Positions 1-64,000 of a DNA stretch of 64,000 nucleotides are shown one piece after another. The stretch lies in IMG/VR virus record IMGVR_UViG_2595698952_000001, positions 160,001 to 224,000 of that record; one strand, written 5' to 3'. The DNA is from a virus (Duplodnaviria > Caudoviricetes). Position numbers and translations under genes: made by a program. How positions within the stretch are numbered: position 1 is the first letter of the stretch; each line of letters starts with the position of its first letter. A model generated the notes under the pieces. That model had not been told where the DNA came from and ran no database searches. It saw nothing but the letters and a program-made list of their open reading frames with translations.

Positions 1-633
1 CGTCGCTTGTATGTGAAAGTGACCCAGGATTATGCCCGTACTCATGAGCTCTACAAAGAGTACCACCGTGGTCCGGTGGGGAGTGCGGAACGCTTCTGGG
101 ACAAGTTCCGTAAATACATCGGTTTTTCAACCGACCAGGATAAACGCCGTAAGCTGTACGGTGAAGTTTTCACCATGGCGTTACGCCTGACCGCGGACAC
201 TTTACGGTCTGGTGAATTAATCGACCAAATCCTTAGTCTGGTTGAACGTAACGGTCGTATTGACCATAAAGCGTCCGGGCACGATGACTTGGTTGTCTCT
301 TGGCTTCTGGCGATGTGGCTGATTCTGTTCGGTAATAACTTAGGCCATTACGGCATAAGCAACAGCCGACTGATGATGCGCAATCGTAATTTGTTGGAGA
401 ACAAGGGCGACTTTGACGAAGAGGAACAGGTCGAGGAGGAAGAAAAGCAACAAAAACTGATGGGGGAAATCGAGGAGGCTATCCGTTACTCAGCCGGGTT
501 ATCCGATCCGGTTCAGCAAATGGCAAGTCGCAATCGGTTGCAATCTCTCATTGCCCAACTCAACACTGATACGCGAAATGTCGCGTCGATGGAAAGCTTG
601 AAAGAGCTTATCCAACGGCAGAGGATGAAGTGA
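1..633 (+). CDS. Terminase large subunit, C-terminal nuclease part (partial, runs off the left edge)
   Basis: Motif RIDHKASGHDDLVVSWLLAMW matches the HDD nuclease motif of phiKZ-like terminases; the frame is open from the window start. Confidence 0.8.
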   Translation, partial: RRLYVKVTQDYARTHELYKEYHRGPVGSAERFWDKFRKYIGFSTDQDKRRKLYGEVFTMALRLTADTLRSGELIDQILSLVERNGRIDHKASGHDDLVVSWLLAMWLILFGNNLGHYGISNSRLMMRNRNLLENKGDFDEEEQVEEEEKQQKLMGEIEEAIRYSAGLSDPVQQMASRNRLQSLIAQLNTDTRNVASMESLKELIQRQRMK

Positions 634-869
634 TGACTCTAACTTACTATATCGTAGTAGCCCTGATGTGGGTTTGTCTGTTTCTGATGGTAAGACATAC
701 CTGCACCGTGGTGAACAATTATGGTCGGCGTTGTGGTGCGTGTTCGCGCACGGTACGCATGGCTCAGTTCACCGGGGTGTTTGGCTTGTTTGTCGTCGGT
801 ACAGGTGCAACCTACGCGGCGAGTGTGGTACTCGCTTTACACACACTTGCTGTCTCCGGAGTCCATTAA
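630..869 (+). CDS. Small membrane protein (2 predicted TM helices)
   Basis: Overlaps the terminase stop (GTGA); two hydrophobic stretches. Confidence 0.6.
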   Translation: MMTLTYYIVVALMWVCLFLMVRHTCTVVNNYGRRCGACSRTVRMAQFTGVFGLFVVGTGATYAASVVLALHTLAVSGVH

Positions 870-898
870 ATCCAGAAACTCAAAAATAATTCGAGTTA

Positions 899-935
899 GC
901 CGCTACCCTTTCGTGGGGTAGCGGCCTTTTATTTT
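899..935. terminator. Intrinsic terminator between convergent genes
   Basis: GCCGCTACCC/GGGTAGCGGC stem followed by a T tract. Confidence 0.8.
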
Positions 936-2310
936 ATTTCTGTAATGAGCGAATCAGGAAATACAACAGCAACGCATTACGCAATGCAGCAAGCGCAGAC
1001 TCGTGACGGATGTGAGTTTCCTTGGCAGCCAGTTTCTCAATCCGGGTACGCAACGACAACACGTACGGGTTCGGGGATTTTGATGCCTGGTACAGGGAAC
1101 GCATCCGCAGCAGTACCGTGCCTGCATCGTTGAAGTTCAAGCGACTGCTCACGACTTCGTCAAATGCATGGGACAGGGTGTCTTCCATGATGCTGTTAAT
1201 CTCATCACGCTTCTTACCCAGGGGCAGTCCGGCGATGTAACTCAGCAGCTGCTTGAGGGCCGCAGGCGATGCCTTCGGAACCATCTCCAGCACCACGCGA
1301 GCCAACTCTTCCTTGTACAGGTTGTTGATGTCGTAAGAGGCATCGAACAGGTTCTGCTTGGCAATGTCCAGGGCACCGACTTTGTCACGGATAATGGATT
1401 CACCGTCCAACTCAATACGAGAGGACTGAATCACCATGCGGCTGTTTTCCCGACGTACCCGGTCTAACACGGCGTAGTAGTCTTTCACGGTCTGTTTGGT
1501 ACGAGTGTTCAAGTCCGTGATAAACCGCAGCACCAAGTCCGGGGTGTCGTAGCGCTTGACCGCATCGTAGTTCGGGTAGTCTGGTGAGCAGAAATACTCC
1601 GCACGCTCCTGCATGTGCAAGCCCCAGTTGCCCAGACGACGAATGTCAAACTTTAACGACAGCATCGAGTAGGTCACCTCGGCCGCATTCATATCCACCG
1701 GTTTCGGGAAGAAGTGGTAGTAGATACTCGAGTAGAATTTGAACTGGAGAATCACCACCAGATCAACCGCCGCATTACGGATCTCTTTGTCGCTGAATTT
1801 CGGGAACATCAAATGCAGCAGATAAGTAATGGTCAGGTTGAAGGTGTCCCCGGCCACGTTCCAGTCGGTGTTGATGGCTTCGGCTTCTTTGATAAGCTCG
1901 GCCAAGAAGTCTTCGTCGACTTTCAACACTTCTTCGAACAGGCGGTTACGGTCGGAGTCGTAAAAACGAATCTGGTGCACGCCCAACAGGTTCGACCCAC
2001 GCCACTCGACGTTGCCGTCACGGCCCAGAATCGATGCAACGTACATCCGCATCCGCTGCGCCATCTTACGGTCAATCACCACGCCCTTAAAGGCGTTGTC
2101 AAACGCTTTACGCAAGCGGTCATTCTTAAGGGCTTCGGTGGCAACCACCATCCCCATCGGAACATATCCGCCAAACCCGTAATCGTAGTACAATCCGGTG
2201 GCGAAAGAACCGTCGTCAAAGAAGGGGTCACGACCGTGTCTTTCACGGGCAACTTTTACCTCGGGACTCGCGTAAAGTCCTGATGCAAAATCATAAACTA
2301 GATCGGACAT
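934..2310 (-). CDS. Putative virion (head) structural protein with A-X-E processing sites
   Basis: Start MSDLVYD preceded by a GAGG RBS (the ORF track over-extends to 2535); N-terminal VARE and VATE motifs typical of prohead-protease substrates. Confidence 0.6.
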   Translation of the reverse strand: MSDLVYDFASGLYASPEVKVARERHGRDPFFDDGSFATGLYYDYGFGGYVPMGMVVATEALKNDRLRKAFDNAFKGVVIDRKMAQRMRMYVASILGRDGNVEWRGSNLLGVHQIRFYDSDRNRLFEEVLKVDEDFLAELIKEAEAINTDWNVAGDTFNLTITYLLHLMFPKFSDKEIRNAAVDLVVILQFKFYSSIYYHFFPKPVDMNAAEVTYSMLSLKFDIRRLGNWGLHMQERAEYFCSPDYPNYDAVKRYDTPDLVLRFITDLNTRTKQTVKDYYAVLDRVRRENSRMVIQSSRIELDGESIIRDKVGALDIAKQNLFDASYDINNLYKEELARVVLEMVPKASPAALKQLLSYIAGLPLGKKRDEINSIMEDTLSHAFDEVVSSRLNFNDAGTVLLRMRSLYQASKSPNPYVLSLRTRIEKLAAKETHIRHESALAALRNALLLYFLIRSLQK

Positions 2311-2335
2311 GGCATGAACCTCTAAAAAATTACGG

Positions 2336-2347
2336 ATAGATATTATC
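2336..2347 (+). promoter_or_regulatory. Phage promoter motif ATAGATATTATC
   Basis: The same 12-mer recurs at 13859, 30517, 31933 and 35760 (variant at 22315), mostly upstream of operon starts. Confidence 0.65.
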
Positions 2348-2383
2348 CTTTTGATAGTAGTATACCTAAAGGAGATTTTTCCC

Positions 2384-3517
2384 ATGAAGAAATATGAACG
2401 CAAAGCAACGTGGCACAAAGCGCTACGTTCCGGTACGATATCAAAAGACCAGGATGTAAAGATGTGGGTATTGCCACACGGGGTTATCTGTGAGTTAGCC
2501 CGTGTTGGGGGTATGCCGATTCTACGCAACGGCAACTATGACGCCGTCAATTCTTTCCTGGCGAAAACACTGTCTGATGCGGGCATTGAAAACGAGGTGC
2601 TGTTTTATACCACCCGTGTTATCCCGCAGACGTTATCGCGTTGGCTTACACACTGGTTGTCGACAGACCCCGGTGAAAACGATCCAGAGCTGAGTTCCGT
2701 TACCGTTACCACAATGGGACAATATCCGCAGAAACCTTTACCCTTTCAGGTTAACGTGGTGGAGCCAGTTCTGGTGAAAGCAGGGGCTGTGTTTGAGAAC
2801 ATCAAACAGAAATCCCGTAATAACGCCGTCTCTCAATTTATCGTTGAGGCGAACGGTGTGCAATACCGACTAGAACCGGTGCGTAACACCACCGGGAAAA
2901 TCATTGACTGCACAGAGTACGGCTACGTGGTCCGCACACCCACAGGTCACACTTTCCTGGCAACTATGATCTCTCGTCGCATCCAGTCGCAGCTAAAACA
3001 TTACAATGTGCGGCCGGACGATCTTATCGGTACCGAAGTTAAGATCGAATATACGATGTTTACCGAAGGGACTCGACTGTGCAACTTCAAGTCTTCGATA
3101 ATTTATCGAAGCATTGCCCTGGATAACATGGGCGACTCTTACCCTGCCACATACGATGGCCCGAACCTCTTTAAGCAATTACCAGGCGGTAGCAATCCAG
3201 CGCTCTTGACTGTAACGCGTTGCGGCCGTGCGGATATTGCGCTAAGAGAAGGGACAATTTATGGCATTGAGCGGGAGTCCGGTGAGACCCTCTTTAGATT
3301 TGAACCTGGCGTATCGCATGGTTTGTATGCGGCGCAGTTCGAACACAAAGGGGTGACCGAAACCTGGCGTTTCGTATCTGAGTTTGCTGTGGATGTTATA
3401 GACCCGACCGCATTCGTGGAGAGTGTGGCTACCCAAATCTTTGGGGCAACGGGCTATAGTCTACAAAGGCTTGGACTGTGTTACGCTGAAACCGAACCAC
3501 AGTCAATGGAAACTTAA
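2384..3517 (+). CDS. Hypothetical protein, possible degenerate ATP-dependent DNA ligase fold
   Basis: AAGGAG RBS before ATG 2384; OB-like segment DDLIGTEVKIEYTMFTEG; LPHG where a ligase has KxDG. Confidence 0.55.
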   Translation: MKKYERKATWHKALRSGTISKDQDVKMWVLPHGVICELARVGGMPILRNGNYDAVNSFLAKTLSDAGIENEVLFYTTRVIPQTLSRWLTHWLSTDPGENDPELSSVTVTTMGQYPQKPLPFQVNVVEPVLVKAGAVFENIKQKSRNNAVSQFIVEANGVQYRLEPVRNTTGKIIDCTEYGYVVRTPTGHTFLATMISRRIQSQLKHYNVRPDDLIGTEVKIEYTMFTEGTRLCNFKSSIIYRSIALDNMGDSYPATYDGPNLFKQLPGGSNPALLTVTRCGRADIALREGTIYGIERESGETLFRFEPGVSHGLYAAQFEHKGVTETWRFVSEFAVDVIDPTAFVESVATQIFGATGYSLQRLGLCYAETEPQSMET

Positions 3518-3527
3518 GGAGCACCCT

Positions 3528-4037
3528 ATGTTTACTGCGCCAACCATGCTCTCTGGTAGCAGCCTGCGAGTAGCGTGCCAAGATGCACGCCTCATGGAAC
3601 TCTGCGATCAGAGCATACTTACTGCGATGATGACCCACAACCCTTTAGGTGACTACGGAAATACCAGCGAGATATTGGCCGTTGCTGCCGTGCTCCGTCG
3701 TATTTACGGTCATTTCACAATCGTGGATCTGTGTGACTTTATTGACAACCATACCGATTTAGCGAAAGGGTTGGTGGCGTTAACACAAGACGGTGTATCA
3801 AGCTTTGATAGCGGCATCGGCAACTTTTTGGATATTGGCTCAGGCTTTGACTCGGGGATGATGTTTATCACCCGTGAACGCTATGTGGCCGTTTGGGAAT
3901 TCATGGCGAAGATGGGCGTGAACGTGCCGTCTAAGATCATGTACTACCCGACTCACGATTTGAATATCTTCGGTGAGCCAGGACTCTGGGTAAAACCCGT
4001 GCACCTGGGACTTGACGGACTGACCGTTAAGTGTTAA
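3528..4037 (+). CDS. Hypothetical protein
   Basis: TAAGGAG RBS then ATG 3528 (MFTAPT); followed by a hairpin terminator at 4047-4081. Confidence 0.75.
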   Translation: MFTAPTMLSGSSLRVACQDARLMELCDQSILTAMMTHNPLGDYGNTSEILAVAAVLRRIYGHFTIVDLCDFIDNHTDLAKGLVALTQDGVSSFDSGIGNFLDIGSGFDSGMMFITRERYVAVWEFMAKMGVNVPSKIMYYPTHDLNIFGEPGLWVKPVHLGLDGLTVKC

Positions 4038-4102
4038 GTATCCAACGCGCACTCTCTTCGGGGGGTGCGCAACACTTTTTTATTTCCTAAAGGATAACGA
4101 GT

Positions 4103-4651
4103 ATGTTCCAATTGTTTAAAGACGTGTTCTCCCTGACCTCGACCCCGCACATCTCCCTGGCAGAGAACTGGCAGGAGGACATCGCCAACCAAATGCGTGA
4201 CCTGGTACGTACTGACCGCATGGAGAATCGTTACGTGGTGTGGTACAAGGACGACAAGCCGTATTTCATCTTTGTGGTCGCGCCTGTCGAGGATCGCCAT
4301 TACCTCTACGTCAAAGAGCACCTCAGTGACGAAATCGTCAACGGGCTACGCGGTACATTAAGCGAAGAGGGGGATGTGAGCAAATACATCCTGTGCAGCG
4401 ATTTAAGGACACCAATCGAATTAGCGGCGGCAACGTTCCAGGGAGTGGCTATCGACATCCCAGGGAGCGTTACAGACGACGTAATCGTGCAATTCATCGG
4501 AAGCGCCGGGGAGGAAGTTGTCCGTCATCGGAAAACGCTGGCCCCTGGTCTGTCACCGGTGTTGTTCCTGTCGGGTAATTTCACTGTCGAGGACATTGCC
4601 GAACTTGAACAAGCGGGTTTCAAGTTGGGTAATCTTCTGTACAAATTTTAA
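4103..4651 (+). CDS. Hypothetical protein
   Basis: AAGGA RBS; followed by a UUCG-loop terminator at 4659-4688. Confidence 0.75.
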   Translation: MFQLFKDVFSLTSTPHISLAENWQEDIANQMRDLVRTDRMENRYVVWYKDDKPYFIFVVAPVEDRHYLYVKEHLSDEIVNGLRGTLSEEGDVSKYILCSDLRTPIELAAATFQGVAIDIPGSVTDDVIVQFIGSAGEEVVRHRKTLAPGLSPVLFLSGNFTVEDIAELEQAGFKLGNLLYKF

Positions 4652-5089
4652 CCAATTTGGGTGCCTTCGGGTGCCCTTTTATTTTTTTGCCCTGCTCACT
4701 TTTTAACCAATGTTTGTACACTTTTTAACCAGCGCCAAAAAGCCCCCTGAAAAGCTCTCTGAGGAGATTTACTCTGACCCGGTACGTTTGGGTGCCTGCC
4801 CCCCTTTCGTCGCTGTGACGTGGCTTACAGGACGCGTGCGCCCCATCCCCGGTTCGCCGAGCCGACCGCCGCGACGATCAAAATATCATGTACGCTTCGC
4901 GTTGGAATGGATTGGGAGACTGGATCGATTTGTAATTCGCATCTCTGCGAATTACCTTCGAGTGCTTTTCCTGGCTTACTGCCTATCCGGCCCTTAAGGC
5001 CGGGATTATTTAAAAATTTCCTTTTTAAATTAGTGACTTACGTCACTCATTGATTTCAGGTTTTGATCTTCGGCGGATCTCTTTCATTA

Positions 5090-5243
5090 TACGCGCGTAC
5101 GCGCACACCCGTATCCTCCAGGATCTTTTAATATATATATATTTATTATTAATATCTTTAGATATTATTAAATATATTAAAATATATTAATATCTTTAGA
5201 TATATTTAAAAGATCTTAAAACGCGTGGGTGCGCGCGTGATCC
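5090..5243. other. AT-rich imperfect palindrome with a 17-bp direct repeat; candidate replication origin
   Basis: ~95-bp almost pure A/T core, TTAATATCTTTAGATAT at 5149 and 5187, inverted GATCTTTTAA/TTAAAAGATC arms, CG-rich flanks. Confidence 0.45.
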
Positions 5244-5307
5244 TTATTACGAGATCGTGATCGGGGGGAGGGGAGGAATTATTTTTTACAAGACTTCCCA
5301 GTAGTGT

Positions 5308-5520
5308 GACAAGTTGACCCCGATGGCATTACGGGAAAGCCACTCTCGACCGAGGATGAGTCTCAGTGTAGCGTGTGTGCGAAATGGGAGTGGCGCTTTT
5401 TCAACGAACGAATCTTACAGGCTGGTAGGATGGAAGGGGAAACCTAGCGACCCTCAGAGTCGCAAACTGCTGTGTGTTGGCTCCGCCCCTGGGGTAAAAC
5501 CTCGGGGCGATTTTTTTTTC
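5308..5520 (+). ncRNA. Putative ~210-nt structured small RNA
   Basis: TTAC-N15-TGTG promoter-like motif at 5286-5308; stems GTTGA/TCAAC, GCCACTCTC/GGGAGTGGC, GCGAC/GTCGC; ends in a strong terminator (5485-5519). Confidence 0.5.
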
Positions 5521-5555
5521 TCCCGAAATCGAATTACGAGTTTGTTTAGTTATAT

Positions 5556-6105
5556 GCGAATAGTTTCCTCGAACGTCACTGCTTGGGGATAGCTGATTTT
5601 CTGCGGATGCAGAGCTCCACCCTGGTCTTCACCAGCCAGGGTGCTTTTTCGAGAATTCCTATCGTGGGAGCCCTCGAAAAAGCAAATCGCTCAGCCTAAC
5701 ACTGTTGGTTTGTTTAGTATGTTCGGCAAAAAGTGTTTCGCGACACTTCGAACGGGTGGTTCCGAGCGGGGAAACTTTGAACCACCCACCCATTCAGGTA
5801 TCGGCTTTTTGCAATCGGCCTTTGGTCGTGATGCATGACGCTTTCACCGTCACACATGTGCCGGTACCGTGGCAGCTCCAGATGCGGGACTTCGAGTATA
5901 CGCCGTTGAACTTACCTCCGGTAGTCCTCGTCGTTCCCGCCCTGGGGTGCGGCCAATCCGAATTCGGCGTTGCGTCGATAGGGGTCTGCGTGTAGAACCG
6001 CAGGCTTGGGGTTACTCCCGAAGGAGAGTGGTCCATATCTTGGCGGCTCGGGAAGACGAGAGGGGTGGATGTCCTCGTTGGGAAACGACGATGTCTGGCT
6101 GAATA
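5556..6105 (+). ncRNA. Putative ~550-nt large structured non-coding RNA
   Basis: TTAC-N15-TATG motif at 5534-5556; dense hairpins and long-range pairings; no credible ORF with an RBS. Confidence 0.55.
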
Positions 6106-6156
6106 AAATTTACAGGTTAGCCGTTGGGTATGTTAAACAACCCACGGAGAACTGCA

Positions 6157-6666
6157 ATGACCACAATCGCTTACGACGGGAAAACCCTCGCGGGTGATTC
6201 CCAAACGACACAAGGCGACATCCGCCTGTCGATGCACGCTGTGAAAATCTTCACCCCCCAACCAGGTGAGTCCTGGGCGGTGAACGGGGAGAAAGCGGTT
6301 TCGTTTGGTGTGGCTGGATGTCTTCAAGGCAACAACGCACTGCGTGAAGCGCTGAACAGTTGCATGAAGGGCTACCAGGGTCTGACCGGAAGCACACGAT
6401 TCCCAAAAGGGATTGTGATTAGTTATCTGGTTGTGACCGAGCATGGTAACGTCTACGCCGGTGGTCAATACGAGAACGACGAGATGCCTTGGCTGACCAA
6501 AGTCGCTGCACCCATTGCGGTGGGTAGCGGGGCAGAGTTCGCCATTGGTGCGATGGCCGCAGGCGCATCCGCTGGTGACGCAGTTAGTATTGCGGCACGG
6601 TTCGATGTAAACACTGGTGGCGAGATTCGGGAGATTAGCCATGAAGCTCTTTCACGTCACGCGTGA
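6157..6666 (+). CDS. HslV/proteasome-type Ntn-hydrolase peptidase
   Basis: N-terminus MTTIAYDGKTLAGDSQTT, later AVGSGAEFAIGAM and DVNTGG motifs; GGAG RBS. Confidence 0.85.
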   Translation: MTTIAYDGKTLAGDSQTTQGDIRLSMHAVKIFTPQPGESWAVNGEKAVSFGVAGCLQGNNALREALNSCMKGYQGLTGSTRFPKGIVISYLVVTEHGNVYAGGQYENDEMPWLTKVAAPIAVGSGAEFAIGAMAAGASAGDAVSIAARFDVNTGGEIREISHEALSRHA

Positions 6667-7018
6667 CTCGTATGTTTTATCTGGCGTGGTGGCAACCGCG
6701 ATTATCTGCGCGGAATCCCACGAAGCAGCAGTCAGACATTGGCCTAAGGTCGACCGTCAGATGCAGCTCGAGGTTGTTGAGTTAGCACCCGCACCAGAAA
6801 ACCAGTTACCGGGTGTCGTGTTGACAACCCAGTTCTGGGGACAGGGTAAACCGGGTTCATTGGCCTCGCGTCATCCGGAAGCAAAGATTTTCATCATCGA
6901 GTTTGAACGTACGGCAACGACCGCGCTTAAAGTCACAGACTGGAAAGACCACAGAGGTCCCCATCCGGATTTTGAGGGTGGCGATATTGACCCGCAAACG
7001 TTAAGCCCGGCGTTTTAG
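6641..7018 (+). CDS. Hypothetical protein
   Basis: GGGAG RBS before ATG 6641, overlapping the peptidase gene. Confidence 0.65.
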   Translation: MKLFHVTRDSYVLSGVVATAIICAESHEAAVRHWPKVDRQMQLEVVELAPAPENQLPGVVLTTQFWGQGKPGSLASRHPEAKIFIIEFERTATTALKVTDWKDHRGPHPDFEGGDIDPQTLSPAF

Positions 7019-7024
7019 TATTCT

Positions 7025-7100
7025 AGGGGCATAGCTCAGCTGGCAGAGCACCGGTCTCCAAAACCGGGTGTCCAAGGTTCGAATCCTTGTGCCCCTGCCA
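7025..7100 (+). tRNA. trnW: tRNA-Trp(CCA)
   Basis: Cloverleaf; anticodon arm CCGGT-CT CCA AA-ACCGG; GTTCGAATC T-loop; encoded CCA. Confidence 0.95.
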
Positions 7101-7174
7101 AATTTAGCCTGCAAGTTCAGTTCTATCCAAAAGCCAATCTGTCCACTACGGACGCTGCTGATTTGGAGAACACC

Positions 7175-7429
7175 ATGAACTTGTATTTGTTAGAAAGACT
7201 AGACCGTGTGGATTACGACGAGTTTGATTCCATAGTCGTGGCTGCCCCTAACCGGGGTGCCGCGCGCGCAACACGTCCCAGATACGGTCATTGGGCTGGC
7301 TCTTGCTATTGTGACGACGATGTACCGTGTACTTGTGGCTGCGATGACGGCGTACGCCTGAGCGTCACTTGTATCGGTCGTACTGACTTACCGGCAGGAG
7401 TTATCCACGAGTCGTTCTGTGCAGGCTGA
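7175..7429 (+). CDS. Small Cys-rich hypothetical protein
   Basis: GGAG RBS; CYC...CTCGC cluster. Confidence 0.7.
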   Translation: MNLYLLERLDRVDYDEFDSIVVAAPNRGAARATRPRYGHWAGSCYCDDDVPCTCGCDDGVRLSVTCIGRTDLPAGVIHESFCAG

Positions 7430-7458
7430 ATACGGTGGGCTTCGGCCCACCACACTTT

Positions 7459-7534
7459 GGGGCGATGGCTCGAGCGGTAAGGCGAGTGATTGCAAATCAC
7501 TTTTAGGCCGGTTCAAATCCGGCTCGTCCCTCCA
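7459..7534 (+). tRNA. trnC: tRNA-Cys(GCA)
   Basis: AGTGA-TT GCA AA-TCACT anticodon arm; T-loop; TCCA end. Confidence 0.93.
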
Positions 7535-7569
7535 ATTTTTTTCTGAATTCCTGTAGGAACTCAAATCGG

Positions 7570-7737
7570 ATGAAAGCCAAACTTCGTAATTTTGCGTTGC
7601 TGGTTTTCCTGGTGTTGGCCGTATTGTTCTACCTGGCTAAGAATTTTGTGATGCTCGCCGTTGACGTCGCAATAATTCTGATGGTCTTGTGGGTGCTACG
7701 GTCACTCGCTAAACGGGCTTTCCGTCGGAAGGCTTAG
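7570..7737 (+). CDS. 55-aa membrane protein (below the ORF-track length cutoff)
   Basis: MKAKLRNFALLVFLVLAVLFYLAKNFVMLAVDVAIILMVLWVLRSLAKRAFRRKA: two hydrophobic helices with basic ends; AGGA RBS. Confidence 0.7.
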   Translation: MKAKLRNFALLVFLVLAVLFYLAKNFVMLAVDVAIILMVLWVLRSLAKRAFRRKA

Positions 7738-7800
7738 CGAACAGCGGAAACTCCGCTCTGTTGTATCAAACCCTGATATTCACCAGTAGGATAATAAAAC

Positions 7801-8631
7801 ATGAAAAAGCTTTTGGTAGGTTTGTTGGCAATCCTGGCGTTCTCCGCTCACGCTACTGATGTTACCATTACGACGGGCCAGCAAGGTCTGACGTACAACG
7901 CCACGTACGGCGTGAATCTTGCCAGTGCTCTGAATGAGTTCGGCAACAAGTCCACTGTGGTACCGTCGAAAGGTTCCCTGGACAACCTGGACAAAGTTGC
8001 TGCCGGTTCTGCGCAGATTGGTTTTACCCAGGCAGACGCTTTCCAGTTCTGGCGCTCACAGCATCCGAACGAAGCACAGAACGTAGACATCGTTGGCCAG
8101 CTGGGTGACGAGTGTGTCTTCGTGGCTGTCAAGAAAGAAGGTAAGGTTGGCGGTGAAGCCGATCTGAAAGAAGGCATTAAGATTGCGGTCGGTGAACCCG
8201 ACTCTGGTTCTTACGCCAGTTGGCAATACCTGCAAGGTTTGGTGAAGCAATACGCAAAAGCTGAAACCTACGCGAAAGGCGGTATCCGTTCTCTGTCCAA
8301 AGTGGCCACGGGTGAATACGACGCGTTCATGTGGGTAAGCGCACCGGGCAAGAATAACAAATTCCTCGAAGCAGTTAACCAGGATAGCTCTGGTCTGAAA
8401 CTCATCGACATGAACAACTGGAACGTCAACGATAAACTGCCTAACGGGCAAGCAGTCTACGAGAAGAAGTCTGCTAAAGTTGATAACTCTGCGTGGTTCG
8501 GTGGTGATGTGAAAGTGCCGTGCACCAAAACGTTGGTGGTTGCTAATACCGACGCCGGTGACGAACTGCTGGAAGCCGTTTCTACTATCCTCCTCAAGAA
8601 TGCTCCACGCATCATGGGGACGGGTAAGTAA
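7801..8631 (+). CDS. TAXI-family (TRAP) periplasmic solute-binding protein
   Basis: Signal peptide MKKLLVGLLAILAFSAHA; motifs ITTG..GLTY, SKGSLDNL, IGFTQAD, IAVGEPDSGS. Confidence 0.8.
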   Translation: MKKLLVGLLAILAFSAHATDVTITTGQQGLTYNATYGVNLASALNEFGNKSTVVPSKGSLDNLDKVAAGSAQIGFTQADAFQFWRSQHPNEAQNVDIVGQLGDECVFVAVKKEGKVGGEADLKEGIKIAVGEPDSGSYASWQYLQGLVKQYAKAETYAKGGIRSLSKVATGEYDAFMWVSAPGKNNKFLEAVNQDSSGLKLIDMNNWNVNDKLPNGQAVYEKKSAKVDNSAWFGGDVKVPCTKTLVVANTDAGDELLEAVSTILLKNAPRIMGTGK

Positions 8632-9216
8632 GTGCTGACGTGTAAAGGGCACTGGCTGGGCTGATAACCCCGCCGGGACGGTTTCATCTGAGGGGTTGGG
8701 TGAAGTGAAGAAACGTGGCACACCAATAAGTCCACGTTAACCGGATTGCATAAAGCACTACCTGCGGGTAGGCAATCCTGCCGTCTAACATTATTCGGTG
8801 ATTAAACATGGAAGAGTTGTTCAGAGCGTTTCTGTACCGAATGGGTACCTGGTTGAAAGACCTCAAGCTCTGGAAGCTCGATTGCTATTGGTTATCAGGA
8901 TGTGGGACTGAACGCCATAAACCTGTTTTAGGACGAGAGTCCTCAACCCAGGCGAAGTCCGTTACGGACGAAGGTCAAGCACCGGCCCATTAAGCCGACT
9001 CGCTGACATAGGCAACCTTCACCCCACAATCTGAATGTAACTGATGGGATTGAGTTCCCAGTGTGAAAGAGTAGCAGTGTGCTACTGAGTTCCTCCCTGG
9101 GACTGCTGAGCAGCGAGGGAATAGGGCCAAGAAGAAAGTAAGTAGGGTTGGTGCTTGGAGGCGCTAAGACCGGGGGATACCCTGGCTCAGAAGAAGAAGT
9201 CCATCAACCTCACTTA
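8632..9216 (+). ncRNA. ~585-nt large ornate ncRNA, ROOL-like candidate
   Basis: Long-range helix GGGTGAAG(8698)/CTTCACCC(9017); two adjacent pseudoknot pairings; many hairpins; abuts a tRNA. Confidence 0.6.
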
Positions 9217-9218
9217 AT

Positions 9219-9294
9219 GCGAGTATAGCTCAGCTGGTAGAGCTTCTGGTTCCCAACCAGACGGTCGTGAGTTCGAATCTCATTGCTCGCTCCA
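9219..9294 (+). tRNA. trnG: tRNA-Gly(CCC)
   Basis: TCTGG-TT CCC AA-CCAGA; acceptor GCGAGTA/TGCTCGC; TCCA end. Confidence 0.92.
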
Positions 9295-9403
9295 ACAAAA
9301 TCAATGACTTATAGCGATTTCCCCATTTCGCTACAAGACAACCTAAGTATATGTAAAACAACCAAGACGTGTGCGAATTCGAAGTTGAGTTCTCAGACGT
9401 ATT

Positions 9404-9489
9404 GGCGCGGTACTCAAGTGGTCAACGAGAGCAGACTGTAAATCTGTTGCCTTCGGGCTTCGTAGGTTCAAATCCTTCCCTCGCCACCA
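9404..9489 (+). tRNA. trnY: tRNA-Tyr(GTA)
   Basis: GCAGA-CT GTA AA-TCTGT, long variable arm, ACCA end; one acceptor mismatch. Confidence 0.92.
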
Positions 9490-9495
9490 ATATTT

Positions 9496-9570
9496 GTTCC
9501 TGTCGTCTAGTGGTAAGGACACCTGGTTTTCAACCAGGCAACCGGAGTTCAATTCTCCGCAGGAACGCCA
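9496..9570 (+). tRNA. trnE: tRNA-Glu(TTC)
   Basis: CCTGG-TT TTC AA-CCAGG; GCCA end. Confidence 0.94.
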
Positions 9571-9575
9571 AACAA

Positions 9576-9722
9576 TGACACTGACCCTCGCCGCCATTGA
9601 GCAGCTTAGAGGTCTGGCAGCCAATAAAGGCATCCGTAAGTAACCGTAGCCTTCGGGCGTAGATGGTGAAAGCCGCCAAGTGCAGCCTTAGAACTCCGTG
9701 GGATTCGGAGGAGTGTCACCCA
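9576..9722 (+). ncRNA. 147-nt tRNA-like RNA with acceptor stem and CCA but no anticodon arm
   Basis: TGACACT/AGTGTCA + C + CCA; T-arm-like CTCCG-TGGGATT-CGGAG; internal UUCG and GAAA tetraloop hairpins. Confidence 0.55.
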
Positions 9723-9726
9723 TTTT

Positions 9727-9804
9727 AGGATTGTAGCTCAGTTGGTCTAGAGTGCCGCCCTGTCACGGCGGAGGTCGCGGGTTCGAGCCCCGTCAGTCCT
9801 GCCA
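9727..9804 (+). tRNA. trnD: tRNA-Asp(GTC)
   Basis: CCGCC-CT GTC AC-GGCGG; GCCA end. Confidence 0.95.
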
Positions 9805-9813
9805 TTTTTAAAT

Positions 9814-9889
9814 TGCGTCTTAGCTCAGTTGGTAGAGCGCACCCCTGATAAGGGTGAGGTCACTGGTTCAAGTCCAGTAGATGCAACCA
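9814..9889 (+). tRNA. trnI: tRNA-Ile(GAT)
   Basis: CACCC-CT GAT AA-GGGTG; ACCA end. Confidence 0.95.
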
Positions 9890-9895
9890 GTATTC

Positions 9896-9971
9896 GGTTC
9901 TGTAGCTTAGCTGGTAGAGCACGCCACTCATAATGGCGCGGTCGTTGGTTCGAATCCAGCCAGAACCACCA
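9896..9971 (+). tRNA. tRNA with CAT anticodon (elongator Met more likely than Ile2)
   Basis: CGCCA-CT CAT AA-TGGCG; ACCA end; lacks the initiator GGG/CCC anticodon stem. Confidence 0.88.
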
Positions 9972-9978
9972 TTTCAAC

Positions 9979-10056
9979 GGTGTATGTAGTTCAGCTGGTT
10001 AGAATACTGGCTTGTGACGTCAGTGGTCGAGAGTTCGAGTCTCTCCATACACCCCA
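9979..10056 (+). tRNA. trnH: tRNA-His(GTG)
   Basis: CTGGC-TT GTG AC-GTCAG; G-1:C73 pair; CCA end. Confidence 0.94.
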
Positions 10057-10061
10057 ATTCT

Positions 10062-10151
10062 GGAGAATTGTCCGAGAGGCTTAAAGAGCTCCCCTGCTAA
10101 GGGAGTGGTGGCGAAAGCTGCCCGTGTGTTCGAATCACACATTCTCCGCCA
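10062..10151 (+). tRNA. trnS: tRNA-Ser(GCT)
   Basis: CTCCC-CT GCT AA-GGGAG, long variable arm, GCCA end. Confidence 0.95.
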
Positions 10152-10157
10152 AACAAT

Positions 10158-10277
10158 AGTCGCCTAGCTCAAGATTAGAGCACACCTTACGACCAATACT
10201 GACCAACACGCACCGCGGTGCAATAATGGCGGTGGCGTGATGTGCGGTTACCGGTTCAAGTCCGGTGGTGACTTCCC
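10158..10277 (+). ncRNA. tRNA-like RNA with a ~45-nt insertion extending the anticodon arm
   Basis: Acceptor AGTCGCC/GGTGACT, D arm GCTC/GAGC, T arm ACCGG-TTCAAGT-CCGGT; the anticodon arm is a long interrupted hairpin. Confidence 0.7.
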
Positions 10278-10284
10278 TATAATG

Positions 10285-10347
10285 GCTACTCCCGGTCGGT
10301 CTGGGGTCGTCTGTAAAGACGAGGATGGTTCAAATCCGTCAGTGGCA
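10285..10347 (+). ncRNA. Shrunken (~63 nt) Tyr-like tRNA mimic or pseudo-tRNA
   Basis: GCTACT/AGTGGC acceptor, TCGTC-TGTAAA-GACGA arm (6-nt loop), T arm GATGG-TTCAAAT-CCGTC; no CCA. Confidence 0.55.
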
Positions 10348-10348
10348 A

Positions 10349-10425
10349 GAGCGATGCTGTTAAGATGGTTAACACCCGACTCATAATCGGATATTCGCAG
10401 GTTCGATTCCTGTCATCGTTCGCCC
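10349..10425 (+). tRNA. Divergent CAT-anticodon tRNA (Ile2-like)
   Basis: CCGA-CT CAT AA-TCGG, T arm GCAGG-TTCGATT-CCTGT; C instead of U8, possible 8-bp acceptor, ends GCCC. Confidence 0.65.
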
Positions 10426-10431
10426 TATTTT

Positions 10432-10508
10432 GGTTCCATAGCTCAGTTGGTTAGAGCGGCTGCCTGTTAAGCAGTAGGTCCCTGGTTCGAGTCCAGGTGG
10501 TACCGCCA
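10432..10508 (+). tRNA. trnN: tRNA-Asn(GTT)
   Basis: GCTGC-CT GTT AA-GCAGT; GCCA end. Confidence 0.94.
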
Positions 10509-10803
10509 CATTTGTGTTGCCCTAGTCCCGAAGACGTTCCGGAAAAACCTATTCATGGTCGGGGGTAACACGAACACATTCGCTGTCTTGCATCCTTTAC
10601 GTTAGTCTCCAGACGCGTTTCGGGGCGCGGGACGGTGAACCCCTTTCTGGTTGCATTTCCATTTTCATGAACCCTGCCTGGTGTGTTGGTGTTTATGTAA
10701 CCAGAATCAATTAGCCCATGCCGATGTGCTATTGTCTTCCGAACGCGACCCGCGTTCTGCCCAGGAAGACGCCTGCTGTAGTTTCAATGCCAGTACCAGG
10801 GAA

Positions 10804-10846
10804 GCACCTACTCTTCGGAGTAGGTGCAATCTCTTTTTATTTTTTT
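10804..10846 (+). terminator. Terminator ending the tRNA/ncRNA operon
   Basis: GCACCTACTC-TTCG-GAGTAGGTGC followed by T tracts. Confidence 0.85.
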
Positions 10847-10863
10847 GCATTCAAAAATATCAC

Positions 10864-10885
10864 AGATATATTTTACCTATTGGAG
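10864..10885 (+). promoter_or_regulatory. Early-type promoter (AGATATATTTTACCTA)
   Basis: Near-identical to 63775-63796; resembles the phiKZ early TATATTAC motif. Confidence 0.55.
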
Positions 10886-10943
10886 ATGAGAAAACCTTAT
10901 CTCCAAGCGACCCATTCGACTATAGCCTTAAAGGAGTTATACC

Positions 10944-11921
10944 ATGCCACGTAATTATCGCCCTACTGCTGCTTCTGCCATCGATGGTTTAGTGGCTGCG
11001 CATTACAGTCGTGAAGAAGCAACCATGATTCGCCCGTTCCTGCCTTTGCACTTCGATAACTTCGTTGCATTACCGAGTGCGAACTATGAATTCTGGAGTG
11101 CGTACCGTGCGGTACAAGATGCCCTGACGTACGACCGTCACAAGTTCCGTTTCTATTTCTGGCGTGATGAAGAAAAGAGCCACATCCCAAACAGCCCGTA
11201 CGTCAAGATGTACTACGAATCCCCCACGTTCAAAGCAGAGTTCAGCACCATTGAATTCATCCGTCACTTTGGCCGTGCTCTGTTTACTGACCATGGCTCA
11301 GATGGCCTGGGACGTAAGCTCAATTACGTTAACGGTGGATTACGGATTAAGACCCGTATCCTGAGAGAGTTGTTTGATGAGATTGGTAAAGAGACTGATA
11401 ACCCAGCACCGTGGTTCAACGGGTATCGTCGTCCAACCATCTCGGTACTGATTCCACCCCAGCCAACTGTGTTCACTCCACGCGAAGTATTAATCGCCTG
11501 GCGTGCCGGTGAGCGCGTTCATCGTACGTTACACGGTGGTCGCTTTGACCGTAAGCAACACTGGATTAACCCAATGCAAGATGGTTGGGATATTGCCCGC
11601 TACTTAGACTTGCAGGCATACCGTGAGTCAAAAGGTTTCATCTCGTCACAAGAGTTCCACCGTCTGCGTTCGGATGTCATCACGGTATTAACGGCCACGG
11701 ATATTTTCCCGGCCTACACCATGTACCACCGTTCACTGATTCTTAACAACCATATCTTCGGCGAGTCTATCGACCCCACTGGGTATCAACGATTAGATTT
11801 GCCAGCAGTTGACAACGTTCATCCCATCGGGTACCTCACCCCGAAGAACAATTACAGCGTAACCATGCCGAGCGATGTGTTCAGCATGTTTACACCGGAT
11901 GAATGGCACGCCGTATTGTAG
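10944..11921 (+). CDS. Hypothetical protein (probably early)
   Basis: AAGGAG RBS, 325-aa ORF, own promoter and terminator (11936-11967). Confidence 0.8.
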   Translation: MPRNYRPTAASAIDGLVAAHYSREEATMIRPFLPLHFDNFVALPSANYEFWSAYRAVQDALTYDRHKFRFYFWRDEEKSHIPNSPYVKMYYESPTFKAEFSTIEFIRHFGRALFTDHGSDGLGRKLNYVNGGLRIKTRILRELFDEIGKETDNPAPWFNGYRRPTISVLIPPQPTVFTPREVLIAWRAGERVHRTLHGGRFDRKQHWINPMQDGWDIARYLDLQAYRESKGFISSQEFHRLRSDVITVLTATDIFPAYTMYHRSLILNNHIFGESIDPTGYQRLDLPAVDNVHPIGYLTPKNNYSVTMPSDVFSMFTPDEWHAVL

Positions 11922-12009
11922 GTGAAGTCGATGCTTAGGGGTCCTTAGTGGCCCCTATTTTTTTTTTGTATTTTTACGGTTCCGCTATTAGTTATAGGAG
12001 GTAGTCGCC

Positions 12010-12417
12010 GTGAAACATACAACTCATCAATATCTGGAATTCTATTCCGCGTTAGAACAAGGCAGTATCCCGACTTCCATTAATCCAGGAAGTGAATGGG
12101 AGCAACATCTCTTCTGCGATTTAATCCCGTTACTGACAATGCACCCGCATTACCAGAAATGGTTTGAGTCGTTAGAGAAAGTCCACGCTGTTGGATTCCG
12201 CCGTGGGGTTGATTCCCCGGTGGTCGATACAGGCATCAACATTACCCGCACTGAGTGCACCTCACCCACCGAGAAGTTCATTAACTCATTCATGAAAGAA
12301 ATGGCCAATGCTTTAATCAGTAGAAGCCATCCCTATGAGGAACTGTTCGCGGTGTTGCTGGATGGGATTTATACATTCCAACTCAAACATTATAAAACCC
12401 TTTCCACACTACATTAA
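12010..12417 (+). CDS. Hypothetical protein
   Basis: AGGAGG RBS before GTG. Confidence 0.75.
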   Translation: MKHTTHQYLEFYSALEQGSIPTSINPGSEWEQHLFCDLIPLLTMHPHYQKWFESLEKVHAVGFRRGVDSPVVDTGINITRTECTSPTEKFINSFMKEMANALISRSHPYEELFAVLLDGIYTFQLKHYKTLSTLH

Positions 12418-12485
12418 CCTTTTTTACGGCACCTACCATTTCTTTTGGGAGTCTGTGCTGTAATAGATTCCAAAGGAGACGTAAC

Positions 12486-12875
12486 ATGAAGACGAAACTG
12501 CGTCCGATGGACGTGATTATGGCTCATCCGGATACCCTCAAGAACATTAAGCCACGCAGTGAACTTGATAGTGCCCTTATCGAGATGACACTGTGGGGTT
12601 TCACATTCCACCCGGATGAACACCACAACACGAAGCATTTGGATGTGGCTGCTGATGCAGAGATTGACTGGTCGGTTAAAGAGGGTTTCGAAGATGTAGA
12701 AGCCTACGTGACCAGTTCCACGCAACCAGCCCGTTTCCCGGTTGCTGGTGAAGCTGAGAACATTATCTCTTTGCGCCGCTTGCTTAACGCGCAACCCGAA
12801 GTTGTCCGCGAGGGAGATGCGTGGGCGGCTGGCACAGCGTGCCATTTGAAGAACATGCTTACCCAGGCCGGTTAA
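12486..12875 (+). CDS. Hypothetical protein
   Basis: AAGGAG RBS; terminator at 12886-12925. Confidence 0.8.
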   Translation: MKTKLRPMDVIMAHPDTLKNIKPRSELDSALIEMTLWGFTFHPDEHHNTKHLDVAADAEIDWSVKEGFEDVEAYVTSSTQPARFPVAGEAENIISLRRLLNAQPEVVREGDAWAAGTACHLKNMLTQAG

Positions 12876-12926
12876 AATAGAAGTACCCCTACTCGATTGA
12901 GTAGGGGCTGTTTCTTTTTTTTTCTT

Positions 12927-13739
12927 TTACGCTTTGAAACGTCCGGCGTTAAGATAGTTGTAACGGTTACCGATGTCATCGTTGTGGATGAGTGCACGTT
13001 GCATCCGCGGTAAGTTGTCGTTGAACATCTCACCGGAATCTTCATACTTCTCAATGAAGTTACGGAAGGCACCGAACTCCATCCCGTTTTCCAGTTTCCC
13101 GGCATCCATGTCAAACATCATCTTGTTGTAGATGTACTGTCGGGTAGCGTACAACCCTAAGTCAGCGACAACCGGATAGAACGGCGGTTTGATTTCGTTC
13201 AGGTCATCAGACAACATGAACTTCGCCATAATCTTCGTGGCGTAGACAAACATGCCTGGGTCTTTGATACGAATCACGTTCGGGCCTAATACCTTACATT
13301 CCGGCGAACCGATACGGGGCATGGCGGACTGACTGTCAACGACCTGCTGGGTGGAAGACATTACCCCGGTCGATGCACCATCAAGGTATGAACCCGCGGG
13401 CGGTAGCGTGTACGCTTGTCCCGCGACCGGCGTAACCGCCAGGTGTGCATCAATAAGCGGACGACCACCCGTTTTGATATCGTCGATGTAATAGACACGA
13501 CTGTAGTAGTCTTGCGTGTCGTTTTCATACGCCACCCCCTGTAAGTCAATCTCGGTATACTGACCCATCCGTGAGACTTCGGGAATCAAATACTCCTTAA
13601 AGACTTTTTCGCTGATCTCGTTATCCAGGGAAGAGGCGATCCCGAGTAGGCGAAGGTTTTCTGGTGCAAATGCAGCCCGTAGAATGGGCTCTGGGATCTC
13701 GCGGCGGATACGCCGGAGACAATAATCGATAACACTCAT
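12927..13739 (-). CDS. Conserved protein, putative virion structural protein
   Basis: Start MSVIDYCLRRIRREIP with AGGAG RBS; TATG late-type motif upstream. Confidence 0.6.
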   Translation of the reverse strand: MSVIDYCLRRIRREIPEPILRAAFAPENLRLLGIASSLDNEISEKVFKEYLIPEVSRMGQYTEIDLQGVAYENDTQDYYSRVYYIDDIKTGGRPLIDAHLAVTPVAGQAYTLPPAGSYLDGASTGVMSSTQQVVDSQSAMPRIGSPECKVLGPNVIRIKDPGMFVYATKIMAKFMLSDDLNEIKPPFYPVVADLGLYATRQYIYNKMMFDMDAGKLENGMEFGAFRNFIEKYEDSGEMFNDNLPRMQRALIHNDDIGNRYNYLNAGRFKA

Positions 13740-13899
13740 TCTAGAGCTCCTGTAAAGCACGTACGTCGGTTCATAGCATCGGGTAATATGATTGCTAACG
13801 CCAATAAAAAATACGCGTAGCGCCCTTTCTGTGCGCACCATACTCGAAGATATTTTGCATAGATATTATCTTCGTGAAGTTCCCCTTAAGGAGTATTAA

Positions 13900-14223
13900 A
13901 TGACGCGCGTGTATTTCAATTTTCGATTAGACGTGAGTCACGTATTAACGCTGAGTCCCCAGAGGGCGTTGCTCTGTATGCAAGAGCTCATCTATCCGGG
14001 GCTACATGACTTACCGTCTGAGCACTTAAGTATTGCCGAAAGATATTTCGGTTCGGAAGCGTGGTACATGATATCAGCACTCGGTCGTTACCATCGCAAT
14101 CCTTTCCTTTACAATAACGGAGTTGTGCAAACGTGGTCAGAATTCACCTCGAGCCAAATGCGGTTCACAATTGCTTCTGGGGCGCAGTGGAGTCATCCTC
14201 ATATGCTACCACTTTGCGGATGA
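13900..14223 (+). CDS. Hypothetical protein
   Basis: TAAGGAG RBS; first gene after the promoter motif at 13859. Confidence 0.75.
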   Translation: MTRVYFNFRLDVSHVLTLSPQRALLCMQELIYPGLHDLPSEHLSIAERYFGSEAWYMISALGRYHRNPFLYNNGVVQTWSEFTSSQMRFTIASGAQWSHPHMLPLCG

Positions 14224-14786
14224 CACCTCAGGAGAAACAGACCGTTACGGTGCAGTTGCTACACACGGCATTGGAAGACATCTTTTATTCCATTCCGTCT
14301 GAACCCAACTGTCGCCTGTCCGACCACTTAGAACCGTTCGTCGATTGTTTTGAATTGACAATGGCATTGGTGGCCGATCAAATCATTGCACCGCCTAAGC
14401 GTATTCAGCGTAATACGTTGATAGTGTCTAACGGAGGGTTGGGAGCATCTCCAGTTGGGCGGCGGTCACAAGAAGTGGCGGTATTAAAACCGGCCAGTTA
14501 TCTTCTGGGCATTGCTTTTGAACCTTGCTACGACGTGTTCCTTAACGAAGTAGAAGGTGTTGTGCGTGCGGCTTTCGAAGCGGCGAAGCAACCGTATAAC
14601 CGTTATGCAACGGTCGAGGTTGAACCGCATCTCACCCCGCGTGGTCAGGTAGCTACACTGGAGTTGAAAATTGGAGAGGACATCCGCTTTATCCACTACC
14701 GCAAGTCCTTCCCAAACAAAAGATATCGTCCACATGACGCTCATCGATCACATCGCGAGCAAGGCGTATCTGAGGATTTTGAATGA
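14220..14786 (+). CDS. Hypothetical protein
   Basis: ATGA overlap with the previous gene (MTPQEK). Confidence 0.7.
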   Translation: MTPQEKQTVTVQLLHTALEDIFYSIPSEPNCRLSDHLEPFVDCFELTMALVADQIIAPPKRIQRNTLIVSNGGLGASPVGRRSQEVAVLKPASYLLGIAFEPCYDVFLNEVEGVVRAAFEAAKQPYNRYATVEVEPHLTPRGQVATLELKIGEDIRFIHYRKSFPNKRYRPHDAHRSHREQGVSEDFE

Positions 14787-15102
14787 CGATAGGTTGGCCA
14801 GTCGTTCAGGTTACGACATCCAACAAATCAAACACATCATCCTGGACTTGATTGAGTATTTTGTCGGCAATGTAACGGAACATGGAGCATGGGACAGTCG
14901 TGTCGTGACGGCTATCGCAAACTGCTACCGGAAATCCAGCGCAGCGGAAGTGACGATGTTTGCTACACAGGTGCGTCTGGCCATGAGCGAGGAAATGGGC
15001 ATTCCTCTCAAAGGTTGGCGTTATCATTATCGGATAGTGGGTAGGTTTATCCGCTTTATCCCTCGCAAGATAACAGACGTTTATGATGACTATCTACCTT
15101 GA
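14734..15102 (+). CDS. Hypothetical protein
   Basis: Overlapping operon ORF (MTLIDHIASK); start uncertain. Confidence 0.6.
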   Translation: MTLIDHIASKAYLRILNDDRLASRSGYDIQQIKHIILDLIEYFVGNVTEHGAWDSRVVTAIANCYRKSSAAEVTMFATQVRLAMSEEMGIPLKGWRYHYRIVGRFIRFIPRKITDVYDDYLP

Positions 15103-15481
15103 CTTCCCGCACACATATGCGGAGATGTTAGCGATTGTCAGAAAGTTTGCTTATAAGAGCTATCTGGATGTGGCGGATACTGTTGATTACTATCTCGAGC
15201 AACTTATCCGGTTGGAAGTGCTACGGCGTAAGCATAACGTAGCCTACCCGATACTCCGTGATATCTTCGGCGAGATTGTGAGAAAGCACCCGTTGATGGA
15301 TAGCGATGAGCACTACTTCAACTGTCGCGCCATTGAGATTTATTTACAGAACTCCACTCGTCTATGGGACTTGGTGGAAGAGGAGCTGACGATGCTCCCC
15401 AGTACCGACTTTCTGCTCTGGCATGTGGAATTCGGTATCTGGAAAATGTATACAGCAGGAGTTATCCATGTTGGAGAGTGA
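15083..15481 (+). CDS. Hypothetical protein
   Basis: Overlapping operon ORF. Confidence 0.65.
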   Translation: MMTIYLDFPHTYAEMLAIVRKFAYKSYLDVADTVDYYLEQLIRLEVLRRKHNVAYPILRDIFGEIVRKHPLMDSDEHYFNCRAIEIYLQNSTRLWDLVEEELTMLPSTDFLLWHVEFGIWKMYTAGVIHVGE

Positions 15482-15977
15482 GTATTTCTTTATCCCGGAC
15501 TATCAGCTTATCTGTGGTCCGCTCTCGGAGTTTGACCCTAACTGCATTCTCCGTGAGGTAAACGATGACCTGAATAGCATCATCAATTTGGCGATGTCGT
15601 TTGTAGAGAAGGGCACCATCGGCGAACAAGTCGGGTTCAGTATGCCGAAGACCTTTGAGTTCGTAGCCCGTGAGATGAATGCACGCGGTTATGTTATTGA
15701 AGGTGACAGCATCATTGAATACGGCGTGGCAATACAGGAAGTAGGTAAGGCGTTCATGACAGCTGTGTCGAACAATCCCTATTGGTTCACACGGTACGGT
15801 ACTTGGGTAGGTGCCCGGTACGGCGCAAAGAGTCAAACGGGCGGGGTGGAATTCCTGTTACGTTACTCAATGCAGAAGTTCCCTCAGTACGAGCAACCAG
15901 GGATGGCTGAGAAAGTGACACCAACATTACTGGCGGTAATCGAAATGCTGTTTGGTAATTTGGGAGGGAAGTTATGA
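15468..15977 (+). CDS. Hypothetical protein
   Basis: AGGAG RBS before MLESEYFF. Confidence 0.75.
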   Translation: MLESEYFFIPDYQLICGPLSEFDPNCILREVNDDLNSIINLAMSFVEKGTIGEQVGFSMPKTFEFVAREMNARGYVIEGDSIIEYGVAIQEVGKAFMTAVSNNPYWFTRYGTWVGARYGAKSQTGGVEFLLRYSMQKFPQYEQPGMAEKVTPTLLAVIEMLFGNLGGKL

Positions 15978-16558
15978 GAATCATGTTTGATGTACCGAAT
16001 GAAGTTAATCGGTACGGGGCCATGAAGTTCTTTGAGACCGTGCGGGATAATGTCCTGCACGCCATCGAAGCCGGGAACCTGGAGATTGCCGAAAGTAACA
16101 TTCGGCAGTTTTATCAGGACTATGCCTGGGCATACATCATTGCCACCAAGAACCGTAACCCTGCCATGCTGGATAAGTATCTGATGCAGGTGACCTGTGA
16201 CCCGATTGGGGACTGGACACCGATGACGGATGCATCTGGTGCGGAAATTCAGTTAGGGGCTTTAGCAAGCGATAAGCCGTTGCCAGACCACATGCTCATC
16301 ATTGACGACCAGTTCGCCAGCGGTGAAGATGAGACGTACACGTTTTTGTGTGCCGAAGACAGCAACACGCTATCACACTTTGCCGCACTTGAGGCAGTAA
16401 AGGAGCGCCTGACGCACGAGCTGACTACCCGAACCGGGTTAGCCGCTCTGATTGAATCGATGTTGCCGGGAGACTTCTCGTCGTACGTCGGGGAATCATT
16501 TGACGGTATGGTGGTAATTTGTCATGAAACTTTACTTGGACGTGGCGGAAATATTTGA
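15974..16558 (+). CDS. Hypothetical protein
   Basis: GGAGG RBS, ATGA coupling. Confidence 0.75.
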   Translation: MRIMFDVPNEVNRYGAMKFFETVRDNVLHAIEAGNLEIAESNIRQFYQDYAWAYIIATKNRNPAMLDKYLMQVTCDPIGDWTPMTDASGAEIQLGALASDKPLPDHMLIIDDQFASGEDETYTFLCAEDSNTLSHFAALEAVKERLTHELTTRTGLAALIESMLPGDFSSYVGESFDGMVVICHETLLGRGGNI

Positions 16559-16955
16559 CTTCGAAGAACTGATGGCACGGGCGCACCTCGCGAATGAAAA
16601 CGAGGTGGAGCCCGCTATCGCTTATTTATTTCTGACGAAGTACGCGGAAGAAACCGTGCGGTCTATCGCAAAGCGGGCAGGGGAAGGCGAGAACTTTCTG
16701 ACATTCATCTCACCGGAACCACACCTTATTGTGACTCAGTTAGCCCAGATGTGGGGTCGCGAAAAGGTTGTCCCGCTATTGATGTCGCACATGTCGTGGA
16801 AAATCAACGAAGATGTTCAATTCACCCGTATCCTTAATACTGTGGAGCGATTGTGGAAAGAAGTTGGTCTTCCGCGAGACGAAGCGGCCAAACGCACGAA
16901 GGTTTCTCTCCTTATGAAAGAGATCGGTAGTGCAACCATTTGCGTAGAGTGTTAA
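16524..16955 (+). CDS. Hypothetical protein
   Basis: Overlapping operon ORF. Confidence 0.7.
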   Translation: MKLYLDVAEIFDFEELMARAHLANENEVEPAIAYLFLTKYAEETVRSIAKRAGEGENFLTFISPEPHLIVTQLAQMWGREKVVPLLMSHMSWKINEDVQFTRILNTVERLWKEVGLPRDEAAKRTKVSLLMKEIGSATICVEC

Positions 16956-16964
16956 GGGGCGAAG

Positions 16965-17558
16965 ATGTTATATAGGGTGAGAGCTAACCACCTTATTTGC
17001 GTCGACTTAGGTGTGCTGGGTTATGTGAACGACGGGGAGTGGTTCTTGCAGATGGTGATTAACTACATCCGCACCATTCCCCGTTTACACATCGAGCTGG
17101 GGGAAAGTCCGAACGAGCAAAGTATCGTGACTGCGGTTGAATGGGCGTTGTTGTCGTACACCCGTGAGCTGCGTTTCCCCGGTACCCGTTCAGAGTTCCA
17201 TCAGCTGAACCAATACCTAAAGACGTTGAATGATGAATACCGTCGCTGGAAGTTCGACGAGTGTATGGAGTCGCAAGTGGGGTCAGTTGCTTTTGATGAC
17301 CTGCGTCCGCTCCTGACTATCGTGGAACAGTGTCGTATTCTGGGTGAATCGTCGTGGGACATCCTGCGGACATATGCCAATGACTTGATGCTTGAGGTTA
17401 TCCTTTCGGCAATCAAGGAACATTTCGCTGCACCGATGGACATGTTTATGACCGTCCACAAAGAGAAAGTCAAGGGCTTTGACCTGTACGTCCATTTTCC
17501 TACGGATGCCACGTCAGCGCTTGATTTGAAACTGTTGGTAGATATTCCGGAGGAGTGA
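16965..17558 (+). CDS. Hypothetical protein
   Basis: AAGGGG RBS. Confidence 0.75.
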   Translation: MLYRVRANHLICVDLGVLGYVNDGEWFLQMVINYIRTIPRLHIELGESPNEQSIVTAVEWALLSYTRELRFPGTRSEFHQLNQYLKTLNDEYRRWKFDECMESQVGSVAFDDLRPLLTIVEQCRILGESSWDILRTYANDLMLEVILSAIKEHFAAPMDMFMTVHKEKVKGFDLYVHFPTDATSALDLKLLVDIPEE

Positions 17559-17968
17559 TGTTCAACGTTAAGTCGATTGAGCCAGGGAGTGTGGTAAACA
17601 TTGTTTACGATACCCCTTTAAAAGGTAACGAAACCCGTGTGCTGGTCTTGGCCTCCAACGTGGGATTCGAAATGGCCAAGTCGTATCTGGATGTGCGCGC
17701 TGAGCAGAAGAACATTTATTCTTCTCTGGTCGCGCAACCTGACGACGACCCAACCAAATACACCTACCTGTTGTTCAAAGGTGCTGATGGTAAACCGAAT
17801 GTAGCGGCGGATGCGTGGATTCGCAACGTGGCAATCATCGAGACCATCTCAGTACAGTTCAAAGTGACCCTGGATAACAAACAGGAAATCGATGACCTGA
17901 AACTGGCACTGGCAGCCCGCGGCTTCAATGATGTGCAGTTTGAAATCATTGAAAACGTAGCAGGTTAA
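17555..17968 (+). CDS. Hypothetical protein (possible virion protein)
   Basis: GGAGG RBS; followed by a terminator at 17974-18011. Confidence 0.75.
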   Translation: MMFNVKSIEPGSVVNIVYDTPLKGNETRVLVLASNVGFEMAKSYLDVRAEQKNIYSSLVAQPDDDPTKYTYLLFKGADGKPNVAADAWIRNVAIIETISVQFKVTLDNKQEIDDLKLALAARGFNDVQFEIIENVAG

Positions 17969-18059
17969 GATAGACCCACTCTTCGGAGTGGGCTTTCTTT
18001 TTTTCTTTTTTCACGTATCTGACCTGTCTTATAGCTGAGAATACACCAAGGGGCCAGAC

Positions 18060-20345
18060 GTGGAATACCAATCGCCATTTCGTCTTACTGAAGACGAATA
18101 CCACCGTGACATCGACATCATCGATGCGTACTACGAACAGTTGGCCTTATACATCCACACCGTGACTGCCGGTAAATACTCGCTGGAGTTTTGCCGTGAG
18201 CAAGTCGAAGACATGTTCAAACCAGGCGGGGAGTTAGTACAAGACTTCCCGGTCTGTAAGATGTGGGTGCGTAACCAAAAGACCGGTGACCGCGAAGAGA
18301 AGTACACCACGGTTGACCGTCTGTTCCGTACAGTAATTGATAAACAGATTATCTCGGCCCCGTCATTAACCTTTTACGTGCCCGAGCATGTCAAGCGTTC
18401 GAAGCTTGCGGAGTTTACCGCAGAGAACGTGCGTAAGCGTGCTGTGGTGAAAAAAGAAATGTACGTGGCCGCTGCTGCGGGTAACGAAGTCTTAAAGATT
18501 AACAAAAAGAACGAACAAAACGCCGTTAAGACTTTGAACAACGGGATGTCCGGAGCTTTCTCCTCACCGTATACCGTTATCTTTAACCAGTCGTCGCACT
18601 CCGTGTTGACGTCAACGTGCCGTACGGCGACCTCGTTTGGTAACGCCGGTAACGAACGTCTGTTGGGTGGTCGTCGTCACTACGACACACCGTCCCGCGT
18701 ACTCGACCATTTCCTGTCTATCGGTACCCTTACCGACTGGCAGGGATTCAAAGCGTGCATGGACAAATACAACCTGCACTATCCGTCGGTCGACGAAGTT
18801 ATGGAAGTGGTGGAGCACTCTTCGAAAGATTACTTCATCAACCCAGAAGGTCTGGCGTTTATTCGTCAGTACGCCACTAACACAACTGCACTTACGCGTG
18901 CGGCATTTGTGTACATGGGCGACTTCTATCACTTAGCGAAGTACAACGATCAATTCATGCGTGGATTTATTGGTGCACTGATTGCCGAAGAGATGGAAGA
19001 AGAAATCACCGATTGGGATGCCGCTGAGAAATCGATTGACGGGGACATGGAGATTATTATCTCTCAGTTCCGTACCGACATCGTGCCGCTCGGTAAGTCT
19101 TTCTCGGATGTGAAGCTGAAAGATGAAGACACCAATAAAGCTGAGCCATGGGAGAAGCAGGACAAATACAAAGAGCTGATTCGCTCTGCGGTGTATCTGC
19201 AAAAGACCATTGGCCACTACGCGTGTCTGATTCGTAATGTGCTGACCACCAAGAACCTGCCAATCAACATTGCCAGGATGCCTGACGTGGTGCGTAGCGT
19301 AGGTGTGGTATCGGACACCGACTCCACGATGATGACTGCGCAGTGGTGGGCACAGTGGTACACCGGACAACACTATGGTCGTGAGGCAACCCGTGTTTCC
19401 GATGCGATGATTTACCTGGCCACTCAACACTTGCGTCATTTGATGGCAAGTATGTCAGTAAACATCGGTGTAGCAAAAGAGCGTCTGTTCCTGTACGCAA
19501 TGAAGAACGAGTACAAGTTCGACTCCTTTGCCCTGACCACCAAAGCCAAGCATTACTTCTCCATTATTACCGGACAGGAAGGCCAGCTGAAGAAAGACCC
19601 AGAGCTAGAAGTGAAGGGGGTTTCTCTGCGCACGTCGAACATTCCACCGGTTATCATGAAAGAGTTCAAGCGTACCATCAAACAACTCTGTGAGATTGTT
19701 GCACGCGGCGACAAAATCGAAATCATTCCTCTGCTGGAGAAGGTCGCAGGGATCGAGCACACCGTGGCGAATTCTATCCGCAGCGGTAACGCCGGTTACT
19801 TGAAAACCACCAACATCAAGGAACGTACCGCGTATAACGAGAACGACGAGAAGAACTACCACTACCACCGTTTCTACAACGAAGTGTTCGGGCCGAAGTT
19901 TGGTCATATCGGTGAACCTCCGTACGACGGTGTGAAGTTGCCGGTTAGCTTGCAGACTAAAACTGCGGTTAAGGAGTGGTTAGAGTCCATTAAAGATCCG
20001 ATGATTAAAGCCTCTGCAACCCAGTGGTTTGAATCCACCAACTTCCGTACTTACCGTACGCTGATTCTGCCAGAACACCTGGTAGAGAACTACGGGATTC
20101 CACAGGAGCTGATTGACATCGCGGATATTCGCCGTACTGCGTTTGCCACGGTTGAACCGTACTACCACATCCTGGAATGTCTGGGTGTGTTTATGATGGA
20201 CAAGAACCGCACTCGACTGCTGTCAGATTACTACGGCGAATCGCTGGATGCGGAACTGGCCGAAGCCTTAGCCGAGGTCACGTATGTTCGTAACGATGAG
20301 CGTGAAGACGAGGATGAAGATGAAGAAGAAGGCGGTGAGGAATAA
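18060..20345 (+). CDS. Family-B DNA polymerase catalytic subunit (phiKZ gp50-like, split polymerase)
   Basis: Motif B QNAVKTLNNGMSGA, motif C VSDTDS, KAKHY and EVKGVSL. Confidence 0.9.
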   Translation: MEYQSPFRLTEDEYHRDIDIIDAYYEQLALYIHTVTAGKYSLEFCREQVEDMFKPGGELVQDFPVCKMWVRNQKTGDREEKYTTVDRLFRTVIDKQIISAPSLTFYVPEHVKRSKLAEFTAENVRKRAVVKKEMYVAAAAGNEVLKINKKNEQNAVKTLNNGMSGAFSSPYTVIFNQSSHSVLTSTCRTATSFGNAGNERLLGGRRHYDTPSRVLDHFLSIGTLTDWQGFKACMDKYNLHYPSVDEVMEVVEHSSKDYFINPEGLAFIRQYATNTTALTRAAFVYMGDFYHLAKYNDQFMRGFIGALIAEEMEEEITDWDAAEKSIDGDMEIIISQFRTDIVPLGKSFSDVKLKDEDTNKAEPWEKQDKYKELIRSAVYLQKTIGHYACLIRNVLTTKNLPINIARMPDVVRSVGVVSDTDSTMMTAQWWAQWYTGQHYGREATRVSDAMIYLATQHLRHLMASMSVNIGVAKERLFLYAMKNEYKFDSFALTTKAKHYFSIITGQEGQLKKDPELEVKGVSLRTSNIPPVIMKEFKRTIKQLCEIVARGDKIEIIPLLEKVAGIEHTVANSIRSGNAGYLKTTNIKERTAYNENDEKNYHYHRFYNEVFGPKFGHIGEPPYDGVKLPVSLQTKTAVKEWLESIKDPMIKASATQWFESTNFRTYRTLILPEHLVENYGIPQELIDIADIRRTAFATVEPYYHILECLGVFMMDKNRTRLLSDYYGESLDAELAEALAEVTYVRNDEREDEDEDEEEGGEE

Positions 20346-20473
20346 TTTCTCGCACTTGTACCTAAGCCGTATGCCGCACCTGACCCGCAGAGTTGTTCTG
20401 TCACCGCCAGGTGGGTTGCAGCCGTCAATGGATACCGCGGGCTCACCGCGGTTCTACCACCGGGAGGAGAAAG

Positions 20474-20665
20474 ATGGCTTATCGTAATCCCTCCATCGCC
20501 AGCGCAGCCATCAGCGAAATCCGCAAAGAACTGGAAGAACGCGGCTGCACCGATATCGTTCTGCATCGCGGTGGTGAGTTTGTACACATCACCGCCAAGC
20601 ACCCGAAAAAGAATCGGGAGATAAATGTTTACGCCCAGCCGTACCTGGCACAGGAGAATAAATGA
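20474..20665 (+). CDS. Small hypothetical protein
   Basis: GGAGGAG RBS before MAYRNPS. Confidence 0.7.
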   Translation: MAYRNPSIASAAISEIRKELEERGCTDIVLHRGGEFVHITAKHPKKNREINVYAQPYLAQENK

Positions 20666-21123
20666 AAGAGGAAGAGAGTCGGTTCACGCCGATCCCGGAT
20701 TACCGGGTACCGCTGGGCCTGGTTATTGAACAGCGTGACGGTAAGGGTACCGCAGTTACTGTTACTTACCACCCTAACTCGCGCATCGGTCGTCAACTGT
20801 TAAAAGAAATGGAGTACCGCTATGTGGCGGTACTTGACCGTGATGAAACCGGCGTCCCGGAATACAGTGACTGCTACTTCATGAAAGAGCAGGCAATTGT
20901 TGAGATGTTGAATGCGCTGCCGTGGCTGCGTAATCAGTATCAGGTCATTGATGGTTGGGTTGGGCCAGAGGTGCACGGGCCGAATGCGATTGTCGATATG
21001 GACTTTATGGTTATCGACAAGCTCGAGCGTACGCATCTGCATCGCTACACCGATGAGAACGTTTCGAAGATTTGTAACGATCTCGGGGTGCAGTTCTACC
21101 AGAGCAAAAAAAGAAAGGAATAA
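20662..21123 (+). CDS. Hypothetical protein
   Basis: AGGAG RBS, coupled to the previous gene. Confidence 0.75.
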   Translation: MKEEESRFTPIPDYRVPLGLVIEQRDGKGTAVTVTYHPNSRIGRQLLKEMEYRYVAVLDRDETGVPEYSDCYFMKEQAIVEMLNALPWLRNQYQVIDGWVGPEVHGPNAIVDMDFMVIDKLERTHLHRYTDENVSKICNDLGVQFYQSKKRKE

Positions 21124-21199
21124 CTCTACACCGAAGTGTAGAGTTATTTACCTATTATATGGGAGATTCGAAAGAATCTTTGGCAGGAGAGAGTAAGTC

Positions 21200-22261
21200 T
21201 CAATTTTCGAGAGCTGCGTACAACGGTTTTATCAGGTTCAGTTGCAGATACGTTTGCACTGACTTGGTTTGACGTTGTAACACTTTCGAATCCTCAAAGC
21301 GGGCGATGTCGATGTTCAAGTTCGATTTGAATTTGTCCATCGAAGGGTTGTCGTATTGCAGTACATACAACGCCCAGTACCAGTTAATGATGTTCTGGTG
21401 CCAACTGGCTTGTGTCGTCGAACCGGAATACCGGTGCTGCACACGGTCTACCGCTGTAGAGGGGTCGAGAGGGTTCTCAAAGAATTGGGGGACGTGGGCT
21501 AATACCGTACCGGGGTGCGGTGTGCCTGCGAGAAGACTTTTGTGTATGTTCCGCGCGTGCCTAACCGTGAGGTCGTGCAATGGCGGAACGTTAACAACGC
21601 GCATCGGCAGGTCATCTTCCATCTCTTTATTAAACGCTACTGCCCGATGGACATTCAGAAATGCGATGTCCATGTAGCTTGGCAACATGCGAGTAATCAC
21701 ATGACGCTGAGCATAAACCACGCTGGTCATCTGTTCCGTTGACTTTCGGTAATGCTGTTCCGCAAGAACGTATTGCCAAAGCAAGGCGACCAGGTTAATT
21801 TCAATGATTGCTACGCCCCGAGGTCGGTTATCGCCGAATTGCCAATTCAAATTGGTATACTCGTGGTAGAGATAGACTGCGGGGGTGTAATCGCGAAATG
21901 GCAGATCCGGATCAACCGGACGAGCGACGAGAGAGATTATCTCATCTTGTCCCTCTATAAAGGCACCGTTATACACTTGCCCAAAGTTGCCGGGCGAAAT
22001 GAGACGTAGTGCATTCCCTATATCGGACAGTTTGCGACGGCAGGCCCATTCGATATCAAGGTATTCAGGTTCAGCTGCATAGCCGATACTGGATAGGATT
22101 TTCAAGATGAGGTGACCGGATCCCACACGCGTCTGCACCGATTCGAGGAAGTTACGAATGCGCTGTTGATTATTTTTTACGGCAGCAACCAATTGTATAG
22201 CGGAAGGGTCCGCGACGTGACCCTTTATGGCCACTTGGTTTAACTCGGCTTGACTGAACAT
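21200..22261 (-). CDS. Conserved protein, putative virion structural protein
   Basis: AAGGAG RBS before ATG 22261 (MFSQAEL); TATG upstream; divergent from chimallin. Confidence 0.65.
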   Translation of the reverse strand: MFSQAELNQVAIKGHVADPSAIQLVAAVKNNQQRIRNFLESVQTRVGSGHLILKILSSIGYAAEPEYLDIEWACRRKLSDIGNALRLISPGNFGQVYNGAFIEGQDEIISLVARPVDPDLPFRDYTPAVYLYHEYTNLNWQFGDNRPRGVAIIEINLVALLWQYVLAEQHYRKSTEQMTSVVYAQRHVITRMLPSYMDIAFLNVHRAVAFNKEMEDDLPMRVVNVPPLHDLTVRHARNIHKSLLAGTPHPGTVLAHVPQFFENPLDPSTAVDRVQHRYSGSTTQASWHQNIINWYWALYVLQYDNPSMDKFKSNLNIDIARFEDSKVLQRQTKSVQTYLQLNLIKPLYAALEN

Positions 22262-22467
22262 GACGGGCTCCTTTGGTTCCACATAGGAATTGGTCACAGT
22301 CAAAAAAATTACAGATTGATATTATCATAGTGAGAGTTCTGGTCTTCTGTCTGGTATATGTTATTGCAATAAGCGACGGCTTACCTGTATTCCATATATT
22401 CTCAGGCAGATATTATTACTGTGAACTTCACTACGATTGATATAAAACCACTTAAGGAATATTTACC

Positions 22468-24324
22468 ATGGTAAAAGTAGTAGACACCAACGCAAACAAC
22501 GCTTCTCAGAATGCTAACCTGAACACTGAAACTCAGGCACCTCTGGGCGGTAATGCATCTCAGCCTTCTGCTGCGGCAGCGGCTGCAAGCTCTCTCGGTA
22601 ACGTGGGTCTGTTCGACCGTGCGTTCGGCTGGCAGAGCACCAACTCTTACGCTTCCGCTTACGTTGCTCAACTCGAGGAACTGGCGAAAGAAAACTCCTA
22701 CCTGCGTGGCTTCAAATGGGGCATCGTTGACGGCGTCGGCGCGGACATGGGTTCTGCGGCTTACATCGCTGGCGATTACAACGGTCACTGGCTGTACGGT
22801 ATTCTGTTCTTCGAACGCGGTCAGTCTCTGCGTCTGAAAGAAACTACCGGTGGTGCTGAGTCTTACTACACCATCACTGAGCTGCTGGATACTGAGTTCC
22901 TGAAAACTGTATCCAAAACTATCCAGGCTACGCATCAGCTGCCTAACGCACACTTCATGGCGGTGAACTCCGTACCTGACCTCGGCAAGCAGCTGAGCAA
23001 AGAGTGGGCGCAGCAGTTGACTGGTCAGCTGGCGCTGGGTATCTTCGGTCGTATCCAGGGCTTCCTGGGCCAGATGCAGCTGAGCAAATCCGATCGCTTC
23101 ACCGCGCAGGTCTTCCAGCTGGACGATGGTTCTGTACTGGACGGCAACGGCCACGCACAACGTGCTGACTTCGGTGTGACCCTGGAACACGTTCCGGCAA
23201 CCAGCGATAACAGCACCCCGACTCTGATGGACAACAGTCAGGCGCAGATGTATCCGCGTGTTCACGGTGTTGGCTATGTCAACATGCGTTTCACCGGCCA
23301 GAAACCTGCGGTTAACGGCGTGCCAGATCTCAAGCAGCTTCAGGCGGAAATCGTCGTGTCGCTGATGGACTCTCAGGCCGAAGGTTCTCGCGTTCCGATG
23401 GAACGTCAGATTCTGGAACTGGCAGCGTTCGCAGAAATCGCCTCTATCGGCGGCTGGCGCGACCTGTTCATGAAAGGTCTGAACGGTACCGATCGTAAAT
23501 GGTCTCGTGTGGTTGAATACCTGAACTGGGGTACCGACCAGCGTCCGGACATCTCCAAAATCGACAAGAGCCGCGAAGCGATTGAAGGTTGCCTGGATAT
23601 GTTTGCACCGCGTGAAGCAGCGCTGGTTGTCAGCCATCGTGCCGGTAACGGTATCGGCGGTCTGTCTACCATCCTGTCTGAAATTGCCGGTAATTCCGAT
23701 ATCGCACTGAAACAGCTCCTCACCATTCTGAACGGCATGACCCCGCGTGCCAAGAAGTCTAACGACGAGCTGATCGGTACCACCGGTACTAAGAACTTCA
23801 CTCAGCGCTTTGCCGCCGCACTTGGCAAAGATACCATCACCTGTGCTGACGTCGTGAAAGCTGCCGTACCTACCGTATCCGGTGTGTACACTGGTAACAC
23901 CCAGAAACGTAGCTTCCAGGACATGGACCTGGTGTCTGTGCTGACTAAGTTCGGCGACAACCAAACTGATGTGTACACTTACCTGCACGCTCAGTCCTAC
24001 TCCCACCGTGAACTGAACGCCCGTGCTCAGCGTATCTACATGCTGAAACTGGCTGCGGTTCTGTTCGGTGCTAAAGATGCGCGCATCACCGGCGAATCTC
24101 TGGACATGGCTGTGAACCCGGTATTCGCGAAATGCGTACTGGACTTCGTGCGTGAGAACTGCAACTGGCAGCTGACTGGCGTATCTGCGCACAACAGCAT
24201 CGCTAACTCCCTGTTCTTCAACAACGGCGGTGAGAACTTCACCCTGTCTGGAACTGGTAGCAGCGCGCAGGGTTCTGACTTCTCTCTGGGTGTATCAATC
24301 GGTAGCCTTGACCTGGGCCTGTAA
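22468..24324 (+). CDS. chmA: Chimallin, phage nuclear shell protein (phiKZ gp54-like)
   Basis: 618 aa, highly expressed codon usage, low-complexity N-terminus, immediately upstream of the DFDGD-containing nvRNAP subunit as in phiKZ gp54-gp55; own terminator 24358-24397. Confidence 0.8.
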   Translation: MVKVVDTNANNASQNANLNTETQAPLGGNASQPSAAAAAASSLGNVGLFDRAFGWQSTNSYASAYVAQLEELAKENSYLRGFKWGIVDGVGADMGSAAYIAGDYNGHWLYGILFFERGQSLRLKETTGGAESYYTITELLDTEFLKTVSKTIQATHQLPNAHFMAVNSVPDLGKQLSKEWAQQLTGQLALGIFGRIQGFLGQMQLSKSDRFTAQVFQLDDGSVLDGNGHAQRADFGVTLEHVPATSDNSTPTLMDNSQAQMYPRVHGVGYVNMRFTGQKPAVNGVPDLKQLQAEIVVSLMDSQAEGSRVPMERQILELAAFAEIASIGGWRDLFMKGLNGTDRKWSRVVEYLNWGTDQRPDISKIDKSREAIEGCLDMFAPREAALVVSHRAGNGIGGLSTILSEIAGNSDIALKQLLTILNGMTPRAKKSNDELIGTTGTKNFTQRFAAALGKDTITCADVVKAAVPTVSGVYTGNTQKRSFQDMDLVSVLTKFGDNQTDVYTYLHAQSYSHRELNARAQRIYMLKLAAVLFGAKDARITGESLDMAVNPVFAKCVLDFVRENCNWQLTGVSAHNSIANSLFFNNGGENFTLSGTGSSAQGSDFSLGVSIGSLDLGL

Positions 24325-24411
24325 GTCCCGGTTAAGTTGGTTGTAGTAAGTTAGGTAGGGACAGGGGCTAACGCCTCTGTCCCTTCTCTCTTTTTTTGTT
24401 GAGGTTGCAGA

Positions 24412-26013
24412 GTGGAAAAGGCACCGAAGTATTACGGCGTATCAGGCCGATTGATTAACCATGACGGGTATTTGCGTGACCTCTATATCGAGGCAGCTGC
24501 AAAAGGCATTAAACCGCCAACCGTTATCAACGACGTTGCCAAGAACGGAGATGCAATTGAAACAGCCGAGCTTATCGATCAGATAATTCAGAACCGAATC
24601 GTCGACGAAGAACTGAACTCGGCACCCATCTGTAGTCTGACCTGCGAGAAACCGATTGCACACCGACCGAATCTGGGTCGTAAGTGTCCAACCTGTGGTT
24701 ACGTGGTAACAGAGCACCGTATCGAATCTGAAGTCTGGGTTCGTGCACCGGATGAGATGGGTAATTTTATCAACCCGCGTTTCTGGGGTTTATTTAATGC
24801 CTTCTTTGGCAGCAAGTTCAAGAAGTTTGACCGCAACAAAGTGACCGTTGAGCGTGGTTCGGATTTGATGATGTGGATTATCGATCCCTATTATCGTCCG
24901 GATGAAGCCGATGGTAAACGTGCGCACGTAGTGAAACGTATCTTAGAGGAACACCGCTTTGAACGTGGACTGCGGAACTTCATCGACCACCACAAAACAA
25001 TCTTCGCCATCCTGACCAGCAGCGATGCCTGGCGGGAAATCTATCCACCCACGCGTCACAATGCAGCAGCCTCTGAGTTGTTACGTTCTCAATGGCAGCA
25101 CTTCTTTGAGACACAGGCGCACGCGTTCTTCCCAACGCACCTTCCGCTGTTATCACCAAAGCTGATTGTGACGGAAGAAGGACGTCGCGGTGTGATGATA
25201 GATCCGGTCTTTACCGGGGCAATTGATGCGGTGAAAAATATCGCATTGTTGTATACTCGCAGTAAACCGATTGAGTCCCGCTTCCTAATCAGTCGCGCAA
25301 TCAAGGCCAATCGGCAGTTGGCGTACTTCTATATCGATTACCGTCGTGAAACGATGGAAGGTAAGCCTGGACACTATCGCGCGAAAATAGGGTCAACCTA
25401 TATTCCGTTTGGTGGCCGTGCAACCATTTCACCGATCTCGGAACCGCACGATGCCTGGAAGCTAAAAGCTCCGTGGCGTTGGGCAGTGGGTCTGATGTCT
25501 GTGGATATCGAGAACAAGTTGCTACGCCGGGGGTACAGTCCTCGCCAGTGCGAACGCATCGTCGCGAAAGCGTGTATGCAGTATATGCCACTGGTGCACG
25601 AAATCTTCAAAGAGCTGATAGCGGAAACGCCTGGTGGTTTGGGGATTATGGTAGAGCCACTGCGTAACCCAACGTTGGTACAGTTGTCCGTACAGACGTT
25701 GTACATCGATGAGATTGTCACCGATGTGAACCAGTGTTCTCTGCGCATCTCTGACCGTGTGATTAAGATGGCGAACGGTGACTTCGATGGCGACCAATTC
25801 CAGGTACGTCGTCCAGTTGACCAGCGTGAAATGGAGCTGGCCTTGGCATACCGTCCGGATAACGGCTTTATGTCCAGCACCGATGTAGACCGTGTCGAAC
25901 ATGGCATGATTTTACATAACGAGCTTATCAGTATGCAGAACCAGTTCCTCATTGAGGCAGATGAGGATGCAGAGATGGGACTGTCGATAGAAGAGATACT
26001 TGCACAGGAGTAA
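24412..26013 (+). CDS. Non-virion RNA polymerase beta'-like N-terminal subunit (phiKZ gp55/56.1-like)
   Basis: Zn-finger Cys residues (C..CPTC), RNPTL, catalytic NGDFDGD. Confidence 0.92.
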   Translation: MEKAPKYYGVSGRLINHDGYLRDLYIEAAAKGIKPPTVINDVAKNGDAIETAELIDQIIQNRIVDEELNSAPICSLTCEKPIAHRPNLGRKCPTCGYVVTEHRIESEVWVRAPDEMGNFINPRFWGLFNAFFGSKFKKFDRNKVTVERGSDLMMWIIDPYYRPDEADGKRAHVVKRILEEHRFERGLRNFIDHHKTIFAILTSSDAWREIYPPTRHNAAASELLRSQWQHFFETQAHAFFPTHLPLLSPKLIVTEEGRRGVMIDPVFTGAIDAVKNIALLYTRSKPIESRFLISRAIKANRQLAYFYIDYRRETMEGKPGHYRAKIGSTYIPFGGRATISPISEPHDAWKLKAPWRWAVGLMSVDIENKLLRRGYSPRQCERIVAKACMQYMPLVHEIFKELIAETPGGLGIMVEPLRNPTLVQLSVQTLYIDEIVTDVNQCSLRISDRVIKMANGDFDGDQFQVRRPVDQREMELALAYRPDNGFMSSTDVDRVEHGMILHNELISMQNQFLIEADEDAEMGLSIEEILAQE

Positions 26014-26016
26014 TGA

Positions 26017-26607
26017 ATGGCAGGCATGTGGTTGCAAGGTAGTACCGTCTGGGGCAGACAGTCGGAAGGTTCCGGAATGTTTGATACATTCAAAGAGAAT
26101 TTCTCTCTTGATGGAATCGCGGCGGATATGCTCGACAGCGTGAAGAAACACACCACGGAGTTAATCTCCCTGGAGCGCTGGCGCGAGACGTTTACTGCTG
26201 CCCGTAAGTTGCGTTATAACGACGTGACAGACGTGGTACGTCAGCTTGATGAGCTGGGCGACTTCCAGTTCGCTAATGAAGCGTTGCAGCCTTTCCTCGT
26301 CGCTATGCCTGAGTATCGTAAGCTGTATAACGAGAAGATGGCCACTGGTTATGAGAACGGGTATTCACAAATCGATGCGTTCCGCGGTAATGCATACATG
26401 CACACCGACGACAACTATCGTGAAGTGACCTCCGGTATGAGTACAGGATACGATGACGAGAAGATTTGGATTTGGGCGTCCAATGAAAATCGTGCAAACC
26501 GTCTGTCCAGTATTCAGAAGGTGGAAATGCAAATCAACTGGACACGTATGCGTGACTTCGACTGGGAAGATGGTGATCCCTGTTCGGAACTCGGCGCTAC
26601 GTGCTAA
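26017..26607 (+). CDS. Conserved hypothetical protein of the nucleus core block
   Basis: AGGAG RBS; terminator 26612-26639. Confidence 0.7.
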   Translation: MAGMWLQGSTVWGRQSEGSGMFDTFKENFSLDGIAADMLDSVKKHTTELISLERWRETFTAARKLRYNDVTDVVRQLDELGDFQFANEALQPFLVAMPEYRKLYNEKMATGYENGYSQIDAFRGNAYMHTDDNYREVTSGMSTGYDDEKIWIWASNENRANRLSSIQKVEMQINWTRMRDFDWEDGDPCSELGATC

Positions 26608-26654
26608 GAAAGAAGGGGCTTCGGCCTCTTCTTTTTTTCTAAGAGGAAAAGAAG

Positions 26655-27041
26655 ATGCCGATAGCAGTAGGAACTCTGTCAACCCGTGGGTGGGCGAGAA
26701 CCGCGAAAGAGCAGATTCGTGAACTGATGAATCATTACACTGAGGCAGGCTTTAGCCAGTCGCAGATTTATCAGGGTAACGTAAAATCGCTGGCGAAAGC
26801 CATGCAGGTCTTCTCGCAAGATCCCGATGGGTTGGCGAACCGTGTCAAATCCGATCTCGAAAGCTTGTACGGGAATGTGTTCCCCGAAGGCGTTGAGGTC
26901 ACCACGTCCTGGGAGTATGCTCAGGATTCCGACGTTCGTTACCGCATTAACATTTCACTGCGGGTAATGAAGAACGGTGAGTGGATTGATACGGAGCGTT
27001 ATGTGGAAACAGAATCAAGCACGGTTGAGGATGAGTCATGA
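26655..27041 (+). CDS. Putative virion protein, possibly T4 gp25-like baseplate wedge
   Basis: 128 aa with a VEVTT..YRINISLRV beta-rich C-terminus. Confidence 0.5.
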   Translation: MPIAVGTLSTRGWARTAKEQIRELMNHYTEAGFSQSQIYQGNVKSLAKAMQVFSQDPDGLANRVKSDLESLYGNVFPEGVEVTTSWEYAQDSDVRYRINISLRVMKNGEWIDTERYVETESSTVEDES

Positions 27042-27730
27042 GTCAGCAAATTTTTAATGGTGTCCCGGTAGACGAACTCCACGGTAAGATGAAGTTTGAG
27101 TTCGATAAACTGTGCGACTTCGAAAAAGAATTGCTCGGTGGGCAATATGTGTGCAGTACCTTTACCGAAGCGATGTTTCGCCGACAGGGTCTGCCACTGC
27201 TGAGCGGGATGTTGGACAACACGTTTAACGAAGTGGCTTGGGAGAACTACGTCGGGAACGCCTTTGTGCCCCTCCAGATTGTATCCGATCTCGACCACTC
27301 GCAGCTGCTGTTTACCATTCCCCCGCTGATGAACACTGGTCGCTCGTTGCAACACATCGAGGGACAGGTGAGCCTGACCGAAGAGACAGAGAACATCCGT
27401 TTACAGGCGGATATCATCTCCGAAGTTGGTGAGCAGCAAATGCACCAGATGATTGACTCGACGCTCTCGGGCATTGAGCAACTGTCATATCTGGAAAATG
27501 CGGTTGCCGCGAAATACAAAATCGACTTACTTAACTGGATATTCCGTCGCTACCAGCTTAATGGGCAATTGGAATACCCGGATGGTTTGTTAGATGTTGT
27601 GGCATTTGCCGAAGGGAAGGGGGTTGCAGCGCCGAGCACCAAGGCTGCTGTTGCCGCACAACCTACGGCACAACCCGAAGTCAAACAAGTTAAGTCGGGC
27701 GGTATCGGCGATGGTGATGACGATTACTAA
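27038..27730 (+). CDS. Hypothetical protein
   Basis: GAGG RBS, ATGA coupling. Confidence 0.75.
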   Translation: MSQQIFNGVPVDELHGKMKFEFDKLCDFEKELLGGQYVCSTFTEAMFRRQGLPLLSGMLDNTFNEVAWENYVGNAFVPLQIVSDLDHSQLLFTIPPLMNTGRSLQHIEGQVSLTEETENIRLQADIISEVGEQQMHQMIDSTLSGIEQLSYLENAVAAKYKIDLLNWIFRRYQLNGQLEYPDGLLDVVAFAEGKGVAAPSTKAAVAAQPTAQPEVKQVKSGGIGDGDDDY

Positions 27731-28862
27731 TCCACCTCACAAACCTGTGGGTGTGAAAAGAATCTTCAGTACCGGGGATGTGCACCTGCTGCATAAGCGG
27801 GTGCCAACCTGGCACATTGTCATGGTGTTTAAAGAAGCACTGTTGGCATGTGGAAATACGATTGATGCCCTTTATATAGCCGGGGACTTATTTGATGATT
27901 CCCGGCAGTTGCGCCAAGAGGATTCTCACGAAGCCGTGGGATTTCTGACCTGGTTGCTCAACTGGGCAAAAGAGACAAATACGGCTATCCGTATTGTTGA
28001 AGGTACACCGTCCCACGATCACAATCAATCGAAGATCGTCGAGTCACTCAATGCAACCATTGGTGCCGATTGTCTGTATCTCGAGAAGATTGGTGTCTTT
28101 TACGATGGTGCACTGGAGGCACATGTCGGTTGGGTGCAGGATGAGTACAAGGCCATTGGCGCACCTGAAATTAATGCCAAATCCACCGAGGCGGAAATGG
28201 CAGAGTTGATGGCAACGCGCGGTTTGGAGAAAGTTGATTTCTTCTTCATGCACGGCTGTTTCCAGTTCCAACTCCCGATAGAGTCCCCCCGTTCGTTTAA
28301 CGAGGAGTTTTGGGAATCGAGAGTCAATCATTTGATTATCATTCACCACGACCACAGAAACAAACGTAAGGGTAAGATTCGTGTCACCGGCAGCCCTGAG
28401 AGGCTGGCACAAGGTGAAGAGGAAGACAAGGGTTTCGCCATTGTCGATTTCACCCCAGAGATTGCACGAGATTATTTCTTGGTCAATCCCCGCGCATGTC
28501 CGCAGCGCAAAGTACGGGCACAGGAAGACTATGAAGCGCAATACGCCGAATGTCTCTCTGCTTTATCGTATATCGATTCCCATCCGTCCGCTAGTATCGG
28601 TCGGTTCGAAGTCGAGTATTACCCCGGCTCTCCACTGGCCGAGCATGTGAATCAGTGGAAAAAAGAATATTCGTTCCACGTATCTGGGGAGCGAGTACGA
28701 ACCTCCGAAGAGGAGGAGTTGTTGGTACAAGGCTTCTCTATCGATGCACCTGTCGATGAGATTATTACGCAAGACAACGTCGAGCGTATCATGTTGGAAG
28801 AGTTGGCACCGTTTAAATACGATGCTGCTATTGTCACCAGCATTATCAGGAGCGTTGCATGA
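27717..28862 (+). CDS. sbcD: SbcD/Mre11-like metallophosphoesterase nuclease
   Basis: GDVH, AGDLFD, GTPSHD, MHG, HHDH, GSPERL motifs. Confidence 0.85.
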   Translation: MTITNPPHKPVGVKRIFSTGDVHLLHKRVPTWHIVMVFKEALLACGNTIDALYIAGDLFDDSRQLRQEDSHEAVGFLTWLLNWAKETNTAIRIVEGTPSHDHNQSKIVESLNATIGADCLYLEKIGVFYDGALEAHVGWVQDEYKAIGAPEINAKSTEAEMAELMATRGLEKVDFFFMHGCFQFQLPIESPRSFNEEFWESRVNHLIIIHHDHRNKRKGKIRVTGSPERLAQGEEEDKGFAIVDFTPEIARDYFLVNPRACPQRKVRAQEDYEAQYAECLSALSYIDSHPSASIGRFEVEYYPGSPLAEHVNQWKKEYSFHVSGERVRTSEEEELLVQGFSIDAPVDEIITQDNVERIMLEELAPFKYDAAIVTSIIRSVA

Positions 28863-29695
28863 CCCCTATTAGCGTTGACCGCAAATTTGGGTTTTATCAG
28901 ATGTCCATCGCCAGTTCGCTGGCGTTTGAAGGGCTACTCCACACCGGCGAACATGCCGACTGGAAAGGCGAACTGCCAATCCATGACTATCAGGAAATTT
29001 TCCTGAATCTCCGGACCTTGTTCCGTAACGCATTCTACGCGTTTGAAGAGAATCGTGAACGTTTAACAGCTGACGTCTTACTGACATCGATTGAAGAAGA
29101 TATTACAAATATCATGGCTACCGCTCAGGCGGTAGCCCCTTCGGTGTTATGTGTGCCGTATCTGTGCACGTATAAAAGTGCAAACAAAACGTTCCCGGAA
29201 GCTTCATTTCGTTCGATTGCCAGCGGGGAAAACAAGATGACGCCGACCATGCTCCACTATAATGCACTGGAGCATGACGCGCTGAAATTGTTCGATGAGA
29301 AGTGGCCCGAAGCGTACCGTAAGTTCGATGTGTTCCCAGACGGTAAGCACGACACCCTGATGTTAACCCATCTGCCAGCAGACTTGTTGGCACGTACTGA
29401 TTTTCCGAAGTTAGGCTTGTTAGAGTCCCACACGGGGAAGGTGAAGACCCAACTCGAATGGTACACCAAGCTGAACAATAAACCTGAACAGATCCCGTTC
29501 AACAAAGCGTTCTTAACAATCTTTGGTGATGCGTATATGTTCGCCCCGTTAGACCGTAAAGTCCGTACCGTGTTACTGAAGACAGCGGAGAAATACCACT
29601 GGCGTCAGGACACAACCATGGATCGTATCTACAGTTGTTTGCGCCTGGTGAACGAACCCCATGTGATGGAATTCTTACGTCGCTGCTCCCGCTAA
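28859..29695 (+). CDS. Conserved protein, possible PIN/5'-nuclease-like fold
   Basis: IFLNLRTLFRNAF and LMLTHLPADLL resemble FEN/PIN segments. Confidence 0.55.
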   Translation: MTPISVDRKFGFYQMSIASSLAFEGLLHTGEHADWKGELPIHDYQEIFLNLRTLFRNAFYAFEENRERLTADVLLTSIEEDITNIMATAQAVAPSVLCVPYLCTYKSANKTFPEASFRSIASGENKMTPTMLHYNALEHDALKLFDEKWPEAYRKFDVFPDGKHDTLMLTHLPADLLARTDFPKLGLLESHTGKVKTQLEWYTKLNNKPEQIPFNKAFLTIFGDAYMFAPLDRKVRTVLLKTAEKYHWRQDTTMDRIYSCLRLVNEPHVMEFLRRCSR

Positions 29696-29759
29696 AAATT
29701 TACGCATTAGGGTTATCCTGTGGGAACCCAAACATGCTTTACCGAAGGAATTAATTTAA

Positions 29760-30434
29760 ATGGTCAATCAAAATATTTTCAAAGAGAAATGGCTTTATCC
29801 GCAGACTGAACCGGATCAGCAAAACCGTACCCGTAAGTTGGGTATTGAGCCGAATGATTTTAACGGTGATGTCGAAGGCATGAAGTTCAACTATTCCTTC
29901 GCTAAAGGTGAAGGTCTGTACTTCTCTGCCCCCTTGACCGTTTGCCGTGACATCGTTGATACGCTGATCGCCACTCTGTCTAAACCAGAAAAATCGGTGA
30001 TTAAGTTTACCAACGAAAACGGCAACAAACCGCCGGTCAGTATTCACGTTGGTCGTGATGAAAACCTGGTACCGTTCATGGCAATCTCTGGTGAAATCCA
30101 GGGCGCAGGCGCGCGCCAGAAGAAGTTCTACTTCTCTTATCCGAAAGGCTTCCGTGTATTCCGTAACGGTGAGCAGGTAAGCGATCTCGAATTGGCCGAA
30201 CGTGCATGTCGTGCGTTTACCAAAAACTTCGACCTGTTCGTGCGTGACCTGGAAGAGAAGTACAAGCCGCGTGAGTTTAACAACACAGGCGGTGGTAACT
30301 TCGGTCGTGGCGGTTATAATGGCGGTGGCGGTAATGGTGGCGGAAACCGTGGTGGTAATAACGGTGGCGGTTATCAGCAGCAGCAGCAGTCTCAACCTCC
30401 GGCAACGGATTCCAGCTACGACGATTTCGTATAA
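29760..30434 (+). CDS. chmC: ChmC-like nucleic-acid-binding protein (phiKZ gp67/Imp6-like)
   Basis: Directly precedes the gp68-like subunit; Gly/Asn-rich disordered tail ending YDDFV. Confidence 0.6.
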   Translation: MVNQNIFKEKWLYPQTEPDQQNRTRKLGIEPNDFNGDVEGMKFNYSFAKGEGLYFSAPLTVCRDIVDTLIATLSKPEKSVIKFTNENGNKPPVSIHVGRDENLVPFMAISGEIQGAGARQKKFYFSYPKGFRVFRNGEQVSDLELAERACRAFTKNFDLFVRDLEEKYKPREFNNTGGGNFGRGGYNGGGGNGGGNRGGNNGGGYQQQQQSQPPATDSSYDDFV

Positions 30435-30563
30435 TTAATAAAGCGCAAAGCCCGAGGGAAATCCCTCGGGCTACAAAGCTGCTATGTGTACAAGAGTGCA
30501 GTGAAAGAGAACTGAGATAGATATTATCTTGGTGCAATCGACTATTCGCGGAGCTTTACCATA

Positions 30564-32210
30564 ATGAAAATTGAGAAAAATCGTGACCGCCTGGTCATCC
30601 GTCTGGATGATAAAGAGGTGGGGTTTAACGGTTTCCGTGGCACTCGTAAGGACTCTAACGTTCCTGATGTCTACGATGCCAAAGGAGCAGTGATTCCCCG
30701 TGACCGGATTATGTTCATGGAAATCGAACGTTATTGGATGACGTTGAGTGCTGACGAGAAAGCAGACCTGTTCGGGGCGTATGCTGAGCTGGAGCTGTTG
30801 GCCAACGAGCCACCGGAAGTGGTACGTAATCATACCCCTCGCTTGGTGGAAAAGATTTCTCGTTATCATCGTGCTGATCGCTTTAAGCAACTGTACCCAC
30901 TCAGTTCTGTCTGGATTCCGGAAAACATGTCAGGGACTCATGATGACATGTCGACCAATTATCCGGAGGCGATGACGTATATCGTCTCGGACTATTACGA
31001 GCTGATTATCTTAGCGATGATGATTAAGCCGTTCATTCCGGTGTTCCTGAGCCTCGGGGCTTTCCCGACCAGTAAAGGCGCAGCGGTGGAGATGAAACGC
31101 AAGAACGTCTATAACCTGACGTACTGCATGGAACTCCTTAGCGATACCGACATCATGAAGTTGCCTGCGATTCCAAAGCTGCGTGGCTTCCTGGATAGCG
31201 TGCTGGAGAAAGTCCAACGTGACCAATCCAACAAAGGCATGATGTCAACCAGCTTGTCTGTGCTGGCCACCGTCAGTGGTTACGGTACGGACATGATGGA
31301 AGAGTACGTGATGGCGTTCGCTATCATTCGTTTACTGTCGATGCGTCTGATTGGGGCGGAACTGCCGAAAGGTACGATGGTAGAGAATAACATGGTGGCG
31401 GGCTTGTTCTTTAACGTGAAGCAGGAGATTGAGACGGGGTTTGCTGGTAAGATCTCGAATCAGAACGTGCTGTTAAAGCAACATCCTGAGAACGTGGTGT
31501 TCAACGGGGAACGCGGCAAGATTAACTCAACGGACTTGATTCAAGCCCGTACCGCAGCACCGATTAAAGAGTACGTGCGTACTGAGGTCTTCTTTAAAGA
31601 TTACCGCAAAGCGCTCAAGTGCCTGGACATCGCAGTTCCTCCGGCAGATGTGAAGACGCTGATTGATTCTGTTCAGCTGAATCACACCTCGCCGTTCTAC
31701 GAGATGCACGAGTGGCTGATGGCTGCGGCATTGCATCGGTTTGCCGATAGGCGCACCTATAAAGACATTGACGCCGAGGCGTTCATGTGCGGTATGGGGT
31801 TAGCACAAGCGGTGTACCTGAACTACGGAATGCCTGAAATCGCACAGCTGCTTAGTTGTGAAATGATTCAGTCTGACCTCAGTACCGGGTATCCGATTGA
31901 ACCTATCGACAATGAAATCAAAATAAAGACGGATAGATATTATCCTCAAGCATACCGTGGACAACGCAATACCAGCGAGTCCTCAACTTTACGTGATTCT
32001 CTCAACCTTCTGTTTCGTGAACACGTTGGGCCGTTCTTCTTCCATCTCAGGGCAACACCGGAAGCAGCCATGCTGCTCAAGTGTGAAATGGATATTGAAG
32101 CATACAGTCCGCACAAACGTATTCAGAACATGCTGGCCGAATTCTTGTTAATTCAGGCACGCAAGAAAACTGAAGAAGTTGATTGGTTTAATGACAAAGC
32201 ATCGGCTTGA
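30564..32210 (+). CDS. Non-virion RNAP specificity (sigma-like) subunit, phiKZ gp68-like
   Basis: 548 aa; synteny between the ChmC-like and PicA-like genes. Confidence 0.65.
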   Translation: MKIEKNRDRLVIRLDDKEVGFNGFRGTRKDSNVPDVYDAKGAVIPRDRIMFMEIERYWMTLSADEKADLFGAYAELELLANEPPEVVRNHTPRLVEKISRYHRADRFKQLYPLSSVWIPENMSGTHDDMSTNYPEAMTYIVSDYYELIILAMMIKPFIPVFLSLGAFPTSKGAAVEMKRKNVYNLTYCMELLSDTDIMKLPAIPKLRGFLDSVLEKVQRDQSNKGMMSTSLSVLATVSGYGTDMMEEYVMAFAIIRLLSMRLIGAELPKGTMVENNMVAGLFFNVKQEIETGFAGKISNQNVLLKQHPENVVFNGERGKINSTDLIQARTAAPIKEYVRTEVFFKDYRKALKCLDIAVPPADVKTLIDSVQLNHTSPFYEMHEWLMAAALHRFADRRTYKDIDAEAFMCGMGLAQAVYLNYGMPEIAQLLSCEMIQSDLSTGYPIEPIDNEIKIKTDRYYPQAYRGQRNTSESSTLRDSLNLLFREHVGPFFFHLRATPEAAMLLKCEMDIEAYSPHKRIQNMLAEFLLIQARKKTEEVDWFNDKASA

Positions 32211-32229
32211 CCTTAAGGAGTATTGAACA

Positions 32230-33993
32230 ATGGCAATGAAATTACTGAAACTCGCAATGTATCCGGTTCAAGAAGTACCGGAGCAGATTCGTCGTCGTGT
32301 TGGCTTTAACGCCAGCACGGGTGCACTGGATGACCTCGCTACTGCGGTAGCCGTAGGGGGCACCAAAGCAACTGGTTCATTACAGTACCAGCAGGCGTTG
32401 TCACAAATCGTCGGCTTTGACGATACGAAGGAAGGCTTCGAGCGCCCATTCGTAAACGTCAGCGATAACGATGACAACCCAATCCAATTCCAGTTCGGGT
32501 CTAATGACACGGGTGTGTATAACTTCGTCGCGATTATCGTGGCGCAGCCGTTGGCGGGTACCCGTTCGCAGGAAACGCAGTATGTGGTTTCTGGTTACAC
32601 CTCGCAGGCAGAGAAATCCCTGTTCGGTAAATTGCCAGATGACATGGTGCTGTACATTAACGACATCTACGGTCTGCAATGTACGTACGATGGTGATGGC
32701 CTGGGTGGTCGTCGTATCAACCCAGATTCCTATCGCCTGGTCGATAACTACGTCCTGTCGAAATCACTGTCGCATATGGGCTACAGTGAAAACAGTGTGG
32801 ACATCATCTCGGTGGCGAAATCCGCAGACATGGTGAAACGTATTGAACTGGCGTCGGACGAAGAGTTCATTCCAGATGCCAATACCATGTTGTCGCCGAA
32901 TGCACAACATGCTCCACAGCTGCTGACCGGACAGTTAACCCGTCCAGAAGCGTTCGTCTCGGCTATCTCTAATGCGTACCTGTCAACCGCAGGTATCGAT
33001 ACGGAGCTGGGCCAGGTCGACAGCTTCTTTGCCGGTAACACCAGTATCGGTATCGATTCAGAACTGAGCAACCTGGGTGTGGTGCGTAACTTCAACAATT
33101 ACGAACTCATCAAGGCCATGCGTTCTGCGCTGACCAATGCCACCTCCGATGTAACCGGTGGCTGGAAAGCAACCAACAAAGCCACCTTCCGTCTGGCCGA
33201 TTTACGTGCATGTATTTCGAACCCGCTGGATATGGATGTGTGGATTGGTGAATCGATCCGACTGGCTGAGCAACGTGGCCTGGGCCAAATCGAGCAGACT
33301 GATAGCTGGATTGGCTATAAAGACATGTCCACCCAGGGTTCACTCGTGGCGTATGACCTGGCAATGATGCTGGGTGCAACCATGACGCGTAACCTGCTCG
33401 GTGAAGTGTCGTTCATGTTTGATAACCGTAACTCGGATATCCTGCAAGAACCGAAACTTCAGGTCTTCCCGCACAACGTGGGTTCTCTGACCGATGGCCC
33501 ACTGCCAGATGTAATGGCTCGCCGTTTCCTGAACGACCTGCGTGCGGTGATGGTACAAGTTACCAAGCACAACCGCATCCGCTGTAAAATGGTGGTCACC
33601 TGCTTAGTCGGCACGGTATCTCGTATTGAGATTACTATCGATGGCGACTTAACCGAATGGTACACCTTCGCATCGTTCATGCAGTTCCGTCTGCATAACG
33701 GTAACACAACCGATCTCACCTACGCCGGACGCCTGGCGAAGAATACCGCGCACCTGCTCAAGACCGTTGAAGAAGGTTTCAATGCGTACGAGCGTGACAA
33801 CGGCATCAGCCGCATGAAGTCTAACCTACCAACCGGCTCTACAGGCGGTCTGGGTAGTGATTTAGGCGGACTGAATCCGAACGCGGTACTGGGCGACTCT
33901 TTAGGAGGTGGCCTGGGCGGTGGATTGGGTTCCGATAATCTCACCGGTGGACTCGGTGGTGGTTTGGGCGGTGGTAAGCGCGGCGGACTCTAA
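32230..33993 (+). CDS. picA: PicA/Imp1 nuclear import factor (phiKZ gp69-like)
   Basis: Synteny (after gp68-like, two genes before the beta subunit), size, Gly-rich tail. Confidence 0.65.
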   Translation: MAMKLLKLAMYPVQEVPEQIRRRVGFNASTGALDDLATAVAVGGTKATGSLQYQQALSQIVGFDDTKEGFERPFVNVSDNDDNPIQFQFGSNDTGVYNFVAIIVAQPLAGTRSQETQYVVSGYTSQAEKSLFGKLPDDMVLYINDIYGLQCTYDGDGLGGRRINPDSYRLVDNYVLSKSLSHMGYSENSVDIISVAKSADMVKRIELASDEEFIPDANTMLSPNAQHAPQLLTGQLTRPEAFVSAISNAYLSTAGIDTELGQVDSFFAGNTSIGIDSELSNLGVVRNFNNYELIKAMRSALTNATSDVTGGWKATNKATFRLADLRACISNPLDMDVWIGESIRLAEQRGLGQIEQTDSWIGYKDMSTQGSLVAYDLAMMLGATMTRNLLGEVSFMFDNRNSDILQEPKLQVFPHNVGSLTDGPLPDVMARRFLNDLRAVMVQVTKHNRIRCKMVVTCLVGTVSRIEITIDGDLTEWYTFASFMQFRLHNGNTTDLTYAGRLAKNTAHLLKTVEEGFNAYERDNGISRMKSNLPTGSTGGLGSDLGGLNPNAVLGDSLGGGLGGGLGSDNLTGGLGGGLGGGKRGGL

Positions 33994-34011
33994 TTTAAGG
34001 ATTATGCACCC

Positions 34012-35376
34012 ATGAAGATTATTGACTTTTATACCTCGTTCCTGAAATCACAAGGTTACGGGTTTGCAGCAGACTTACTGACGACCGATGACGGTCATCC
34101 GGCTGAGTTTACGTACAACAAAGTGAAGCGCCGTCTGGCGCTTCCTACCCCGGTCATGATTAAGAAAGGCATGGAAGACGACGATGGTCGTGAATGTCAT
34201 GCTTTCCATCCGCTGTGCGAATCTGTACTGTCGGGCGAATCAGGCACCATCCGTTTCCTGAAGAACAGCATTAAGACCCAGCTGTTCCTGCGCAACTTCG
34301 AACTGATTGATGCGATTCTCGAAACGGCAGCAGCAGGTAAGTCGGTACGTCTGGCCGGATACAAGAAATTCCTGAGCGATGTGATTTGCGAAGGGATGAA
34401 AGATCCGACCTTTGACGAGCGCCTGGTGAAATCCTGGGAAGCGGTGAAGGCGTACGTGTACGGCTTGTTGGAAAACGACAAGAAGTACAAAGTCACCAAC
34501 ATCTTCATTACCCCGTCAATGGAAATTGATGGCGTGAAGTTCATCCGTGTGGCTAACTATAAGCACATGTTTGAAGAAGAGTCCCTGGACGGTACCGCAA
34601 CGTACTTCGGTGCGAAGGTGCAGCGTAAACAGGATAAAGTTATTATCCACCGTTTACTCACCACCCTGTTTGGCTGGTATCCAGATGTCGTAGGGTCAAA
34701 TGACTCTCGTCCGTACTTTGGTTGTCTGGCGCGTGGTTGGGCACAGTACGTGGTCAATTATAACCAGATTGTCAAAGGTCTGCGTGACCATACCCATCTG
34801 AAGCCACTGGAAGATGAGTGGATTGCTCAGCTGGATAACATGGAAGTGTACGACAACGTGATTCAGACGTTACCGTACAATACTGGCCCACGTTCTGATA
34901 CACCTGAAAAGGATACCAGTGCGCACGATTTCCGTTTAGATCGCCAACCACCGGGACAACAGATCCCGATGAAGAAAGCGTCTGATGTGGCACCGGCCGA
35001 AGCAATGGATGACGATGACCCGGTTGCCTTCTTCCGTAAACGTGCGGCGGTAAACTCGACGTCGAACCCAATGAAGAACCTCTCTCCGGCCTTGCAGCGC
35101 ATGTACGAAGAGAAAGGTAACATTGACCTGAACAAGCCCGAAGTGGCGCGTGTGTCGTTGGTTGATGCTTTTGGTGGTAAGAAAGAAGAGAAAGGTCTGA
35201 GTCTGCTGGGTAGTGGTGGTGGACTTGGCGGGGGTGGATTAGGCAGCAGTGGCGGCCTGGGTTCACTGGACAGCGCACTCGGAGGCGGCGGCTTAGGCGG
35301 CGGTGGTCTGGGTGGAGGCTTAGGTGGTGGGTTGGGCGGAAGCGGTGCTTTCAGCTCAGCGTTCAGCCGGGCATAA
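34012..35376 (+). CDS. Conserved core protein (phiKZ gp70-like) with Gly-Leu repeat tail
   Basis: AFHPLCES motif; synteny; terminator 35383-35413. Confidence 0.6.
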   Translation: MKIIDFYTSFLKSQGYGFAADLLTTDDGHPAEFTYNKVKRRLALPTPVMIKKGMEDDDGRECHAFHPLCESVLSGESGTIRFLKNSIKTQLFLRNFELIDAILETAAAGKSVRLAGYKKFLSDVICEGMKDPTFDERLVKSWEAVKAYVYGLLENDKKYKVTNIFITPSMEIDGVKFIRVANYKHMFEEESLDGTATYFGAKVQRKQDKVIIHRLLTTLFGWYPDVVGSNDSRPYFGCLARGWAQYVVNYNQIVKGLRDHTHLKPLEDEWIAQLDNMEVYDNVIQTLPYNTGPRSDTPEKDTSAHDFRLDRQPPGQQIPMKKASDVAPAEAMDDDDPVAFFRKRAAVNSTSNPMKNLSPALQRMYEEKGNIDLNKPEVARVSLVDAFGGKKEEKGLSLLGSGGGLGGGGLGSSGGLGSLDSALGGGGLGGGGLGGGLGGGLGGSGAFSSAFSRA

Positions 35377-35411
35377 AAGAAGGAAGAAGGGACTGGGCGT
35401 CCCTTCTTTTT

Positions 35412-35738
35412 TTAGTCTTCGATAACGGTCGAGAGTATGTCATTGACGACGCTGACATCCGGAACAAGCAGTTCGGTAATGGCAGGGGTGAAATTCATCG
35501 GGTCTTCTAACCCGTTGAGCAACATCATTGGGAAGACGATTGACGCATCGTAATCTTTGAGTCGGCAATAGGCATAGAAGTTGTGAATCTCTGGCCAGCT
35601 GTATCTCGGGTCAACAATCTCGGTTTTGGTCTTGGGGTGTTTACGCAAGAAGTCGGTGTAGTCGTGTAACACCTTCCAGGTTCTGGAACTGGGCGAAGGT
35701 ATCACCTCGGTTAGGGTAGCAAAACTATCGAGCATCAC
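35412..35738 (-). CDS. Small protein, possible LysM-like/T4 gp53-like baseplate component
   Basis: MLLNGLEDPMNF..ELLVPD pattern; AGGAG RBS. Confidence 0.5.
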   Translation of the reverse strand: MMLDSFATLTEVIPSPSSRTWKVLHDYTDFLRKHPKTKTEIVDPRYSWPEIHNFYAYCRLKDYDASIVFPMMLLNGLEDPMNFTPAITELLVPDVSVVNDILSTVIED

Positions 35739-35803
35739 GCTTCTCCTAAAATATAATAGATAGATATTATCCTACTGAGGTAACCATAAGGAGCATTTAG
35801 CGT

Positions 35804-38044
35804 ATGAAGACACCAGTCGAACTCATGAGTAGTGTGGCTGACCGCGAAGCGGGCATTTCAATGGTATCGGGTGCGCGTGCATCCATGGTCGGTGGACATA
35901 TGAAGTCCGCTGTGCCGGTAGACCATCCGCAGCCGTCCCCACACTTCACGGGGGCAGACGTGAACTACCACGACTTCGCCTTCAACGATATTGTTGAAGA
36001 CAGCGGAACAACGTGTAGTTACATTACGAAAGACGGGCGTCAGCGACGTGCAACGTTTGCACGTTACGGTCGGCAAGGCGACTCTAAGGCATTGGAGTAT
36101 GCCATCTTCTTTAAACGGGCTGAGCAAACAGTACAGAAGAAGACGATGATTGATGTGTTGGAGATTAACTTCTACACCAACCACGATAACGTCTTCTCCT
36201 CAGAAAAGCGCGAAACGAATAAGTTGCGTTCGCTCTTGAACGGGGAAACCGAGCAGTTAGAAAAAGACGAAATCCTGACGACGTTCAACGCACTGAAAGA
36301 CGGTGAGTTTGTCGATGGGGTAAGTCTGTCCACGGTGACGATGTCGCACCCTGACATCATTGAAGATGCGTACACCATCTCCAAAACCGCGGCATCGGTC
36401 ATGCACGCATTCGGGTTGAAGACTATTGACTTCTCCTTGCGTGATGATGAGTTCCTGTTAGATGCGTATGGCTTTACCGATTTCAATGGGGTGCGCATTC
36501 CGCGCTATATGCCGTTGGTGGGTGATGCTGTGCGTGATGATGGTCTGGTGATTGCAGCCCGTCGTTTTGATAAGCTGTACGCGGCAATTGATACCACACT
36601 CGGGGAAACGCAACACATTTCCCCACACATGGATCGTTGTGAATACGTGGATGCCGATCCCGAACATTATCAGGCCAATTTAGATAATGACCTCGAGAAG
36701 ATGGAACGGACAGGCTCGCGGGTGGTGGATATTCAGGTGTGGCGTGACGAAACCAGTTGCAGCCATGGCACCAACAATATCAACTGTACCGAAGAGAACA
36801 AACGCGAACTGGATAAGTACGCGATGGCACTGAAAGAGTATTACCGTGGCATCGTGCGCTTCTACTTCGCTATGTCTCAGGACAAGAGCATTGTCTGGTC
36901 GCCAAAAGCCTGCGTGTTGCTGGACAAAGCCTTCGCTTCGGAAACTTACGAAGTGTATTCTGAGTTCCGTGATGAAATCAAGCAGGTGATTGACGAAGCT
37001 ATCCGTCGTGGTGAGTACGGTAAAGACGGTGTGTCACAACAGATTATTTCCAAGCTGACCTCTCCGGTACAGCGCAGTCTGCGTGACCCTATCAATACCT
37101 ATACCATCAAAATTGTGGTAAGCTACCCGATCCCGGTAACGGTGTCATCGAAAATCACTGACCGTTCAGGTACCAAAGGTATCGTGGGTCGGGTGCTGGA
37201 CGATGAAGACATGCCGATTAACGAGTTCGGTGAGCGTGTTCACGTTATCCGTTCCATGAACGCCGTGGTACGTCGCTCGACCTACGCTGCGTTGTTCCAC
37301 ATGTATTGGTCGGCGGCGTCTGAGCAACTTAAGCTGCGAATGAAGCCTGAACTGGATGCAGGTAACATCAATGGGGCCTGGGCAGTCATGATGGACTATC
37401 TGATGCGTTATAATCCCGATTGGGTTAACGCATTGAATGCCACGCATGACACAGATGAGCTGAAACAGAAACTCTTCGCAGAGATTTATGATTTCACCAT
37501 CCGTATCTGGATGCCGCATGAGCTGGATGATTTGCCGGTGGACATCTCTGAACGTCTGGGCGAGTTCAAACCGAAGAAGTCGAAACTCCTGATTACCAAT
37601 TACGACGGTAAGAAAGAGTGGACGAAGAACGAGTTCTACGTGGGCTTAGTGGAAACGTTGCGTCTGGATAAAACCGGTCGTGAGTTCTCCAGTATCTCCT
37701 CGATGTACCTGAACTTCATGGGGACTATCGATGCCTCTAATCAGGGCCGTGGCTCGTATCCGATTAACCTGAAAGGCTTAAAGTGGGGCGGGCCATCTGA
37801 GCACCGTTTACTCGAAGGCTTTGGCCCAGGCAACTATGACGAAGCGCATAACCGTGCTAATGACCCGGCGGTTCACCGTGCTATCGTTACTGGGCTGTAT
37901 AACTCTCCAACTCCAACTAACCCTGGTTACTTGGTGGATCGTAAGAAACTGCCAATGGGGGATTCGCAAGTGGATAGAATGATTCGTAACATTCACCGCG
38001 CCGAAGGGTTTGAGTTAATCCGTCCAGTACGGGAGGAGAAATAA
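35804..38044 (+). CDS. Non-virion RNA polymerase beta-like C-terminal subunit (phiKZ gp71-73-like)
   Basis: EDA and SKITDRSGTKGIVGRVLDDEDMP (equivalent to GDK..RHGNKG..EDMP). Confidence 0.9.
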   Translation: MKTPVELMSSVADREAGISMVSGARASMVGGHMKSAVPVDHPQPSPHFTGADVNYHDFAFNDIVEDSGTTCSYITKDGRQRRATFARYGRQGDSKALEYAIFFKRAEQTVQKKTMIDVLEINFYTNHDNVFSSEKRETNKLRSLLNGETEQLEKDEILTTFNALKDGEFVDGVSLSTVTMSHPDIIEDAYTISKTAASVMHAFGLKTIDFSLRDDEFLLDAYGFTDFNGVRIPRYMPLVGDAVRDDGLVIAARRFDKLYAAIDTTLGETQHISPHMDRCEYVDADPEHYQANLDNDLEKMERTGSRVVDIQVWRDETSCSHGTNNINCTEENKRELDKYAMALKEYYRGIVRFYFAMSQDKSIVWSPKACVLLDKAFASETYEVYSEFRDEIKQVIDEAIRRGEYGKDGVSQQIISKLTSPVQRSLRDPINTYTIKIVVSYPIPVTVSSKITDRSGTKGIVGRVLDDEDMPINEFGERVHVIRSMNAVVRRSTYAALFHMYWSAASEQLKLRMKPELDAGNINGAWAVMMDYLMRYNPDWVNALNATHDTDELKQKLFAEIYDFTIRIWMPHELDDLPVDISERLGEFKPKKSKLLITNYDGKKEWTKNEFYVGLVETLRLDKTGREFSSISSMYLNFMGTIDASNQGRGSYPINLKGLKWGGPSEHRLLEGFGPGNYDEAHNRANDPAVHRAIVTGLYNSPTPTNPGYLVDRKKLPMGDSQVDRMIRNIHRAEGFELIRPVREEK

Positions 38045-40149
38045 TGCAGGGTCGTCACGTTCACGTTCGACAACTACGGGCACTGAATTCTGATCAAGTG
38101 TGGAAGCTTCGCGGGCGGTATTACGTGGAGTTTGATGACGGGAAGAAACTGGAGATGGCCTCTCGACACATCAAGTTGAGTTGGCCGTACTGGGGTATCT
38201 CGCGGTTCTATCCGCAAGTACCAACCCCATCGTCGCTGGCCTACCGTCAGGATGAGGTGGCCACGGATGACCGCCACATTGACTTTATGTCTGAGGCGAG
38301 TGTGCTGGCGCGTAAGGCGGGTATCGATCTCGCCGATACGCGTTATATCCTGAGCCAACATGTGTACGCTGATGCGTTCAACATGACGGTAAAGAACCTG
38401 CTTGCATACTGTACCACCATCGACTATGACACGATGATGGAAATCTATAACCACGAGAACTTCGAGATTATCCGTGGGTGGGCCAAAGCCTATCCAACCG
38501 GGTATGACGAAGAAGGCGTGGATATGGTGGAGGAAGCGTATAAGCTTATCGAGAAAATCTTCCAGGACCCGGCACTGAAATACAATCCGGTGGTGATGTC
38601 GGTACTCGACAAAACCATCAAGATGAACCAGGTGCTCCAGGCATTCGTGCGTGGTAAAACGTCCGAGATTGACTCCCGCGTTTACTCCAATCAGGTGTGG
38701 GAAGGTTTCTTCACCGGGATGCATTCGGTCATCAGTCGACTGAAAGAGTCTGGCGCAACCTCGCGTTCGCATCTGTACAACACAGATAAGATTGCCGAAG
38801 CAGAGTACGCCTCGCGTAAATTGCAGCTGGCCGCGAACGTGCTGATGTATTTCAGCTACGAGGACTGTGGGACGGAGCATGTTCATCATCATACCTTCCA
38901 GGACGTGACGATTGACATCAAAGCCCACAAGGCGATGAAGGGGATGCGTTATCGCTTTGACGGCGAGACGGGCCCATGGCGTCGCTTTGAAGAAGACGAG
39001 TTCGATCAGGTCGTCGGTAAGCCTATCGTCTTCCGCAGTGCTATGACTTGTAAGAAGATGGCCGATCAGGGCATCTGTGCGATCTGTATGGGTGATTTGA
39101 TTTACAACCTGTCTGAAGGCACATCACCGGGTCACCTGGCCTCTACCTCCATCTCGGAGAAAGGTACCCAGGGGATTCTGTCCACCAAACACCTTGACTT
39201 CCTGCGTTATCTGCTCAACCTGGTGTTGACACCGCGCATGAAAGATTATCTGGTTGAGCACAAGCACAACTCCGTCAAAGGACTGTGCCTGCGGCCGAAG
39301 CCACAGTTTGGCGTGTGGGAAGAGTACGAACTCGTGGTTTCAGATAAGGTGTATTCCGAACTGAGCCAGATTGCGTACCATGAACACCTGGACGACATTG
39401 ATGAAACGGCGTTACCGGAAATCACCGACCTGACATTCTACCGTCGGGATGCGGATGGTCAGGTACTGTCCGAAGATTCGGTGGATGTGCGCATGGGGGT
39501 CTGTGGAAACTTCTCCAAAGCCTTCCTGCACTTCTTCTTGAAGCAGCGTGTTGACCTGCGCTTCCCCACCAAGAAAACGGTACACATCCCGTTGAAAGGC
39601 TGGGGCCAGAAACAACCACTGCTCATCTACACCAACCGTTCGGAATCCATGGCAGAGTTCGTTGCCGGTCTTGAGACCAAGCTGCGTTCTGTTGCTGCGG
39701 ATAAGAACGATGAAGTCGTGGAGATTATCAACGCCAACACGACGATGAAGATGAACAAGAAGCAGGGCCGTGTGAAGCCAATCACCTTAGTGGAGATGGG
39801 CGGAGCCACGGAGAAACAGTGTACTTATGCACTGTTCGATACGTTCAAATACATCCAACGCAAGCTGGGTGGTATCCCGATGACGCATATTGCGATAATG
39901 CTTGCTATATCGCGTGTGGAATCCCCAACGAATTCGTTCCCGGCAGTCGGCTTTGACAGTGAAGAAGCCACCACTGTTTCCGGTAAACGTTTCGTTGACC
40001 ACAATACGCTCATTGCGATTCGCTCAGCAGGCCCGATGTTGTTGTTCGAAGGTCAGCAGAATAACCTCGATAATGTCGGGTTCTATACAGATCACCACAT
40101 TCCAGCCTCGTTGTACGATGGTGGGTTAGGTGCCGTGGTGGTGCATTAA
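38044..40149 (+). CDS. Non-virion RNA polymerase beta'-like C-terminal subunit (phiKZ gp74-like)
   Basis: DCGT, FRSAMTC, ICAICMG, SISEKGTQGILSTKH (trigger-loop region). Confidence 0.9.
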   Translation: MQGRHVHVRQLRALNSDQVWKLRGRYYVEFDDGKKLEMASRHIKLSWPYWGISRFYPQVPTPSSLAYRQDEVATDDRHIDFMSEASVLARKAGIDLADTRYILSQHVYADAFNMTVKNLLAYCTTIDYDTMMEIYNHENFEIIRGWAKAYPTGYDEEGVDMVEEAYKLIEKIFQDPALKYNPVVMSVLDKTIKMNQVLQAFVRGKTSEIDSRVYSNQVWEGFFTGMHSVISRLKESGATSRSHLYNTDKIAEAEYASRKLQLAANVLMYFSYEDCGTEHVHHHTFQDVTIDIKAHKAMKGMRYRFDGETGPWRRFEEDEFDQVVGKPIVFRSAMTCKKMADQGICAICMGDLIYNLSEGTSPGHLASTSISEKGTQGILSTKHLDFLRYLLNLVLTPRMKDYLVEHKHNSVKGLCLRPKPQFGVWEEYELVVSDKVYSELSQIAYHEHLDDIDETALPEITDLTFYRRDADGQVLSEDSVDVRMGVCGNFSKAFLHFFLKQRVDLRFPTKKTVHIPLKGWGQKQPLLIYTNRSESMAEFVAGLETKLRSVAADKNDEVVEIINANTTMKMNKKQGRVKPITLVEMGGATEKQCTYALFDTFKYIQRKLGGIPMTHIAIMLAISRVESPTNSFPAVGFDSEEATTVSGKRFVDHNTLIAIRSAGPMLLFEGQQNNLDNVGFYTDHHIPASLYDGGLGAVVVH

Positions 40150-40191
40150 GTAGAGGGGCCATGTGCCCCTCTTTTTTTGTAGAGGGGTAGC

Positions 40192-41898
40192 ATGGTCGAG
40201 ATTCACATGACTTACACGAGTATGGGGGTCAGGGTAGAAGTCCCCAACCGACAGATGGAGTCGGCTATACTCGCGTGGGCCGAAGAGAATATGCACGCCC
40301 CCAAGATGGGCAAGCAACAAGGACGTATCACTACCGAAAGGGGGGATGCGTTTTATGTACACATTCCTTCCCTGCGCACATTTATCTTTCACCGTATGTT
40401 TGCTGACCGTATTCAGGCGCTGATCCAACGGGCGTCTTTAGAATACGGTGTTCGTTACAACCTGTATCAGCATCAGGTTGAACGCAGCGAGCCGTACCGT
40501 TGTACGTTTGACAATCCCGGCTTTGCCATGATGGAAACTGACGAGTCTTCTCGTTTCTTCTACCAGAACGAAGTTGTGGATGCTGCTTGCCAGCCAGATC
40601 GCCAACAAACCATCTTTGCCATTCAGACTGGTCGCGGAAAAACCAAAACCTGTATGAAAGTCATGGTAAAGAAAGGGGTACGCACACTGCTGATTCACCG
40701 ACCCACGTATGTGTCCAAGTGGCTGTTTGACACCACAGAAGACCCTACAGGGCTGCGTGAAGATAAGGAAGGGGTATGGGTGGTGACGGGCGTACAGGCC
40801 GTCTACGAGGTGCTGGAGATGGGAGAAAACGGGGAACTCGACCGCCGGGGGATTAAGATTATTATTATCCCGACTGTGACCCTGCAACGCTTCCTGAAAG
40901 AGTACATCAACACCGCGGCAACTAACCCCGTGAACCTTGACCGGTTCTACGACACGTTGGGCGTCGGTCTGTTGGCCATGGATGAAGTGCATGAGCATTT
41001 CCATCTGGTTTATCAGGCAGGGATTATGTTGAATCCCCCACCGAGTGTGGAGATGTCAGCCACACTGAAACCGGGTGCCAGCAAAGCGTTTATTGCTGAG
41101 CGGTATCTGGAACGTTTCCCGCCGGATTTGCGTATCTCGATCCCGGTCATTCCCGTGGTGCATATCCGTGCACTGTATTACGCCATTGAAGATCGTAAGT
41201 TTGCGTTCTGGGCCGGGAAGATGACCCCGTACAACCACAAACTGTTCGAAGGGAAACTCATTAAAGAGAATCTCCACATCAGTTATGCGGAAATGTACTG
41301 GGACATGATTGAGAAAACCTACCTGAAAGAGTATCAGGTGGGGCAGAAAATCTTGTGTATCTTTGCGACAGTGGCGATGTGCGAATTCTTCACAGAGTTT
41401 GTGAAGGACAAGCTTGCACAATCAGAGCAGTTCCATGCACTGATGGTGTCGAAGTTTAATGCGGGCGATTCGTATGACGACTTCATCTTAGCAGACATCT
41501 CTATCTCCACACCGGGGAAAGCAGGTACTGCGGTTGATAAGCCGGGGTTGGTACACATGTACATCTCGACCCCGGTTGAAGACCAACAGCTCAACGAGCA
41601 GATGGCCGGTCGTCCACGTAAAATCATGCACAAGGATTGGGGCGAAATCGATCCGAAGGTGTGGTTGTTCCATTCGCACAACATACCGAAGCATTGCAAC
41701 TATCTGAACTCGCGCCAGAAGTCACTGACCGATGTCGTGTTGTCCTTTAAGATTGCAACGTCTCCGTACGTCGTAAGGAAATCCAATGCTCACTCCGCCG
41801 CTTCCGCCCGCGCCAATGCCGCCTTATGTCGGGCTGACCTTAGCAAGTTTACTCGAAACCGCTTTAAAAGCGTATCCCGGCGTAGAAGACGTCGCTAA
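40192..41898 (+). CDS. SF2 DEAD/H-like helicase (phiKZ gp75-like)
   Basis: QTGRGKT, DEVH, SAT, QMAGRPR. Confidence 0.9.
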   Translation: MVEIHMTYTSMGVRVEVPNRQMESAILAWAEENMHAPKMGKQQGRITTERGDAFYVHIPSLRTFIFHRMFADRIQALIQRASLEYGVRYNLYQHQVERSEPYRCTFDNPGFAMMETDESSRFFYQNEVVDAACQPDRQQTIFAIQTGRGKTKTCMKVMVKKGVRTLLIHRPTYVSKWLFDTTEDPTGLREDKEGVWVVTGVQAVYEVLEMGENGELDRRGIKIIIIPTVTLQRFLKEYINTAATNPVNLDRFYDTLGVGLLAMDEVHEHFHLVYQAGIMLNPPPSVEMSATLKPGASKAFIAERYLERFPPDLRISIPVIPVVHIRALYYAIEDRKFAFWAGKMTPYNHKLFEGKLIKENLHISYAEMYWDMIEKTYLKEYQVGQKILCIFATVAMCEFFTEFVKDKLAQSEQFHALMVSKFNAGDSYDDFILADISISTPGKAGTAVDKPGLVHMYISTPVEDQQLNEQMAGRPRKIMHKDWGEIDPKVWLFHSHNIPKHCNYLNSRQKSLTDVVLSFKIATSPYVVRKSNAHSAASARANAALCRADLSKFTRNRFKSVSRRRRRR

Positions 41899-42169
41899 GG
41901 CGCTATGTACTGACCCTGTGTTGTCGCCTGCCTTCCATTACTACATGGTGGATGAGCACTTCGCAGGGATAATGATTCTCCAACGGGGCCTCACCTACTA
42001 CGTTACGCGTAACTCCAGCATCCGTACGACAGCGTCGTACGAGCAGTACAGTTATGTGTTGTGGAATGAGAACCCCGCGGGGAACGTTGACCAAAACCCG
42101 AAGATGGCATACCGGCTGTTCTCGGAAAAATGGCACGATTGGGTCACTGTACCGCACAATGCCAGTTAA
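41786..42169 (+). CDS. Hypothetical protein overlapping the helicase 3' end
   Basis: TAAGGA RBS before ATG 41786. Confidence 0.6.
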   Translation: MLTPPLPPAPMPPYVGLTLASLLETALKAYPGVEDVAKALCTDPVLSPAFHYYMVDEHFAGIMILQRGLTYYVTRNSSIRTTASYEQYSYVLWNENPAGNVDQNPKMAYRLFSEKWHDWVTVPHNAS

Positions 42170-42228
42170 TAACGTGTCGGGTGTATAATGTGTATACACC
42201 CAACCCTTTCCCAATAAGGAATATTTCG

Positions 42229-42816
42229 ATGAGTCGTGCCAAAAAGTCCAACGGTTTTAACCCTCGCCAGAACGCGCGTGACTATATCCGCAACGCGATG
42301 CAGGGTATTCTCAGCATCAGTCTGATGTTTGAAGAAGAAACCAAAATCCTGTCACAGAAAATCGACCGTGAGCGTGAAGTGTCATCCACCATCGGTTACG
42401 AACCCCTGCGTATCTTTACGCTGGAAAAACTGGATGAAGCCCAGGCCGGTTTCATCGGGTTAATGAAAGAAGGCAAAGAGAAACTCGATGCCCTGAACAT
42501 TGAAGCTGACGCCACGGCGGTCGAGCTGCAAACCCTGGTGAACGAGAATCGCTGGGACACCATTAAAGACACCTATCCGGCGATGGAAATGGCCCTGGCT
42601 GCACACGCCACAGATGCCCACATCATCGGCCAACAGATTCAAGGTGCGGCCATTGAGATCCTGTCTCTGTATAATGGCCGTGTCAACTTCGTGAAGCAAG
42701 CTCTGAAAAGAGATATCGACTGGGACGTAGCACTGAAGATGCTGGCAGAAGCCGAAGCAGATCAGGCGAAGCCGGTTGAAGAAGCTGAAACCGTTGAGGA
42801 AGCTGCACATGTCTGA
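42229..42816 (+). CDS. Hypothetical helical protein
   Basis: TAAGGA RBS before MSRAKKS. Confidence 0.75.
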   Translation: MSRAKKSNGFNPRQNARDYIRNAMQGILSISLMFEEETKILSQKIDREREVSSTIGYEPLRIFTLEKLDEAQAGFIGLMKEGKEKLDALNIEADATAVELQTLVNENRWDTIKDTYPAMEMALAAHATDAHIIGQQIQGAAIEILSLYNGRVNFVKQALKRDIDWDVALKMLAEAEADQAKPVEEAETVEEAAHV

Positions 42817-44869
42817 ACCGTTAGATCAGCGCCCGTCCAACGTGCGCCGTCCCAATCTTAACCAGCCTGAGGTGTCGCAAGACACCCAGGAACTGGTGCT
42901 GCCACCGGCTGCGCAAATCCAGACCATGGATAGCGAAGACGCGGTGATGTTGATTAAGAAATCCAACCCTGGTTTTTCTTTTGCCCGTGCTGAGCAAGTG
43001 TACAACGAACACTACCCCGTTCAGCCGCTGCAAGTCGAAGAACCGGTGCTGCAACGCCCGGTGTATCAGCAGGAAGAACCCCCTGCCCCACCGGTTGCTC
43101 CTACGGTAGCGCCGGAAACACCAAAGGTGCCGGAGGAAACCGCCCACGTTACCCAGCCCGCTGGCCCGGACACAACGATCTTCGTTGAGCCAAAACCAGA
43201 GCCGAAGGTAACGCATCAGCATGTGCACCAATCTGCGCCTGTGCAGAAAGAAACGACAGTGGACGATAAACCGTTCACTCCGGCTTCACCTGAAAAACAG
43301 GTACAGCACGCTGACCACGAAAAGAACGCTGCGCCGCAGGTGCGTCCGGGCGACAGCGAACGTCAGGTGAACTTTGGTAAAGGTGTGTATCAGCCCGAAA
43401 CGGCTGAGCTGCCCGAAGACGACCGTGATGCGGTACTGACCGGCCTGCGTCGTTTGGTCGGCCCGATGCAAGACCCGAACTTAATCGGGAAAGACTTGCA
43501 GCGTTTCTTCTCCAGTGTGAAACGTTCCCCGGAAGACGGCCGTCTGTTGTTTGAAAGCGAAGAACAGCAAAACCGCTACGGTCTTATCTACGCGGCGCTG
43601 AACATGACCCCACCGACACTGCACAGTGGCGTGCAGGCGTTTGACCAGGCGTTAGAGCGTGCAGATACCCCGTGGGAACAGCGTGTACTGCTGCCGGGCT
43701 TTGATAAGCCTGCGGGTCTCATCTCCCCACGCAACAACATGCACACTGGCCCGATTGCTGCCCTGCGCCGTCGTCGCAAGACCGGTATTCCTAACTCGGT
43801 CTGGTTACCGGCTACCGGTATCTACGTCGGCTTCAAAGCACCGAACGAACGTGAGTTCTGTGATTTCGATATGCAGCTGACGCTGGAAACGGCCACCATC
43901 GGGATGCAGACGTACGGCCTGATGCTGTCGTCCTCGTCCGGTGTCTATATCCGCCACATGGTTGAGTTCGCCCTGCAATTCGTTACCGAGTGTACGCTCG
44001 ACTGCGAAGGCAACGACATGAAGACCGTGCTGCTGGATAAGATTGACCTGGCTGACTACTGGCTGGTTATTCTGGGCCCAATCCAGGCGAAGTTCCCGGC
44101 CGGGTTACCATGGACACTGATTTGTGGTCGTGACGGTTGCGAACACGAAGAAAGTGTGAAGCTGAACATCGCCCGTTGTATCCGTATGGGTACCGGTCTG
44201 TACACCGACCTGCAACGTAACCTGTGGGCGCATCAGCGTGGTACCGATGACTTCCTGATCAGTCAGGCAGAACAAGCGGAGTTCGTAAACAACCACCTGA
44301 AAGACCCGGCTGCTGTCTTTGAAAAAGATGGCGTGACCGTGACCTTCGGTCGTTGTTCTATCGGCGAGTTCTTCGACCACACCGAAAGCTGGATGGCGGA
44401 CATCAATGCCTCAACCACCACGGCATTGTCGGCCAACGGTACGGAGCGTGAGAAAGAGAACCATATGCGCCTCACCGCAGAGACCCGTCGTCTGACCCGT
44501 TATGCCCACATGGTGGAATCTATCTCCGTGGTGGAAGAACAGGAAGTTGACGGTGAGCTCGTGCAGACCACGCAGACGGAACGTGACTACAAGAAGATTG
44601 TCGTGATGCTCGAAGAGTTATCACCTGACCGTCTGTATGTCAGTCAGTTCGAAGAAGCGATGGCGCTGTATAATGAGCGCTCACGTCTGGCCGTCTTCGG
44701 CTACATGGGACAGAAATGTTCTGTGTGCGGTGGCGACCATGACGGTGAGAAAGAAGGTCTGTACCGTGGTATCGTTACCATTTCTCCGGACAGGGTTTTT
44801 TTCGAGCTCTCTCGAGTGGTGTCCGAGATTCAGAAGTTTCTGCTCAGACAATACGGCGTTACTGGCTAG
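42809..44869 (+). CDS. Putative tail/baseplate hub assembly chaperone (T4 gp26-like or G-like)
   Basis: GAGGA RBS; Pro/Gln-rich N-terminus; CGRDGC and CSVC Zn ligands; slippery site near the 3' end. Confidence 0.55.
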   Translation: MSEPLDQRPSNVRRPNLNQPEVSQDTQELVLPPAAQIQTMDSEDAVMLIKKSNPGFSFARAEQVYNEHYPVQPLQVEEPVLQRPVYQQEEPPAPPVAPTVAPETPKVPEETAHVTQPAGPDTTIFVEPKPEPKVTHQHVHQSAPVQKETTVDDKPFTPASPEKQVQHADHEKNAAPQVRPGDSERQVNFGKGVYQPETAELPEDDRDAVLTGLRRLVGPMQDPNLIGKDLQRFFSSVKRSPEDGRLLFESEEQQNRYGLIYAALNMTPPTLHSGVQAFDQALERADTPWEQRVLLPGFDKPAGLISPRNNMHTGPIAALRRRRKTGIPNSVWLPATGIYVGFKAPNEREFCDFDMQLTLETATIGMQTYGLMLSSSSGVYIRHMVEFALQFVTECTLDCEGNDMKTVLLDKIDLADYWLVILGPIQAKFPAGLPWTLICGRDGCEHEESVKLNIARCIRMGTGLYTDLQRNLWAHQRGTDDFLISQAEQAEFVNNHLKDPAAVFEKDGVTVTFGRCSIGEFFDHTESWMADINASTTTALSANGTEREKENHMRLTAETRRLTRYAHMVESISVVEEQEVDGELVQTTQTERDYKKIVVMLEELSPDRLYVSQFEEAMALYNERSRLAVFGYMGQKCSVCGGDHDGEKEGLYRGIVTISPDRVFFELSRVVSEIQKFLLRQYGVTG

Positions 44870-45291
44870 ACCACGACGAAGTACCATCCGACCAGATAAT
44901 CACGACCCTCAAGTTGGATACCACCTCACTGTTCAAGCAGCGTAGTACCCGACCGATTACGTATCAGGAAGCCCACAACGAGTTGATGGAAGCTTACGAT
45001 GCAACACTCGGCCTGGATACAGGTGAGAACCATATCGGGTTGTCAGAGTTTGAGAACCCGGTAACCGGTAGTCTGTACGAAATCTGGTATGCCACGTACC
45101 TGCGTGAGCAAATTGGTGAACACTTTCGTCTTTCGTTCGATGAGTTCTTAGACCGTCCTCGCTGGCAAATTATGATCATGCTGGAGGCGGTCAGGCGTCG
45201 CATGGCTATCCTCAACAAGGATATTCAGGCACAGCTTGAAGAGAACAAAGAGATGCGCGAATTGGAGAAAGAAAACAAGGGTCGTTCTTAA
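44800..45291 (+). CDS. -1 frame extension of the upstream gene (GT-like / T4 gp51-like segment)
   Basis: Frame open from 44749 with no start codon before a TTG lacking an RBS; reached via T TTT TTC; FRLSFDEFLDRPRWQI resembles chaperone T segments. Confidence 0.6.
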   Translation, partial: FRALSSGVRDSEVSAQTIRRYWLDHDEVPSDQIITTLKLDTTSLFKQRSTRPITYQEAHNELMEAYDATLGLDTGENHIGLSEFENPVTGSLYEIWYATYLREQIGEHFRLSFDEFLDRPRWQIMIMLEAVRRRMAILNKDIQAQLEENKEMRELEKENKGRS

Positions 45292-45360
45292 GGGGCTTCG
45301 GCCCCTTTTCCTTTTCTTTTTTTGCCTTGGTATGAATCCCCAAAGTGCTGGAAACCTCCC

Positions 45361-46224
45361 ATGATTGACATTTATACCGACTACGCGGCCGTACTGACGG
45401 TCAATCGCCATGAAGACCGTGCAGCGCCGATGCTAGACTTAGTGACCCTCGGTATCGATTACGGTTATGATGTGGCTTTAAGCGACGTGTATTTTGAACC
45501 GTCTTCTGACCCGGCGGATGAGACCATCCGGTTAGAAGGTATTATCGTGAAGTGTGCAGTCGCGCTCGGCAACCGCCTGGGCGTCGCCCTTAATCCACAA
45601 ATCGTGTATCATAAACCCAAAGAGACCGTGCGTATCTTACACGGACTGCTGGAAAAGTTTGAAGACTTCGACGACAGCGATAGCCTGTACGGCATCGTGA
45701 TGTCTGGCGAAACCCCTGAGCACATTCTTGAGAACATGTGCCGTGTTGTGTACGGTGACAACAACCTGCACTTCGAAGACCTCGTTATTTCAGTCGGCCC
45801 ACGGGTGATGACCGTGATGCGTAACTACCTGGCGGCAGCAGCGCTGGAAGAACAGAAGGGTGACAACGATTACCTGCGTATCGGCCGTATCGCGGCGTAT
45901 CTGCGTACCTTCCCCCAAAACCCGTCAGCGTTTGTGTTCCTGAACCTGCCGCAAGAACCGGACATGCTTGTGGTACAACAAGCGTTGTCGTTTGCGGACG
46001 ACGAGTACAGCGACGATGAGTTACTGTTAATGTACGCGGTCGGGTTATCCGTGATTCCGTTCGATGACTTTGACGGGGCCTACGGTGCGTTGGCCGGGAA
46101 CCTAGAAAAGATTAACACCGACAACTACCCTCCTCTGCCGATTCTGGAACAGGGGTTGGCTGCCCTGAAAACCATCTACGGGCAAGACCGTGCGCAAGAG
46201 GAAGAGAATTATGAACAGGATTGA
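45361..46224 (+). CDS. Conserved protein, putative virion protein
   Basis: ATG 45361 after a TATG late-type motif; precedes the vRNAP subunit. Confidence 0.65.
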   Translation: MIDIYTDYAAVLTVNRHEDRAAPMLDLVTLGIDYGYDVALSDVYFEPSSDPADETIRLEGIIVKCAVALGNRLGVALNPQIVYHKPKETVRILHGLLEKFEDFDDSDSLYGIVMSGETPEHILENMCRVVYGDNNLHFEDLVISVGPRVMTVMRNYLAAAALEEQKGDNDYLRIGRIAAYLRTFPQNPSAFVFLNLPQEPDMLVVQQALSFADDEYSDDELLLMYAVGLSVIPFDDFDGAYGALAGNLEKINTDNYPPLPILEQGLAALKTIYGQDRAQEEENYEQD

Positions 46225-47518
46225 ATACCTGGTCGCAGCCTGTCACGCAGAAGCGTGGCGTCGACTGGTATGGCGTATTGCGGTGTTTAACGTGGCCATC
46301 TTTAATGAGGATGGGGAACCGCCTGAACCGTACGACCTGACTTACATTGACGGCCTGCCGCATTTCTGGGATGTGCCGGTCGAAGATGAAGATGCGAAGT
46401 GGGTGCCGATTGAAGGGTGTAAAAAGGATGACGAACTGTTCATCCCGGAAGAACTCTTTGAGTTGCGTCCTGATATGTATCCCGGCTTAGAAGGCCCGGT
46501 GCAAACCTCCGTAGGGCGTTACGTCTTTAACTGGATTGTTATCTTCTACGCGTTCGGTACTCGCCTGCCGTACCAGGCGATTTCCAAGAACCCGCTGGAA
46601 TACCAGAAAGAGATGTACCGCCGTTGTCTGGAACACGAAGACGATGAGCCAGAGAATGACGGGGCCATTCGTCCAAGCATGATAGGGCGCTTTGTAGGCG
46701 GTCTACACGAGCTTGCACCGATGACCCGTGGCATTGCCGCCACCGGCACGTTGCGTTCGCTGACGACCCACCCAGACGCGTATAAGGTACGTGACGCATT
46801 ACTGCTTAAGCACAAAGACGAGCTGGATAACCCGGCCGTCATCGTGATGATTGAAAAGGCATTGGATGAACTGGATAAGGAATGGTTGAGCGGTGACCAG
46901 TCTATCGAGTTCTACAATTCGCCGAAATCCCGAATGCGTCGTCGTAAACTGATGTTGATGTACGGTATTCAAACCGCATTTAAAGAGGGGAGTGACTTTA
47001 CCCTGGTGCCAACCAGCCTGATGGAAGTTGATGAAGGCGGGATGAAGAACCTGGTAGAGAAATTCAACGACACCCGTGAAGGGTCGTTCTCGCGTGGTGC
47101 GGAAACCGCGAAGGGGGGTGAGCAGGTACGTATCATTCAGATGATCTTCCAGAACCACCGTATCGTGGCCGGGGATTGTGGTACCAAGCTGACCCATCCG
47201 GTGGTCATTAACCTCGGCAACGTCACCCGTTATATCGGGATGAACGCCGTTGTAAACGGCAAACTGGTACAGCTGACTGAGGCGTATTTGAAAGAACAGC
47301 TGGGCAAAGTTGTCCGTCTGCGACGCCCCATCTTATGTCAACTGGGTCACGTAGACTGCTGTGCTGCGTGCTCCTCGGCCCACAAAGCCGAAGAACCGCG
47401 TGCAATCGCCGCGGACATCTCCTCTGCGTTCTCCAACGTTATGACCAATGCGATGGGCGCAATGCACGGCCGTGAAACCGTCGTGCAGGAATTCGTACCG
47501 TTAATCCACATTACTTAA
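46211..47518 (+). CDS. Virion RNA polymerase beta'-like subunit (phiKZ gp80-like)
   Basis: GSFSRGAETAKGG, DCGT, LRRPILC, CCAAC, MGAMHG. Confidence 0.88.
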   Translation: MNRIEYLVAACHAEAWRRLVWRIAVFNVAIFNEDGEPPEPYDLTYIDGLPHFWDVPVEDEDAKWVPIEGCKKDDELFIPEELFELRPDMYPGLEGPVQTSVGRYVFNWIVIFYAFGTRLPYQAISKNPLEYQKEMYRRCLEHEDDEPENDGAIRPSMIGRFVGGLHELAPMTRGIAATGTLRSLTTHPDAYKVRDALLLKHKDELDNPAVIVMIEKALDELDKEWLSGDQSIEFYNSPKSRMRRRKLMLMYGIQTAFKEGSDFTLVPTSLMEVDEGGMKNLVEKFNDTREGSFSRGAETAKGGEQVRIIQMIFQNHRIVAGDCGTKLTHPVVINLGNVTRYIGMNAVVNGKLVQLTEAYLKEQLGKVVRLRRPILCQLGHVDCCAACSSAHKAEEPRAIAADISSAFSNVMTNAMGAMHGRETVVQEFVPLIHIT

Positions 47519-47529
47519 GGATTATTACC

Positions 47530-48033
47530 ATGGCTACAACTGATATTAATACCCAGGACGCACGTCCTACTGCTACCCAGCGTTTGGCAGCCTCGTACGG
47601 CCAGGATGACCAACACCAGGTTAAACTGATCACCACGCAGCTGGATGAAGCCGGTGCGGCAGTTGGCCCGAACAAGGCCAAAGGCACGCAGACCGAGAAA
47701 GATGCGTATAACAAGCTGCACAGCTCGTTCCGTGCGTTGATGGACTTACGTGGTCAGGCATTCCTCGACGCGTTCTACGCGTTCGTTGAAGCAGCCCAGA
47801 AACACAAAAAAGGCATCTTCTACCAACCGCTGGTCACCCGCTATGCGGACGTGAACTTCCCGGACAGCTCTGAGCGCGAAGTGTTTGTCGTGTTCATCAA
47901 CATGCTGGTACGTTTTGCCGGGGCTTCCGACAAACGTCGTTGGCTGGAGCTGAACAAAGTCAGTCGTGTGACTGACCGCGTAACCGACCAGGAACTGGCT
48001 TCGCTGCTGGCCCACGCGTTTGGTGCGGCTTAA
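47530..48033 (+). CDS. Hypothetical protein
   Basis: TAAGGA RBS; terminator 48040-48079. Confidence 0.8.
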   Translation: MATTDINTQDARPTATQRLAASYGQDDQHQVKLITTQLDEAGAAVGPNKAKGTQTEKDAYNKLHSSFRALMDLRGQAFLDAFYAFVEAAQKHKKGIFYQPLVTRYADVNFPDSSEREVFVVFINMLVRFAGASDKRRWLELNKVSRVTDRVTDQELASLLAHAFGAA

Positions 48034-48080
48034 ATAAAAGTACCCACTCCTTTGCGGGAGTGGGTATACTTCTTTTTTTG

Positions 48081-49871
48081 TCAAAATCCGTTGATGTACT
48101 CAATCGGGTCAGTGACGGTTTCGCCTTGACGAACCAGGAAGGTGGTCAACACTTTATCTTTGTCTGGCAGACAGAAGAAGTCGTTGGCAATCTCCATCGC
48201 ATTCACTCGCCCTGCGGTTAAGTTCACCCCAGTACGGCGACGAATCTCTTCGCTGACTCCGGTAATGCTTAACAGTTCAATCAGGGTAGTCTCACGCGAT
48301 TGGTTCATCATGTTCGTGGCTGACGGGTACGCCTGGGTTAAGTCGGCATCCGCGGTTTGTCCACGGAAGGCAGAGTGGAACTGCGGTATCTCTTTCAAGA
48401 TGTTCGTCAGACCATTCTCGGAGTTCATGCACGCGGTTAACGTCACAATCCATCCATCCGTCCCGATAACCTCCTCATCGTAATCGTTGCGCATCGCCTG
48501 ACCGGTACACCCAATAACCAGACTCGGGTTCTGTTCATACAGGTAGTACGTAAAGGCCACACAGATACGTTTGGGTAGCGATGGGAAGATGTCGTACATC
48601 GAATAACCGGCCAGAATTGAGATTGCTGAGGCCAAGTCATTGGTCTTCTTGTCCAGCAGCAATATCATCAGGTTATCGAAGATGTTATAGACGCAATACT
48701 CCAGCGCAAAGTCTTTCTGCGCTTTCAAGTGCCATTCGAGTTTCTCCTCATACGGCAACCCAGGGATGTCGAGTTTGTTTAATCCTAACTCGCTGTCCAG
48801 GATGGCGTTTAACTTGTACGACGGGCGCTGACCTTCGTGTACACGCAGAGAACGGAACAGACACATGGCATCGACAAAGAAAAAGGACGCCATGCAGTAC
48901 AGAACGTGCCACTGTTGAGACGGGGCCTTGGTCAACGACTTCGACTCGGTCTTCTTCGATGCCTGGTCTTTCTTAAACCACACCTTACGGTACTTCTGCG
49001 GTACGCTCGGATGAGAGAAAACGTCTTCCGGGGCGATATTATCACGCTCTAACGCTTCAAGCATACGTGAAATATCGAACTCGTGGTTCCAGGCGACCAT
49101 CAAGTCCGGTAAGCGTGGATGGATTTCTTCAAACATCCTGACCACGGCGTGACCAGAGGTGGCACACTCGTGGGCCGTGATGGTGAAGCCTTCCAATACG
49201 TTCTTGATTTTGATTTCGTCTTCGCCAGTCTTTTTGTTCTTGCCACGGAACTCAATCTTCGACAGCATCTCCTGTGCACGTTTCAGTAACCGCTCACCGA
49301 AGTTCACTTTACCACAACGGGCAATGTAGTCCTGGGTGGCAAAGAAGTGAATCTCGTCATCCAGCACGAAGCTCATTAACCACGGGTCACGCGAACCGTC
49401 CTCTTCACGCGTTTCCACGTCGTAGATACACAGGCGGTTAGGGGTGACGCTGTTGGGCCACTTCTTTAAATACTTCTGCTTAATCCAGCTGGTGACCGGT
49501 AAGTCCGCCCAATACACATACGGACTGGAACACACCTGGCGCAGACGTTTCTTCGGGTCAGGGAAACGCACACCTAGCCCGGCTTGAATGGTGATGGACA
49601 TGCCCACATCAGTGGTCATAAACTCCTGCGTCTTACTGCGTTCTTCGTACTCTTTTTTCTCTTGATGATTACGGTGCGGAGGCTGGGTAATATAGATAGG
49701 ACGTTTGAGATTCTCACGTCCAAACACCCGTGGAATCAGCCTGCCGTCTTTAGTATGGATGACCTCTTTCACGAGGACAAAGTCGTTTTGCTTTTCATCG
49801 TCTGTCGCATAAGCGACATGCTTGCACTCTTTAGCGATTACGTCCTCGGGTGCAAAATAGTTATTGATCAT
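48081..49871 (-). CDS. Family-B DNA polymerase N-terminal subunit: 3'-5' exonuclease plus motif A (phiKZ gp82-like)
   Basis: ExoI YDVET, ExoII AWNHEFD, ExoIII YNIFD, motif A DLTQAYPS; real start MINNYF. Confidence 0.88.
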   Translation of the reverse strand: MINNYFAPEDVIAKECKHVAYATDDEKQNDFVLVKEVIHTKDGRLIPRVFGRENLKRPIYITQPPHRNHQEKKEYEERSKTQEFMTTDVGMSITIQAGLGVRFPDPKKRLRQVCSSPYVYWADLPVTSWIKQKYLKKWPNSVTPNRLCIYDVETREEDGSRDPWLMSFVLDDEIHFFATQDYIARCGKVNFGERLLKRAQEMLSKIEFRGKNKKTGEDEIKIKNVLEGFTITAHECATSGHAVVRMFEEIHPRLPDLMVAWNHEFDISRMLEALERDNIAPEDVFSHPSVPQKYRKVWFKKDQASKKTESKSLTKAPSQQWHVLYCMASFFFVDAMCLFRSLRVHEGQRPSYKLNAILDSELGLNKLDIPGLPYEEKLEWHLKAQKDFALEYCVYNIFDNLMILLLDKKTNDLASAISILAGYSMYDIFPSLPKRICVAFTYYLYEQNPSLVIGCTGQAMRNDYDEEVIGTDGWIVTLTACMNSENGLTNILKEIPQFHSAFRGQTADADLTQAYPSATNMMNQSRETTLIELLSITGVSEEIRRRTGVNLTAGRVNAMEIANDFFCLPDKDKVLTTFLVRQGETVTDPIEYINGF

Positions 49872-49943
49872 GGGTTCACTCTCAAATCTGGTGGCTGCTA
49901 TATTGATTTGCGGGTAGCGTAATTTTCTATTAAGGAACGTCAA

Positions 49944-51299
49944 ATGGGACACTGGCAAAGACACATTAAAACAGTGGCCGAAGCGCAAGCGGTGGCCAGG
50001 GAATCTATCCGATTCCAGGATAAAAAGAAACTCGCCGAGTTGGCGGATATAGTTGGTAAATTCCGTGCGGCGGGGGACTTCTCTCCGGCGGGATACGATA
50101 GTTCTGGTGTGGCTGCCTGGGTTCTGAAAACCGTTGGTCTGACAATCCTGTTCCGTAACGGTGCCGAGCTGGGCGTCGTTGACGTGGTCTTCGCCGGAGT
50201 GGAACCACCGAAGCTGGATGCGAACAGCCCGATTGTCAGCAGCCTGCACCGTGTGTTCTATCAGGGCAACAAAGACCTCGACGTCTACAGCAAGTTCATT
50301 AAAGAGAACGAGCTGAACGGGGAGTTCGATGATGCGAACGCCAAGGTGTCGGGCGACCTCAGTAAAGTGCCATCCCCACTTTACCTGACCCCGAAAATGT
50401 TGACGTCCTTAGAGTTGTCGGATTTAGAAGTGGCCTCCGTGATTCTCCACGAAGTGGGGCACGTCTACTACTACTTCCGTACGCTGATGCGCACCCTGAT
50501 TACCAACCTGGTTGCTGATGCTGCGGCCAACCGCATGATGGAAACCGAAGATGCTGCGGTGCGTCTGAAGGTGGTGAAGGATGTCGAGCGTATTCTTGAT
50601 ACCAAAGTGAACGAACCGGAAACCATTTGCAAAGAGTTCAAAAAAGAGAACATCTATATGCACCTGGTGACCCAGACGTTGCTTGACCGTCCTTACGTGA
50701 CCGGTGGGCAAGGGTTTGCGAACCGTACCTGGGAACGTGCAGCTGATGACTTCGCCGCTCGCTTTGGCGCAGCGCCGTATCTGGCTTCGGCACTGTACAA
50801 GATGGAAAGCGATCGCTTCTATCTGTTCCGCAACCGTTCGTACATGAACTACGGTGTGCACCTCACCATCGAGATGCTCGAAGTGGCTTACCTGATTGTG
50901 TCCTTTGCGACGCCGTTTGGAATGCTGTTCGGTTCAATCTCGCTGCTGTTCGGTCTGGTGATTAACGACCCAGAAAACACCATCTACGATCCGCCGCAGG
51001 AACGCTTTGAAACTATGCGCCGGAATTTGGTGGAAGAACTGAACACGCTGAAGGACAAGAACACCAAAGCGGCCAACGACCAACGTAAACGTATCCTGGA
51101 TGGAATTGCGGCGGTAGACAACATCCTCAAAACAGTGAAGGATAAAGATAACATCTATTCCTTCCTGATGAAGACGTTGACCCCAGCCGGGCGTCGTGAG
51201 CGCAAAGCGGTGGATTACCAGCGCTCGCTTGAGCGTTACCTGTCCAACGACCTGCGTGTGGCATCAGCCAAACTGAACCAACTTGCTGCGGTAAAGTAG
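49944..51299 (+). CDS. Virion head protein with zincin-like HEXXH motif
   Basis: ILHEVGH ... ERAADDFA; N-terminal AVARE cleavage motif; hydrophobic segment. Confidence 0.7.
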   Translation: MGHWQRHIKTVAEAQAVARESIRFQDKKKLAELADIVGKFRAAGDFSPAGYDSSGVAAWVLKTVGLTILFRNGAELGVVDVVFAGVEPPKLDANSPIVSSLHRVFYQGNKDLDVYSKFIKENELNGEFDDANAKVSGDLSKVPSPLYLTPKMLTSLELSDLEVASVILHEVGHVYYYFRTLMRTLITNLVADAAANRMMETEDAAVRLKVVKDVERILDTKVNEPETICKEFKKENIYMHLVTQTLLDRPYVTGGQGFANRTWERAADDFAARFGAAPYLASALYKMESDRFYLFRNRSYMNYGVHLTIEMLEVAYLIVSFATPFGMLFGSISLLFGLVINDPENTIYDPPQERFETMRRNLVEELNTLKDKNTKAANDQRKRILDGIAAVDNILKTVKDKDNIYSFLMKTLTPAGRRERKAVDYQRSLERYLSNDLRVASAKLNQLAAVK

Positions 51300-51775
51300 C
51301 AGGGGAGTCGGTCGGGCAACAACCGGAGTACCTCTGGATTACCTTACCGTATCGATGGCAGGTGCTCTCAGCTGCACAGATTGACCACGACCTGAACGGG
51401 ATGCGCTACGGCGTAGACCCGGTACCGTTGGTAGGCTATTCGAATAAGGTAGAAGCGATTAAAGCCGCTATCTCGTATGCCTCTATTCACAACGCAGGCA
51501 CGGCACCAGGGGACGTGGATAAAACCATTGCCCCGATTATTGTGCAACAGCGTGGCAATACGTTACTGCTGAGAAGTACCGGACTGGCCAACAACCTGAC
51601 AGAAGGCGACAAGACACACATCTACCGTGTCCGCACTGCCGAATGCTCAGAAGCCTGGCAACAGTCGTTCGATGGCTCCCCCGAATACTACACGTACGGC
51701 GCGACCACTTACGAAGAAGTCGAGTTTGACTCGATTCTTAATTTTATCAAAGGGGCAGGGCTAACCGTCTCTTAA
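51296..51775 (+). CDS. ORF lacking a proper start; probable -1 frameshift extension of 49944-51299
   Basis: Frame open from 51233; first start-type codon (GTG 51362) has no RBS; G GTA AAG TAG at the junction. Confidence 0.5.
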   Translation, partial: VAGESVGQQPEYLWITLPYRWQVLSAAQIDHDLNGMRYGVDPVPLVGYSNKVEAIKAAISYASIHNAGTAPGDVDKTIAPIIVQQRGNTLLLRSTGLANNLTEGDKTHIYRVRTAECSEAWQQSFDGSPEYYTYGATTYEEVEFDSILNFIKGAGLTVS

Positions 51776-51789
51776 CCTAGGGTGATATC

Positions 51790-52233
51790 ATGACTCACAA
51801 AGTCTCTTTGAACTCGTTAGTTCTCGATTTTAAACGCACCAACGAAGGCAAGGGCGTACAAGCCCAGCGTGCCCTGACAGGGCTGGTTGCCTTTGCACTG
51901 GCCTACGCTGCTGACCTGCCGAACAATGGCCAGATGGGTGCCTCCGAAGTGGTGGGCCTGAAACTGCGTCCGATCATGCGCAACATCGTGTCTGATGTGA
52001 ACGAGCTGTACTGCGTTGACCTCGGCACGATTGAAGACCTGACTGTGGGATTGTATTGCAACCGCTACAACCAGGTCTGGGGTGGGCGCTTTGCTCTCGA
52101 CTCTTTCTCGGTGAAAGAAATTTTCCACGATGCCGTGGGTGAAGATGTGTGGGACACTGTCGGTCTGTGGATTGAACGTTTCGCAGAAGCAGTGAACTTC
52201 TACATCGCTGAAACGCGAGGTCAGATTTCATGA
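51790..52233 (+). CDS. Putative virion protein
   Basis: GGTGA RBS; within the head-gene cluster. Confidence 0.7.
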   Translation: MTHKVSLNSLVLDFKRTNEGKGVQAQRALTGLVAFALAYAADLPNNGQMGASEVVGLKLRPIMRNIVSDVNELYCVDLGTIEDLTVGLYCNRYNQVWGGRFALDSFSVKEIFHDAVGEDVWDTVGLWIERFAEAVNFYIAETRGQIS

Positions 52234-53930
52234 CAATGGAAATGACGGGCAACAACACCCCACCCCAATGGCAACTCGGGGAAATTGGGGATGTGGTGCG
52301 CTCCCGCCTTGAGGAGCGCGTGTCGACGGTCAGCCAGCTTAACCTGTACATGCAGCGTAACGAAGCTGACCTGATTTACGGTTCGCGTCTGTTGATGCAA
52401 ATCGAAGCCATTCTGCACGAGGTACGTCGTTCCGGCTTGTCTCGTGACCTGGCAGTCGCGGTCGAGTCTACCCGTCCGGGTACCATCTCCCCGACTACCC
52501 GTTCTATTCTGACGTCGAACTTCACGAAGACCGGCCAGAAAGAAACCGTGGTGGCGCTGGAGTCCTGGGCAAACGCCGGGAAGATTGGCCTGATTATCCT
52601 GGCTCTGTCCTCAGTGATTAAAATCCTGGGCTGGATCATGGAGAAAGGTTCCGGTTTCGCCGGTGACGGTGGGCGCGATGAAGGTGCGTATAAAGAAGGC
52701 GTTGACAGCAAAGTCGAAAGCTTTAAAGTCGACGGTACCACGGTACTTGACCAGCTGAATATCACCGCCATCAAAGACGCGTACATGGAAGCAGCAAAAG
52801 GTCTGAAAGGGCGTGCCCTGGAAAACCTGAACCTGGCCGTGACCCTCGCCGATGAAGTCTTCTCGAACATGAAAGCCGAAGAGTATCTGAATGCGCTCTC
52901 TAACGCACAGAAACGCTCTCCATTCACTAACCTGTTCAAAGGCTACAGCGAACGTCGTCAAAGCCAGCAGAGTGTGATTCACGACCTTCTGGACACCCTC
53001 CTGCAACTGAACGTGACTTCCGGCGTCTATCCGCATCAGACTGCGGAGAAAGCGTACCAGGGCTTACCGCCATCGGTGCGTAAAGCCGGGGTGAAAATCC
53101 CGAACGAGATGAACTACAAACAAGCCTCCAACGTGGTGGGTGAACTGACCGGTTACTTTGGTAACTTGCAGAAAACCTTCCACGAACTGGCTGCTCCGGC
53201 GTTGCTGGAGAGTTACCAGAAAGGCGGCAAGTCACAGGGCGTCGAAGGGATCGGGACACTGTTTGGTCAGGCGCTGCAATCGTTGAACACCACGCTTTCC
53301 GGTTCTATCTCTGATGGGGCGGGTAAAGGCTTTAGCTCCTCGTCGTTTGCGGTCGTGGCCATCAAGCCGGAACAAGAGCGCGATTTGGTTGGCTACAACA
53401 TCTACGACAACCTTGGCAGTCAGCGTAAGCTGGCGGTGGCCACTGGCACGGCGTTCTTCGGGGCGGCGTGTCTGGAAGAGTTGCGTCAGAATGTTAAGCT
53501 CTCCGTGGGCGATGAGCGTGAGCTGTTAGCGGTGGTCGTGAGCCTCGGCAAAACCGGGTTTACCACCAACACCTACGACACCAACCTCAACAAATACAGC
53601 ACACTCAACAAAGCCGTTGAGCAAACGCTGAAAGAGTTAGAGGCGTGGCAGAAGCAGATGAAGAACAGTGACGGCGGGTTTGTGAAATACATCTCCGACG
53701 TCATCACCACCGAGCTGAAGCGTAATCCGACCGGACTGCGTACCAGCGGACGTGAACTGTCCATGACGTATATGGATGGGGACGGTGATTTCTTCGAAGC
53801 GCTGAAAGCCAACATCACGCTGGTGAAACGTCTCTGTGAAGGTGTCGGGTCATTACAGGTGGTGCTCTCACGCGCCAAGCTGAACCCACTGGTGAAAGGC
53901 AATCGACAGACTGCTGAATCTGACGATTAA
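52230..53930 (+). CDS. Virion head protein (protease-processed)
   Basis: VAVES and VALESW motifs followed by a hydrophobic helix; terminator 53939-53975. Confidence 0.7.
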   Translation: MTMEMTGNNTPPQWQLGEIGDVVRSRLEERVSTVSQLNLYMQRNEADLIYGSRLLMQIEAILHEVRRSGLSRDLAVAVESTRPGTISPTTRSILTSNFTKTGQKETVVALESWANAGKIGLIILALSSVIKILGWIMEKGSGFAGDGGRDEGAYKEGVDSKVESFKVDGTTVLDQLNITAIKDAYMEAAKGLKGRALENLNLAVTLADEVFSNMKAEEYLNALSNAQKRSPFTNLFKGYSERRQSQQSVIHDLLDTLLQLNVTSGVYPHQTAEKAYQGLPPSVRKAGVKIPNEMNYKQASNVVGELTGYFGNLQKTFHELAAPALLESYQKGGKSQGVEGIGTLFGQALQSLNTTLSGSISDGAGKGFSSSSFAVVAIKPEQERDLVGYNIYDNLGSQRKLAVATGTAFFGAACLEELRQNVKLSVGDERELLAVVVSLGKTGFTTNTYDTNLNKYSTLNKAVEQTLKELEAWQKQMKNSDGGFVKYISDVITTELKRNPTGLRTSGRELSMTYMDGDGDFFEALKANITLVKRLCEGVGSLQVVLSRAKLNPLVKGNRQTAESDD

Positions 53931-53973
53931 AATAAAGGCTACCCACTCCCGAAAAGGAGTGGGTAGTTCTTTT

Positions 53974-56931
53974 TTATTCTTTCGTGGTATCGTGGCGATT
54001 GTACGAGATAACGATGTCGTCTTTTAACCCGATGTCCCCGTTGGCTTCCACATCGAGTTTCTTCCCGATGGTAGCCCGCGAAGCTTCGGAGACCACAGTG
54101 AACAGACGCATGTCTTTGTCTGGCCCCATGTTATCCAACTCTACCCCAATCACTGACCCTTCCAGTGCGGTCTTCAACAGGTTCCCGATTTCCGTGGCAG
54201 ACACGGTCAAGTTCGCGGCCAGATAATCGTTGATGACTTGTGAGGTCTTCTTCCGAATCTGGGCTAACAAATCGGTGTTGTTGCGGTTCGCAGCCGTCAG
54301 GTAGTATTTCACCGTGAACTGATTCTCGGCCGGGATAGGTGTCACCACCCCGTCTTCCGTACGGCAATCAATGTAACCCATCGTGGTGATAGGCACGAAG
54401 AAGCCGTCGGTCTGTTCGAGCAGAATCGGTTTCAGCTTCGGTAACGTTCCGGTCACGTAGTTAACAATGTCGTCTACTACCGAGGCCAGATACTGCTGGG
54501 CGGTTTGGGTAGTAGCGAATTTGTAACGGGCATCAAACACCGCCATCTCGCTGCGGAATTTAATGCTACGCGGTTTGGCAATCACCGGTTGACCATAGTC
54601 ATCCATCACGAGGGTGTTCTTCTCGTGTTCGATTTCCTGTTTTCCGGTTACCGGGTCAATCACCGGGTCACCTTTCCGGTGTTCGTAGACAATCTGCAAC
54701 GGCGGGGTGGCGGCGGGGTCGTACTTGTATTCCGGTACCCCCTCAGCATCACGTTTAATCACATCCACTTTCCAGGTGGCTAACACATCCTCCTGGTAAT
54801 ACTCGTAGTTGATGGTGTCCGTCACTGCACGGGCTTTACGCCAGTAGTAGGTCAGTGCTTTCCCCAGTTCGATTTTGAAAATCTCATGGGTAACACCAAT
54901 CGCATCACGAGACGGCAGTGTGATTAAAGTGTCCATTTCCGCACGTTCGTAGTTCCCCGGATAGTAACCCGTGGTACCGTAGAACACGTTGAAGTCAGTC
55001 AGCAGAGCCACCGGCGTATCGACCGGATTCTCACTGGTCATGCGCGTGTTGGTCAGCACCAGTTCGTCATTACGGTCAACGTCGAGGTTACTTTCCAGCA
55101 GGAACTCCCAGACGCGTTCATTCCCTTGCTTACCCACCAGTTCCCCGTTGATGTACGCCAGCGTGCCATCTGAGTTACGCGGGGTAAAGGAGATTTGCGC
55201 AAACACCTGTGAGTCGTCCAGGGCTTGGTACGGGGGTTCGGATTTGGTGACTGTCCGCAACACGTACCCGGCTTCGGTCTTCTCAATGGTGTAGTCCGCG
55301 GTAACCACTGACAGTTCCGTGGTGACGTTGGTGGTAATGAAACGCTTGGAACTGAGCTGCGGTTTGTCCAGCTGATAGATACGCACGTCGATGGCTTTGT
55401 TGTTGATGTCCACGACGTAGAAGAACGGGGTGAAGAGATACCGCGAGGTGTTCCCGGCATTCACCAGGTCTTCCTTACGCATCGTTTTCGCCAACTCGGT
55501 CATCTGTGCATCAATCGACAGACTGGTATCGGTAAAGCGGTACAGAGTATCCGGGCCAATGGTCAGACGGTTACCGTTTACCTTCACCGTGGACAATGCC
55601 ACCAGTTCATCCCAGGAGAAATACAGCGGGGCCGTAATTGTCCCAATCGGGGTACTGACTTTGGAGATTGTCGAGTCCATCATCGGGGCTGTCAGGAAGT
55701 AGGTACGCCCGGTGACATAGTCGTTCGGTTTAGACAGCGTCAGGCCGTAATCCGACACAGTGGCTTCCAGTTGTTTCTCAGTGACCGGTAACCGGCGGGC
55801 ACCCACGGCATTGTTCACCACACGTTCACGCAGTTCGTCAAACGACAATTGCCCACGACCCCCTTTCGCCATTTTCCCGGCAGCCGCGGCCAGCATTTTA
55901 ATGGAGAAGGATTTAATCGGGTTGACGTAGTTGGCATCGTACTCACTGTTAAAATCACGCAGCGAGAAGGTGTACTCGTCAGCCGGATAGGCCGAGATGT
56001 CCAGACTGATGGGACCGAGCGTGGTGTAGACATCCATGCGCACTTCGCCACTCACCAGATTCTTCGCCATGTAAATGGACGGAATGGTGCAGCGAAGACT
56101 GGATGAGCCCACCTGAATCAACGCTGTGGGAGTGTTCGGGTCATACACGTCACGGTTGTGCGTGTGACTGATTTCCACCCAGGTGGTGGTGTTCAGTAAC
56201 TTGACCCACACCCGCACGTAGAAGAACTTGTTGGTGTAGGCACGGGTCATCACAAAGGTGTTCTGCCCTTCGACCGTGTCCGATTCCGACTTCACGGAAT
56301 ACTGCATGGTTGGGATGTGAATCGCCAGCAGTTGTGAGGTGGTGGTGTTCGTGCTGGTCAGTTCCCATTCCAGGGCATTGGTGGACACCGGTGAAATCGG
56401 GGACTGGTTCTCGGTAATCCACAATACCTGAAACGCCGGAGACTCGTTGGTGCCATACGGCAGAACACGAATCTCAATCGGGTACTGAATCGCAAACGGG
56501 TAGCCCGAGACATTAAACACGGTGTCGCGGGGAATCACCACTTTACGAATCCCGGCCACGTTCAACGGATAGGCTTTCGACAGAATCGAATCCACATCCA
56601 ACAGCAGAATCAGTTCGGTACTGCCGGGTTGTGCAAATACATCCACGTAGTCGACGTCAGACATGTGACGGAACAAATCGTCGTAGGTCTGGGCCATGCT
56701 CGCAAATGTCTTCGGTACCGTTTCCCGTGAACCCATGATCGTCGTGTGGCCAATCATCGTGCCCATCTCCGCCAGGTAAGCCACCGGGTCAGTTGGGTCA
56801 CGCAGCAGAATCTGCCCTTCGGCGTCTTCGACATCCTGGAGATGGTTTAACTGAATCGACTGCATCGCGGCGGGGTGGTGCGCCAGCAGCAGCAGATTGT
56901 CAGCCATCGTTTTATACGTATTTGAACTCAT
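53974..56931 (-). CDS. Baseplate wedge protein (T4 gp6 / baseplate-J-like)
   Basis: GGRGQLSFDELRERVVNNAVGARRLPVT resembles the GG...E..R...R.VT motif of gp6/J; 985 aa. Confidence 0.6.
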   Translation of the reverse strand: MSSNTYKTMADNLLLLAHHPAAMQSIQLNHLQDVEDAEGQILLRDPTDPVAYLAEMGTMIGHTTIMGSRETVPKTFASMAQTYDDLFRHMSDVDYVDVFAQPGSTELILLLDVDSILSKAYPLNVAGIRKVVIPRDTVFNVSGYPFAIQYPIEIRVLPYGTNESPAFQVLWITENQSPISPVSTNALEWELTSTNTTTSQLLAIHIPTMQYSVKSESDTVEGQNTFVMTRAYTNKFFYVRVWVKLLNTTTWVEISHTHNRDVYDPNTPTALIQVGSSSLRCTIPSIYMAKNLVSGEVRMDVYTTLGPISLDISAYPADEYTFSLRDFNSEYDANYVNPIKSFSIKMLAAAAGKMAKGGRGQLSFDELRERVVNNAVGARRLPVTEKQLEATVSDYGLTLSKPNDYVTGRTYFLTAPMMDSTISKVSTPIGTITAPLYFSWDELVALSTVKVNGNRLTIGPDTLYRFTDTSLSIDAQMTELAKTMRKEDLVNAGNTSRYLFTPFFYVVDINNKAIDVRIYQLDKPQLSSKRFITTNVTTELSVVTADYTIEKTEAGYVLRTVTKSEPPYQALDDSQVFAQISFTPRNSDGTLAYINGELVGKQGNERVWEFLLESNLDVDRNDELVLTNTRMTSENPVDTPVALLTDFNVFYGTTGYYPGNYERAEMDTLITLPSRDAIGVTHEIFKIELGKALTYYWRKARAVTDTINYEYYQEDVLATWKVDVIKRDAEGVPEYKYDPAATPPLQIVYEHRKGDPVIDPVTGKQEIEHEKNTLVMDDYGQPVIAKPRSIKFRSEMAVFDARYKFATTQTAQQYLASVVDDIVNYVTGTLPKLKPILLEQTDGFFVPITTMGYIDCRTEDGVVTPIPAENQFTVKYYLTAANRNNTDLLAQIRKKTSQVINDYLAANLTVSATEIGNLLKTALEGSVIGVELDNMGPDKDMRLFTVVSEASRATIGKKLDVEANGDIGLKDDIVISYNRHDTTKE

Positions 56932-58229
56932 TAGGTGGCACTCGACGTTACGAGGGCATTGCCTGCATTATCCAACAGACCTGCCTTCTTGAGAATGTGC
57001 TGATAATCGTTTTGATAAACGTACCAGGTGAGTTTACGCCGCAAGGTGTCAATGTGGGGATAACCGTAATAGTTGAATAACGGCAACAGCTGCGGAGCAA
57101 TGGGTACCAGTTGATCAGAACCAATCGGCTGGAAGTTACCGCTGGCGACACTGCCCGGTACCGGCAGCATGTCCGGGTTAAACATCCCCACCACGGCATT
57201 GAACATTTCCATGTACAGCGGGTCATCGAAACGGGCACCAATAAACTGCCAGTTCAGGTTGATGGTGGTGTCATCCTGCATCTGCGGTTTGGAGTTATCG
57301 ACGTTGGCCATTTGTCCGGCGTTGTCGTTCATCGGCCAACCCACACAAGCTGTCCAGAAACGAGTGATGTTCCCCAGGGCATCGTAGCGTAGACCGTACG
57401 CACGCGACTGGTAATCGATACGGCGTTGAATCGAGTTACGCATCTTCGGTTTGAACTTGCCCATCTTAATCCCGGACATGTACTCCAGCCAAATCCCCAT
57501 CATGCGCATCACCGGGTTCCCGTACGGGTTGTTCAGCGTCATGGACATGCTGTACTGGTTGTTGACCTCGTGGGTCGAATCCACCATCCCCCACTGCTCA
57601 CGCATAATCCCTTCGTTCGACATCCAGTTATCCACACTCTGATCCGGCATCCCGGAGAGGCTCAGTAACTGTGTGCTGAGCAATGGTATGAATGCCTGAA
57701 GATTGTCGAACATGATTTCCGAGAGGAACGGTGTACCCAGACGGTTCACCCGACGCCCCTTCACCATCGGTGGGTCGGAGAAACCTAACTCAAAGTCAGG
57801 GTCTAACGCCGCCAAAATGGAATAGTCAAGTGAGGACCGAGGCTGTGACGCCATGTTAGACATTTTGCGTGAGTTCGCAATGTTGTCAAAGCACAGGTTG
57901 AAGTCCGGTCGGGTAATAAAGGTTAACCCACCGTATTCCCGGTTAATCGGCGTAGGGTTAGACGCCATCATATGGTTAAACCCCATATAGGGGTTGGTCA
58001 TACGCTGCGCAGCTAGACCCAAACCTACTGTAAGACGGATGCGATCATTCCACCCGGACAGTTCACTGTTCTTGTCGTACGCGGTGGTCGGGTTATTGTT
58101 GTTTAACCGCCCGTTGAAATACCCCGCGACAGACGGGACTGCATCCTGGTTATTGGGGTTCAGTTCGGTGTCGGTCAAATCGGTATTCGGGTCATACCCC
58201 GGATTGTTCTTATCAGTCTCGTTACTCAT
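56931..58229 (-). CDS. Virion structural protein (possible tube-initiator/baseplate)
   Basis: TAATG coupling with the baseplate gene; WLEYM and CVGWP motifs like tube-fold proteins. Confidence 0.55.
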   Translation of the reverse strand: MSNETDKNNPGYDPNTDLTDTELNPNNQDAVPSVAGYFNGRLNNNNPTTAYDKNSELSGWNDRIRLTVGLGLAAQRMTNPYMGFNHMMASNPTPINREYGGLTFITRPDFNLCFDNIANSRKMSNMASQPRSSLDYSILAALDPDFELGFSDPPMVKGRRVNRLGTPFLSEIMFDNLQAFIPLLSTQLLSLSGMPDQSVDNWMSNEGIMREQWGMVDSTHEVNNQYSMSMTLNNPYGNPVMRMMGIWLEYMSGIKMGKFKPKMRNSIQRRIDYQSRAYGLRYDALGNITRFWTACVGWPMNDNAGQMANVDNSKPQMQDDTTINLNWQFIGARFDDPLYMEMFNAVVGMFNPDMLPVPGSVASGNFQPIGSDQLVPIAPQLLPLFNYYGYPHIDTLRRKLTWYVYQNDYQHILKKAGLLDNAGNALVTSSAT

Positions 58230-58255
58230 CTTTAACTCCGGAGTTTAGCTAAAAA

Positions 58256-59509
58256 ATGTCAGATAAAACACTTGAGACCTCAGTGGTCAATATTCTCTCG
58301 AGATTCCCTGACTTGCTGCGCCAGCGCGCAGAGTCAACGGAAGAATTCAACGCGGTGCTTAACAATGAGCACATCACGCTGGTTGAGCAAAGCCTACTGG
58401 GTCTGGATTATCTTCCGGGTATTCTCGAAAAACTCCAAATCTTGCTGGCTGCTAACCAGTTGACCGCAATCTCTTTGCTGGTCGGTGTTCCTGAGGTAGA
58501 TATCCTCGGCACCCTGGACAAAGTTAGCACCCAACGTAATGTCCTGGACAACGCCGCACGCAGCGGCGCACGCCTGGCGAAGTTTGCCGTGGGCGAGTCA
58601 TCCCGCTTTGGCTTGCCGTCATACGATAAAACCGCCATCGCTGTGGGTGAATCTCGCCGTCCGGGTGGTCGTGGTCGAGGCAGTGATTTCATGATGGGCG
58701 CAAACGCCAAGTATGACGATTACTCCTCTATTGGTGGCGATAACGTGACCAATAACGACAACAGCCGTAACGACAACCGTACCACGAACCACACGGTCAA
58801 TAACATTGACGGTTCGGGTAAGGCCGGGAAAGTCGCCGCGACTCTGCCGAGCAATACCTTGAAACAACTGCATGAGCAGGAAGGGTTGTCGAACGGTAAG
58901 CTGTTCTCTGTGACCTTCGAGCGTGACGGTAATAAGGTTGAGCTGCCAATGCAGTTACGCCTGGCGGTGAAATCCCTGCCAACCGAACAAATCGAAACCA
59001 TCATTGCATTCAGCGACCAGACCAAAACGTTCTGGGAACGTGTGCTGCGTGCCAAAGTGGGTTCTCTGAGCTACGCGAAAGACATCGCGCTGTGTAACGA
59101 CCTTATCGACGAGTACCGTAAGAACCGCTACCGTGATAAGTCCGGCTACTACCGCAAGATGATGGAGAAGAAGAACGGCAACTGGCTGTCTGGTCTGCTG
59201 AGCCTGTCTCCGTCTATCAACAATGCCTCGTCTATCATGGTGGTGTCGCAGGACACTATCGACGGGCTGTCTGCCCAGCTCGGTGGTGACTTCGACGACT
59301 TCAACGTCCGTCAGCGTGTGTTCCAGGATACCCTGACAGTTTACTACGTTGTGGTAGACACCGTCTGGAACCGTGTCACCATCTATACTCGTGGCCAGGC
59401 TTCTCCGCGTGAAATGGACAAGTCTGACTTTAGTAAAGCGAAGGCCGGTAGCGGCGATGTGAATAAAATCATCGAAGCTTATCGTTCAGGCGCGCAACCG
59501 GTTCTTTAA
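58256..59509 (+). CDS. Virion head / inner-body protein
   Basis: Two AVGES processing motifs; first of the head cluster. Confidence 0.65.
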   Translation: MSDKTLETSVVNILSRFPDLLRQRAESTEEFNAVLNNEHITLVEQSLLGLDYLPGILEKLQILLAANQLTAISLLVGVPEVDILGTLDKVSTQRNVLDNAARSGARLAKFAVGESSRFGLPSYDKTAIAVGESRRPGGRGRGSDFMMGANAKYDDYSSIGGDNVTNNDNSRNDNRTTNHTVNNIDGSGKAGKVAATLPSNTLKQLHEQEGLSNGKLFSVTFERDGNKVELPMQLRLAVKSLPTEQIETIIAFSDQTKTFWERVLRAKVGSLSYAKDIALCNDLIDEYRKNRYRDKSGYYRKMMEKKNGNWLSGLLSLSPSINNASSIMVVSQDTIDGLSAQLGGDFDDFNVRQRVFQDTLTVYYVVVDTVWNRVTIYTRGQASPREMDKSDFSKAKAGSGDVNKIIEAYRSGAQPVL

Positions 59510-59519
59510 GGGGTAAGAA

Positions 59520-60458
59520 ATGCCGATTCCAAATGCGTTGGCGATGCTACTGCCAACTTTCGAATCTACGAATTTGAAAAACCAACTGTCATCCAACTGC
59601 GATGCCATTGGTGATGCGTTGCTGCCACAGTTCGTGAACTTGCAAGAACTCGTGGGCACAGTCCAGGGCAAACCGTTTAAGTCTAAACCGGTTGCCGAGT
59701 TATCCGAGAACTTCGTGAAGTATCTCCATCAGTCCGGTCTGGACGTGAAGGGGCTGCGTAACGCCAGTATGCTCGAGTACGTGATTGCGTCCATGGAAAA
59801 CGTTCTGCAACTGCGCCCGTTCCTGGAACAGTGCATTACCCGTGACATCGGCAAAACGCTGGTGACATCCTCGCTGACGTTCAACAAACAAACCGTGTTG
59901 CAGATACTCGACCTGATCGACTTCTTCACCGGTTACAGCAGCATCCTGGTCAACTACATCACCGCCGAAGAAATTGCGTCTATCGAAGGGTCGAACATTG
60001 CAGTGAAGGGAATCGGTCCGAAAGACCTTCAATACCTGCAAACGCGTTCTATCTCTTACGGTATTGCGGTGCGTGTGCTGGCGACGCCGATTGCTAAGTT
60101 GAAAGCGGACTATGCGGAAATCCCCGAAGCTGTCTTCGATGAAGACACGTACAACGATTTAGTCAAACAGTTCGGTTCGAGCTCGACTGATCCGTTGGGT
60201 ATGTCTTCTGTGCCGTTCCCGTTATCGCTCATCTACCGTGCTCGCCTGAACTGGGCCGAGTGGCAGATGGATCGTTACGACGAATGTGTCGAAGCTGCTA
60301 AGGCGACTGAACTGCGTATCCTGCTGTACAAAAAGCAACAGGCCGACGGTAAGGGTGATGCGCACATTGAGAAACTCATCGAAGCGCACGAAAAGCGTTT
60401 GATGGAACTCAAGTACAAACGTGAGCGTCTGGAGAAAAAATACGGGCTGGCTGCGTAA
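59520..60458 (+). CDS. Virion head / inner-body protein
   Basis: Head cluster synteny; C-terminal coiled coil. Confidence 0.65.
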   Translation: MPIPNALAMLLPTFESTNLKNQLSSNCDAIGDALLPQFVNLQELVGTVQGKPFKSKPVAELSENFVKYLHQSGLDVKGLRNASMLEYVIASMENVLQLRPFLEQCITRDIGKTLVTSSLTFNKQTVLQILDLIDFFTGYSSILVNYITAEEIASIEGSNIAVKGIGPKDLQYLQTRSISYGIAVRVLATPIAKLKADYAEIPEAVFDEDTYNDLVKQFGSSSTDPLGMSSVPFPLSLIYRARLNWAEWQMDRYDECVEAAKATELRILLYKKQQADGKGDAHIEKLIEAHEKRLMELKYKRERLEKKYGLAA

Positions 60459-60479
60459 GCCCGTTAGCAGGAGTGTCTC

Positions 60480-61040
60480 ATGTCTGTAGAAACCAATCCG
60501 GATTTTAATCTGGCCGAGAAGAAAATCAAAAACTTCATGGCCATCATGACCCAAAACCCCGTGGAAACACACGACGATAAGTTGATTCACGAAACGCTGC
60601 AAGCGTGTGCGGTGGTCTTGCCTTACTTTCGTATGCTGGGTGCCCAGTCCGTCCAGGATGTATTATATGACGAATATCCGCAAGTCGGTTTTACGTTTAA
60701 TACGTTCTACAACGAGTCTGTCGCATTCTTGCTGGATGGCAAGCGCCGTTCAACGTCCCTTGGCCAGTGGTCGGTGTTGATGACAACGTACATGAACGAC
60801 GTACACAACACCAAGTCTGTAGAACATACCGGTGGGCTGGGTAGCCGCTTGATTGCAGCTGCTTACGGTCGTGCGGGTAAAGTTCGTGATATGGGTAAAG
60901 CACATCAAACGTGGACAGCGGATGCGCGCCTATTATCTTATGCAGACCACGAACTGCTGGCACGGTGGATGACACGTCCTAACGGGTTGTCTGATATGAT
61001 CTCGTCGTTAGCAGTGTTTTTAAAAATCGCACGTCCCTAA
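60480..61040 (+). CDS. Putative virion head protein
   Basis: AGGAG RBS; head cluster. Confidence 0.65.
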   Translation: MSVETNPDFNLAEKKIKNFMAIMTQNPVETHDDKLIHETLQACAVVLPYFRMLGAQSVQDVLYDEYPQVGFTFNTFYNESVAFLLDGKRRSTSLGQWSVLMTTYMNDVHNTKSVEHTGGLGSRLIAAAYGRAGKVRDMGKAHQTWTADARLLSYADHELLARWMTRPNGLSDMISSLAVFLKIARP

Positions 61041-61095
61041 GGGGGCCCCTATCCAGGGGCGTGTAATTGGGTTATAACCAAAGGAACCAAACGAA

Positions 61096-62376
61096 ATGGC
61101 AAATTTTGCACAACGTAAGATGGCCCGCGAGTCCGTTGAGACCGAAGGCGATGTAATCGACGGTATCAGCAACGTTGAACCGGCTGAAGAAAACATCGAC
61201 GTCCAGCTGGCCGAAGTTGCCTCTATGGACGGTCAGCTCGAGCAGCTGGAAGGTGACGGCGAAACTCTGTCTACTGACACCCAGCGTACCGAAGCAGCGA
61301 TCGACTCTGCTGACGAAGCGATCGAAAACGGCGAAGAACAACCGGAAGAAGCCATTGCCCACACCGAAGTGGCGCAAGAGTCTATCCGTCGTCGCTGGGG
61401 CATTGACCGCACCAAACTGGCGCGTGAATCATTCCGCCGTGGTCGCGGCATGACCAAAGCCGCTCAGGAAGGCTGGAAAGATACCCTGAAGGATCTGTAC
61501 AAGCGCTTCATCGAATTCTGTAAAGAAGTGATTGGCAAGATCAAAGATCTGAAACTGAAATACATCAACGTTGGTAAGTCGGCACAGAAACGTGCGAAGG
61601 CGTACCAGGAAGCGATCCGTAAGCTGGGCAAAGTTAAGAGCGGCAAAGAGAACATCTCTGGCGGCTTCATTAGCAAACTGTCTATCGAAGGTAAATTCGA
61701 CGTTGCTGGTTCTATCGCTATCGCGAAAGACGTGACCGGCGGTAAAGTGAAAGGCGCGATCACTGCTCTGTCTAAACAGGCTGATGAAACTGCGGTTGCT
61801 GTTGCCAAAGGCACCGGCGATGCGTTCTCTGCGCTGAAAGGCAACGAAGCTGTGACTCTGTTCGGTACTGCTGCGACCAAACTGCGCAACCTGCCGCAGT
61901 TCGAAGATGCTGAATCTCAGCGTCTGCTGGCCCTGCCGGGCAACGCGTACATCCAGTCTGGTAATAAGAAACTGGCTGGCGGTCATGATTTCACCGCGAT
62001 CGCGTTCATGTCAACTGGCGACAACAGCGAAGAGAAAGAAGTGTCTGTACCTAACGCTTCTGCTCTGTCTTCTGCTGCGTCTGCGCTGGACTCTATCGGC
62101 AAGAGCTTTGAAGCTGTGCTGAAAGATTTCCGTGTGTATGACACCGAAATCGAGAAGCTGCAACAGGCAGCTGAGAAAGCGGCTTCTGCGCTGGATAAAT
62201 CCAACGACGAAACCGAGTGGGAAGGTCTGCGTTCTGCACGCTCTGCGGCTGACCAGTCTGTTAAGAACTACCAGACTCTGAACCGTGCCGTGAACTACGT
62301 TGGTAACACTGTTATCAGCGGCCTGAACGGTTACATCGGTGCTGGTATCGGCGCGTACGAAAAGTCTAAAGCTTAA
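61096..62376 (+). CDS. Abundant internal head (ejection) protein, phiKZ gp93-family paralog
   Basis: Acidic propeptide with ARE, AQE, ARE, AQEGW sites. Confidence 0.8.
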   Translation: MANFAQRKMARESVETEGDVIDGISNVEPAEENIDVQLAEVASMDGQLEQLEGDGETLSTDTQRTEAAIDSADEAIENGEEQPEEAIAHTEVAQESIRRRWGIDRTKLARESFRRGRGMTKAAQEGWKDTLKDLYKRFIEFCKEVIGKIKDLKLKYINVGKSAQKRAKAYQEAIRKLGKVKSGKENISGGFISKLSIEGKFDVAGSIAIAKDVTGGKVKGAITALSKQADETAVAVAKGTGDAFSALKGNEAVTLFGTAATKLRNLPQFEDAESQRLLALPGNAYIQSGNKKLAGGHDFTAIAFMSTGDNSEEKEVSVPNASALSSAASALDSIGKSFEAVLKDFRVYDTEIEKLQQAAEKAASALDKSNDETEWEGLRSARSAADQSVKNYQTLNRAVNYVGNTVISGLNGYIGAGIGAYEKSKA

Positions 62377-62447
62377 TCGTATAGCTGTAGCTCGGTTTCC
62401 AAATCATTAACGGCGGTACAAGTGTGCCGCCCAGAGGATCAAAGAAG

Positions 62448-63701
62448 ATGGCAAATTTTGCGCAAAAACAAGCTGCCCGTGAATCGATCGAAGGTGCAGG
62501 CACCATCGTTCCGGACGGTATCGAACTGCCAGCGGAGTCCGTAGAAGGTACTCTGGCTGACATCGAGCACGACACCAAACCTATCGACCAGATGGATGCG
62601 GAAGCAGACGTCCTGTCCGAAGATGGTGACGAAACTGATGCACAGCTGGATGCAGTTGATTCTGCCCAGGCTGCTGCTGATGGCGAAGGTGACGACGCTG
62701 ACATGGAAGCGGAAGAAGATATGCCTGACGATGCAGCCGATGCGCTGGATGTTGCTCAGGAATCTATCCGTAAGCGTTGGGGCTTCGAACACCGCACCAG
62801 CGTTGCTCGCGAAAGCTACGGTTCTCGTAACCGCCGTAAGGTCGCTCGTGAATCCCTGTGGGATGACATCAAAGCGTTCCTGAAGCGTATCTGGGAATGG
62901 CTGAAAGAGCAGGGTCGTAAAGTGAAAGACCGCTGGCTGAAATTCAGCAACCAGGGTAAATCTATCCAGGCGCGCGCGAAAAAGTACGACGGTGCGATCC
63001 GTAACCTCGGCAAGCAGAAGAAAGACACCATTTCTGGTGGCTTCATCAAGCAGCTGACCAAAGGCGGCAAGTTCGTTGGTAACGACGTACCTGCGCTGAA
63101 AGCGGTATCCGATGAAATCGGTGCTATCTACGCTGCGCAGGAAACCACCGTGTCTAAACTGACCGGTCTGGTGGCTGGCGTTGAAGGTGGCAAACTGAAG
63201 GCTGGCTTCGCAGAAGCGGTCAACGGTAGCGTACTGAAGAAAAATGGCAACGTTGACCTGCTGGGCAACCAGGTAGGTAAAGCAGAAATCACTGGCGAAG
63301 GCGACGAAGTCAATGCGTCCTTCACCGTGGTCGAAGCTGAAGGCAGCGTGGAAAGCTCGGTTTCTACTCCGAACGCATCTACCCTGTCCTCTCTGGTAGC
63401 CTTCTTCAACCAGCTCGGTAAGAAAGTGGAAGAAAACGTGAAAGCGTACCACAAGAACAACCAGGCTGTTGATAAGTACGAACGTGCTATCGAAGGGCTG
63501 CTCAAGCGTATTGACAACGTGAAAATCGATGACAATCCTGAGCTGACCAGCAATGTCCGTGTTGCCCGCCGTGCTATCACTGTCGGTAACCAGATCATCT
63601 CCTACACTGAGCGCTGCATCGCGACTGGTCAGAAAAACCTGATCAGCGGCGTAAACGGCTACATCAGTGCTGGTATTGCTGCGCACGAAAAGTCTAAGTA
63701 A
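62448..63701 (+). CDS. Abundant internal head protein, tandem paralog of 61096-62376
   Basis: Same MANFAQ..ARES start, VAQESIR..WG, ISGGFI and ISG.NGYI.AGI.A.EKSK ending. Confidence 0.8.
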   Translation: MANFAQKQAARESIEGAGTIVPDGIELPAESVEGTLADIEHDTKPIDQMDAEADVLSEDGDETDAQLDAVDSAQAAADGEGDDADMEAEEDMPDDAADALDVAQESIRKRWGFEHRTSVARESYGSRNRRKVARESLWDDIKAFLKRIWEWLKEQGRKVKDRWLKFSNQGKSIQARAKKYDGAIRNLGKQKKDTISGGFIKQLTKGGKFVGNDVPALKAVSDEIGAIYAAQETTVSKLTGLVAGVEGGKLKAGFAEAVNGSVLKKNGNVDLLGNQVGKAEITGEGDEVNASFTVVEAEGSVESSVSTPNASTLSSLVAFFNQLGKKVEENVKAYHKNNQAVDKYERAIEGLLKRIDNVKIDDNPELTSNVRVARRAITVGNQIISYTERCIATGQKNLISGVNGYISAGIAAHEKSK

Positions 63702-63715
63702 TTAGGCTGGCGACA

Positions 63716-63752
63716 TCCCCCACTTCGGTGGGGGATTTCCCTTTCTTTTTTT
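63716..63752 (+). terminator. Intrinsic terminator
   Basis: ATCCCCCAC-TTCG-GTGGGGGAT followed by a T tract. Confidence 0.85.
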
Positions 63753-63774
63753 GTCCCGGATTATAAATTGTTTC

Positions 63775-63796
63775 AGATATATATTACCTAAGTGAG
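63775..63796 (+). promoter_or_regulatory. Early promoter (TATATTAC)
   Basis: Exact phiKZ-type early motif TATATTAC at 63780-63787, upstream of an RBS. Confidence 0.7.
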
Positions 63797-63843
63797 ATTC
63801 TATATTGAATCTTTTCCCCCAACCCATTTAAGGAATATTTATC

Positions 63844-64000
63844 ATGAACAATATCTTAACTTTTGCTGGCGTTACCCCAACTGTTGTTGAGAACGGTCGT
63901 CTGTCATTCGCGAAAGGCGAAGACCGTATGTCTATTACTAAACTCGAACTCCACGCGATTAACCTGTGGCTGGCGAGCATGGATGCCCATAACCTACCAA
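63844..64000 (+). CDS. Hypothetical early protein (partial)
   Basis: TAAGGA RBS, ATG 63844, open to the window end. Confidence 0.7.
   Translation, partial: MNNILTFAGVTPTVVENGRLSFAKGEDRMSITKLELHAINLWLASMDAHNLP

Follow-up and report, generated by a model that had tools for sequence, protein, structure and literature searches.

A probable structured RNA gene of an uncatalogued family ahead of the tRNA cluster in SPN3US-like jumbo phages

The RNA locus and its flanking motifs

The window analyzed here, a 64,000-nt stretch of DNA, derives from the 243-kb genome of an SPN3US/Asesino-like jumbo phage. Near its start there is very probably a gene for a conserved, structured, non-coding RNA that is read in the sense of the + strand and belongs to an undescribed family (5558-6104, ~547 nt). 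The predicted RNA lies on the same strand as the neighboring genes. The next gene 3' of it encodes an HslV-like protein (6157-6666) and is followed by 12 tRNA genes, also on the same strand (7025-10508; ARAGORN over 4500-10700). On the other side of the RNA, ~450 nt upstream, lies the 150-bp segment with the highest A+T content anywhere in the 243-kb genome (position 5112), a site that consists of a long palindrome between GATC clusters. The right flank of this palindrome (5232-5266) is conserved across the family of phages that carry the RNA.

The RNA had been predicted to lie between two promoter motifs and sequences of that kind do exist on both sides of it (5534-5558 and 6109-6132), although their activity is presumed. 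The first, TTACGAG-N12-TATATG, ends in a TATG at 5555-5558, from which we infer that the RNA starts at G5558; the 3' end of the RNA is placed by the helix that closes its 3' domain, as our search revealed no 3'-end signal. PMC7598289 gives the phiKZ late promoter as T(-3)ATG(+1). The upstream motif is 88% conserved in the SPN3US group (window 5533-5563), and Huxley-type phages have a motif of this kind ahead of the RNA. The second motif, TTTACAGG-N12-TATG (..GGGTATG), is situated ahead of the HslV-like gene, and has two matches in the window against 0.25 expected. Across the genome, the relaxed form of the motif was not enriched (8 matches versus 6.8 in shuffles) and the strict form had two sites, both at the RNA locus, versus 1.25 in shuffles. 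The assignment of these motifs as promoters is therefore drawn from their position and conservation only. Two other sequences were considered and rejected, GCCTAACAC as a recurring promoter element (9 matches versus 12.4 expected) and GTTTGTTTAGT as a recurring sequence (14 matches versus 17.6 expected).

Architecture and covariation of the predicted RNA

To examine the fold we used an alignment, A1, of 26 distinct homologs from at least five, and by our count about seven, clades, along with a second alignment, A3, of 25 sequences. RNAalifold predicted 60 pairs from the 26 distinct sequences, 29 of which have changes on both sides, and 96.9% of the cells in these pairs are paired versus 85.3% in shuffles. 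There are 198 double-change cells versus 66.8 in shuffles, with none of 500 shuffles as high and slid controls at 12-34, a count in which inherited changes appear many times, as the number of clades represented is only about seven. Once hairpin H5 is added, there are 227 double-change cells and 34 of 67 pairs have changed on both sides, with 95.6% of the cells paired versus 83.6% in shuffles. The covariation among homologs is strong: about ten helices of the RNA are maintained by compensatory changes.

Read as the + strand, the alignment contains 159 G-U cells versus 19 A-C cells, and the RNAalifold energy is 36 kcal/mol better on the + strand than on the - strand (-154.5 versus -118.8). The excess of G-U over A-C and the better energy therefore indicate a single-stranded, + sense RNA. 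The expectation that the sequence would fold better than its dinucleotide shuffles was borne out, as the 550 nt fold at -221 kcal/mol versus -196.3 +/- 7.3 for 100 shuffles (z -3.38, none as good). The reverse strand also beats its shuffles (z -3.08, 1 of 100 as good).

From 5' to 3', the RNA appears to be built of a pair of hairpins, an insert that is optional, and a closed domain (5792-6104) whose final 150 nt would comprise a near-invariant core of 29 nt and a GNRA-capped hairpin. All seven stem pairs of the original prediction are present in the sequence, and three of them, in Hp1, Hp2 and H1, are supported by the covariation counts or by folding of the homologs. The first hairpin, Hp1 (5618-5643, stem CACCCTGG/CCAGGGTG at 5618/5636), is G+C-rich and forms with at least 5 bp in all 26 homologs on at least seven differing stem sequences. 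It is followed by an invariant U run (CUUUUUCGAG) and looks like a terminator; the shape of an intrinsic terminator, hairpin plus U run (5618-5650), is present in 26 of 26 homologs. This U run also pairs with a downstream A run in the long hairpin Hp2 (5643-5683, stem GCTTTTTCGAG/CTCGAAAAAGC at 5643/5673; helix 1), where 8 of 15 pairs have changed on both sides and 92.3% of the cells are paired. Covariation is seen, however, between bases immediately preceding the U run and a strand that lies 40 nt further downstream (columns 39/88: CG in 12, GC in 6 and UA in 6), so that some transcripts, at a minimum, must continue past Hp1.

Downstream of Hp2 is a single-stranded block that is conserved in A1, GCCUAACAC (5694-5702); it does not recur in the window beyond expectation (9 matches with one mismatch versus 12.4). 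The variable insert that follows (5705-5790) contains the TTTGTTTAGTATG motif (5709-5721) and two hairpins, including the predicted stem GGGTGGTTC/GAACCACCC (5754/5779), which is present in the window and, being part of an insert found in only some of the family, lies outside the covariation count. The insert is gapped in 11 of the 26 rows of A1 and is missing from Huxley-type and Wellington-type relatives.

The 3' domain is predicted by RNAalifold to be closed by helix H0, in which (A)UUCAG (5792-5797) pairs with CUGAA(U) at 6099-6104, the latter strand (CUGAAU) being the likely 3' edge of the folded domain. Its three predicted pairs hold in 24, 26 and 26 of the 26 homologs, and an adjacent G-C (A1 columns 215/651) in 26 of 26; these pairs are beyond the reach of the covariation test because they are invariant. 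This invariant UCAG/CUGA closure (5793/6099) is a better fit than the closure over ~400 nt that was proposed originally, TCAGCC/GGCTGA (5691/6097). Both that closure and a possible pseudoknot, ACGCCG/CGGCGT (5900/5965), are present as letters, but their pairing across the homologs is no better than in shuffles (76.4% of cells paired versus 77.5%, with 477 of 500 shuffles equal or better) and we have dropped them from the structure.

Inside H0, helix H1 (5797-5868; helices 3 and 4) joins GGUAUCGGC (5797-5805) with GCCGGUACC (5860-5868) around variable hairpins. It corresponds to the predicted near-perfect stem GGTATCGGC/GCCGGTACC (5797/5860), which contains one G-U, and 4 of its 8 pairs have changed on both sides, with 96-100% paired. 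Helices H2 (UGGC 5870 with GCCA 5952) and H3 (GCUCCA 5875 with UGGGGU 5943) close a branched insert (5870-5955) and are supported by changes on both sides of 7 of their 10 pairs (helices 5 and 6; 99-100% paired). The predicted stem GCGGGA/TCCCGC (5884/5935) lies in a poorly alignable part and pairs in 91 of 156 cells. Hairpin H5 (5902-5922) has a conserved 7-nt loop, AACUUAC (5909-5915), and 5 of its 7 pairs have changed on both sides, with 83.3% paired and two mismatched pairs in the sequence of the window itself. H6 (5963-5978; UUCGGCG/CGUCGA) is 100% paired, with one pair changed on both sides and two on one side. H7 (5984-6005; GUCUGCG/CGCAGGC) forms a hairpin of at least 5 bp in 21 of the 26 homologs on four different stem sequences; in the model-fitted alignment 4 of its 7 pairs have changed on both sides and 69% of the cells are paired, the low figure being due to a register shift of one column.

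Hairpin H8 (CUCC/GGAG) and the UGGUCC block next to it (6015-6034) together form a GGAGG-UGAUCC-like stretch. In H8, two of the four pairs show changes on both sides; one clade (L033) lacks this part of the RNA. A possible complementarity of the GGAG(G)-UGAUCC block (6023-6034) to the 3' tail of 16S rRNA was considered and set aside, since the block, although found in most clades, is missing from L033. The most conserved part of the RNA is the core, AUCUUGGCGGCUCGGGAAGACGAGAGGGG (6037-6065), where every sequence of A1 (26) and of A3 (25) has the same base at 23 of the 29 positions. Within the core lies hairpin H9 (CUCG 6047 with CGAG 6057), whose five pairs are invariant throughout. Directly after the core, the terminal hairpin (6066-6098; helix 9) has changed on both sides in 9 of 13 pairs, with 97.3% paired, and carries a GNRA-type loop, GGGA at 6080-6083 in the window and GNGA across the family. 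As for possible antisense targets, the + strand of the phage genome showed no enrichment of sites complementary to five conserved single-stranded blocks (17, 0, 0, 5 and 18 sites versus naive expectations of 14.8, 3.7, 3.7, 3.7 and 59.3).

Family status and distribution

The prediction of a large, ornate RNA outside the recognized families is in agreement with our searches of Rfam 15. At gathering scores, cmscan of the whole window returned 11 tRNA matches and nothing else. At E <= 10 over 4500-6300 there were 12 weak matches, none of them to GOLLD, ROOL, OLE, raiA or HEARO, and at E <= 1 six homologous loci gave only tRNA and a sub-threshold int-alpA match (31 bits versus a gathering score of 35.8, in the Kwan-type locus L009). 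The predicted lack of an RNase P or tmRNA signature was also confirmed, by the absence of an Rfam match and by ARAGORN, which found only tRNAs over 4500-10700, and the Intron_gpI model had no match at E <= 1 around the HNH ORF of the Kwan-type insert. The RNA is not described in the main texts of the literature that we searched on SPN3US non-coding RNA, jumbo-phage structured RNA and GOLLD/ROOL, jumbo-phage reviews included. The designation as a new class holds to the extent of Rfam 15 and this literature.

The window has the signature that we propose for the SPN3US-group family, namely the core CUUGNCGGCUCG-N4-5-GACGAGAGGGG, after which come a GNRA-capped hairpin that covaries and then GCUG. 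In the SPN3US group there is a 1-nt insertion within the core. With model R2, the window scored 149.3 bits and the 28 true loci 78.7-156.2 bits, compared with 18.7 bits or less for chance pattern matches.

A blastn search with the region matched 60 phage records and exact-pattern scans added 11 viral loci; these scans also found true loci among metagenome (12 of 19) and genome-contig (1 of 3) matches. The carriers are SPN3US-like, nucleus-forming jumbo phages of Seoulvirus, Erskinevirus, Machinavirus and Wellingtonvirus, along with one uncultured clade. In a search of public sequencing runs for signs of expression, the share of sampled words present in any one run was at most 0.12, and none of the runs listed as containing the sequence is on record as RNA. 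Four runs that we examined yielded only contigs of relatives, including short ones from a wastewater "RNA-Seq" run that is flagged as probably DNA, a result that speaks neither for nor against expression.

Two natural variants show which part of the RNA is retained. In SNUABM_6, ~140 nt of the RNA have been lost and the 3' core still scores 117.1 bits, and Kwan-type phages carry an insertion of an HNH endonuclease gene 15-20 nt away from the core, which splits the RNA; in Kwan the core scores 90.6 bits. Based on its retention in both cases, we take the 3' core to matter most, and the two variants demonstrate that viable phages can lose or split much of the RNA. In Phobos and Derbicus, of the nearest outgroup genus, matches to the core reach E 0.4 at best, tRNA genes are absent, and no related sequence was present at the ends of their records. 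Likewise, model R1 gave a best E of 0.21 (13.3 bits) in Phobos, Derbicus, PhiPA3, BUCT660 and Deimos-Minion. The RNA carriers Huxley and Kwan have 10 and 8 tRNA genes, respectively, a co-occurrence that concerns two genomes with and two without, all interrelated, and that a single loss of the whole locus would explain.

Possible roles and comparison with known RNAs

Taken as a whole, our working model is that of a structured non-coding RNA gene of an uncatalogued family that gives rise to a stable, trans-acting RNA, and we consider it somewhat better than an even bet. The part of this model by which a stable RNA acts in trans, as opposed to in cis, is held more tentatively, at somewhat less than even confidence. 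Transcription would start at the TATG-type phage promoter (5555-5558) and, meeting no terminator in the RNA, would continue into the HslV-like gene and on to the tRNA cluster. The lack of + strand terminator-like sites after 5643 and the close spacing of the next ORF in 7 of the 26 homologs, described below, are in line with such read-through. The compact fold would then be cut out, or would persist, as a stable trans-acting RNA, with its invariant 3' core possibly serving as the site for a partner, be it a protein, an RNA or further copies of itself as in GOLLD/ROOL-like RNAs.

An alternative that we regard as rather unlikely, yet as the most serious, is that the RNA acts in cis as the 5' leader of an operon of the HslV-like gene and the tRNA genes, by rendering the phage RNA polymerase resistant to pausing or termination across the highly structured tRNA genes, by organizing processing, or by control of translation of the next gene. 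The put RNA of HK022 makes RNA polymerase resistant to pausing and termination. Consistent with such a leader are the position of the RNA directly upstream of the 12 tRNA genes, the pairing of the GGAG block with CUCC just ahead of the core, and the lack of + strand terminator-like sites between 5643 and 6400. In 7 of the 26 homologs, moreover, only 24-28 nt separate the RNA from an ORF that has its own ribosome-binding site, and this interval contains no TTTAC promoter-like motif, and in three clades a related small-protein gene is located immediately 3' of the RNA. However, in 19 of the 26 distinct homologs the TTTAC motif does separate the RNA from the next gene, and that gene varies by clade, being HslV-like, a 191-aa protein or a member of a 104-245-aa family that has no homolog in the window's own genome. 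The GGAG block, as noted above, is missing from the L033 clade and, to our knowledge, known cis antitermination RNAs need far less than ~500 nt with ten helices. With a promoter-like motif downstream in 19 of 26 and read-through elsewhere, a leader fits as well as a free RNA does.

It is very unlikely, in our estimation, that the RNA serves at an origin, as a folded transcript beside the A+T-rich palindrome that primes or activates DNA synthesis in the manner of ColE1 RNA II and T4 origin transcripts. The palindrome with its GATC clusters and conserved right flank would suit such a role, as would the ~550-nt length of the RNA and its G-rich, invariant 3' part, and Phobos and Derbicus lack palindrome flank, RNA and tRNAs alike. 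Against this, transcription of the RNA proceeds in the direction leading away from the palindrome, its 3' end is not followed by a long A+T-rich stretch for unwinding, and the palindrome is a putative origin only, with no turning point of the cumulative GC skew at this locus. The compact closed helices and GNRA loop would also be better suited to a folded functional RNA than to a hybrid-forming primer.

Even less probable is that the conservation reflects a site in the DNA, for protein binding, packaging or a homing endonuclease, with incidental hairpins. The almost invariant 29-nt stretch, the HNH gene inserted so close to it in Kwan-type phages, the many GenBank records of relatives that start or stop near the locus, and the better-than-shuffled folding of both strands could each be read that way, but a DNA-binding site does not require the two-sided changes seen in 34 of 67 pairs, and the G-U excess and the better + strand energy both point to RNA.

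That the element encodes small proteins, as annotated in Asesino (gp288, gp289), Huxley (gp278) and Parshik (gp279), is scarcely credible. In favor of it are ORFs of 77 and 96 aa in the window, a match of the 77-aa ORF to phrog_27350 (E 2.6e-5) and the annotation of hypothetical proteins across the element in relatives. Against it, none of the frames stays open throughout the 26 homologs, every + frame has stops near the core in 24-26 of them, the longest open frame switches frame and strand from relative to relative, 1-nt indels occur inside the most conserved block, and the near-invariant run lacks variation at third positions even though the hairpin beside it changes completely. The family phrog_27350 would most simply have been built from such miscalled ORFs, and several GenBank "hypothetical proteins" over the element in relatives are probably miscalls. 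A small ORF behind the GGAG block, from the invariant UUG (6040) to UGA (6100), was also rejected: the 1-nt insertion in the SPN3US group breaks its frame, three clades have an earlier stop, and conservation is lacking over its C-terminal half.

Returning to the stable trans-acting RNA, the original prediction raised the possibility of a structural role within the phage nucleus. An extension in this direction, which we offer as an improbable but specific proposal, is that this would be a third independent class of large self-organizing phage RNA beside GOLLD and ROOL, specific to nucleus-forming enterobacterial jumbo phages, in which the core and GNRA loop build a multimer or ribonucleoprotein. 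Such an assembly might handle phage tRNAs or the translation machinery of the host; it could, for instance, escort or store the tRNA precursors made inside the phage nucleus, and RNA and tRNAs would be gained and lost as a single module.

Few large, intricately folded RNAs of bacteria and phages are known and the role of those found at tRNA islands, GOLLD and ROOL, is still open. The jumbo-phage RNA would add an unrelated example, in phages that can be propagated on laboratory strains of Escherichia coli and Salmonella. Such phages are genetically tractable and form a phage nucleus, according to PMC11724907. In such phages both the role of large RNAs and the part that RNA takes in a nucleus-based life cycle would become testable.

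Among known systems, ColE1 RNA II is a folded transcript of ~550 nt that adjoins a replication-related DNA element. The jumbo-phage RNA is similar to it in length and in having an A+T-rich palindrome ~450 nt upstream, but differs in being transcribed away from that palindrome. Species 1 and 2 of the T4 tRNA cluster are stable phage RNAs of ~120-140 nt, of unknown function, that are co-transcribed with the tRNA genes and excised from a common precursor. These species lie inside the T4 cluster, whereas the jumbo-phage RNA is four times larger and lies ahead of its cluster.

As described in bioRxiv 10.1101/2024.12.08.627333, ROOL is a highly structured RNA of phages and prophages, about 600 nt long, that is found close to tRNA islands, has no known protein partner and is non-essential where tested. 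The jumbo-phage RNA resembles ROOL (RF03087) in size and in its nearby tRNA island, and has natural deletion and insertion variants, but does not match the Rfam model and is unrelated to it in sequence and helices. GOLLD is described in the same preprint (bioRxiv 10.1101/2024.12.08.627333) as a large, ornate phage and prophage RNA of other hosts, often >800 nt and often beside tRNA islands, with universal conservation of its 3' region and less conservation of its 5' region, which forms a 14-mer cage as determined by cryo-EM. With GOLLD (RF01998) the jumbo-phage RNA shares its occurrence in a phage, a variable 5' part, a conserved 3' part and the 12 tRNA genes downstream; GOLLD is larger, its Rfam model gives no match to our RNA even at E <= 10, and its cage has been seen by cryo-EM. 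GOLLD and ROOL are the closest analogs of the jumbo-phage RNA, which is a member of neither family.

Homologues and covariation of the predicted RNA

The region of the RNA (5558-6104, + strand) was matched by blastn in 60 phage records; among these relatives the best-kept part was 5866-6151 and the most widely kept 5940-6119. We fetched 17 GenBank loci, and an exact-pattern scan of IMG/VR with the most conserved motif provided 11 further loci. A looser form of the motif gave 19 loci in metagenomes (12 true relatives and seven chance G+C-rich matches), and this looser form also gave three in genome contigs, one of them true. Four metagenome contigs and a genome contig (L033, L037, L039, L040, and L051), up to 222-229 kb, form an additional clade. 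L051, a 13.7-kb contig from a bin labelled Bacillota, has the same RNA as this uncultured jumbo-phage clade and is probably a misbinned phage contig. Duplicates and the SNUABM_6 and Kwan-type variants were left out of the alignment, which comprised 26 distinct sequences (407-527 nt) falling into about seven clades.

RNAalifold placed 60 pairs on this alignment, and for 29 of them a two-sided change was seen in one sequence or more. The consensus had 96.9% of cells paired, versus 85.3 ± 0.5 in shuffles, and 198 double-change cells, versus 66.8 ± 7.6, a count in which inherited changes enter many times because the sequences are related, the number of independent events being nearer to that of the clades. 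Neither value was attained in any of 500 shuffles, and sliding the 3' partners 1-3 columns out of place left 35-43% of cells paired and 12-34 double-change cells. The original prediction of a structured RNA was borne out by covariation among the homologues: with the AACUUAC-loop hairpin (H5, 5902-5922) included, 34 of 67 consensus pairs had changed on both sides, giving 227 double-change cells. The strongest helices, with their pairs changed on both sides, are the terminal hairpin (6066-6098; 9 of 13), H3 (within 5870-5955; 5 of 6), the variable part of H1 (5797-5868; 4 of 5), Hp2 (5643-5683; 8 of 15) and H5 (5 of 7). Hp1 (5618-5643) and H7 (5984-6005) align poorly, yet fold singly in 26 and 21 of the 26 homologues, respectively, with varied stem sequences. 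When the 3' 150 nt were aligned by fitting to a model, 91.3% of cells were paired and 16 of 35 pairs had changed on both sides; H7 was only 69% paired there because of a register shift.

Every stem originally named was recovered at, or adjoining, its predicted position, and the 550-nt stretch has a folding energy of -221 kcal/mol, which relative to 100 dinucleotide shuffles is z -3.38. Since the reverse strand also beat its shuffles (z -3.08), folding energy alone indicates many hairpins and leaves the strand undecided. A pseudoknot and a 400-nt-range closure that had also been proposed did not hold up when tested jointly, as 76.4% of their cells were paired and shuffles reached 77.5%, with 477 of 500 doing at least as well. 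H5 and H6 (5963-5978), both of which covary, occupy the strands that the pseudoknot would need. RNAalifold closed the 3' domain by pairing UCA (5793-5795) with UGA (6100-6102), where (A)UUCAG (5792) and CUGAA(U) (6099) are complementary. These three pairs hold in 24, 26, and 26 of the 26 sequences and the neighbouring G-C in all 26; the letters are constant, which puts the closure beyond the reach of a covariation test.

Strand, coding potential and transcript ends

Consensus pairs included 159 G-U cells versus 19 A-C cells, a count biased by prediction of the structure on the + strand; in a less biased comparison, folding the alignment with RNAalifold gave -154.5 on the + strand versus -118.8 on the reverse complement. 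No conserved reading frame was found: stops lie near the core in every + frame in 24-26 of the 26 sequences, and from relative to relative the longest open frame switches frame and strand. Within the 29-nt core (6037-6065), 23 positions are identical in all sequences, third-codon positions included, and the SPN3US group has a 1-nt insertion. The hairpin 3' of the core has changed almost wholly in sequence while keeping its pairing. Comparison at the sequence level shows a conserved, folded, sense-strand RNA. A 77-aa ORF in the region has a weak match to phrog_27350, which is best explained by ORFs miscalled over the RNA in relatives; this family seems to have been built from such ORFs. Annotated hypothetical proteins overlap the RNA in Asesino (gp288 and gp289, L001:2474-2917), Huxley (gp278, L005:954-1367), and Parshik (gp279, L011:876-1271), and are probably miscalled ORFs.

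The motif TTAC(R)(R)G-N12-16-T(A/G)TG occurs at 5285, 5534, and 6109. Huxley-type phages have this motif directly ahead of the RNA, and a TTTAC motif lies 3' of it in 19 of 26 homologues. Late promoters of phiKZ read TATG, the G being +1 (PMC7598289); by this rule the RNA would start at 5558, two bases from the start originally predicted. No genome-wide enrichment of the promoter-like motif was detected, so both promoter and start are putative.

No + strand terminator-like site was found after 5643, and in seven of 26 homologues an ORF with a ribosome-binding site starts 24-28 nt 3' of the RNA, the interval containing no promoter-like motif. Based on these two observations, transcription very likely continues past the RNA, so that processing would be required to yield a free RNA. 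Hp1 and its U run have a terminator-like shape; bases flanking the U run on both sides covary with the strand farther downstream, which requires that some transcripts read through.

Directly 3' of the RNA, Machinavirus, Wellingtonvirus, SPAsTU, and pEa_SNUABM_29 encode one small-protein family of 104-245 aa (fetched loci L005:1394-1774, L003:2000-2389, L004:1716-2030, L008:1388-1765, L009:1318-2055, L010:1316-1696, and L012:1319-2026). No homologue was found by tblastn (E ≤ 1e-3) in the window's own genome.

Genomic setting and variants

The window covers positions 160001-224000 of a virus record 243,050 bp long. The RNA sits in a gap of ~1.5 kb (4652-6156) whose ORFs are all short, between a 182-aa gene on the left and an HslV-like peptidase gene (6157-6666) on the right, beyond which lie 12 same-strand tRNA genes. 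Identity to Erwinia phage Asesino is 87-90% around the RNA; remoter relatives are phage SPN3US of Salmonella and many jumbo phages of Erwinia, and the window carries split genes for a multisubunit RNA polymerase, as is typical of the SPN3US-type group. The gap also contains a palindrome (5092-5241) that exceeds every other 150-bp stretch of the 243-kb genome in A+T content. GATC clusters border it, its right flank (5232-5266) is kept throughout the family, and several GenBank records of relatives start inside it. The palindrome is possibly an origin or other DNA-level site; cumulative GC skew has no turning point at this locus. To its left, 4652-5090 is ORF-poor with three + strand terminator-like hairpins (4659, 4986, and 5032) and may be the "first" large RNA of the original prediction. 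To its right, ~200 nt of hairpins lie between a promoter-like motif (5285-5308) and a strong terminator (5487-5517). This stretch looks like a short terminated RNA and, among the fetched relatives, was matched by blastn in Asesino only.

Two natural variants retain the 3' core. In pEa_SNUABM_6 (L013 1015-1282), a deletion of ~140 nt between two TAGCCCC repeats takes out H3 to H7, leaving the 5' hairpins, H1 and the core. Kwan-type phages have a putative HNH endonuclease gene within the RNA gene, 15-20 nt 5' of the core (L009 560-1200; also L021, L028, and L034), with its own terminator-like hairpin and, on the left side of the insert, a partial copy of the UGAUCC..AAAGACG block. The group I intron model had no match at the Kwan insert, which looks like a free-standing homing endonuclease aimed at the conserved core. 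The covariance model of the 3' part scored 117.1 bits in SNUABM_6 and 90.6 bits in Kwan (chance matches ≤18.7).

The nearest outgroup is Phobos and Derbicus (RNA polymerase identity 57-58%). The core model reached only E 0.21 at best across Phobos, Derbicus, PhiPA3, BUCT660, and Deimos-Minion, and the conserved palindrome flank had no match in Phobos or Derbicus. Both lack tRNA genes, versus 10 in Huxley and eight in Kwan. This joint absence hints, from two genomes on each side, that RNA, palindrome and tRNA island behave as one module.

Possible function and comparison with known RNAs

We propose that a phage promoter would drive transcription of the RNA and that transcription would read through its 3' end, the product being a stable RNA that may bind a partner through its invariant 3' core. 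Action in trans is our leading, though tentative, reading. Antisense targets were not enriched in the phage genome. A cis-acting leader, to which run-on transcription is relevant, seems rather unlikely; less probable than either are a transcript linked to an origin, an element acting as DNA, and a coding region. Just 5' of the core, the block GGAG(A)G-UGGUCC (6023-6034; family consensus GGAGG-UGAUCC) is complementary to the 16S rRNA 3' tail. Its GGAG is paired with CUCC shortly upstream, and the block is absent from the L033 clade.

No published description of the RNA was found in the literature searched. The Rfam models of GOLLD and ROOL did not match the RNA, which is therefore not a member of either family. 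It resembles both in phage carriage, tRNA islands and size class, and GOLLD also in its layout of a conserved 3' and a variable 5' part.

What the first reader, a model, noticed from the sequence alone, without database searches (positions are those of the whole stretch)
8632..9216. ROOL-like giant ncRNA directly upstream of a tRNA in a nucleus-forming phage
Seen: ~585 nt with no credible coding gene. A long-range helix joins GGGTGAAG (8698-8705) to CTTCACCC (9017-9024). Two hairpin loops, CTGATA (8661) and ACCAAT (8722), are complementary to adjacent halves of ATTGGT-TATCAG (8887-8898), giving a double pseudoknot. The 3' domain is closed by GGGTTGGTG/CATCAACCT (9145/9202). Known: ROOL and GOLLD RNAs are large, tRNA-adjacent, phage-associated and form multimeric cages; ROOL is ~580 nt and mostly reported outside Proteobacteria. 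The ROOL assignment is from recollection of size, context and motifs, not from a search.
Basis: partly seen in the sequence, partly recalled or inferred. Interest (0 to 1): 0.85.

Follow-up and report, generated by a model that had tools for sequence, protein, structure and literature searches.

The report
Structured jumbo-phage RNA with embedded small gene
The stretch is not a ROOL RNA but an apparently undescribed, strongly structured phage RNA about 565 bases long that also carries a conserved small gene, and its front domain recurs in distantly related nucleus-forming jumbo phages.

Summary
Window 8632-9218 (+) lies between a TAXI-like gene and tRNA-Gly, in a 243-kb jumbo phage close to Erwinia phage Asesino.

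**The ROOL label fails.** Rfam 15 gives only tRNAs here. The ROOL model's best score in the whole genome is 9.4 bits (cut-off 99.1), at another place. GOLLD gives nothing.

**The RNA structure is real.** On 14 diverged homologues from four or more genera, compensatory changes support:
- a 5' domain (84% of cells paired against 40-51% in slid controls; 20 of 33 pairs changed on both sides);
- a central domain;
- a 3' hairpin domain.

- The 3' closing helix is confirmed.
- The long-range helix is not conserved, and a perfect 8-base match is expected by chance.
- Pseudoknot 1 has no covariation.
- Pseudoknot 2 has one covarying pair.

**"No credible coding gene" is wrong.** A 55-69-codon frame (window 8808-8993) is open in all 20 full-length loci examined. 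It shows in-frame indels and codon periodicity.

**The 5' domain is more widespread.** Its covariance model also hits Erwinia phage RAY and two uncultivated jumbo phages at 74-82 bits. There it has neither the small gene nor the 3' domain.

**Best reading:** a new modular RNA that is both structured and coding, probably processed together with the tRNA array. Its function is unknown.

The parts
8652..8676 (+). P1 hairpin: stem 8652-8660 with 8668-8676, conserved 7-nt loop 8661-8667 (YYGRUNN).
   Evidence: helix 1: 6 of 9 pairs changed on both sides, 84% of cells paired. Kept in 4 sequences that were not used to build the model (5 of 9 pairs changed on both sides, 94% paired).
8677..8785 (+). 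5' junction domain. It is closed by P2 (8677-8681 with 8781-8785). It holds an optional hairpin P2a (about 8684-8705), P2b (8713-8718 with 8732-8737, conserved 13-nt loop), P2c (8742-8749 with 8772-8780, conserved 8-nt bulge 8750-8757) and P2d (8758-8762 with 8767-8771).
   Evidence: 33 pairs, 84.2% paired against 40-51% in slid controls, 20 pairs changed on both sides against 5-8. P2 shows 5 of 5 pairs changed on both sides in RAY, G019, G010 and L047. Single-sequence folds give the same overall architecture.
8786..8869 (+). Weakly structured linker. It holds a conserved AUUCGRU-type motif, a Shine-Dalgarno-like GGTGAT (8797-8802), the start codon 8808-8810 and about the first 20 codons of the small frame.
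   Evidence: Read. The small hairpin around GGTGAT is weak and inconsistent across homologues.
8808..8993 (+). Small frame of 61 codons plus stop. The stop TAA (8991-8993) lies in the loop of hairpin 8983-8986 with 8994-8997.
   Evidence: Open in all 20 full-length loci examined, with in-frame indels. Differences by codon position in 6 independent pairs: 51, 26, 67. pN/pS is 0.33-0.50 in frame 0, against 0.8-0.9 and 1.4-3.3 in the shifted frames, for the Wellington-type pairs. AlphaFold2 gives a helix at residues 2-30 with pLDDT 74-85 and a low-confidence tail.
8870..9061 (+). Central domain. It is closed by long-range helix P5 (8870-8873 with 9058-9061; 8876-8879 with 9052-9055). It holds hairpins 8930-8943 and 8957-8969, the three-part helix P8 (8971-8975 with 9015-9019; 8978-8980 with 9002-9004; 8983-8986 with 8994-8997) and an invariant hairpin 9028-9034 with 9045-9051.
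   Evidence: 34 pairs, 95.6% paired against 29-50% in slid controls, 9 pairs changed on both sides against 0-3. P5 appears in 12 of 14 single-sequence folds.
9071..9090 (+). P9 hairpin.
   Evidence: helices 1-2: 3 of 5 pairs changed on both sides, 100% paired.
9091..9139 (+). Variable sub-domain followed by a purine-rich linker. The sub-domain occurs in two exchangeable forms.
   Evidence: Alignment: the window shares its form with the Kwan type, while its nearest relative Asesino shares the other form with SPN3US.
9140..9215 (+). 3' domain: a long irregular hairpin (9140-9156 with 9197-9215; 9164-9175 with 9180-9190) with a conserved purine-rich internal loop.
   Evidence: helix 3 has 7 of 16 pairs changed on both sides, helix 4 has 4 of 10. 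It is 92-97% identical to Machinavirus, where blastn aligns nothing else of the element. This stretch is model R1.
9219..9294 (+). tRNA-Gly(ccc), the first gene of a ten-tRNA array. It is context, and the probable site where the element's 3' end is made.

Best explanation
The interval is one member of a family of large, modular, structured RNAs of jumbo phages of Enterobacterales. The family is absent from Rfam 15 and I found it in no paper.

Architecture on the + strand:
- a 5' domain: the P1 hairpin plus a three- or four-way junction;
- a loosely structured linker;
- a central domain closed by a long-range helix;
- a hairpin;
- an exchangeable sub-domain;
- a highly conserved 3' hairpin domain that ends a few bases before tRNA-Gly.

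A small gene of 55-69 codons starts in the linker. It runs through two thirds of the central domain and stops in a conserved hairpin loop. The RNA is therefore most likely both a message and a structured RNA.

Shown here:
- the structure, by compensatory changes;
- the transcribed strand, by conserved G-U pairs;
- the frame's coding signature;
- the absence of any ROOL or GOLLD relationship;
- the independent occurrence of the 5' domain in distant nucleus-forming phages.

Inferred, not shown:
- The RNA is transcribed with the tRNA array and its 3' end is released by RNase P cutting at the 5' end of tRNA-Gly.
- The folded central domain and translation of the frame exclude each other, so folding gates production of the small protein, or translation remodels the RNA.
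- The conserved 5' and 3' domains act as binding platforms for a protein or another RNA during host take-over.

The biochemical function itself is unknown.
For: **Structure**
- (5' domain): 33 pairs, 84.2% of cells paired against 40-51% in slid controls; 20 pairs changed on both sides against 5-8; 0 of 500 shuffles reach the observed score.
- (central domain): 95.6% paired against 29-50%; 9 pairs changed on both sides against 0-3.
- (3' region): 95.1% paired against 34-45%; 14 pairs changed on both sides against 1-4.
- (four sequences not used to build the model): 92.1% paired against 33-49%; 18 of 33 pairs changed on both sides.

**Strand**
- G-U pairs are kept on the + strand: A2 columns 98/153 in 13 of 14 sequences and A3 columns 171/186 in 14 of 14. 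On the other strand these would be A-C mismatches.

**Conservation**
- blastn finds 49, 58 and 47 phage records, all Salmonella, Erwinia, E. coli or Proteus jumbo phages.
- The 3' domain is 92-97% identical across genera whose frame region blastn cannot align.

**Frame**
- open in 20 of 20 full-length loci.
- differences by codon position are N-terminal half 27/14/37 (p 0.006) and C-terminal half 24/12/30 (p 0.022).
- pN/pS favours frame 0.
- a profile search of 1.84 billion proteins finds only 4 small proteins of the same clade plus one spurious repeat protein.
- N-terminal helix.

**Not ROOL or GOLLD**
-.

**5' domain elsewhere**
- RAY 74 bits, G019 81.6 bits, G010 80.7 bits. None of them has an R1 match or the small frame.

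**Presence in RNA libraries**
- Contigs of runs recorded as RNA cover 8936-9213 (X3, a whole 278-nt contig) and 8980-9083 (X11).
- This shows presence only. It does not prove transcription.
Against: - No transcript ends, abundance or translation were measured. One search used assembled contigs, which cannot show starts, ends or strand, and DNA may be present in those libraries.
- Ribosome-binding sequences before the frame are weak in several lineages, compared with the AGGAG-type sites of neighbouring genes.
- Hairpins inside the frame keep pairing through changes that alter the amino acids. One example is 8957-8969 in the window against Asesino.
- The C-terminal two fifths of the protein are predicted with pLDDT below 50.
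- The pN/pS ratios are only moderately low (0.3-0.8) and approach 1 between genera.
- In RAY, G019 and G010 the 5' domain exists without the frame, so the frame is not needed for whatever the 5' domain does.
- In several relatives the element is not directly next to a tRNA. In Machina a ParB-like gene follows it, and in SPN3US about 200 nt intervene. RNase P release therefore cannot be general.
- The alignments hold only 14 + 4 distinct sequences, and no R-scape test was run.
Confidence: 0.6

Rival explanations
1. A pure non-coding RNA. The open frame would be a by-product of sequence constraint and is not translated, or is translated without function.
For: - Covarying hairpins lie inside the frame.
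- Start-site signals are weak in several lineages.
- The tail of the predicted protein is low-confidence, with pLDDT below 50 at residues 37-40 and 42-57.
- No Pfam family matches, and the only PHROG match has E 0.025. The atlas search is uninformative.
- The 5' domain occurs without the frame in RAY, G019 and G010.
Against: - The frame is open in 20 of 20 loci, although its first third is too diverged for blastn to align.
- Indels are multiples of three.
- Differences by codon position are 51/26/67. My own chi-square on these totals is about 17.8 with 2 degrees of freedom, p about 1e-4.
- pN/pS is lowest in frame 0.
- An amphipathic N-terminal helix is kept at the protein level.
Confidence: 0.17
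2. An ordinary message for a small protein. Its structured untranslated regions would serve only stability or translational control in cis.
For: - The frame is conserved.
- The 5' domain lies directly upstream of the start codon.
- A stable 3' hairpin would protect the message from exonucleases in a region of heavy tRNA processing. This last point is inference.
Against: - The 5' domain is conserved at 74-82 bits in phages where no homologous frame follows it.
- The 3' domain is far more conserved in sequence (92-97%) than the protein's N-terminal half, which is unusual for a simple stabiliser.
- Two thirds of the coding part is itself locked in covarying helices.
Confidence: 0.15
3. A functional analogue of ROOL or GOLLD: a self-assembling RNA-only multimer or cage, without being a family member.
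For: - The size (565-587 nt), phage origin and tRNA adjacency match the description of ROOL and GOLLD (passages of PMC5737381 read).
- Conserved hairpin loops exist that could make loop-loop contacts.
Against: - No model match.
- Only two multistem junctions are supported and no pseudoknot is supported by covariation. ROOL is described with six junctions and three pseudoknots.
- A conserved frame runs through the RNA.
- No test of oligomerisation is possible with these tools.
Confidence: 0.05
4. A DNA-level element, such as a replication origin, a packaging site or a cluster of protein-binding sites, rather than an RNA.
For: - It lies within the first few kilobases of many deposited genomes. 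Those start points are conventions.
- MFE z-scores are similar on both strands, -3.08 and -2.91.
Against: - Compensatory changes keep the pairing while the sequence changes.
- Conserved G-U pairs are strand-specific.
- The element has the same orientation as the flanking tRNA genes in all loci looked at.
Confidence: 0.03

Closest known systems
ROOL RNA (Rfam RF03087)
   Same: About 580 nt. Phage-associated. Often beside tRNA genes. Several domains with many covarying helices. Function unknown.
   Different: - No covariance-model match. The best score in the whole genome is 9.4 bits against a cut-off of 99.1, and it lies elsewhere.
[quoted passage not shown] Here two junctions and no pseudoknot are supported.
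- This element carries a conserved small frame.
- It is found only in jumbo phages of Enterobacterales.
GOLLD RNA (Rfam RF02032)
   Same: A large structured RNA found near tRNAs and in phages (passage of PMC5737381).
   Different: No match at E<=10 anywhere in the genome. Different size and architecture.
Dual-function RNAs that are both regulators and messages, such as Staphylococcus RNAIII or E. coli SgrS (recalled, from no call)
   Same: A structured RNA of several hundred bases that also encodes a small protein.
   Different: Those RNAs act by base pairing with known target messages. No target, no partner and no expression data are known here. Here the coding part is itself woven into covarying helices.
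Stable RNAs encoded within the phage T4 tRNA gene cluster (species 1 and 2; recalled, from no call)
   Same: Phage RNAs of unknown function that are co-located and co-oriented with a tRNA array and released by tRNA-processing enzymes.
   Different: The T4 RNAs are much smaller. No sequence or structure relationship was tested.
YrlA / bacterial Y RNA (Rfam RF02553)
   Same: In RAY and G019 a YrlA-like tRNA-mimic module (44.5 and 43.7 bits, below the cut-off of 69) lies about 575 nt upstream of the shared 5' domain.
   Different: The element itself gives no YrlA match. No such module was found in the window at the gathering threshold.

Membership tests
ROOL (RF03087) | Match to the family's covariance model at or above the gathering score (99.1 bits) | tested here: not met
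   Searches give no match at E<=10 at the locus. One search gives none in 8 homologous loci. One search, over the whole genome, gives a best score of 9.4 bits (E 3.1) at 32,983-33,032 of the genome, outside the window.
ROOL (RF03087) | Length near 581 nt | tested here: met
   The element spans about 8652-9215 (564 nt). Homologues are 517-582 nt.
ROOL (RF03087) | [quoted passage not shown] | tested here: not met
   Two multistem junctions are supported, one in the 5' domain and one in the central domain. The two proposed pseudoknots have 0 of 6 and 1 of 6 pairs changed on both sides.
ROOL (RF03087) | Location near tRNA genes and in phages or prophages | tested here: met
   In the window the element ends 3 nt before tRNA-Gly. 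tRNA genes lie nearby in 8 of 8 annotated relatives. This does not hold for the RAY-type loci.
ROOL (RF03087) | RNA-only homo-oligomeric cage (abstract of 10.1101/2024.12.08.627333) | not testable with these tools
   No tool predicts RNA oligomers.
GOLLD (RF02032) | Match to the family's covariance model (gathering score 150 bits) | tested here: not met
   no match at E<=10 in the whole genome. Searches likewise.
Dual-function (coding and structured) RNA | Conserved reading frame with a coding signature | tested here: met
   (open in 20 of 20 loci). (codon periodicity). (pN/pS).
Dual-function (coding and structured) RNA | Conserved secondary structure supported by covariation | tested here: met
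Dual-function (coding and structured) RNA | The protein is made, and the RNA has an activity separate from coding | not testable with these tools
   The only indirect hint is that the 5' domain occurs without the frame in RAY, G019 and G010.
YrlA / Y RNA (RF02553) | Match to the family's covariance model | tested here: not met
   There is no match within the element. Only sub-threshold matches exist, upstream of the 5' domain in RAY and G019.

The most novel reading that the evidence does not exclude
The 5' domain would be an old, self-standing RNA module of nucleus-forming jumbo phages. It consists of the P1 hairpin plus a three- or four-way junction with invariant loops. It is kept at 74-96 bits between phages whose RNA polymerase beta subunits share only about 22% identity. 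It would bind a specific ligand, protein or RNA. The whole element would then be a new class of ornate phage RNA that couples this sensor or scaffold to different downstream cargoes: a small gene plus a 3' domain in SPN3US-like phages, and a gene-poor stretch of over 1 kb near a Y-RNA-like tRNA mimic in RAY-like phages. A possible role is in RNA processing, export or translation control in a virus that separates transcription from translation.
Probability: 0.25. Interest if true: 0.85.

Novelty: new variant of a known kind. Interest (0 to 1): 0.68.

Why it matters
- Large structured RNAs with dense covariation are rare in bacteria and phages, and they have repeatedly led to new biochemistry.
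- This one is absent from Rfam 15. It is present in about 60 sequenced jumbo phages of Salmonella, Erwinia, E. coli and Proteus.
- It has a front domain shared with distant nucleus-forming phages.
- Its coding and folding constraints overlap, which makes it a natural test case for how one RNA serves both purposes.
- The hosts and several of the phages (SPN3US, Asesino, RAY) are laboratory systems, so expression, structure, partners and knock-down phenotypes can be tested directly.

Tried and rejected
- **Rfam at permissive thresholds**. Within the element the only hit is a 14-bit mir-278 match on the minus strand (E 4.1), which I take as chance.
- **Pfam, PHROGs and the protein atlas for the small protein**. 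Nothing usable came back (phrog_26199 at E 0.025; atlas score 0.75).
- **A hairpin hiding the Shine-Dalgarno-like GGTGAT.** Folds of 14 homologues give weak and inconsistent structures, -1 to -5.5 kcal/mol. I dropped it as a claim.
- **Extension of helix P5 through 8885-8899 with 9030-9047.** It is good in the window group (9-10 of 10 pairs) but reaches only 2-6 of 10 in Machina- and Seoul-type rows of that alignment. Pseudoknot 2 competes for the same bases. This is left open as possible alternative pairings.
- **TATATG as a promoter word.** There are 12 matches in the window against 15.3 expected, so it is not enriched. I only note that a TATATATG-like word follows the element in several relatives.
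- **Sigma-70 promoter and terminator scan**. Nothing informative, and these phages use their own polymerases.
- **Read laying**. No contig of the four runs lay on 7536-8875. The runs probably hold relatives, and the 5' part is too diverged to be laid at 80% likeness, so this says nothing about the transcript's 5' end.
- **Type I toxin message (hok-like fold-back).** I considered it because a small frame sits inside long-range pairing. I rejected it as a leading idea because the predicted protein is an amphipathic helix with a polar tail, not a membrane peptide, and I saw no sign of an antisense RNA.
- **Hammerhead-like words in RAY.** No Rfam hammerhead match at E<=1.
- **Literature searches** (one search was badly framed and useless). 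No listing describes this element. The supplementary lists of PMC10690425 (8,495 candidate RNAs from IMG/VR) could contain it, and I could not see them.
Full report
**Where it lies.**
- Window 8632-9218 (+) sits between a 276-codon gene (7801-8631) and tRNA-Gly(ccc) at 9219-9294, the first gene of a run of ten tRNA genes.
- The upstream gene matches NMT1_3 (E 9.6e-12) and phrog_6856. Relatives annotate it as a TAXI-type solute receptor.
- The window is part of a 243,050-bp virus record and holds the element once.
- The window also encodes split multisubunit RNA polymerase and DNA polymerase genes typical of phiKZ-like jumbo phages.
- The nearest named relative is Erwinia phage Asesino. It is 87.7% identical over 99% of the interval and 93% identical in the RNA polymerase beta subunit.
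- Asesino is published as nucleus-forming (PMC11724907; I saw only the title and abstract, in the listing).

**The ROOL label.**
- Rfam 15 at gathering thresholds finds only 11 tRNAs in the whole window.
- At E<=10 on 8400-9400 it finds the tRNA and a 14-bit mir-278 match on the other strand.
- In eight homologous loci, none of 87 matches at E<=10 falls inside the element.
- The ROOL model (RF03087, 574 positions, cut-off 99.1 bits), run over the whole genome, scores at best 9.4 bits, at a place outside the window.
- GOLLD (RF02032) gives nothing at E<=10.
- The element is therefore not a member of either family.

**Relatives.**
- blastn with the window's element, SPN3US's and ChrisDB's finds 49, 58 and 47 phage records.
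- All are jumbo phages of Salmonella, Erwinia, E. coli or Proteus. They belong to Erskinevirus, Wellingtonvirus, Machinavirus and Seoulvirus, plus some with no genus assigned.
- Pattern scans added IMG/VR and metagenome copies.
- I worked with 14 distinct full-length sequences that are 48-89% identical overall, leaving out near-identical rows.
- The element always has the orientation of the neighbouring tRNA genes.

**Structure.**
- Folding each homologue alone gives the same overall plan.
- 5' domain (8652-8785): 33 pairs, 84.2% of cells paired against 40-51% when the partners are slid. 20 pairs changed on both sides against 5-8. The covariation score is 0.495 against at most 0.136, and 0 of 500 shuffles reach it.
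- Central domain (8870-9061): 34 pairs, 95.6% paired against 29-50%. 9 pairs changed on both sides against 0-3.
- 3' region (9071-9215): 31 pairs, 95.1% paired against 34-45%. 14 pairs changed on both sides against 1-4.
- The last two structures came from RNAalifold on the same alignments, which favours them somewhat.
- G-U pairs conserved on the + strand mark it as the functional strand (13 of 14 and 14 of 14 sequences at two positions).
- The 3' hairpin domain is 92-97% identical between genera in which blastn aligns nothing else of the element.
- Kwan-type phages carry a different sequence of the same shape in its place.
- The sub-domain at 9091-9135 occurs in two forms that do not follow phage relatedness.

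- Single complementarities are at chance level. There are four perfect 8-base matches against 2.53 expected, and 259 of 300 shuffles hold at least one.
- 3' closing helix: 98.4% paired, 4 of 9 pairs changed on both sides. It holds.
- Long-range helix 8698-8705 with 9017-9024: 50.9% paired and no pair changed on both sides.
  - It is paired in the window (8/8) and Asesino (7/8) but only 0-4/8 elsewhere.
  - In Asesino the one difference breaks this helix and improves a local hairpin.
  - Its 3' strand is taken by helix 8971-8975 with 9015-9019, which has three covarying pairs.
- Pseudoknot 1 has no covariation, and its two middle pairs fail in 8-9 of 14 sequences.
- Pseudoknot 2 has one covarying pair (A-U 4, G-C 4, G-U 4, other 2). 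It competes with an extension of helix P5 for the same bases. I leave it open.

**The small gene.**
- The frame 8808-8993 (61 codons) has a counterpart of 55-69 codons at the same place in every full-length locus examined: 17 of 17, two more and L047, making 20 of 20.
- It is annotated as a hypothetical protein in Asesino, Machina and ChrisDB.
- Its first third is too diverged for blastn to align, yet it stays open.
- Indels are in frame, and the stop always falls in the loop of hairpin 8983-8997.
- In six phylogenetically separate pairs, differences by codon position are 27/14/37 in the N-terminal half (p 0.006) and 24/12/30 in the C-terminal half (p 0.022).
- pN/pS for the Wellington-type pairs is 0.33-0.50 in frame, against 0.8-0.9 and 1.4-3.3 in the shifted frames. 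Between genera it nears 1.
- A profile search of 1.84 billion proteins finds four small proteins of the same clade and one spurious repeat protein.
- AlphaFold2 with eight sequences gives a helix at residues 2-30 (pLDDT 74-85) and a low-confidence tail. Mean pLDDT is 63.6.
- The confident helix is encoded mainly by the loosely structured linker and the first bases of P5. The low-confidence tail is encoded inside the covarying central domain.
- Points against translation: the start signals are weaker than the AGGAG-type sites of neighbouring genes, and hairpins inside the frame covary at the cost of amino-acid changes.

**A wider module.**
- A covariance model of the 5' domain (R2) hits Erwinia phage RAY (Agricanvirus) at 74 bits.
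- RAY's RNA polymerase beta subunit is only about 22% identical to the window's.
- The RAY hit lies in a 1,268-nt unannotated gap between gp203 and gp204, with no tRNA nearby.
- Twenty IMG/VR jumbo-phage records were chosen by polymerase homology. R2 hits three of them strongly:
  - G006, a further full-length element that also matches the 3' model R1 and keeps the frame;
  - G019 at 81.6 bits;
  - G010 at 80.7 bits.
- Two more records give weak 18.6-bit partial hits, which I did not follow. Fifteen give nothing, and these include the five closest by polymerase (55-76% identity).
- R2 finds nothing at E<=1 in CR5, Derbicus and pVa-21, and only a 12.5-bit, E 0.28 match in STsAS (a 197-kb record), which I take as chance.
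- R2 finds nothing at E<=0.01 in Joad, 2050HW, Eowyn, PCH45 or PhiEaH1.
- E-values from these models are rough. The bit scores are strong.
- The four new sequences were not used to build R2, yet they keep the structure. 92.1% of cells are paired against 33-49%, 18 of 33 pairs changed on both sides, and the closing helix P2 has 5 of 5.
- RAY, G019 and G010 have neither the 3' domain nor a homologue of the small frame.
- RAY and G019 share further conserved sequence downstream, 65% identity over 1,044 aligned columns.

**Expression.**
- The only data are assembled contigs of public runs. Runs recorded as RNA hold contigs on 8936-9213 (X3, a whole 278-nt contig with 5 differences) and 8980-9083 (X11).
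- Two runs of uncertain kind hold 8903-9204 (X1, two contigs) and 8975-9170 (X4).
- This shows presence in such libraries. It does not show transcription, ends or strand.

**Reading.**
- Shown: a real, conserved, modular RNA structure on the + strand. It is unrelated to ROOL and GOLLD and carries a frame with a coding signature. Its 5' domain has a life of its own in other nucleus-forming phages.
- Inferred: co-transcription with the tRNA array, release of the 3' end by RNase P in the window's clade, mutual exclusion of folding and translation, and a role of the conserved 5' and 3' domains as binding platforms.
- The function is unknown.
- In the literature searches listed under Tried and rejected I found no description of the element.

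**Verdict.**
- The ROOL label is rejected.
- The element is best filed as a new family within the known kind 'large structured phage RNAs beside tRNA genes'. It differs in having an embedded small gene and a separately conserved 5' module.

Noticed in passing
L046 1343-1406 (Erwinia phage RAY, KU886224.1 about 167,142-167,205) and L084 813-877: A sub-threshold Rfam match to the tRNA-like part of YrlA, the bacterial Y RNA (44.5 and 43.7 bits, cut-off 69, E 2.7e-7 and 4.7e-7). It lies about 575 nt upstream of the shared 5' domain, between gp202 and gp203 in RAY.
   Followed up: no
L046 2392-2408 and 2507-2540 (RAY), with counterparts in L084: Downstream of the 5' domain, RAY and G019 share a T-arm-like GGTGGTTCAACTCCACC. 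They also share the words CTGATGAG ... CGAAAC, which recall a hammerhead core. No Rfam hammerhead or tRNA match at E<=1, and ARAGORN finds no tRNA.
   Followed up: partly
window 9091-9135; alignment: The sub-domain after hairpin P9 comes in two unrelated forms. The window shares one with Kwan-type phages, while its nearest relative Asesino shares the other with SPN3US. This points to exchange of RNA sub-domains between lineages.
   Followed up: partly
L003, L017, L018 (Kwan / Wellington type); A6 row 'Kwan': In these phages the otherwise nearly invariant 3' domain is replaced by a different sequence that can form a hairpin of similar length.
   Followed up: no
window 7163-7429 (+) and L085 1841-2140: The 88-codon frame between tRNA-Trp and tRNA-Cys begins MENTMNLYLLER.... 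It has a look-alike start (MNLYLVERTD...) in a 99-codon frame about 200 nt downstream of the 5' domain in G010. This suggests loose synteny of the island across distant phages.
   Followed up: no
L084 1786-2304 and L085 896-1477: A P-loop (GPRQ[ST]GK[ST]) protein gene of 172-193 codons lies just downstream of the 5' domain in G019 and just upstream of it in G010. It is absent at that place in RAY, as if it were a mobile insertion.
   Followed up: no
window 10062-10151: ARAGORN calls a tRNA-Ser(gct) that Rfam's tRNA model does not list at the gathering score: 12 genes against 11.
   Followed up: no
window 7801-8631: The phage encodes a TAXI/NMT1-like periplasmic solute-binding protein with a signal-peptide-like N-terminus (phrog_6856; PF16868, E 9.6e-12). 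It is present upstream of the element in Erskine-, Wellington- and Machina-type phages but not in SPN3US or ChrisDB.
   Followed up: no
window 9348-9353; L003, L004, L005, L006, L010 just after the element: A TATATATG-like word follows the element or the first tRNA in several relatives and could be a phage promoter. The hexamer TATATG is not enriched in the window as a whole: 12 found against 15.3 expected.
   Followed up: partly
G008 47,460-47,510 and G009 143,557-143,607 (L086, L087): Weak partial matches of the 5'-domain model (18.6 bits, E about 0.006, 51 nt) in two pVa-21-like uncultivated phages.
   Followed up: no
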